A stretch of 64,000 bases of DNA from Eledone cirrhosa (lineage: Eukaryota), in NCBI GenBank assembly GCA_964016885.1, contig OZ024742.1, positions 21,204,001-21,268,000 of the forward strand, in the 5' to 3' direction. Below the pieces are notes generated by a model that was not told the origin of the DNA, did no database searches, and saw nothing but the letters and a program-made list of their open reading frames with translations. Made by a program: the position numbers and the translations under genes. This document shows positions 1 to 64,000 of this stretch, one piece after another. Each line of letters opens with the position of its first letter. Position 1 is the first letter of the stretch.

Positions 1-30310: not shown

Positions 30311-31938
30311 CAGGAGGACATGATATGAAGGCTAAAAAACACTTGTGGATAGTGCAGTTTTAAATCAACATATGAAAAAGTAGTTTTAGATTGATGTGTG
30401 ATATTGGGAAAAATATTTTATTTAGAAAGGGGGGTGGTGGAAAGGATGAAAAAAGGGGAGGAGATGAGAGTGAAGGTGGAGAGGGAGAGATGGGTGATAG
30501 AGGGAAAGAGATAGTTTTTATAACTGAGAGAAGATATACTGTTTTACATAGAGATGTTGAAAACGGTTGGAAGATAATGTATAAATTAAAAGAATTTGAA
30601 AATTAACGAAGGGAAAAATATGTACGAGAAAAAAAAAATTTTATTTAGAGAGGGGGTGGTGGAAAGGATGAAAGTGAAGGTGGAGAGGGAGAGATGGGTG
30701 ATAGAGAGAAAGAGATAGTTTTTATAACTGAGAAAAAATATATTGTTTTACATAGAGAGGTTGAAAACCGTTGAAAGATAATGTATAAATTAAAAGAATT
30801 TGAAAATTAACGAAGGGAAAAATATGTACGAGGAAAGAGAGGGAGTTGATATGTATTGAGATTAAACATTTTGAAGATAGAGAGAAAAAAAAAAATAATT
30901 GCGGATGAATATTCTAACGTCAAAAAAAAGGTGTATGTTTATAAGTATTATGGCAATTTCAAGATTAACGAAGAGAAAAAATTAAGGTTTGTGTATTGAA
31001 GGATTTGAGAAAAATAATGTGAAGTTAAGGTTTGTATATTGAAGGAATTGATAATATGTGCGAAGAAAGAGTTAATATGTATTAAAAAATTATTAAGGTT
31101 TGTGTATTGAAGGATTTGAGAAAAATAATGTGAAGTTAAGGTTTGTATATTGAAGGAATTGATAATATGTGTGAAGAAAGAGTTAATATGTATTAAGAAT
31201 GAGTTAGATGATGGGGAGAAAAAAATAATAAATTAAGGATGAATATTCTAGCGTCAAAAGAATGTGTACGAAGAAGGAGAGGGAGTTAATGTATTGAGAT
31301 TAAAAAGTTTGATGATGGAGAGAAAAAATAATAATAATTGCGGATGAATATTCTAACGTCAAAAAAAGAAATGTATATGTTATGAAGGATTTTACAAGGT
31401 GAAGATAGAATGAGGGTAATGAGTAAACAAGTATTATAGAGTGTATAATACCCTTTGAAGTAAGGTAGGAAGATGGGTATATTTTAAAGAGGTGTATGTA
31501 TATGTGCCTTTGAGAAAAGATTCTAAATTGATAAAGAATTGAATATTAGCTGTATACTTTGTGAAAAGTCCTATGGAATTTATGCAAGCAGATAGAAAAC
31601 AAATCTGTACGTCTATTTATTATAGAATCTAGATTAGAGATAATGGTAAATTTTTCATTTAGGCAGAGATTACAGATTTTAGATAGAGAGCTGTTCAAGT
31701 ATGAGGACGCAGAAGAAACCTTCTTCCAAAAGATGGTATATTTAATGTTTTTGTCTTTCAAGGACCATATGAGTTCTGAGAGAGCCGTGTTTTCCCCTTT
31801 TTTCATCCTTTCCACCCCCCCTCTCTAAATAAAATATTTTTCCCAATATCACACATCAATCTAAAACTACTTTTCATATGTTGATTTAAAACTGCACTAT
31901 CCACAAGTGTTTTTTAGCCTTCATATCATGTCCTCCTG

Positions 31939-32005
31939 TTTTATCTGATGAAAACACAAATATTATTGCATGATGATGTTTGTTTTTGAAATGCGCATAA
32001 TAAAA
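31939..32005 (+). ncRNA. Type I hammerhead ribozyme, family I
   Basis: ttttat-CTGATGA-aaacacaaata...tgtttgttttt-GAA-ATGCGCAT(palindrome)-A-ataaaa. Confidence 0.85.
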
Positions 32006-32155
32006 TACATGGAACTCCTTTAACCATCTTTTGATCTTATATATTATGTATACTCCAGTCCTACAAACTGTAGAGTGCTTCTTATCCGATATCTGCATTG
32101 CTTTATTGTACTACAATAAAACTCACCTCCTACATATATATACATATATATATAG

Positions 32156-32194
<39 letters not shown>

Positions 32195-32606
32195 TATACA
32201 TATATACATACATATATATATAGATACATATATATATATATATACATATATATACATATATATATATACATATATATATAGATACATATATATATATATA
32301 CATATATATACATATATATATATATATACATATATATATAGATACATATATATATATATATACATATATATACATATATATATAGATACATATATATATA
32401 TATATACATATATATACATATATATATATATATACATATATATACATATATATATATATATACATATATATACATATATATATATATATACATATATATA
32501 TACATATATATATATACATATATATATATACATATATATACATATATATACATATATATATATACATATATATACATTATATATATACATATATATATAT
32601 ATATAC

Positions 32607-32799
<193 letters not shown>

Positions 32800-32841
32800 C
32801 ATATATATATAATATACATATATATATACATATATATATAC

Positions 32842-32882
<41 letters not shown>

Positions 32883-32991
32883 AATATATATACATATATA
32901 TATATATATACATATATATAAATATATATACATATATATATATATATACATATATATAAATATATATACATATATATATACATATATATAA

Positions 32992-33034
<43 letters not shown>

Positions 33035-33037
<3 letters not shown>

Positions 33038-33170
33038 CGAAGGAAATGTGGTAAAGAACCAGGTGGACCATAACGCACCAAAGTACTCAATACTTAGGGT
33101 AGTAGACTGGGTAATAGGAACCAGTAAGACCCCGACGGCTGAGCTCAAGCCGTTGGGGGTCTTACTGGTT

Positions 33171-33175
<5 letters not shown>
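33035..33175 (-). mobile_element. 140-bp mini-insertion of the family D 3' end with a 20-nt inverted arm
   Basis: 33035-33154 is approximately the reverse complement of 13703-13823; 33156-33175 matches 13724-13743. Confidence 0.85.
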
Positions 33176-33211
<36 letters not shown>

Positions 33212-33217
33212 ATATAT

Positions 33218-33258
<41 letters not shown>

Positions 33259-33260
33259 TA

Positions 33261-33296
<36 letters not shown>

Positions 33297-33309
33297 CATA
33301 TATATATAT

Positions 33310-34157
33310 TAGTTTTGCGAGGTTTTTTATATGAAATCGTGTGTCAAAACAGATATTGTTATATTTGGGGAGGGTCATATTTGCGTAATATTGCCAGAAT
33401 TAATAACAGAACACACTCACTGTTTGGTTGGTTTTCGCTTCTCGCTGTCTTTTATATATATATATATCTGCGATCTAACTTACTCGGTCCTCAATGTTGC
33501 CATTGACTGACCGGCGGTCAAAAATAATACAGATACAATATAGACAAACACATATATATATAGTTTACATAATTTACATAAATCTTTCGTTGCACATCTG
33601 CAACATCGTCAGTGGTGTTATATTCATTGTTCCTCCTGTTGTGTTGTATGTCTACGCCATTTTTTTTTGTTCAGTCTGTCTATATATTTATTTATTTATT
33701 TGCTTGTTTGTTTATCTTATTTTATTTTGTCTTCTTTGCGCATGCGTTTGCGTGTGTGTATAGTGTTATGTGTGATGTGTGACTAGTGTGTATAGTGTTG
33801 TGTCTGCTGGGTGACTAGTGTGTGTTTATGTGCTTGTGTATGTATTTATTTATCTTATTTTATTTATTTAATTTAATTTACTTATTTATTTATACTTCTC
33901 TTAGGTCAGTGTTGTTTGTTTGGGTGTTGTTGTTGTTCCACTCATTCTTTCTGTTTAGCTTTGGTCTTCTAATTTCTATTTCACTGGCCTCTCTGATTTG
34001 CCTATCTGCTGGGTCATTCCTATGTTTAGATATTATTCTAATTTCTATGTTGTCTATGTTACCGTCATGTTGTTGTCTAGCATGTTCGTATAGTACTGAC
34101 CCGTTTTTTCGTCCTTTTATATGCTACGAGCTGTCTCACCTATGTATGTTGTTGTCT
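33310..34157 (-). mobile_element. 5'-truncated PLE family B copy
   Basis: Highly similar to 48854-49687 with the same 3' end; encodes TTTYIGETARSI. Confidence 0.9.
33576..33616 (-). ncRNA. Hammerhead ribozyme family B
   Basis: acca-CTGACGA-t-gttgca(gatg)tgcaac-GAA-agattt-A-tgt. Confidence 0.65.
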
Positions 34158-34255
34158 TCTCACTCACACACAAGAAAAACAAAAAACAAAAAAAAATAAA
34201 AAAAAATATATATATATTGAAATACTTAACTAAAACACACACACTCAAAACTAGA

Positions 34256-35425
34256 ATGGCTAACCAGCAAAAATCCAAACAGAACTGGTCTGATAATGAA
34301 ATCGACATTCTAATAAACACATGGCATTGCCTTACCCAAACAGATGACATAGATGCTTCATGTCTGAACGACATTGCTAAACGTACAGTTCAACTTTTGA
34401 AAACTCGATCTGAACAACAGATTCAAAATAAATTAAAGCAAATCGAAATTGCTTTTAAATTAATCAATAAACATTTGGATAAACTACGGTGTGTTTTTTC
34501 TTCGAATGCTGTCCAGCAGCAGCAACAACAATAACAGCAGCTACAACGGCAACAACAACAACAGCTACAACAACAACATCAACAACAGCAACAATAACAA
34601 CGACAACAACAACAACAACAGTGTGAACTACGCCTTGATTCATCAACAATGGCCGATCTACTAAATGAAACTATTGACCTCCCAGTAGCCTCTGTCTCAC
34701 AGCAGGAAACGCCACATCCTTTCTCTGGCCCAGCAGTCCAATCATCACCACTGCCAACATCTTCTCTGCCTACTACTACTACTACAACATCTTTGGCTAC
34801 TGCTATTTCAAGGAATTTACCTTCTAATAACAGAACAAGAACTCTCCCTCCCACAGTCCACAAAGGTCGTCAAATCCTACTCAAACCATCATCTACACCT
34901 CTCACAACACACACACCCACATACCCACCCACTCGAAACCCCATCATTTGCCGCTACTCTCTACGCTATAGAATATGTACGGATAGTGGCTGCAAATTCA
35001 CCCATTTACCTAGGACAAAACGATCTATCCCCACAAACAGCCACTACCATAATACATACTCTAATTTAACACCAACACAACCACCAATAACTCAAACAAG
35101 GAGTCCACAAATCTGCCGCATTTCCCTGCGAGACAGATTGTGTTTAGACCGGGATTGTCCCTTTACCCATCTCCCGGGGACCCGTCGGACAAATGAAAAT
35201 AAAATTAAAAATAAAAGCAAAAACAAAAACCATAACCTACATAAAAATAACCACTACCACAGTCACCAACAGTCTTCTAAACAGGAAACTTCTTCCTCTT
35301 TTTTAGCCATAATGAATCTGGCAAAAGAACTGGAAAAAACATTCGAGCTATCACCCAGCACCACCCTCCACTATCACCCCACTGCACAAACTCCCATTGC
35401 TGCCATTAACAAACAAACAAATTAA
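34256..35425 (+). pseudogene. LINE ORF1: Myb/SANT-like N-terminus, polyQ, two CCCH zinc fingers
   Basis: ATG at 34256 is in frame with 34649-35425 and broken only by two CAA>TAA stops in the Gln tract; WSDNEIDILINTW; two C-x8-C-x4-C-x3-H motifs. Confidence 0.75.
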
Positions 35426-38418
35426 CAACACACCAAAACAATTAAAACCAGCCACTCTCGCCTCTACATTTTTGCTTAACGCCCAAGGCATCAGCACTTC
35501 CACCAATACTCAAAAATGGAAGATCAAATTCCTGGAGGACTGGATTGATGTCCATCCAAACCACATCCCTTTCTTCGTCCTCACTGAAACCCATCTCAGT
35601 AACCTCCACTTGGAAGCCGAGGTGAAAGTGAAACATTTCAAAGCCATCCGTGCTGATCGCGCTGGCAGAAGAAAGGGCGGGACTGCCATTTATGTCCATA
35701 ATTCTTTCTCAACAGAGGCTATGAACATATTCACTAATGGATACTGTGAAGCAGTCTCTGTATTCAGTCAAACCAACAACCTAATAGTAGTTGGGCTCTA
35801 TAGGCCACCCCAAACGCCTGTACCATGCTTCAAGGAATGCCTCAACAGCATAAAGTGTTTCATCCAAGAGTGTCACCCTGACAACATCTTAATGATGGGG
35901 GACTTCAACCTCCCCGGAGTTGACTGGTCCACAAACAGCCTGCCACCAGGTTCTTCTGCCTCAACCTCTGACAGGGAAGCAGTGGAATCGCTTCTTGACT
36001 TCATGGATGATTTCTTCCTATCCCAACTGGTGCTCGAAGCAACGAGGTGCCACAAAAACGTCCTAGACTTAATTTTCAGCAACCACACTGACAATATCCA
36101 CAATATTGCAGTGGAGAAAACTCTACTCTCTGATCATGACATGGTTCTCTGTGATCTGAGATTCCACCGTCCAATATACAAACCCAATGTCATCTCTCCT
36201 GTCCATCCGTTTGACGCTATGGATTTCCACAATGCAAACTGGGAAGCGATCAGTCATGATCTTGCACATGTCGACTGGTCCTTCGCGCACACTCATACAC
36301 CCACTAACATCAAAAAGTCCTGGCAGACATTTGTGGACACTGTTACAAACATATGTGCTAAACACACCCCATTAAGAACTATAAACAAATCTAAGAGCAG
36401 AATCCCTAGAAATAGAAAAACGCTCATCAGAAAAATTAAGAGAACGAACAAAAAAATCAACAAGCTGAAATACTGTCAGCAGCAACACATCAACTTGACT
36501 GCCATTTCATCACTAGAGATTAAAAAACATAACCTCCAAAACAACATAATGTCCCTCATCAACAATCAGAGAAGAGCTGAAGAGGCCTGGGCCATTGAGA
36601 AGATCAAACTCAATCCAAAAGTGTTCTTTTCATTTGCAAAAAAAACACAAAATCACTGGCTCTACTGTTGGCCCTCTAATTGATGAAAAAGTCACTCTTC
36701 AAGACAATGCTAAAACCATGGGTGAGATACTGCAGAAACAATACTGCTCTGTTTTCAGCAATCCTGATATGGCCGATCTGGGCTGTATCGGCGATGTTAC
36801 TCCCCATTACACCTTATCGGACATAACGTTTGGCGCCCCTGATGTCTTAGCGGCAATAAAGGAAATCAAGCATAATTCAGCAGTAGGTCCCGATAGGTTC
36901 CCTGCTTGTGTCTTGAAGGCGTGTCAACACCAACTTGCATCTCCTCTTGCCAATCTGTGGTGGAACTCACTAGATGCTGGATATGTGCCAGAAAACCTTC
37001 TATCCCAGTCTGTTGTCCCAGTTTTCAAAAAGGGAAACAAATCCCTTGCCGTGAATTACCGTCCAATCTCACTCACCTCTCATATCATTAAGGTATTTGA
37101 GAGAGTGGTGAGATCGCGAATGACCCACTTCCTTGAGAGTAACAATATGCTGAACTCCAACCAGCATGGATTCCGTAATGGAAGGGATATCCTGACGCAG
37201 CTACTGCATCACTTTGATGACATTTTGAGAGCCTTGGGAGAGGGTTCCAACACTGATGTTATCTACCTTGATTTCAGCAAGGCCTTTGACAGGGTTGATC
37301 ATGACATTCTACTGAGAAAGCTGTCCAATATTGGTGTCACTGGAAAGCTGCTGCAGTGGATCAAGAGCTTCCTGTCAAATAGAACCCAACATGTTGTAGT
37401 TGAAGGAGTCAAATGCAGCCCAACCAAAGTCAGTAGTGGGGTCCCACAAGGCACTGTGTTGGGCCCACTTCTCTTCATCATCTATATTAATGACATCACT
37501 GACATCATCAAACACAGCAACATTAAAATTTTCGCTGATGATTCCAAGCACCAAAAGGTCATCAATGGCGTGGATGACCGGATAAGCCTTCAGTCAGACC
37601 TACTGGCTGTTACCCAATGGGCGGAAAAGAACAACATGTTACTGAACGAAGACAAATTCGAACTGATCCACTTTGGAAAAGAGGATGCTCTGAAACTCCC
37701 GTACTCCCTTCCCTCCGGGGAAACTCTCGTGGCATCTAACAACATCAGAGACTTGGGAGTAACCGTGGACAGCAACATAAACTAGGCCACGCATATAAGA
37801 AGCAAAGTTAACATGGCCCGCAGAATGTGTTCCTGGATCCTCAGAACCTTCCAGTCGAGAGATTCCCACACCATTATCCTTCTCTTCTCTACTTTTGCCC
37901 GACCACACCTTGAATACTGTTGTCCACTGTGATCTCCCCACACGAAACAAAGTATCATGAAACTTGAAGCTCCTCAAAGGGCAATCACGAAAAAGATAGA
38001 TGGCATGTCAGACCTTGACTACTGGGGTCGACTAGAAAACCTGAAACTTTACTCACTCCAACGTCGCCGTGAGCGTTATATTATCTGCATGATGTGGAAA
38101 ATGTTCCATCATCGCTGCCCAAATGATGTTGGCATCGCCTTCAAGATACACCCAAGGCTTGGGCCCCGTGCTATCCGTCCCATTCAAAAATCTAAATCAC
38201 AACTCATAACAACAATACGGCACAATTATTTCACCTCAATCGGCCCTGCTCTCTTCAACATCACACCAGGACGCGTCAAAACAGAAACTGACCACACAAA
38301 ATTCAAGAAGTCTTTGGACAAATTCCTCCAAGTAATCCCGGACAAACCACCCACACCCGGATATGTCTCCGCAAACAGTAATTCTCTTCTCGAATGGGCC
38401 ATGGTGCCCAAATCCTGA
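35397..38418 (+). pseudogene. LINE ORF2: APE endonuclease plus reverse transcriptase
   Basis: LLNAQG, LTETHL, YRPP, MGDFNLP, LDLIFS, SDHDMV; NYRPISLTS, QHGFR, YLDFSKAFD, SGVPQG, FADD; frameshift at the A-run ~36640 and stops at 37783 and ~37930. Confidence 0.93.
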
Positions 38419-38502
38419 ATTGAAAGACTGCGCCAGGTGGTGCTATTAAGTTAGACATGGCCTGGGCCAATACTGGCCAAAACATTTCAAAGTTATTCAA
38501 AG

Positions 38503-38543
<41 letters not shown>

Positions 38544-38589
38544 TAAATACATATATATATATATATATATACATACATATATACATATA

Positions 38590-38682
38590 TACAGCACGTG
38601 GCCCAAGCCTTGGGTGTACACTAAAGGTGATGCCAACATCATTTGGGCTAAGCTGATGGAATATTTTCCATATCATACGGAT
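38590..38682 (-). repeat. Short CR1 fragment
   Basis: Matches 39871-39961. Confidence 0.85.
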
Positions 38683-38870
38683 ACAATTGCAAACTCGACT
38701 GTCACCACATATCATGAAGTTGAAGATTGCGAAAGCATGAAAGTACTTGTTCAATTAACACTTAGAATTTAATATTCTATCATACTATTTCATTATAATA
38801 CCATTATATATATTTTAAAGGATTGTAAATAAAACGAGTAAATCAGACAAAGTTGGAATTCCTTTTATTA

Positions 38871-38913
<43 letters not shown>

Positions 38914-39060
38914 GATAAATCTACCAAGAGTTTACGGTAGTGTCCAATCCGTATGAAGAACTCAATGTATTCCGGATATCATGGAAAGAAGAGATGTAAT
39001 GAAAAGTCACTTTCGGTGAAAGATAAACGGTATACAGAGTCAAGATAAAATATTAAACAT

Positions 39061-39206
39061 ATTTCTGAAGACGGCGTATATATGTGTTGGTATGTATATT
39101 TAATCTTGATAGTTTGTATAATTTTGTATAATTTTGTACATAGATCTGTTGAATATGCATGCCAATTCTAACACATATATATCCTAGAAACGATCGTTAA
39201 TTAATG
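39061..39206 (+). ncRNA. Hammerhead ribozyme family J with ~115-nt stem II
   Basis: attt-CTGAAGA-cggcgtatatatgtgtt...aacacatatatatccta-GAA-ACGATCGT(palindrome)-T-aatt; weak stem I. Confidence 0.7.
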
Positions 39207-39261
39207 AACTTTTTTTGTTTAATATAAGGAACTGTTTCATTGTTTATTCATTATTTGTTTA

Positions 39262-39327
<66 letters not shown>

Positions 39328-39330
39328 TAC

Positions 39331-39381
<51 letters not shown>

Positions 39382-39402
39382 CATATATATACATATATAT
39401 AT

Positions 39403-39513
<111 letters not shown>

Positions 39514-39539
39514 CATATAAATATATATATATACATATA

Positions 39540-42500
39540 TAACTTTGATAACTTTGATAGGTTTCGACCAGTATTGGCCCAGGCCATGTCTAACTTAACA
39601 GCACCACCTGGCGAAGTCTTACGAATCAGTGTTTGGCCACCATGGCCCCCTCGAGCAGACAGTTATTGTTTACTGAGGCATATCCGGGTGTAGCAGGCTT
39701 ATCCGGGATTTCTTGAAGGAACTTATCCAAAGACTTCTTGAACTTGATGGGGCCTGTATCTGATTTGATGTGTTTTGGTGTAATGTTAAAGAGTGCAGGG
39801 CCATTGAGGTGAAATAATTGTGCCGTATTTTTGTTATGTGATGTGAGTGGGATTTTTGTCGTGGGCGGATAGCACGTGGCCCAAGCCTTGGGTGTACACT
39901 AAAGGTGATGCCAACATCATTTGGGCTAAGCTGATGGAATATTTTCCATATCATACGGATAAATAGCGCTCACGGCGACGTTGAAGAGAATAAAGTTTGA
40001 GCTTTTCTAATCGACCCCAATAGGGAAGGCCTGTCATGCCAACTATCTTTTTTGTAATTGACCTTTGGGGTGCTTCAACTTTCATGATACATTGTTTCGT
40101 GTGGGTTGACCACAGTGGACAACAGTATTCAAGATAGGGTCAGGTAAAAGTGGAGAATAGAAGGACACCAGTGTGGATATCTCTCGACTGGAAAGTTCTG
40201 AGAATTCAGGAACACATTCTGCGGGACATATCAACTTTGCTGTTTATATGAGTGGCCCAGTTTATATTGTTGTCCACAATTACTCCCAGGTCTCTGATGT
40301 TATTGGAAGCCACCAGAGTTTCACCCGAAGGAAGAGAGTATGGTAGTTTCAGAGCATCCTTTTTTCCAAAGTGGATTAGTTCAAATTTATCCTCATTCAA
40401 CAGCATATTATTCATCTCTGCCCATTGGATAACAGCCAGTAGGTCTGACTGAAGGCAAGTCGGTCACCCACCTCATTGATGACCCTTTGGAGCTTGGTAT
40501 CATCTGCGAAGATTCTGATGTTACTGTGTTTGATGATGTCAGTAATGTCATTAATGTAGATGATTAAAAGAAGTGTGCCCAACACAGTGCCTTGTGGGAC
40601 GCCACTGCGGACTTTGGCAGGGATTGATTCTACTCCTTCGACTACATGCTGGGTTCAGCCTGTCAGGAAACATTTGATCCACTGTAGTAACCTTACAGAG
40701 ACACCAACTTCGGATAGTTTTTTCAGTAGAATCTTATGATCAACCCTGTCGAAGGCCTTGCTGAAATCAAGGTAGATGACATCAGTGTTGGAGCCCTCTC
40801 CCAAGGCTCTCAAAACATCGTCAAAGTGATGCAGGAGCTGCGTTAGGCAGTCCCTTCCATTATGGAACCCATGTTGGTTGGATTTCAGCAGGCCGTTGCT
40901 TTCAAGAAAGTGGGTTATTCGTGATATCACCACCCTCTCAAATACCTTGATAATATGAGAGGTGAGTGAGATCGGATGGTAGTTCACTGCAAGGGACTTA
41001 TTTCCCTTTTTGAAGACTGGGACAACGGACTGGGACAGAAAGTTTTCAGGAATATAGCCAGTGTCCAGTGAGTTCCGCCACATATTAGCAAGAGCAGTTG
41101 CAAGTTGGTGTCGACATACCTTCAGGACACAAGCAGGGAACTTGTCGGGGCCTACTGCTGAATTGTGTTTAATTTCCTTTATTGCCGCTAAGACATCAGG
41201 GGCGCCAAACGTTATGTCTGATATAGTGTGTTGGGGGTTAATATCACTGATACGGCCCAGATCGGCCATATCAGGGTTACTGAAACAGAGCAGTATTGTT
41301 TCAGCAGTATCTCGCCCGTGGTTTTTGCATTGTCCTGGAGTGTGCCATTTTCATCAACTAGGGGGCCAACAGTGGAGACAGTGACCTTGTGTTTTTTAGC
41401 GAATGAGAAGAACACTTTGGGGTTGAATTTTATTTTCTCAATTTATGGCCCACCTCTGTTCAGCTATTCTCTAGTTATTGATGATGGTCATCATGCATTG
41501 TTGGAGGTTATATTTTTTTTACTCAAGCAGGGTGATAGCCATTGAATGTGCGTGTTGCTGTTGGCAGTATTTTAGTGTGTTAATTTTTTTGTTTGTTCTT
41601 TTTATTTTTCTGATAATTGTTTTTCTGTTTTGGGGGATACTGTACTTGGTTTTTTTCACAGGTTTTGGTGGGGTGTGTTTTGTACATATATTTGTGACAG
41701 TGTCTACAAAGATCTACCAAGATGTTTTGATGTTGGTGGAAGTGTGTGCGTGTGTAAAAGACCAGTCGACATGTGATAGTTCGTTCATAATTACAAACGA
41801 GTTGGCATAGTAGAGATCCATGTTATCAAATGGGTGGGCTGGAGAGAGGACCCTGGGATTAGCTTTCGGCTGGTGGAATCTCAGGTTACAAAGAACCATG
41901 TCATGGTATGTGAGAAGGGTTTTTTCCACTGTAATATATGTATAGTGTTAGTGTGGTTACTAAACACTAGATTCAGAATATTCTTCTGATGCCTCGTTGG
42001 TGCAAGGATTAGTTGTGACAAGAAAAACTCATTCATGAAGTCAAGAAGTGACTCGACAGCCTCTTTGTCAGTGGTTGAGGCTGTGGAGCCTGGTTTCAAA
42101 CTACATGTAGACCAATCGACACAGGGTAGATTAAAGTCTCCCATCAAATGTATGTTGCTAGAATGGCACTGTTTGATAAAGCATTTAATACTGTTGAGGC
42201 ATTCTTTGAAATAGATTATCGGTGTTTGTGGTAGCCTATAGAGCCAAACTAATGTCAGGTCATTGGCTTTATTGTGCACAGTGACTGATTCACAGTATCC
42301 ATTAGAGAATGTTATGTTGCCATCTGCCGTAAAGGAATCATGCAGGAAAATGGCAGTTCCACTCTTCCTTCTGCCAACACGATCCGCACGGATGGTTGTG
42401 ACATTTCTCACTCTTACTTCGGCCTCCAAGTGGAAGTTGTCAAGGTGGGTCTCAGTAAGAATGAAGAAGGGGTGTGAAATGGATGGTTACCAACCCAACC

Positions 42501-42625
42501 CTCAATGAATTGGATCTTCCATTTCTGTGCATTGATGGATGGGCTGATACCTTGTGTATTGAGTAAGAATGTGAAGGCTAATGTGGTGGCTGGTTTTGAC
42601 TGTTGCAGGGGGCTTGTTTTGTGAA
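39540..42625 (-). mobile_element. CR1-clade LINE, related subfamily, ORF2 only, decayed
   Basis: APE and RT motifs across several frames; 3' (TCAAAGTTA)2. Confidence 0.92.
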
Positions 42626-42681
42626 TGTGTATATATATATATGTATATATATATATATAAATATATATATATATGTGTATA

Positions 42682-42724
<43 letters not shown>

Positions 42725-42727
42725 ATA

Positions 42728-42768
<41 letters not shown>

Positions 42769-42771
42769 ATA

Positions 42772-42837
<66 letters not shown>

Positions 42838-42911
42838 AATATATATATGTCCCAAGGCTCTGATACCCTCAACACTATAAACACAGAGCTGGCATATCTA
42901 AGAACTGACTA

Positions 42912-42967
42912 ACTGCCTGATAAGGTCATAGCCATTCAATGGCTATCATCGAAATATATATAGCAGT
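42912..42967 (+). ncRNA. Diverged family A hammerhead (G8A, probably inactive) in a ~170-bp solo element
   Basis: actgc-CTGATAA-ggtcatagcca(ttcaa)tggctatcatc-GAA-ATATATAT-A-gcagt; compensatory C-G to T-A change in stem II. Confidence 0.75.
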
Positions 42968-43546
42968 AAATAAAGGATTACGAGTTCATGCAATTGACTT
43001 ATGTTTCGTCAAAAATACTATATATATATATGTCTATTGAGCACTCTTATTCGATATGTGTATTTCCACATTTTCCCGAATATTTTTCGCGGATGTAGAG
43101 GTTATCTCCCTTGCCGAATTCCATGTGCGTATTTAGCTTGGGTTATGCCATTTCATTCGTTTGGACAAAGCTCATTGAAGAAGTAAATTTTCCTGTCCAC
43201 TGGTATCTAGAAGTCTTATATATTTTTATGTGAGCTGATAGAGAACAGTTTAAGGATTTACAGAAACCCAAGAAGCTAGATTTAACATCTTCCTAGCGGG
43301 TCCGGGTATGCTTTTTACATTCATTTAATTTATTGATTTATTGATTTTTTATCTGAATGTCCCGAATCTTCCGGATCGCAAATTTTCGATCGTACGGTTG
43401 ATTATAGACTTGTTCTATGTGTGAGGGTATTTTAACGATAGTTATAGCTCTGATTTATCTAAATTATGGAGCCCTCTGCCGCTCATATCGAATTTTGTTT
43501 ATCGTGAACTCGTGCGCCGATTTTTCGATACTCGATTATTCTACTA

Positions 43547-43614
<68 letters not shown>

Positions 43615-43617
<3 letters not shown>

Positions 43618-44203
43618 CGCTGGATTGACAGTATCGGTAGAGTATCGGACGCCATGCTTTGTAGCAAAGAGTTACGACCCTTTGGGGCCTGAGTTCAAAT
43701 CCTGCCGAGGTTAACATTGCCTTTCGTCCTAACGGGGTTGATAAAATAAAGTACCAGTAATGCACTTCGTCGAAACTGGAGAAAAAGCTAGACGTGTCAT
43801 ACACACGTATGTTCCGTGCTGCTTTAAACGTGTCTTGGGGGGGACACACACACACACACCCAACAAATAAAGATCTCTATGGCAATAAACCACCTATCAG
43901 CAGGTCAATACGTGGACAGAGACTCAGATTTGCTGGCCACTATTGGCGCAGCAAGGAAGAAATAGCAGGTGATGTATTGTTATAGAGTCCATCACATGGA
44001 GCAAGAAACGCTGGTCGTCCCAAGAAGACATAAGTCAATCAACTTGAGGACGATACTGGATGCACTGCGGAAGAACTGGCAAACGCTACGAGAGACAGAG
44101 ATGGGTGGAGGAAACGTGTCGTAGAAAGCCGAGCAAGCTCGACCTGATGATGATGAATGCACTGGAATAATTACTGGCCTTGTGCTAAATGTACAAACAA
44201 TTA
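43615..44203 (+). mobile_element. SINE interrupted by an RTE-like LINE 3' fragment
   Basis: SINE head and core 43615-43766; tail resumes at 44156. Confidence 0.85.
43767..44155 (+). mobile_element. 5'-truncated RTE/RTE-X-like LINE with 8-bp TSD
   Basis: YTRMFRAALNVSW..RLRFAGHYWR..GRP..RDRDGWR; (TGA)n tail; TSD aatgcact at 43759 and 44156. Confidence 0.88.
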
Positions 44204-44698
44204 TTTTTTAAAATTATGGTTTTATGGAATAGATTACATGCGTTTACAAATTTTTTTTTTTTACTCGCAACATTTGGATACATATATATACTAACTGTAA
44301 TCAAAACCTATCTAGAAAAATCACTGAACGGTGCTCTTCATTGTTTTTGTATATTGATTTCATTTAATGCTATGTAAAATACAACTTCTGAGAGAAGAAT
44401 GAGAGAATCAATTGCAGATTGTTTTATATGACTAGTGGGTGTATTATCTACTCTACAAAAGGAAACATTTGACTACGTCTGGATTTTAACTCATAGATTA
44501 GAGGGTCAATAAATGATTTTGTAATATTTCTAATAACCTGACTGAACTTTATATATAAGAGTATATATTGTAGAAATATATCTGCACTGCATTCCTGGCA
44601 GAATCATTCTAGAATATTCTTATCAGCAACTGACAGGAAGAAAACATATGAGGAAAAGCAATGAAGGAACATTTCTTTCGAATAAACCATTACACACA

Positions 44699-44744
<46 letters not shown>

Positions 44745-44745
<1 letters not shown>

Positions 44746-44845
44746 AAACAAAATTGGGCCTTTTTTTCTGTGTCATGGAAGATAATTGTGTTCGCACTTA
44801 GAATGAACTGATGAATCGTGTTCTTAGTTCAATACCAGAAAATAC
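44745..44845. repeat. ~100-bp dispersed repeat adjoining (TG)n; second copy 46120-46217
   Basis: Direct sequence match. Confidence 0.8.
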
Positions 44846-44875
44846 ATATATATATATATATTTGTTTTACGAGGG

Positions 44876-44917
<42 letters not shown>

Positions 44918-44964
44918 AGAAGAAGTTTATGAAACGGAAATGCGGTAACATTGGAATACAAATT

Positions 44965-45006
<42 letters not shown>

Positions 45007-45077
45007 GTGAGGTTTTTTTTACAAAATGAAAAATAACTGGAGTCTTATTTAAAAAAATATATATATATTTATTTAGT

Positions 45078-45118
45078 TACTTTTACCGGTTTCGCAGTTC
45101 TTCTGCTTTTCAAAAGTA
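45078..45118 (-). ncRNA. Minimal hammerhead ribozyme family K (U3-A8 core)
   Basis: tactt-TTGAAAA-gcag(aagaa)ctgc-GAA-ACCGGT-A-aaagta. Confidence 0.78.
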
Positions 45119-45180
45119 GAGTTGAGATGGAGTGTCTGTGGTTTTTCTCACATCTCCGATGTGAGAAAAACCACAGACCC

Positions 45181-45222
<42 letters not shown>

Positions 45223-45601
45223 TAGAGAGAGACAGAGAGAGAGAATAGACCAGACAAACACAAAAAATGCAAAAACATATATTCATTTTAGTTTCACGAA
45301 GTAAATGAGTGTTTGCATGACTGTGGTGGGGTGATGTAGTGTGTGCAAGTATGAATATATGTTATAGGAACATTAGTAGAGGTGGCAGAAACTAAATATG
45401 GGTGGGGTCTGAATGGGAGGGAGAGTTCAGACCATATATATATATATAAATATATATATATATAAAGCCACTTCCAAATCGTCACAAAATTGCTAGGTCT
45501 TACAATCAGGGGTGATAGTCACAGTTGGATATTGAAACCTCAGGAAGCGCTTTCTTTCCGTGAATAAACATAAATCAATTATATATATAAATCAATTATG
45601 T

Positions 45602-45643
<42 letters not shown>

Positions 45644-46629
45644 AGGCTTTGCTAGCTTTCATATATATTTTCGAAGACGAGAAAAAGAAAAACAATATCG
45701 CTTGATACAAACTAAATCAGTGAACAATTTAGATATGAATGTTTCAAACCTATTGAACAGAATTAAATGCAGGCCTGAATAAATGTTTCCTTTAGAACGT
45801 ATTATAGAAAATACAGCTGGAATATGACAAAGATTTAAGATGTTCGAAATAAATAATTCTATCGATTAATAGCGAGAGAATTGTTGCAATTTCTTCAGAT
45901 GTAACTAAGTAAAAAGATCAGACAAACACAATATAAGTTCTCATTAAGATAAGCAAGATTTAAAACACACACAGACAATACAAACACCCTCGCTCTCTTT
46001 ATCACACACACAGGTAGACACACACACACAGACAGACACACATATATATATATATATGTGTATGTGTGTGTATGTGTGTATGTGTGTGTGTGTGTGTGTG
46101 GGTGCGTGCGCGAGTGGGCGAAACAAAATTGGGCCTTTTTTCTGTGTCGTGGAAGATAATTGTGTTCGCACTTAGAATGAACTGATGAATTGTGTTCTTA
46201 GTTCAATACCAGAAAATCTATAATCACATCCGTACTTATGTTGCCACCTATATCTTCTTTTCTTTCTATCCTAGTATATACAAAAAATAAAAAAATATTC
46301 ATATCCTTACTACATGGTGACGCTCTCTCAGCAAAATATATATTTGGTAAGCTTCATTAAAGAATGAATATCTTCTCGTTTGTTGCTTCGAGGCTTAGGC
46401 ATTAAACGCTTTCATTTAACACAGAGACTACTTACATATATAAATATATTTAGTTGTAAAATGTATTGTTAGATACATTGAGCTGATTCTCATATGTTGA
46501 CTATTATGATCAACAGATCTGAACCACCATCTTAAATACCTGTAGATGTAACTGTTGTAACGGACTAAGTGCTATAATCTCTTTGATATTTACACGAACT
46601 TTGTACTACGATATATATAATTCTCGCAA

Positions 46630-46735
46630 GCTCTGATGAATTGATTGGTTATAACTATGTATTGGTGATCGATTGACGCAGAAACTGGCGGGTAGCGATC
46701 TCTAGACCTACCAGTTCAGAGAAACAATTGTCAGA
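46630..46735 (+). ncRNA. Hammerhead ribozyme family G (long stem II)
   Basis: gct-CTGATGA-attgattggt...accagttcaga-GAA-ACAATTGT(palindrome)-C-aga. Confidence 0.75.
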
Positions 46736-46809
46736 AATGTGATTAAAGCCCTTATTTTATAACAAACAGTGTCACTCTTCTTTCTTGATTTATATATATA
46801 TATATATAG

Positions 46810-46879
<70 letters not shown>

Positions 46880-47270
46880 ATGTATGTATATATATACATA
46901 CTACTGTACGTCTGTATACATATAAGTATGTACGTATACATACATACTTACATTTAAGTACCAGCCGTACTAAGAGTGAGAAATGAAACTTGTACATCGT
47001 TCCTGTGTCAGTGTTTAACAAAAAGGTGACGATCGTTTCCAGAACACTGTACGGCGTAATTCGGGCTGTTTGTTGTTTACAAACAAACCGAGCATTATAA
47101 TAAATGTTCGGTAAAGCCATGCGTACATATATATATGTGTGCATGTATGCATAGATATACAAACTACTGTACGTCTGTATACATATATGTATGTACGTAT
47201 ACATGCATACTTACATGTAAGTACCAGCCGTACTAAGAGTGAGAAATGATATTTCCTTTCATTCTTTTCC

Positions 47271-47315
<45 letters not shown>

Positions 47316-47409
47316 TTAAAAGGAAAAGAAAATGCTGACAAATTTTTCGCAGTGAAAAATAGTTTAATTAGGAATAAGTATTAGTTAGTATTCAGTTTTT
47401 GTTTTAAGT

Positions 47410-47445
47410 TTTTACCGGTTGCGCATTTCTTATGCTTTTCAAAGA
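47410..47445 (-). ncRNA. Decayed family K hammerhead
   Basis: TTGAAAA-gcat(aagaa)atgc-GCA-ACCGGT-A; stem II covaries with the 45078 copy; A13 is mutated. Confidence 0.6.
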
Positions 47446-48311
47446 TAATTTATAGAAAAATAAAGATAGAGTGCTCGTAATTTTTGCTCTAATCTGACCA
47501 GTTTTGGAAATTCTTCCTGTTTTATGTGAAAAAAGTGGCTTGGGAGGTATTAAGATTTGATTGATTGTTGAATGTCACGCGAATAAGCACTATAAATTTC
47601 GCGCCAATTCGTGTGGCAAAAATTCTTGTAGCCTAAACAATTTTGATTGGTCGGTAGAAGTCACGTGAATGTTTAAATTTATTTTAGCGCGAGCTGGTTT
47701 CGCGCCAAATGTAGGTTTGTCGAAGAGTGTCCTTTTCCGCTTGATTGAGTTGCAGTCATGTTGAGAGGTCAACAGTTCAGGTGTCTATTAAAACAGATAT
47801 GTGTGTGTGTGAAGCAACGTGGTTCATATAAACTGAAGAAAATTCACAAAGAGAGGACATGACAATGAACTGAAAAAAAAAAGAAAACGAAAAACAACTT
47901 TTTAAGGGGAAACATTAAACATTATTTTTTTTTAGAATAAAAATTCAAGCGAAGGACACAGAGCTCGAGGGTCATCGGTTGTTGGGATGGACATAGGCAG
48001 TTTCGAGCCCTACTACATTAAGCTACATAGAATTTTGTGTGAGAGATTAAATATCTATAAAGAGGGAAAATAACGACAGCTGAACCAAGCGGTTTCGGCT
48101 TGTGTGTTGTGTAAGCTTTTCACGGTTTGAAAATGCTTGCTGAAAAACACAAGCAGAAACTACTTGGAGCTGCGGACGTTATTTTACATATCTCTATACC
48201 CAGTCAAACTCCCCATGCATTGAGTACGCCCATGAATTTTTGGTCTCACCGCACTCAGCACTTTCTCTCTCACTATATATATATATAATAGAGAGATAGA
48301 TAGATAGATAG

Positions 48312-48364
<53 letters not shown>

Positions 48365-49105
48365 GAGAGAGAGAATTATGAAAGTAATGAAGATTGGTGG
48401 CATATATATATAAATATATATATATATATAATAGAAAAAACAAGGAAGTTTCGTTTATATATGATAAATATTTTTCATGTGTAAACGAAAATTCCTCGTT
48501 TTTTCTCTTATGTAGACTCAGCCTGTGCATAGAGTGTTTGATTTGGTACCAACACCAGTATTTCACCATACTACGTAAACTATATATATATATACAGATA
48601 AATCTACCACTCAATGGTAGGGTCTAAACCGTATAAAGAACTCAATGTAATCCGTATGTAGGAGATGTCGTGAAGCAAAGTTTAAATATATTAAATTTTT
48701 TATCAACGATATAATTCAATTGGATACAGAGTCAAAATAAAAATATTAAAACAATGAAATTAAACACAAAACTGTTAATTCGTGTGTTTTACTATGAATT
48801 AACACTTTTGAGTTTAATTTCATTGATTTAATATTTTTTAATATATATATATATAGTTTTGCGAGGTTTTTTATATGAAATCGTGTGTCGAAACAAATAT
48901 TGTTATACTTGGGGAGGGTCATATTTGTGTAATATTGCCAGAATTAATAACAGAATACACTCACTGTTTGGTTGGTTTTCGCTTTTCGCTTCTGTGTCTT
49001 TTATATCGGTAATTTAATTTATTCGGTCCTCAATGTTGCCGTTGACTGACCGACGGTCAAAAATAATACAGATACAATATAGACACAAACACATATATAT
49101 AGTTT

Positions 49106-49147
49106 ATCAAAGTTCTTTCGTTGCACATCTGCAACATCGTCAGTGGT
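49106..49147 (-). ncRNA. Hammerhead ribozyme family B (3' pLTR)
   Basis: acca-CTGACGA-t-gttgca(gatg)tgcaac-GAA-ag(aa)ct-T-tgat. Confidence 0.75.
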
Positions 49148-49389
49148 GCTATTGTTTCCTCCCGTTACATTGTATGTCTACGCCATTTTTATTTAGTCTG
49201 TCTATATATTTATTTATTTATTTGTTTGTTTGTTTATTTTATTTTGTCTTGTTTGCGCATGCGTTTGCGTGTGTGTATAGTGTTTTGTTTGATGTGTGTT
49301 CGCGATTGGGTGACTAGTGTGTGTTTATATGTGTTTGTTGTTATTGTGCTTGTGTATGTATTTATTTATTTATCTATTTATTTATTTAT

Positions 49390-52300
49390 TTATACTTCTC
49401 TTAGGTCAGTGTTGTTTGTTTGGGTGTTGTTGTTATTCCATTCATTCTTTCTGTTTAGCTTTGGCCTTCTAAGTTCTATTTCACTGGCCCCTCTGATTTG
49501 CCTATCTGCTGGGTCATTTCTATGTGTAGATATTATTCTAATTTCTATGTTCTCTATGTTACCGTCGTGTTGTTGTCTGGCATATTCGTATAGTACTGAC
49601 CCGTTTTTTCGTCCTTTTAGTTCCCCCCAGTGTTGGTCTATCCTTTCACCTATGCTACGAGCTGTCTCGCCTATGTATGTTGTTGTCATGTTTCTGCAAG
49701 TACCCTCTGTACATCTTATGCTATAGACTACGTTTCTAGTTCTACAGTTTATCCGGGGGTTTACCTTACATATGATACATTTCCTATTAATACAGTGGGT
49801 TTTCTTAAAAGGGTAGGTTTTGCTGATCAGGGATGTTATGGTGGTTCCTGGCTTTTCTACCACCTTAATCTTTAAATGAGTCTTTCTCAGGGCCTTTCTA
49901 CACTGGTTAGCTAATTTCCCTCCAGGGGTAGCGTCCACAAATATGACACTCTGGTATCTCTGGTTGTCGTACCATGAGGTGGCTTTCCTTATCTTATGTC
50001 TAGCCCTATCTAAGCTATTCCATGATTTGCTCCTGTAGAATGGGCAAATTCCTTTCATGTCCAGTTCTATGAGGGTCTTATACTTCTCCATGGCTCCTTC
50101 GTATACTCTGACTCTGTCTCTTTGGTTGTAGCCAGAGAACTGCATGCAGTTGATGAAGTGTTGGATGTGTCTTTCCATTTCTGTTGGCTCGCACATGCTG
50201 GACACATTCTTCATCACTCGTACCAAATCTGCGATCAGAATATTAAACTTAGCACTACTGGACATTGCTGAGATTTTGAGTATCAGGTATTTGGAGGACA
50301 TGGGTTTAGCATAGTGTGAGTGGAGAATTTGGGCCCTCTCGTCTATAGTGTTAATCCAGAGTTCCGTGTCTAATACAGGTAGTCTATTGTTAGGGTGTTT
50401 GGAAGGGAAGTCGATAGTTACACTTATACTCTGGTGTATGGAATTAGCTATCTGCTGGATGCTTTCCATTGTGCTACGTTCTAAATCAAACTTGTTAGTG
50501 CTCTCTAGTGGGGATGTTCTTATAACTATATTGATATCGTCTACGTAACGAGAGTACATGATGAGGTCTATGGAGCTCTCATTAAGGAGATCTTTAAGTC
50601 TCCTTTCCCACCATACCATGAAAAGGCTGGCAACATCACCAGCTATGCTGACGCCAATGGCTGCTCCCTCATTTTGGGTGTAGATCTTGTCGTTGAACTT
50701 GAATATGTGGCCCTTTAGGGTAGTTTTGATACTATCCCCTATTGCATGTGCGACCATTTTTCTTACCTGATCATTGTTTTGGGGGTCCTTATAGCTTTGG
50801 TCGACCCAATCCACCTTCCCATGGGAGTCCTTTTTGCCATTGAGGTTATGTGGGGGGGGGGGTCTACCTCTTATGGGCCTACTAGGGCAGAAACGTCTAA
50901 GGTCATGGCTGTCTAGGTAGTCAGTGTCGTAGGTAAGTCTAAGTAGGAGGCCCAGTTCGTCTGTGTCGACGCTGCAGAACTCCACCTCACTCTCAATGAT
51001 CATCTCCACACATTTTTCCACAGCAAAATCAATGTTAATGGATGGGTACAGTGATACCATATCCATGCTGTCTATTATGCAGTTGGATAGGTTCCTGTTT
51101 TTGTTGCACTCACTGATTCTGCTGAGGAGGTCCTCTGTACTGTCACATACATCTGGGGACATCTTGATTATGGGGCGTATAACCATTGAGAGGAAGTAGG
51201 AGATCCTGTAGTTGCTCGCTATATTAGCTCCGCATACGTGTCTTGTTGGTGGTCCTGCTGTCGGGTCGTCGACTGTCTTGTCGTCTTTGCGGAGCCCATA
51301 CAAGGGTGGTATGCCATTGTTAGACGCATGGAAGTTGTTGGCAGTGCGTCTGCTTGGCTTTAGGATGTCAGTCCACATCATCATGTGAGCGTTGAGGATT
51401 TTCTCTCTCCCATCATGTGTTTGCTGTGCAATTTCGCGCGTGTTGGTGATGTGGGGTTGCATAGCCTTGATGTAGTTCGGCATGTTATCTATTGACATCC
51501 TACCAGACTTATCCGTGGGTAGTCATACTACCTCACTATCCCTTGTGCGCTGCTTGAGGCTAACCAAGCCTTCTACAGGTTTCCTCCCAAGTTGTTGGGC
51601 CTCAGGTCTGCTCTGTCTCTTAGTATACCGGTCTACTATTTGTCTAATCTTATTTTTAGCTATGGTGAACTGTGCCTCTGTCTCGTCATCGATTTGTTGT
51701 GGTATGCAAACTCTTTTATTAAAGGGTAACCCCGTAGGATAGATATTACCCATCTTATATGTTTTGTCAGCTGGGTTGAAAAATAGTTTCTCTAAGGGGT
51801 TGTCATTATATCTATCGTCATAGTTGTGTGTGTTGCTATTATTGTTATCATGGTGGTTGTTGTTGTTCCTATCATTAGCATTATTATTATTGTTGTGATT
51901 GCTAGATGTATTGTTGTTTACTTCACCGTTATTGTTGTTGTTACTGTTATTTCTACCATTGCGGTTGTTACTTTTATTATGTTTCTTGTTTTTGTTGTGT
52001 CTATCATTAATGTTGCTACATGTATTATTTCCATTATTACCACTGTGTTTGTTGTTGTTATTCGTATTGTTACCGTTATTACTACTGTGGTCGCTGCTGC
52101 TGTGTCTGTGGTTAATGTTTCTATTATTATTATTATTGTGGTTGTTGTTGTTCTGTCTATCGTTAGTATTATTACCATTATTACTATTTCTCACTCTCCT
52201 GCTATTGTTATTGTTATGGCTGTTATTTCTATACTCAGAGTTATTGTTTATATTACTACTACCGTTATTATTGTTGTTGTTGTTGTTGTTTACTTTTGCA

Positions 52301-53027
52301 TTCCAACGTATTTTTGTGAAACACTTTTCCAGCTCCGTTTTGCACTTAATAGGGTTAATCTTTTTGTAGATGGCAAATTTTGGTGGTAGCTGCAGGATTT
52401 GTTGTTCTTGTTCACTGATTAAAGTGTTCCCATAAATATTTACTGTGTGGTCATTGGTAAATTCTTCCGGTAGTTTTACATCAGTCATACGGATATTGTT
52501 GATGTTATCTGGGTATTTTTGAGAATATTCTATTTTCCTTTCTTGTAGTTTTTTCCTATTCATCCATTCTAATTTCTTATTGAAATGCCTATTGCATTCG
52601 TTTCGGGCGTATTTCGTTTCACGTCGGATGACGCTCATGAAGTCACCCCTTTCGTTTGGTGTGGTGAGATTTTGGACTTCTTTACCGTTTATGCGTTTCT
52701 GTCTGTAAAGTTCGTTGACTTTTGTGTATGTTGTTCTTTTCATATTAACTGTTATTTTGTGTTTTAGTCGTTCAGCTTGTGTTGTGTTCAATAATAAATT
52801 ATTTACTTGTTTTGATATGTTGTGTATATTTTGGAGGAAACACAGTGTTTTAAGAAGCGGATTTGTTCTGTTGTTATTGTAGTTTTTATATAACAGAAAA
52901 CAGTGTCTTTCAATAACCTTTCAGCTTTGCACAAGCTAATGCCATAACGGCGATGAATTAGTTTTGCGAGGTTTTTTATATGAAATCGTGTGTCGAAACA
53001 AATATTGTTATACTTGGGGAGGGTCAT
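49390..53027 (-). pseudogene. PLE polyprotein (N-terminal region, Asn-rich tract, RT, GIY-YIG) split into segments 52803-53027, 51523-52791 and 49390-51498
   Basis: LYGLRKDDK, SMDMVSLYPSI, QNEGAAIG, RYVDD, LPVLD, HYAKP; CIIC..NCRTRNVVY..YIGETARSIGERIDQH. Confidence 0.92.
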
Positions 53028-53203
53028 ATTTGTGTAATATTGCCAGAATTAATAACAGAACACATTCACTGTTTGGTTGGTTTTCGCTTCTGTGTCTTTT
53101 ATATCGGTAATTTAATTTATTCGGTCCTCAATGTTGCCATTGACTGACCGACGGTCAAAAATAATACAGATACAATATAGACACAAACACATATATATAG
53201 TTT

Positions 53204-53245
53204 ATCAAAGTTCTTTCGTTGCACATCTGCAACATCGTCAGTGGT
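53204..53245 (-). ncRNA. Hammerhead ribozyme family B (5' pLTR)
   Basis: Same as 49106-49147; about 180 nt upstream of the ATG. Confidence 0.75.
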
Positions 53246-53504
53246 GCTATTGTTTCCTCCCGTTACATTGTATGTCTACGCCATTTTTATTTAGTCTGTC
53301 TATATATTTATTTATTTATTTGTTTGTTTATTTTATTTTGTCTTGTTTGCGCATGCGTTTGCGTGTGTATATTGTTTTGTTTGATGTGTTCTGTTATTAA
53401 TTCTGGCAATATTACACAAATATGACCCTCCCCAAGTATAACAATATATATATATATATAAATAACAGGATGTTGGACTGGTGTAAATCCTTGAAAGGTT
53501 TATT

Positions 53505-53562
53505 ATACTATGATCATTTCAATGACCGGGTTCCATATGAATCCGGTGATTTCATCAGGTAT
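53505..53562 (-). ncRNA. Type I hammerhead ribozyme, family L
   Basis: atac-CTGATGA-aatcaccggattc(atatg)gaacccggtcatt-GAA-ATGATCAT(palindrome)-A-gtat, then AATAAA. Confidence 0.9.
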
Positions 53563-56500
53563 TCGAAATATAACAAACGAATATGTAAAAACCATGGGTC
53601 CGAAAAATCAAACCTAAAGAAATATATATATATATATATATTTCTTTAGGTTTATATATATATATATATATTTATATATGCTGTTCATTTCATTTCTGAT
53701 TCTACCAGTCCAGCACAATCAATTCTATCACCATTACTATCTGTTGATGATCTAAACAATCTAGCAATCATTTGGTATTTTATCTGACCAAAGAATCTGA
53801 TATTTTGTTTGATATTCTCCAGTTGCGTCAAACTAAACTAAAATAAAAACTGAAGAAAGCTACACAAATCAAAACCATAAGTCCTATACTGACCCAATAT
53901 CTGTACACATGCATATAGGTTTGTATTCATAGACAGGAAAGGTAAATCAGATGATGTGTCAGCTGGATATAATTTCTTTGTTACCAATGTAATCTTTCAG
54001 CACCCGTATCGATTATTACAAGACATATCACTTCTAGTTTGGTGAAGATATTTTTTATTTTATCAAACGAATTCGTTTTCGTGTATTTCTTTTCAGATTT
54101 GCTGATCATTTGTGAAGAATTGTGTATTTTCTTTGTCAATATATGCATCTGTGATATAAATATAATATCATTTGATTTTAGATTTCAATTATCGATCTGC
54201 TGGAATAAATCTTTAACTTCATTAGCCTCATTCTGTAATTATTAATTGTTTTAGCATCTCTGTTAACGACAAGGTTAACATGTCTCCTCTCCAACTTACT
54301 AAGTAGTGCAATTAGGTTTTATATATGTATGGTAATACGGATACTTCATATGACGTCACGTAACATAATTTTTCAGAAGTGATATAATTTAAACTACTTA
54401 GACAATATGTTTGAAATCTAAACCTTTTGGATGTTTATTTAAACTAAATTTTGCCGTCTATTTTGCATTGTCTTATCCTTCTTAAAGCATATTTCCTTCA
54501 CTATAAATTACCCGCTCCCACCTCTAACAATCTCTCAATATATGTAGATATTGTCCTAATATTTTGGGACATTAAAAATCGCTTCCTCGGAATATGGGGA
54601 AATCTCAGAGCAAAACACTCCGGTCCTATCCTTTTGAAATTTGATTTAAATAAAAAAAATAAAATAGAAGCAGGGAGATGACATCAATTGTGTTTAGGCT
54701 GCGTATGTGTGCATGTTGCTGAGTCCTTTATGTCAAGTAATATGCTAAGTTAGATCCCGTTTTTAATTTGTAGTTTGACCCTACATATAAGAAGTGCCTC
54801 ATGTTCTTACAGCATTTAACTATCTCTCTCACTTCAATATTGACTATGTTTTTGTATGTGTGTATTTTAATTGTTTGTGTATGAGGGGCCCCCACCAAAC
54901 CTGAAGTGCCCCCGTCCCCGTATAAATCCACCCCTGCCCCTACACCAGTCATGTAATCAGCACGTGTCACATGAAGCTGTCCTGCAGTCACGATGTCGCT
55001 CAGCACATAACAACAATACACGATCTATCTCTTACAAGACACAGACGACAACATATTTGACACCATGTGTCCCAATAGGCTTTACTGTGACTGCGCTGTT
55101 AACTCGTGGTCATCAATAACTAAATACCTTCAACGATAATAAATGTACCATTATTTTGGACAGTTAAGATTCCAAAAAATTGAAATATAACTATTTTTTA
55201 AATTCTGTTCACAGGGGCCACAGGACGGCCAGCGCGCGGGCCCCCTTTTGGTCTGAACAGTGAGAGATGGGGAGAACTGGAGAGACGAAGGCAGTAACAA
55301 TGGGAATTTGATTCTATCATGTTCACCCGTGTTAGGAATGTTATGTCTCAGTGTGCACAACCCCTTTGCAAGTAGAGTGAAACACCTTAAAAAGAGGTTA
55401 ATTTAGGTTTAACCTGCCATATAAGGAGAAACAGCACTTGGCGATATTTAACAAAAGAGCAAATGAATAAACACTACGCGCTATCAACGAAATTTGAGGT
55501 AAATAGTTGCAGCAGTTTTAATGCCCCTACAATTTGGCGAATTACCCCTTCTCTATATACTCTAGCGACGTACGTAAAGCGTTATCTTAGTAATACTAGA
55601 CATATAAACAAAGACAGAGTAAACAGACCAATAATATCGTGAATTTAAAAAACGGAATATATGATCGTTGATATATGAAAAACTATCAGTAATGTGGCGA
55701 TGCTTATCACATGTAAACCAAAACAACACTACACTCCTCGCCAACAAAGCGTGAAAAATAAAATAGAAACTCTTCCATAAAAATCGATCACCTTTAAACA
55801 AGACTTACGAAGCAGAGATTTAACATCGATCCAAACAGTGTTTGATTGTCGCATTCTATTCCTTTGACAAGATCTACTAACCACAAGATGTAACCACAGA
55901 TGTAGCAGCCAACCCATAGAGAGATGAAATAATGAGATGGGGGAAGTAAATTCTTAAGAATTATTCCCTAATAGATGACGAAATATTTACACCTAGATAT
56001 ATTGCACAGCACTACGGCAACACATCAGCGGTGGAAATGGTCTATACTTTTCAGTGAAATATCATGCATGACTATGTTGTCAGAAATGTTGAAATTAAGA
56101 GTAATACAGACAACTAAATTGTCGTGTATGGAATTCATATTGAGTGTTATCTAACAAGTGTTGTGTAATTGTTTCATTATTTAACGACATACAATCATAT
56201 CACAATCCTATATATTATGTTTCTGCTAAACGGGGGTACACAGTTCTCTCCAACAGGTTCGAAGTACAGTCTGACAGTCTGAGGAGTACACAATTCTAAC
56301 CAACAAGTTCGAAGTACAGTCTGACAGTTTGAGGAGTAAGCAATTTTTTTCTGTCGCCACAGAATTATGTTCAGTATTATTATTATCATTATATGCTCGC
56401 TTCAGATCAACAGTTCTATAGTTAATTGTGCTTCATAGTACCGAAATAGAAATGTGTATATTACTGTTCCTTGTTTCAATTACCTAAACAAGAGACGACA

Positions 56501-56869
56501 TAAATTAATCTATTTGGACCAACAACCGATATATGTGAACGATATTCGTTTGTAACACAGGAACAGGAAATAATGAAACACAAGATACACAACAGAAATA
56601 GAAATGCAAGTAAAAAAAAAAATTAGATATGACAACAGATGTAGACTCGGCAGAATAAACAGCGAGGATATCACCCATATTATAAGCAGTTATTATCTAT
56701 GAGGCATACTATAGAGGCCAAAGCAGTATACAATACAATCCGTTCAACGGATAGTCAGGAGAATAAAAATATATAACGTTGCAGCGATGTGGAAGGCATA
56801 CAAACACTTAATCTAAAACAATACTGTCTGACTATTCCATTCAAAACCGCAATAATATGTAAACATCGG

Positions 56870-57025
56870 ACAACATGCTATGTAGCACATAGTTACGGTC
56901 TTTTATGATCCGAGTTCAAATCCCGCCGGGGTTAACTTTGCCTTTCATCCTTACGGGGTCGATAAAATAATGTACCAGTAATGCACTGGTATAATTGTTG
57001 GCCTTGTGCCAAAAGTAAAAACAAT
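56870..57025 (+). mobile_element. tRNA-derived SINE
   Basis: gagttcaaatcccgccggggttaactttgcctttcatccttacggggtcgataaa. Confidence 0.85.
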
Positions 57026-57416
57026 AATATGCAAACATAAGAGTCAAGACATAAGGATATGTGACGGACACAGGAGTGTGTGCATTGCAGCAGAAATTAG
57101 ATTCACAATAGATATAAATTTAGTTTTTAATTTTACAAAAAAAATTTAATATTTATGGCGAACGAATGAGGTACATGATTATATCTTTAGATTTATATGT
57201 GATCTTTGTGGTACTTTTATAGGTTGCTATGTTAGTATATGTCACTATAATGTTTGAGATTCTGGACGTCACGAAATCACAAAGAGTACGGCTAATTAGG
57301 AAATTGAAAATAGATTTCATTAATGGAACAAGGAAATAATGTAAAGCATTCCAAATGACGAGAGAAAATGGATGTACATGTCATTCAGTGACATCATTGC
57401 ATGCTCAGACAACGCC

Positions 57417-57469
<53 letters not shown>

Positions 57470-58657
57470 ATTACCTAGCTGATGTATAAAGCCCACTGAA
57501 GGAGTCTTCTCTCTTAGAAAGTGGAGCTCTATCTATATGGGAGAAATCTTAAAAGCGACAAAGCTGTAGGGACACACGCTCACACATATACATATGTATA
57601 TATATATATATATACAGAGAATTAATAAAGTTTTATATACTTAACATTTATGTGCGATCTCAGGTTTCGGGTCCAGGTAACGCCTCCACTTTAGAGGTGC
57701 CTCTTCAAAACTGGCCTCACATAGGGCGCTCTGAGAAATATATTAATCCGTAATCTCATCTATTCACTAGAAGGGATGGAATAGTAAAAAAATATCATGT
57801 TTTCCTAAATCAACAGATCATATATCTAAACTTCAATCTGAAATGTCCCCAAAATTTCGTTTATATATTTCTTTTAAAACTACAACTCAAATCAATGGTC
57901 TCCATCGAATTTGGTAGGAATATAATATTGATACATTCTTTGCCATTATACTGCATAAATAAACCATTCACAGTATGTCATCTAGATTAGAAAGGCTGAA
58001 CGATTATACAGCATCAAACATCGACGAATGTGATATGGAATAAAAATCGAATGTCTGTCGCACTCAAGAAAAGTTTTCACTAATTAAGTAAATCATTGCC
58101 TTTGCCCGAAATTAAAGCAAATACAACAAATATTGTTGCTCCGTGCGACAGGTTATCTTTTGTGTAAAAAAGCTATTAACATAAAATACTTTGTACTTAC
58201 CCACCACTATGGATGTTCATACTGTGTAACGTATAATGATGCCTTGTTATGGAATATATACATTTGTGCCGCTCTGATAACCCAAACTCCGCAGAAGATA
58301 GAAACAAATATTTAAAAATAAATATATTTTATAACCAAAATAAAATCTTCGATTTTATATTTTGATTTGACTAAAGTAAATCATTCGGATGCTATGAGCG
58401 TGTAACAGAAATGTGCATTAGTCAATATTCCTAATTATATAGAGAACCTAATTTGCATAAAATTGCACTGAGAATAAACCAATTTACTTCTATCCAAGTT
58501 TGTGGATACTATAAATAACTATAAAATACCATTTTCTTTGTAGTCCGTGAAATGAGTAAGCTATATCTGATGAAGTGATAAGAACTGTTTAATATCGATT
58601 TCTTTTCGTGGCCAAAGAAAGGTTTAACCAGGCTATAACATTTCACAGGAAGGAACC

Positions 58658-58732
58658 AAAGGAACCAAATAAATATACATGTATTTTTTTTAATATAAGA
58701 CTCCAGTTGCATTTTCGATTTCATTTTTTTTT

Positions 58733-58773
<41 letters not shown>

Positions 58774-58888
58774 ACAGGAAGGCGTTTATTAAATATTACC
58801 TTCTAAAGTTTACCATTCCTCAAACATTACACACACACGCACGCACACACATACACACCCATACACACACGCACGCACACACACACAC

Positions 58889-58947
<59 letters not shown>

Positions 58948-59051
58948 TGTGTGTGTGTATGGGTGTGTATGTGTGTGCGTGTGTGTGTGTGTAATGTTTG
59001 ACAGAGGAATGGCAAACTTTAGAAGGTAATATTTAATAAACGCCTTCCTGT

Positions 59052-59088
<37 letters not shown>

Positions 59089-59163
59089 AAAAAAAGATGA
59101 AATCGAAAATGCAACTGGAGTCTTATATTAAAAAAAATACATGTATATTTATTTGGTTCCTTT
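58658..59163. repeat. ~500-bp palindrome with a (CA)n/(TG)n centre
   Basis: 58658-58890 is approximately the reverse complement of 58900-59163. Confidence 0.85.
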
Positions 59164-59195
59164 ACCGGTTTCGCAGTTCTTCTGCTTTTCAAAAG
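59160..59195 (-). ncRNA. Hammerhead ribozyme family K (U3-A8)
   Basis: ctt-TTGAAAA-gcag(aagaa)ctgc-GAA-ACCGGT-A-aag. Confidence 0.78.
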
Positions 59196-59329
59196 TAGAG
59201 TTGAGATGGAGGGTTTGTGGCTTTTAAGACTCCAGTTGCATTTTCGATTTAATCTCTTTTTCTTTATACTTTCACTCGTGTAGGACACCTCGGTTATTTT
59301 TCATGTTGTAAAAAAACCTCACTTTCTAA

Positions 59330-59475
59330 TAATTGTTTCTACTTTTGGCATAAGGCCAGCAATTATCCAAGTGCATTACTGGTACTTTATTTTATCGACC
59401 CCGTAAGGATGAAAGGCAAAGTTGACCTCGGCGGGATTTGAACTCAGACCATAAAGGGCCATAACACTTTGCTCA
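59330..59475 (-). mobile_element. tRNA-derived SINE
   Basis: Same core on the minus strand. Confidence 0.85.
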
Positions 59476-59488
59476 CTTTCTAATAATA

Positions 59489-59522
<34 letters not shown>

Positions 59523-59551
59523 ATATATATATATATATATGTATGTGTATG

Positions 59552-59584
<33 letters not shown>

Positions 59585-59663
59585 ATGTATATATATATAT
59601 ATATATATATAATGTATATATATATATATATGTGTGTTTGTGTGTGTATATATATATATATAT

Positions 59664-59832
59664 TTCACCGTATTTTTTACTTAAGAAATTTTAGTGTGAT
59701 AATAGGGTTTCGACCCCTCAGATAAATGGAAAAAGATGAGTATTGACGTACAATACTCATCTTTTTCCATTTATCTGAGGGTTCTAAACCCGATTATCAG
59801 GCTAAAATTTCTTTAGTAAAAAATACGGTGAA
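59664..59832. repeat. ~80-bp-arm fold-back adjoining (TA)n
   Basis: ttcaccgtatttttt...gagtattg(acgta)caatactc...aaaaaatacggtgaa. Confidence 0.85.
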
Positions 59833-60767
59833 AGCTATTCTATTTTCTAATGTATCGTTCAGACTGGAGTGTAGTGTCTATCCCTCCACGTTACTCTTTC
59901 TTACTTCATACTTCTTTCCTTTCTCCTTTGGATTTTTTCTTTTTATTCCCTGTAAATGTGTGTTTTGTTTTTATAAGATACTGCTCAATTATTTTATTAT
60001 AATGTCAAGGTTTATTTTATGACATTGAGAGATTTTGTAGAGCCACTAATTAAATAAACATTCACAATTGTTCAACTAAACTAACATGATCAGACACACG
60101 AACACACGCATATACGAACGCACGCACGCACCAACGAAAACAGGCAAAGCATTCACCCAAAAAACCATCACCACCGACCTAAAAAAATCAGCCACTCGCC
60201 CTCACAGTGACACTTGAAACTACCCTCACCTCCTCGAACAGTTCACCACACTTTCATCCCCCTTTTCTGTGATATATTAACCATCATAATATCCGTTTTT
60301 ATTGTACGACCCCACATATTAATCACATACATAAGCATACTCGCACACATATTAAATTAGATTTAAATAATCAAAGACGCTATCGAAGACACACACAGAC
60401 ATACACACATACACTTCCATCAACGACACACAAAACACGCACACTAAGGAGAAATATGAACACCTACGAAACGTACACCAATGATATACAAGAAACCTCC
60501 ACCTTGAGCCCTACACCCGCACGCCGTACTACTCGCCTACCCTCCTCCCCCATCTTAAAATGTTCTGCTTCTATTTCCAGCCTTCCAAACTCAGTTTTCC
60601 CCACCTCTCTTTCTCTCCAAACTCTGCTCTTTCCTGACCAAGGAATTAATCCTGATACGTTGAGACATTTATTTACTTCGTTTTTATTTATCTTCATTCC
60701 TAAGCGTGAATAATTCTAATAAGAATTTTTTGTTTTTCCATTTCTCTGTTTGTCTCGTTTGTTCTTG

Positions 60768-60818
<51 letters not shown>

Positions 60819-60867
60819 GGGGGGGGTGCGTGTCTGTTTGTGTGTGCGTGTGTGTATTTATGTATGC

Positions 60868-60902
<35 letters not shown>

Positions 60903-61549
60903 CATACATACATCTCTGTACACGTTCTAGTATGAAACCAGGGAACATATAACTGATAACCAAGTGCATGTTGCGTGTAACCCACATTGACCTAGCATTT
61001 GTATTGATTTTTAATTGTAGACAGGAATTATCGATATTTATAATCAATCTGTAATTGTGGAATTTTGAGTATGTTGAATCTGTTTTTCACTTCACACATC
61101 ACTATTCTGCCCTCATATTTCTCTGCTAATATTTATATATTTTTAATGTTATTATAGGATACTGACTTCACTGATAGGTCAACCTTTGTTAATTAATTCC
61201 ATTACAGACAAAAGTTGTGAATAATTCCACATTGATGAATGCGCTTGAATATGAAGGAAAAAAGAAAAGAAGCGTGTACGTTATTCATATAAATTAATAG
61301 ATTAGGAAAGATGTAAATGTTTGTGCGTGTAATCAATTAATTGAAGTTTCATTTATGATTCTATTTTATTTTGGTTGTTACTTTTTTTACAAAGCTAGAC
61401 AGCGTTATGAAATGCTTCTATAGTCGTAAACAATTTGGTTGAGCAACAAGCCAATGAACGATTCCTTGCATAGTCCCTCAAAATATTAGAAATAGCAGCT
61501 GAATCATTCTAGATATTGAGTAGTGATCAAGTGGTGTGAACGATCTTGA

Positions 61550-61920
61550 ATAGCAGAGACCGAAATGTGGTTCCTACAAAGTGTTTTGGGAGTAAAATTA
61601 CTTAATAAAGTGAGTAGCTCGGACATCAGAGAGTCGCTCCCAATAGAGCATTTACTTCTCCGAGTTGAGAGTGATCACAGCGAGGATGTTGTTCGGCTGT
61701 CTCAAGAGGGATTTGCTGGAGAGATTTTACGGGCAAAACCAACCGACAGGAGACCCAAGGCTAGGCACTGAGCAAGATGGTTGGATAACATGCATGAACC
61801 CGGTTAGTCTCGCTTGAAGATTAAGTTGGATAAATTGGAGAGACGTGACCTTCTAGAAGGACTGTTTGAGCCCTATGCCCCTACGACTCACTCAGGAATG
61901 AGTGACGACGAAGAAGAAGT
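61550..61920 (+). mobile_element. Decayed RTE-clade LINE 3' fragment
   Basis: EMWFLQSVLGV..SSDIRESL..LLLRVE..RP..RWLD; (GAA)n-like tail. Confidence 0.7.
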
Positions 61921-62824
61921 TCGCATATGACGATGTGAACTTAGATATGCAATATTCGAGTGCAATAAGTCGTAATTGCAGAAACACTCTTGTTCAAAGA
62001 TCAAAGATCTTCTCAGTCAGATATGTCCAGAGACTAAAAAAGACTTAACAGAGAATTGGACAAATCTACAGAACATTCTATTTACTGCTGTTGTTTACCA
62101 CAGACTATACTTAACCATCCAGATTTATGAGAAAAGTTATTTTAGACTTTACAACGCACATTCCAATTTTTTTTTTGTCGAATATCATGGATTACATTGT
62201 CGAATATGTTCCGACAGTTTCCAATAATGAGATTAATTTGGTGTTATGTCTAGCAGGTGAGCCCGCCAAGTAGGAGGCTCCCAGGATGGAAATCTATGAT
62301 ACTAATGGCGCCATGAAAGTTGATAAATTTTCTGACTGTAATATCGAGAAATGGAAATCATCCGCTTAAGCTGTTAAGTGTGTTTTTAGACTTGCATTCA
62401 AAAATATTTTAAAATATGTTAAACATATTTTATGATCTTTCTCAATAATAAACCGTTCGATCAAAGCATATTTTCCCGAATTTCTAAATATAAAATATAT
62501 TTCTGGTTACTTTAGATTTTACGATAACTTTGGTTTGGAATTCAGTTTTTTGTATAGTCAGGTGTTTTATTTTTTAAGATGCATAAAGATAAAATTGTAC
62601 TAACCTGGAAGAAATGGTAGATATAAATACTGGAATATGTATACCAAACAGAACTATCAATTTGCTTACTACTGCAGCAACAACATAAACAGAAGCTCAC
62701 AATTTCATTGACCAGATGTGTCTATCTACATACACGAATTTATATATATAGTTCAAGGAGACAACAAATAAAGGAACAAAGCGTATTAGTTTCACGCTTT
62801 ATATATATACATATATATATATAT

Positions 62825-63140
62825 TTCCATTTACTTTTAGCAAGCCAATATAATGCAGATAATTATAAACGATAGTTGGATAAGTCAGGTAAATCAGATT
62901 CGGATGAAAACAAACAGAAAATCCACGGCTAACAACCCGCAAATCTCTCTCTCTCTATATATATATATGCAACCAGATGCACTGTGGTGTAATGTTTAAT
63001 ATGTTTTCAATATGCTGTAGATTTGCGGGTTGTTAGCCGTGGATTTTCTGTTTGTTGTCATCCGAATGTGATTTACCTGACTTATCCAGCTATCGTTTAT
63101 AATTATCTGCATTATATTGGCTTGCTAAAAGTAAATGGAA
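62825..63140. repeat. Inverted repeat with ~120-bp arms between (TA)n tracts
   Basis: 62825-62946 is approximately the reverse complement of 63019-63140. Confidence 0.85.
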
Positions 63141-63227
<87 letters not shown>

Positions 63228-63420
63228 TAGGCTTGAAGGTTCACCACTGGATAGAGTTGGTCATTCCGTATGGTCAATCTTGATGTAATAATATGGAGAG
63301 TACTCAACGTAAAGCAGCTAAACCGTCTTCGTTTGTGTAGTTGGTGGTGCGAATACGGAGTCAAATATTATCATAAAATAACAGGAGGCTGGACTTGTGT
63401 AAATCCTTGAAAGGTTTATT

Positions 63421-63478
63421 ATACTATGATCATTTGAATGACCGGGTTCCGTATGAATCCGGTGATATCATCAGGTAT
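63421..63478 (-). ncRNA. Family L hammerhead, G12C-mutated copy
   Basis: 63378-63530 approximately equals 53461-53610; GAAA is changed to CAAA. Confidence 0.7.
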
Positions 63479-64000
63479 TCGAAATATAATAAATGAATGT
63501 AACATATAAAATCCATGGGGCTGAAAATCATAGACCCGAGGACGATCTACCATCTAGCATCTTCCACTTTAGCCAGTCGCCCTCAAGTGCAGGCTATACG
63601 GTCTACTTAAGGCTATCTGGTGAGGGGGCGAAAGCTTATAATGTGCTACTAACCTCCCGGTGAAAGAGAAACAAAGACAGAAAGAAAGAAGAAAAGTCAG
63701 CGTTAATGTCATGCTGCAATCAGGCTAGGAATTGCCGCGAAAAATGTTATTCTAAAGAACCTATATCATAACAGAGGTATATATTATAACAGAGGTATAT
63801 ATAGTGGGCGTCTGCATGGTATCATGTGTGAACAGAAAATTGGAACGTTAAATTTTTGTTTAGATTTATAGGATGAAATAAAAACAAATTAAATTAAAGA
63901 TTAAAATTATAAAATTTAAAAAATTAGAAAATTAAAAATTAAACAGTTTAAAAAAATTTAAGGTTTGGGTTGCGAGATTTAGTTAAAGAATTTACAGAGA

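Follow-up and report, generated by a model that had tools for sequence, protein, structure and literature searches.

Insertion junctions of a Hydra-like Penelope-like element family in Eledone cirrhosa point to paired head-to-head copying and to probable hammerhead cutting of a minority of templates

Two questions about Penelope-like elements (PLEs) are posed in the available parts of four papers (PMC8557442, PMC4209133, PMC11167929, PMC3846280): whether their hammerhead ribozymes perform cleavage in vivo, and where their inverted pLTR comes from. Craig et al. (2021; PMC8557442), who describe the Hydra clade, call the function of the hammerhead in PLEs unclear, and the passages available from that paper contain no junction mapping. 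Cervera and de la Pena (2014; PMC4209133), in the available text on the Cercyon PLEs of Schistosoma, state that there is no in vivo evidence for PLE ribozymes. For PAc, a Poseidon PLE of Anolis, Frangieh et al. (2024; PMC11167929) report in the passages available that both strands are nicked and extended in vitro from two internal priming sites, that no RNA-seq reads start at the ribozyme site, and that the dominant template is uncut RNA. The head-to-head repeats of PLEs have been explained by an antisense self-priming model (Arkhipova et al., 2013; PMC3846280, in part), and the accessible part of a recent preprint, in which junctions do not figure, links retrozymes to PLE pLTRs (10.64898/2026.07.22.740005). 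The U3-A8 variant of the hammerhead, the inverted 5' copy, the tail and internal priming from two sites are already known, according to the available passages of three of these papers (PMC4209133, PMC8557442, PMC11167929). A search of the main texts of mostly open-access literature found for PLEs neither a class of junctions at the cut site nor a transcription start inside the ribozyme. The element described here, family D, provides base-resolution genomic evidence on both questions from one assembly, with exact positions at +1, -40, +20 and +100.

The window is the whole stretch of DNA analysed, 64,000 nucleotides long, corresponding to positions 21204001-21268000 of contig OZ024742.1. Positions within family D are numbered from C17 at the predicted cut, which is 0 (window position 13723), so that +1 is 13724. 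Genome-wide counts are exact-pattern matches across the 3.0-Gb assembly. All counts of junctions and arms are lower bounds, because mutated copies escape exact patterns. Samples such as the first 100 are the earliest matches in genome order, and therefore come from the first contigs. The tallies of hairpin-centred joins, of short junctions in the second family and of the first extra base at -40 were made by eye. The features of the window are listed in Table 1.

Table 1. Positions in the window of the family D, family H and second-family features discussed in the text.
Feature	Position	Strand	Details
Long family D insertion	12149..13823	.	Inverted arm of ~800 bp (12149 to ~12945) and body (~12946-13823)
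Type I hammerhead, U3-A8 core	13635..13728	+	Descriptor search and folding
Putative main capped transcription start, A of TTAGTC (-40)	13683	+	Inside 3' side of stem II
Putative priming site 1, TAT at +18..+20	13741..13743	+	Arm outer end
Putative priming site 2, TAT at +98..+100	13821..13823	+	Body outer end
Body of the flagged mini-insertion	33034..33154	-	Family D from about +100 back to A14 (-20)
Single extra junction base, G	33155	+	C on the arm's cDNA strand
Inverted arm of the flagged mini-insertion	33156..33175	+	+1 to +20; outer TAT fused to (TA)n
Family H pLTR segment, hammerhead-like fold	25702..25791	-	Core CCGAAGA 25787-25781, GAAA 25760-25757, predicted cut 25749/25748
Family H inverted arm	26750..26801	+	79% match; inner end 5 nt upstream of predicted cut
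Second Hydra-like PLE family (RWK)	1680-7717 and 27717-28165		RT 4095-5846, EN 3161-4234

On the basis of its sequence, family D appears to be a young, (TA)n-targeting, Hydra-like PLE. This is a likeness only, and the family is not assigned here as a member of Hydra. A tandem locus (L210) has a unit of 3,547 bp and an ORF of about 720 codons that begins at +191 and is interrupted in this copy by one stop. The ORF contains reverse transcriptase motifs including YRDD, together with DKT, a C-terminal GIY-YIG region (YIG), the CxCX5C linker CNCPDRSIC, and CxxC (CNLC) and CxH (CKH) motifs around EN; no CCHH pattern was found in it. Family D has the architecture of Penelope-like EN+ elements, with tandem units as pLTRs, an inverted 5' copy, an 80-nt tail between the outer ends and a hammerhead in the pLTR. 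As far as the available passages describe it, the Hydra clade (PMC8557442) is the same in its single ORF of RT and C-terminal GIY-YIG, in DKT, in the CxCX5C linker, in CxxC and CxH around EN without CCHH, and in having a hammerhead, (TA)n targets, an inverted 5' copy and a tail. The two differ in the N-terminal motif, which is RWR in family D and RWK in the Hydra clade, in the length of the unit, which in the Hydra clade is generally under 3 kb, and in the tail, which there is 30-40 nt. A Pfam search with three PLE proteins returned no families, and the identification as an EN+ PLE is based on these motifs. A database search found 244 unnamed relatives of about 700 aa.

The hammerhead of family D has a stem I formed by acccc and ggggt, the core UUGAGAA at 13640-13646 (containing U3 and A8) and GAAA at 13701-13704. 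The GUC ends at 13723, which places the predicted cut at 13723/13724. Stem III is 6-7 bp long, with a palindromic loop. Folding gives pair probabilities of 0.75-0.99 for stem I and 0.5-0.8 for stem III; in the read-through RNA the value for stem III is about 0.8. The core is intact in 10/10 direct copies and 8/8 long arms among those readable by script. The stability of the fold is no better than that of shuffled sequences (z -0.8 to -1.2), and the 150 matches listed, of 296 from an Rfam scan, include no hammerhead family, being only microsatellite-driven matches to miRNA and snoRNA. Hammerhead cores of the U3-A8 type can be active. The sole source on this activity found in the literature is the Cercyon study (PMC4209133), whose available passages describe U3-A8 core covariation in the pLTR, as in family D. 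The minimal Cercyon hammerheads differ from that of family D, in which stem III is a stable helix of 6-7 bp, making a monomer fold plausible.

The arm fused to (TA)n has 7,386 exact matches genome-wide and none in the reversed control, and the arm and body architecture is thus far beyond chance. Each insertion consists of two head-to-head copies with their outer ends fixed at +20 and about +100 from the predicted cut. The full unit goes on beyond +100 (GTTATCT), and two more TATs lie between the outer ends, at +42 and +62. The bodies of the first 100 arms have an exact GTT-(AT)n end in 62 cases and a variant of it in 5, and continue into element-like sequence in 3; for 30 of the 100 there is no body end of the GTT-(AT)n type within 420 bases. 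Junctions with both anchors number 221 with a gap of 0-30 bases, 468 with 31-60, 2,659 with 61-90 and 1,473 with 91-120.

The inner ends of the arms are less uniform. In the first 100 of the 7,386, 71 lie at -30 to -45 (the mode being -40, with 15), 11 at -1 to -29, 7 at +1 (two of these being a tandem pair without a body) and 11 beyond -45. An apparent peak at -30 was rejected as an artefact of the minor reference allele. Arm and body carry the same allele at -3 in 59/60 insertions. The arms often reach farther 5' than their own bodies (-40 compared to -5, +19 and +54), which implies that neither was copied from the other, and the idea that all arms are fold-back copies of the body was rejected for this reason.

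Two minor observations concern the junctions. Some junction inserts are copied from nearby sequence, at times as several repeats (L158, L192, L191 and others), and we take these to resemble the products of polymerase-theta end joining. A minor group of junctions ends at -42 to -44 (L243, L247, L250), often on the palindrome AAATTT. This group may come either from an additional start site or from read-through cDNAs that were joined by microhomology.

The majority of inner ends run to -40, upstream of the cut, a feature overlooked in the preliminary description of this DNA. At 278 loci both copies end at -40 with extra bases between them. The sequence at this position, TTAGTC, is presumably an initiator-like word. 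Among 100 listed ends, 70 have C as the first extra base, 29 have G (largely in fold-back inserts) and one has T. A copied cap is known to leave an untemplated G on the sense strand, according to the accessible text of PMC9341517, and Penelope is described as having an internal promoter in that of PMC2377424. The main RNA would thus appear to be capped and to start at -40, inside the ribozyme. A start at -44 (TCATTT), suggested by 30 arms, was dropped because the cap-type C maps to -40. An RNA starting at -40 contains neither the UUGAGAA core nor the 5' strand of stem I; folding predicts that it forms a rival hairpin over GAAA, and it should therefore be unable to cut itself in cis.

The flagged mini-insertion, at 33034-33175, lies within a (TA)n microsatellite. 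The outer end of its body is fused to (TA)n, with 33034-33036 common to element and microsatellite, and the body has the older CCTA/GCCGTC haplotype. It had been noted from the sequence that the inverted 20-mer starts at the first base after the predicted GUC cut and is preceded by one extra G. This is confirmed by sequence comparison, the arm being identical to 13724-13743. The 20-mer was also said to end within 2 nt of the end of the 12151 arm; the outer end is indeed shared (+20, at 12149), the long arm differing by one substitution, at 12150, and the long copy and the flagged insertion have the same two outer ends. The further proposal, that a cDNA ran off the end of a self-cleaved RNA, is supported for family D, where junctions pile up at +1 (see below), but the flagged copy is not a clean example of it. 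Its junction is mixed and not a double stop: the body passes the cut and reaches A14, the base facing C17 at the stem III foot.

The flagged copy is therefore ambiguous, although its arm was probably derived from cut RNA. The arm would have run off the cut RNA, an untemplated C and then A would have been added, and the product and a body trimmed to -20 would have been connected at AA/TT. This explains in one step, with no slip, both the flagged junction and three further loci. One of these (L350) has exactly the same five-G junction with unrelated flanks, and the other two (L351, L352) are near variants; they were identified among 10 matches. The alternative is that the two cDNAs were made on uncut RNA, each extending beyond the cut, and that they were then joined, or snapped back, inside the quasi-palindromic stem III, whose foot adjoins the cut. 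With the body ending at A14, opposite C17, hairpin-centred joining would likewise place the start of the arm at +1. The insert folds into a single hairpin with loop 3 at its centre (z about -10), it carries the perfect-stem C allele, stem III is the axis of symmetry in it and in its twin L350, and joins centred on a hairpin are frequent, at 16/100 listed junctions by eye (~75 loci). Such a join would however require a +1 slip in the C run, and in its annealing version a CpG change as well, and the identical slip would have to have happened twice, as the same junction occurs at L350. For this copy, and for this copy only, we regard the stem III join as a serious competitor, though a doubtful one.

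The case for cutting rests on the family as a whole. By exact pattern, there are 122 loci genome-wide at which both copies reach +1 with no more than 6 bases between them, and this class makes up about 1.7-2.7% of insertions. Of the 221 short junctions, the first 100 include 59 whose ends both fall at 0 to +2, against 1.8% under a flat null; 24 are exact CCCC/GGGG, and 20 have both ends at +1 with extra bases. The count of family D junctions at this base across the genome, which had been put forward as a check on the cut, thus shows enrichment. As the exact class could be CG microhomology, the ends were mapped in the 42 junctions with extra bases. Here 30 arms are at +1 and 2 at C17, and 26 bodies are at +1 and 1 at C17. 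The first extra base at +1 is A in 32, T in 15 and C in 9 (56 ends); the proportion of extra C, 9/56, compares with 70/100 at -40 by eye (p 6e-11).

The two ends are also correlated within an insertion. All five +1 arms that have a body have it at +1 or +2, compared to only 2 of the 68 arms at -30 to -45 (p 1.4e-6), which fits a template that physically ends at +1. The cut class is found on at least 4 body haplotypes, with many different inserts and on several chromosomes, and so represents independent events. The 6-bp palindrome CAGCTG, only 2-7 nt from the cut, centres 0/100 short junctions. An earlier view of +1 as a mere hairpin artefact, taken when none of the first 30 arms was found there, was overturned by the 122-locus class and the short junctions. 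Some counterpoints should be set beside these data: 24 of the 59 peak junctions (CCCC/GGGG) have a second possible reading, joining at a 2-nt CG microhomology; C/G fits a weak pyrimidine-purine start, C being present at some of the +1 ends; the fold does not exceed shuffled sequences in stability; and PAc shows no RNA-seq reads beginning at its ribozyme site (PMC11167929). The +1 junctions are likely to reflect cutting by the U3-A8 hammerhead in vivo, at the level of the family and in about 2-3% of insertions.

Other origins of the +1 end were considered. It might be a minor second transcription start, for which the pyrimidine-purine step C/G would be suitable, or an end made by another nuclease, and either would give correlated ends equally well. 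The cap signature, however, is strong at -40 (70% C) and missing at +1 (16% C, mostly A), and the position is exactly the base that the hammerhead rule predicts; we consider this origin improbable. Somewhat more improbable still is that, on uncut RNA, the reverse transcriptase stalls on meeting the 3' foot of stem III. The foot is indeed one base from the cut, and stem III is predicted to be largely paired in the read-through RNA (probability about 0.8). A stall should nevertheless copy the unpaired C17, which only 3 of 59 resolved ends do, and stalls would strike the two cDNAs independently, so that a rate of 2-3% gives about 3 double stops, against at least 122 observed; in RNA from -40, moreover, stem III is replaced by the rival hairpin. 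The least credible explanation is that the short class is post-insertional, through deletion of the centres of longer palindromes, amplification of one mini-master or an assembly artefact: long palindromes are unstable and difficult to assemble, and 24 junctions are identical, but the class has many different untemplated inserts on several haplotypes and chromosomes, and the stronger neighbouring palindrome CAGCTG centres none of it.

On the basis of these observations, we hypothesise that the mini-insertions are head-to-head pairs of copies primed from both strands of (TA)n, and that the 2-3% with a double +1 end come from RNA cut by the hammerhead; we give this reading a probability of roughly 0.78. 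Once a (TA)n target has been cut, its two strands would serve as primers, and reverse transcription would begin at two internal sites in the sense RNA, the nicked target ending in ATA and pairing with UAU at each site. Each cDNA would extend to the 5' end of the RNA, and the cDNA ends would be trimmed and then connected by end joining, with microhomologies and templated insertions.

Three kinds of template would then be distinguished. The main capped RNA from -40, without the 5' half of the ribozyme and hence uncuttable, would give dead ends of ~200 bp and account for about 70-80% of events. Uncut read-through RNA (about 11% of events) would give long arms and be the sole route to ORF-bearing copies. 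The long family D copy appears to be of this type: its arm and body both cross the cut, from which we infer an uncut read-through template. The whole ribozyme would be present only in read-through RNA, and when this is cut, the 3' piece would retain both priming sites and give dead-end inserts of ~120 nt, in about 2-3% of events. If priming is equally efficient, the share of read-through templates that are cut would be, crudely, one in five; the 100-arm sample would allow up to one in three. Because the downstream priming sites are severed by the cut from the RNA that bears the ORF, cleavage would restrain full-length copying unless the RNA is religated.

A more detailed version of the model holds that a PLE dimer primes both strands at the two UAU sites, that the main RNA starts inside the ribozyme, and that cutting of about one-fifth of the read-through RNA acts as a brake. 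For this combination we put the chances at even. If it is true, priming at two UAU sites of a sense RNA explains both the head-to-head inverted pLTR and the tail. Each cut in vivo would cancel one chance of a full-length copy, and the ribozyme would be a built-in brake and not a processing step. A census of junctions could then be used to read ribozyme activity and start sites in any high-copy PLE family.

The proposed mechanism resembles that of PAc, within what the available text describes (PMC11167929), in its two internal sites of RT start, in the nicking and extension of both strands, in its AT-rich target and in a mainly uncut template. It differs in that PAc has no homology at the priming site, whereas both sites of family D are TAT and match the target, and in that family D has a genomic class ending at the cut and both cDNAs joined in thousands of insertions. 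A trace of the cut site at genomic 5' junctions is shared with the HDV-like ribozyme of R2 (Eickbush et al., 2013; PMC3774820, passages available), but there the cut creates a working template, while in family D it would mark a minority dead end at an inverted junction between cDNAs. The PLEs for which antisense self-priming was proposed (PMC3846280, available part) also have head-to-head repeats, a palindrome at the junction and an Inr-like sequence in the pLTR. For family D the data favour a sense, capped RNA as the template of two independent cDNAs, and not antisense self-priming, because the cap-type C is found on both strands and the arms are longer than the bodies.

Two further families in the window bear on these questions. 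The arm of family H had been cited as additional support, on the grounds that it starts about 5 nt from its cut site. The distance is correct, but those 5 nt come from upstream of the cut. The arm thus crosses the predicted cut, and it was rejected as evidence for arms derived from cut RNA; judged by its sequence, it is the copy of an uncut template. The inner end of this arm lies in the middle of the palindromic CAGCTG loop. The second Hydra-like PLE family has a minimal C3-G8 hammerhead with a TATATA loop. Its outer ends are at +31 and about +175, and a long copy can start from either. Of its 24 short junctions (counted by eye), 9 end at 0 to +2, 8 go past the cut and 7 fall short of it, in a small test in which A17 is the same as the favoured untemplated base; they are consistent with the cut-site class, but weakly so.

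It is worth adding some minor features of the window. Hammerhead motifs with a CUGAUGA core and a palindromic loop 3, belonging to other PLE-like families, are found at 53505-53562 (-), 63376-63527 and 31937-32007 (+). LINE copies with an APE endonuclease and RT are present at 35316-38591, 39454-42604 and 14125-15525, partly beside or inside PLE and (TA)n tracts. Finally, self-comparison of the window identifies short palindromic inserts at 59663-59833, 62800-63165 and 48739-48838, which may be mini-insertions of further PLE families.
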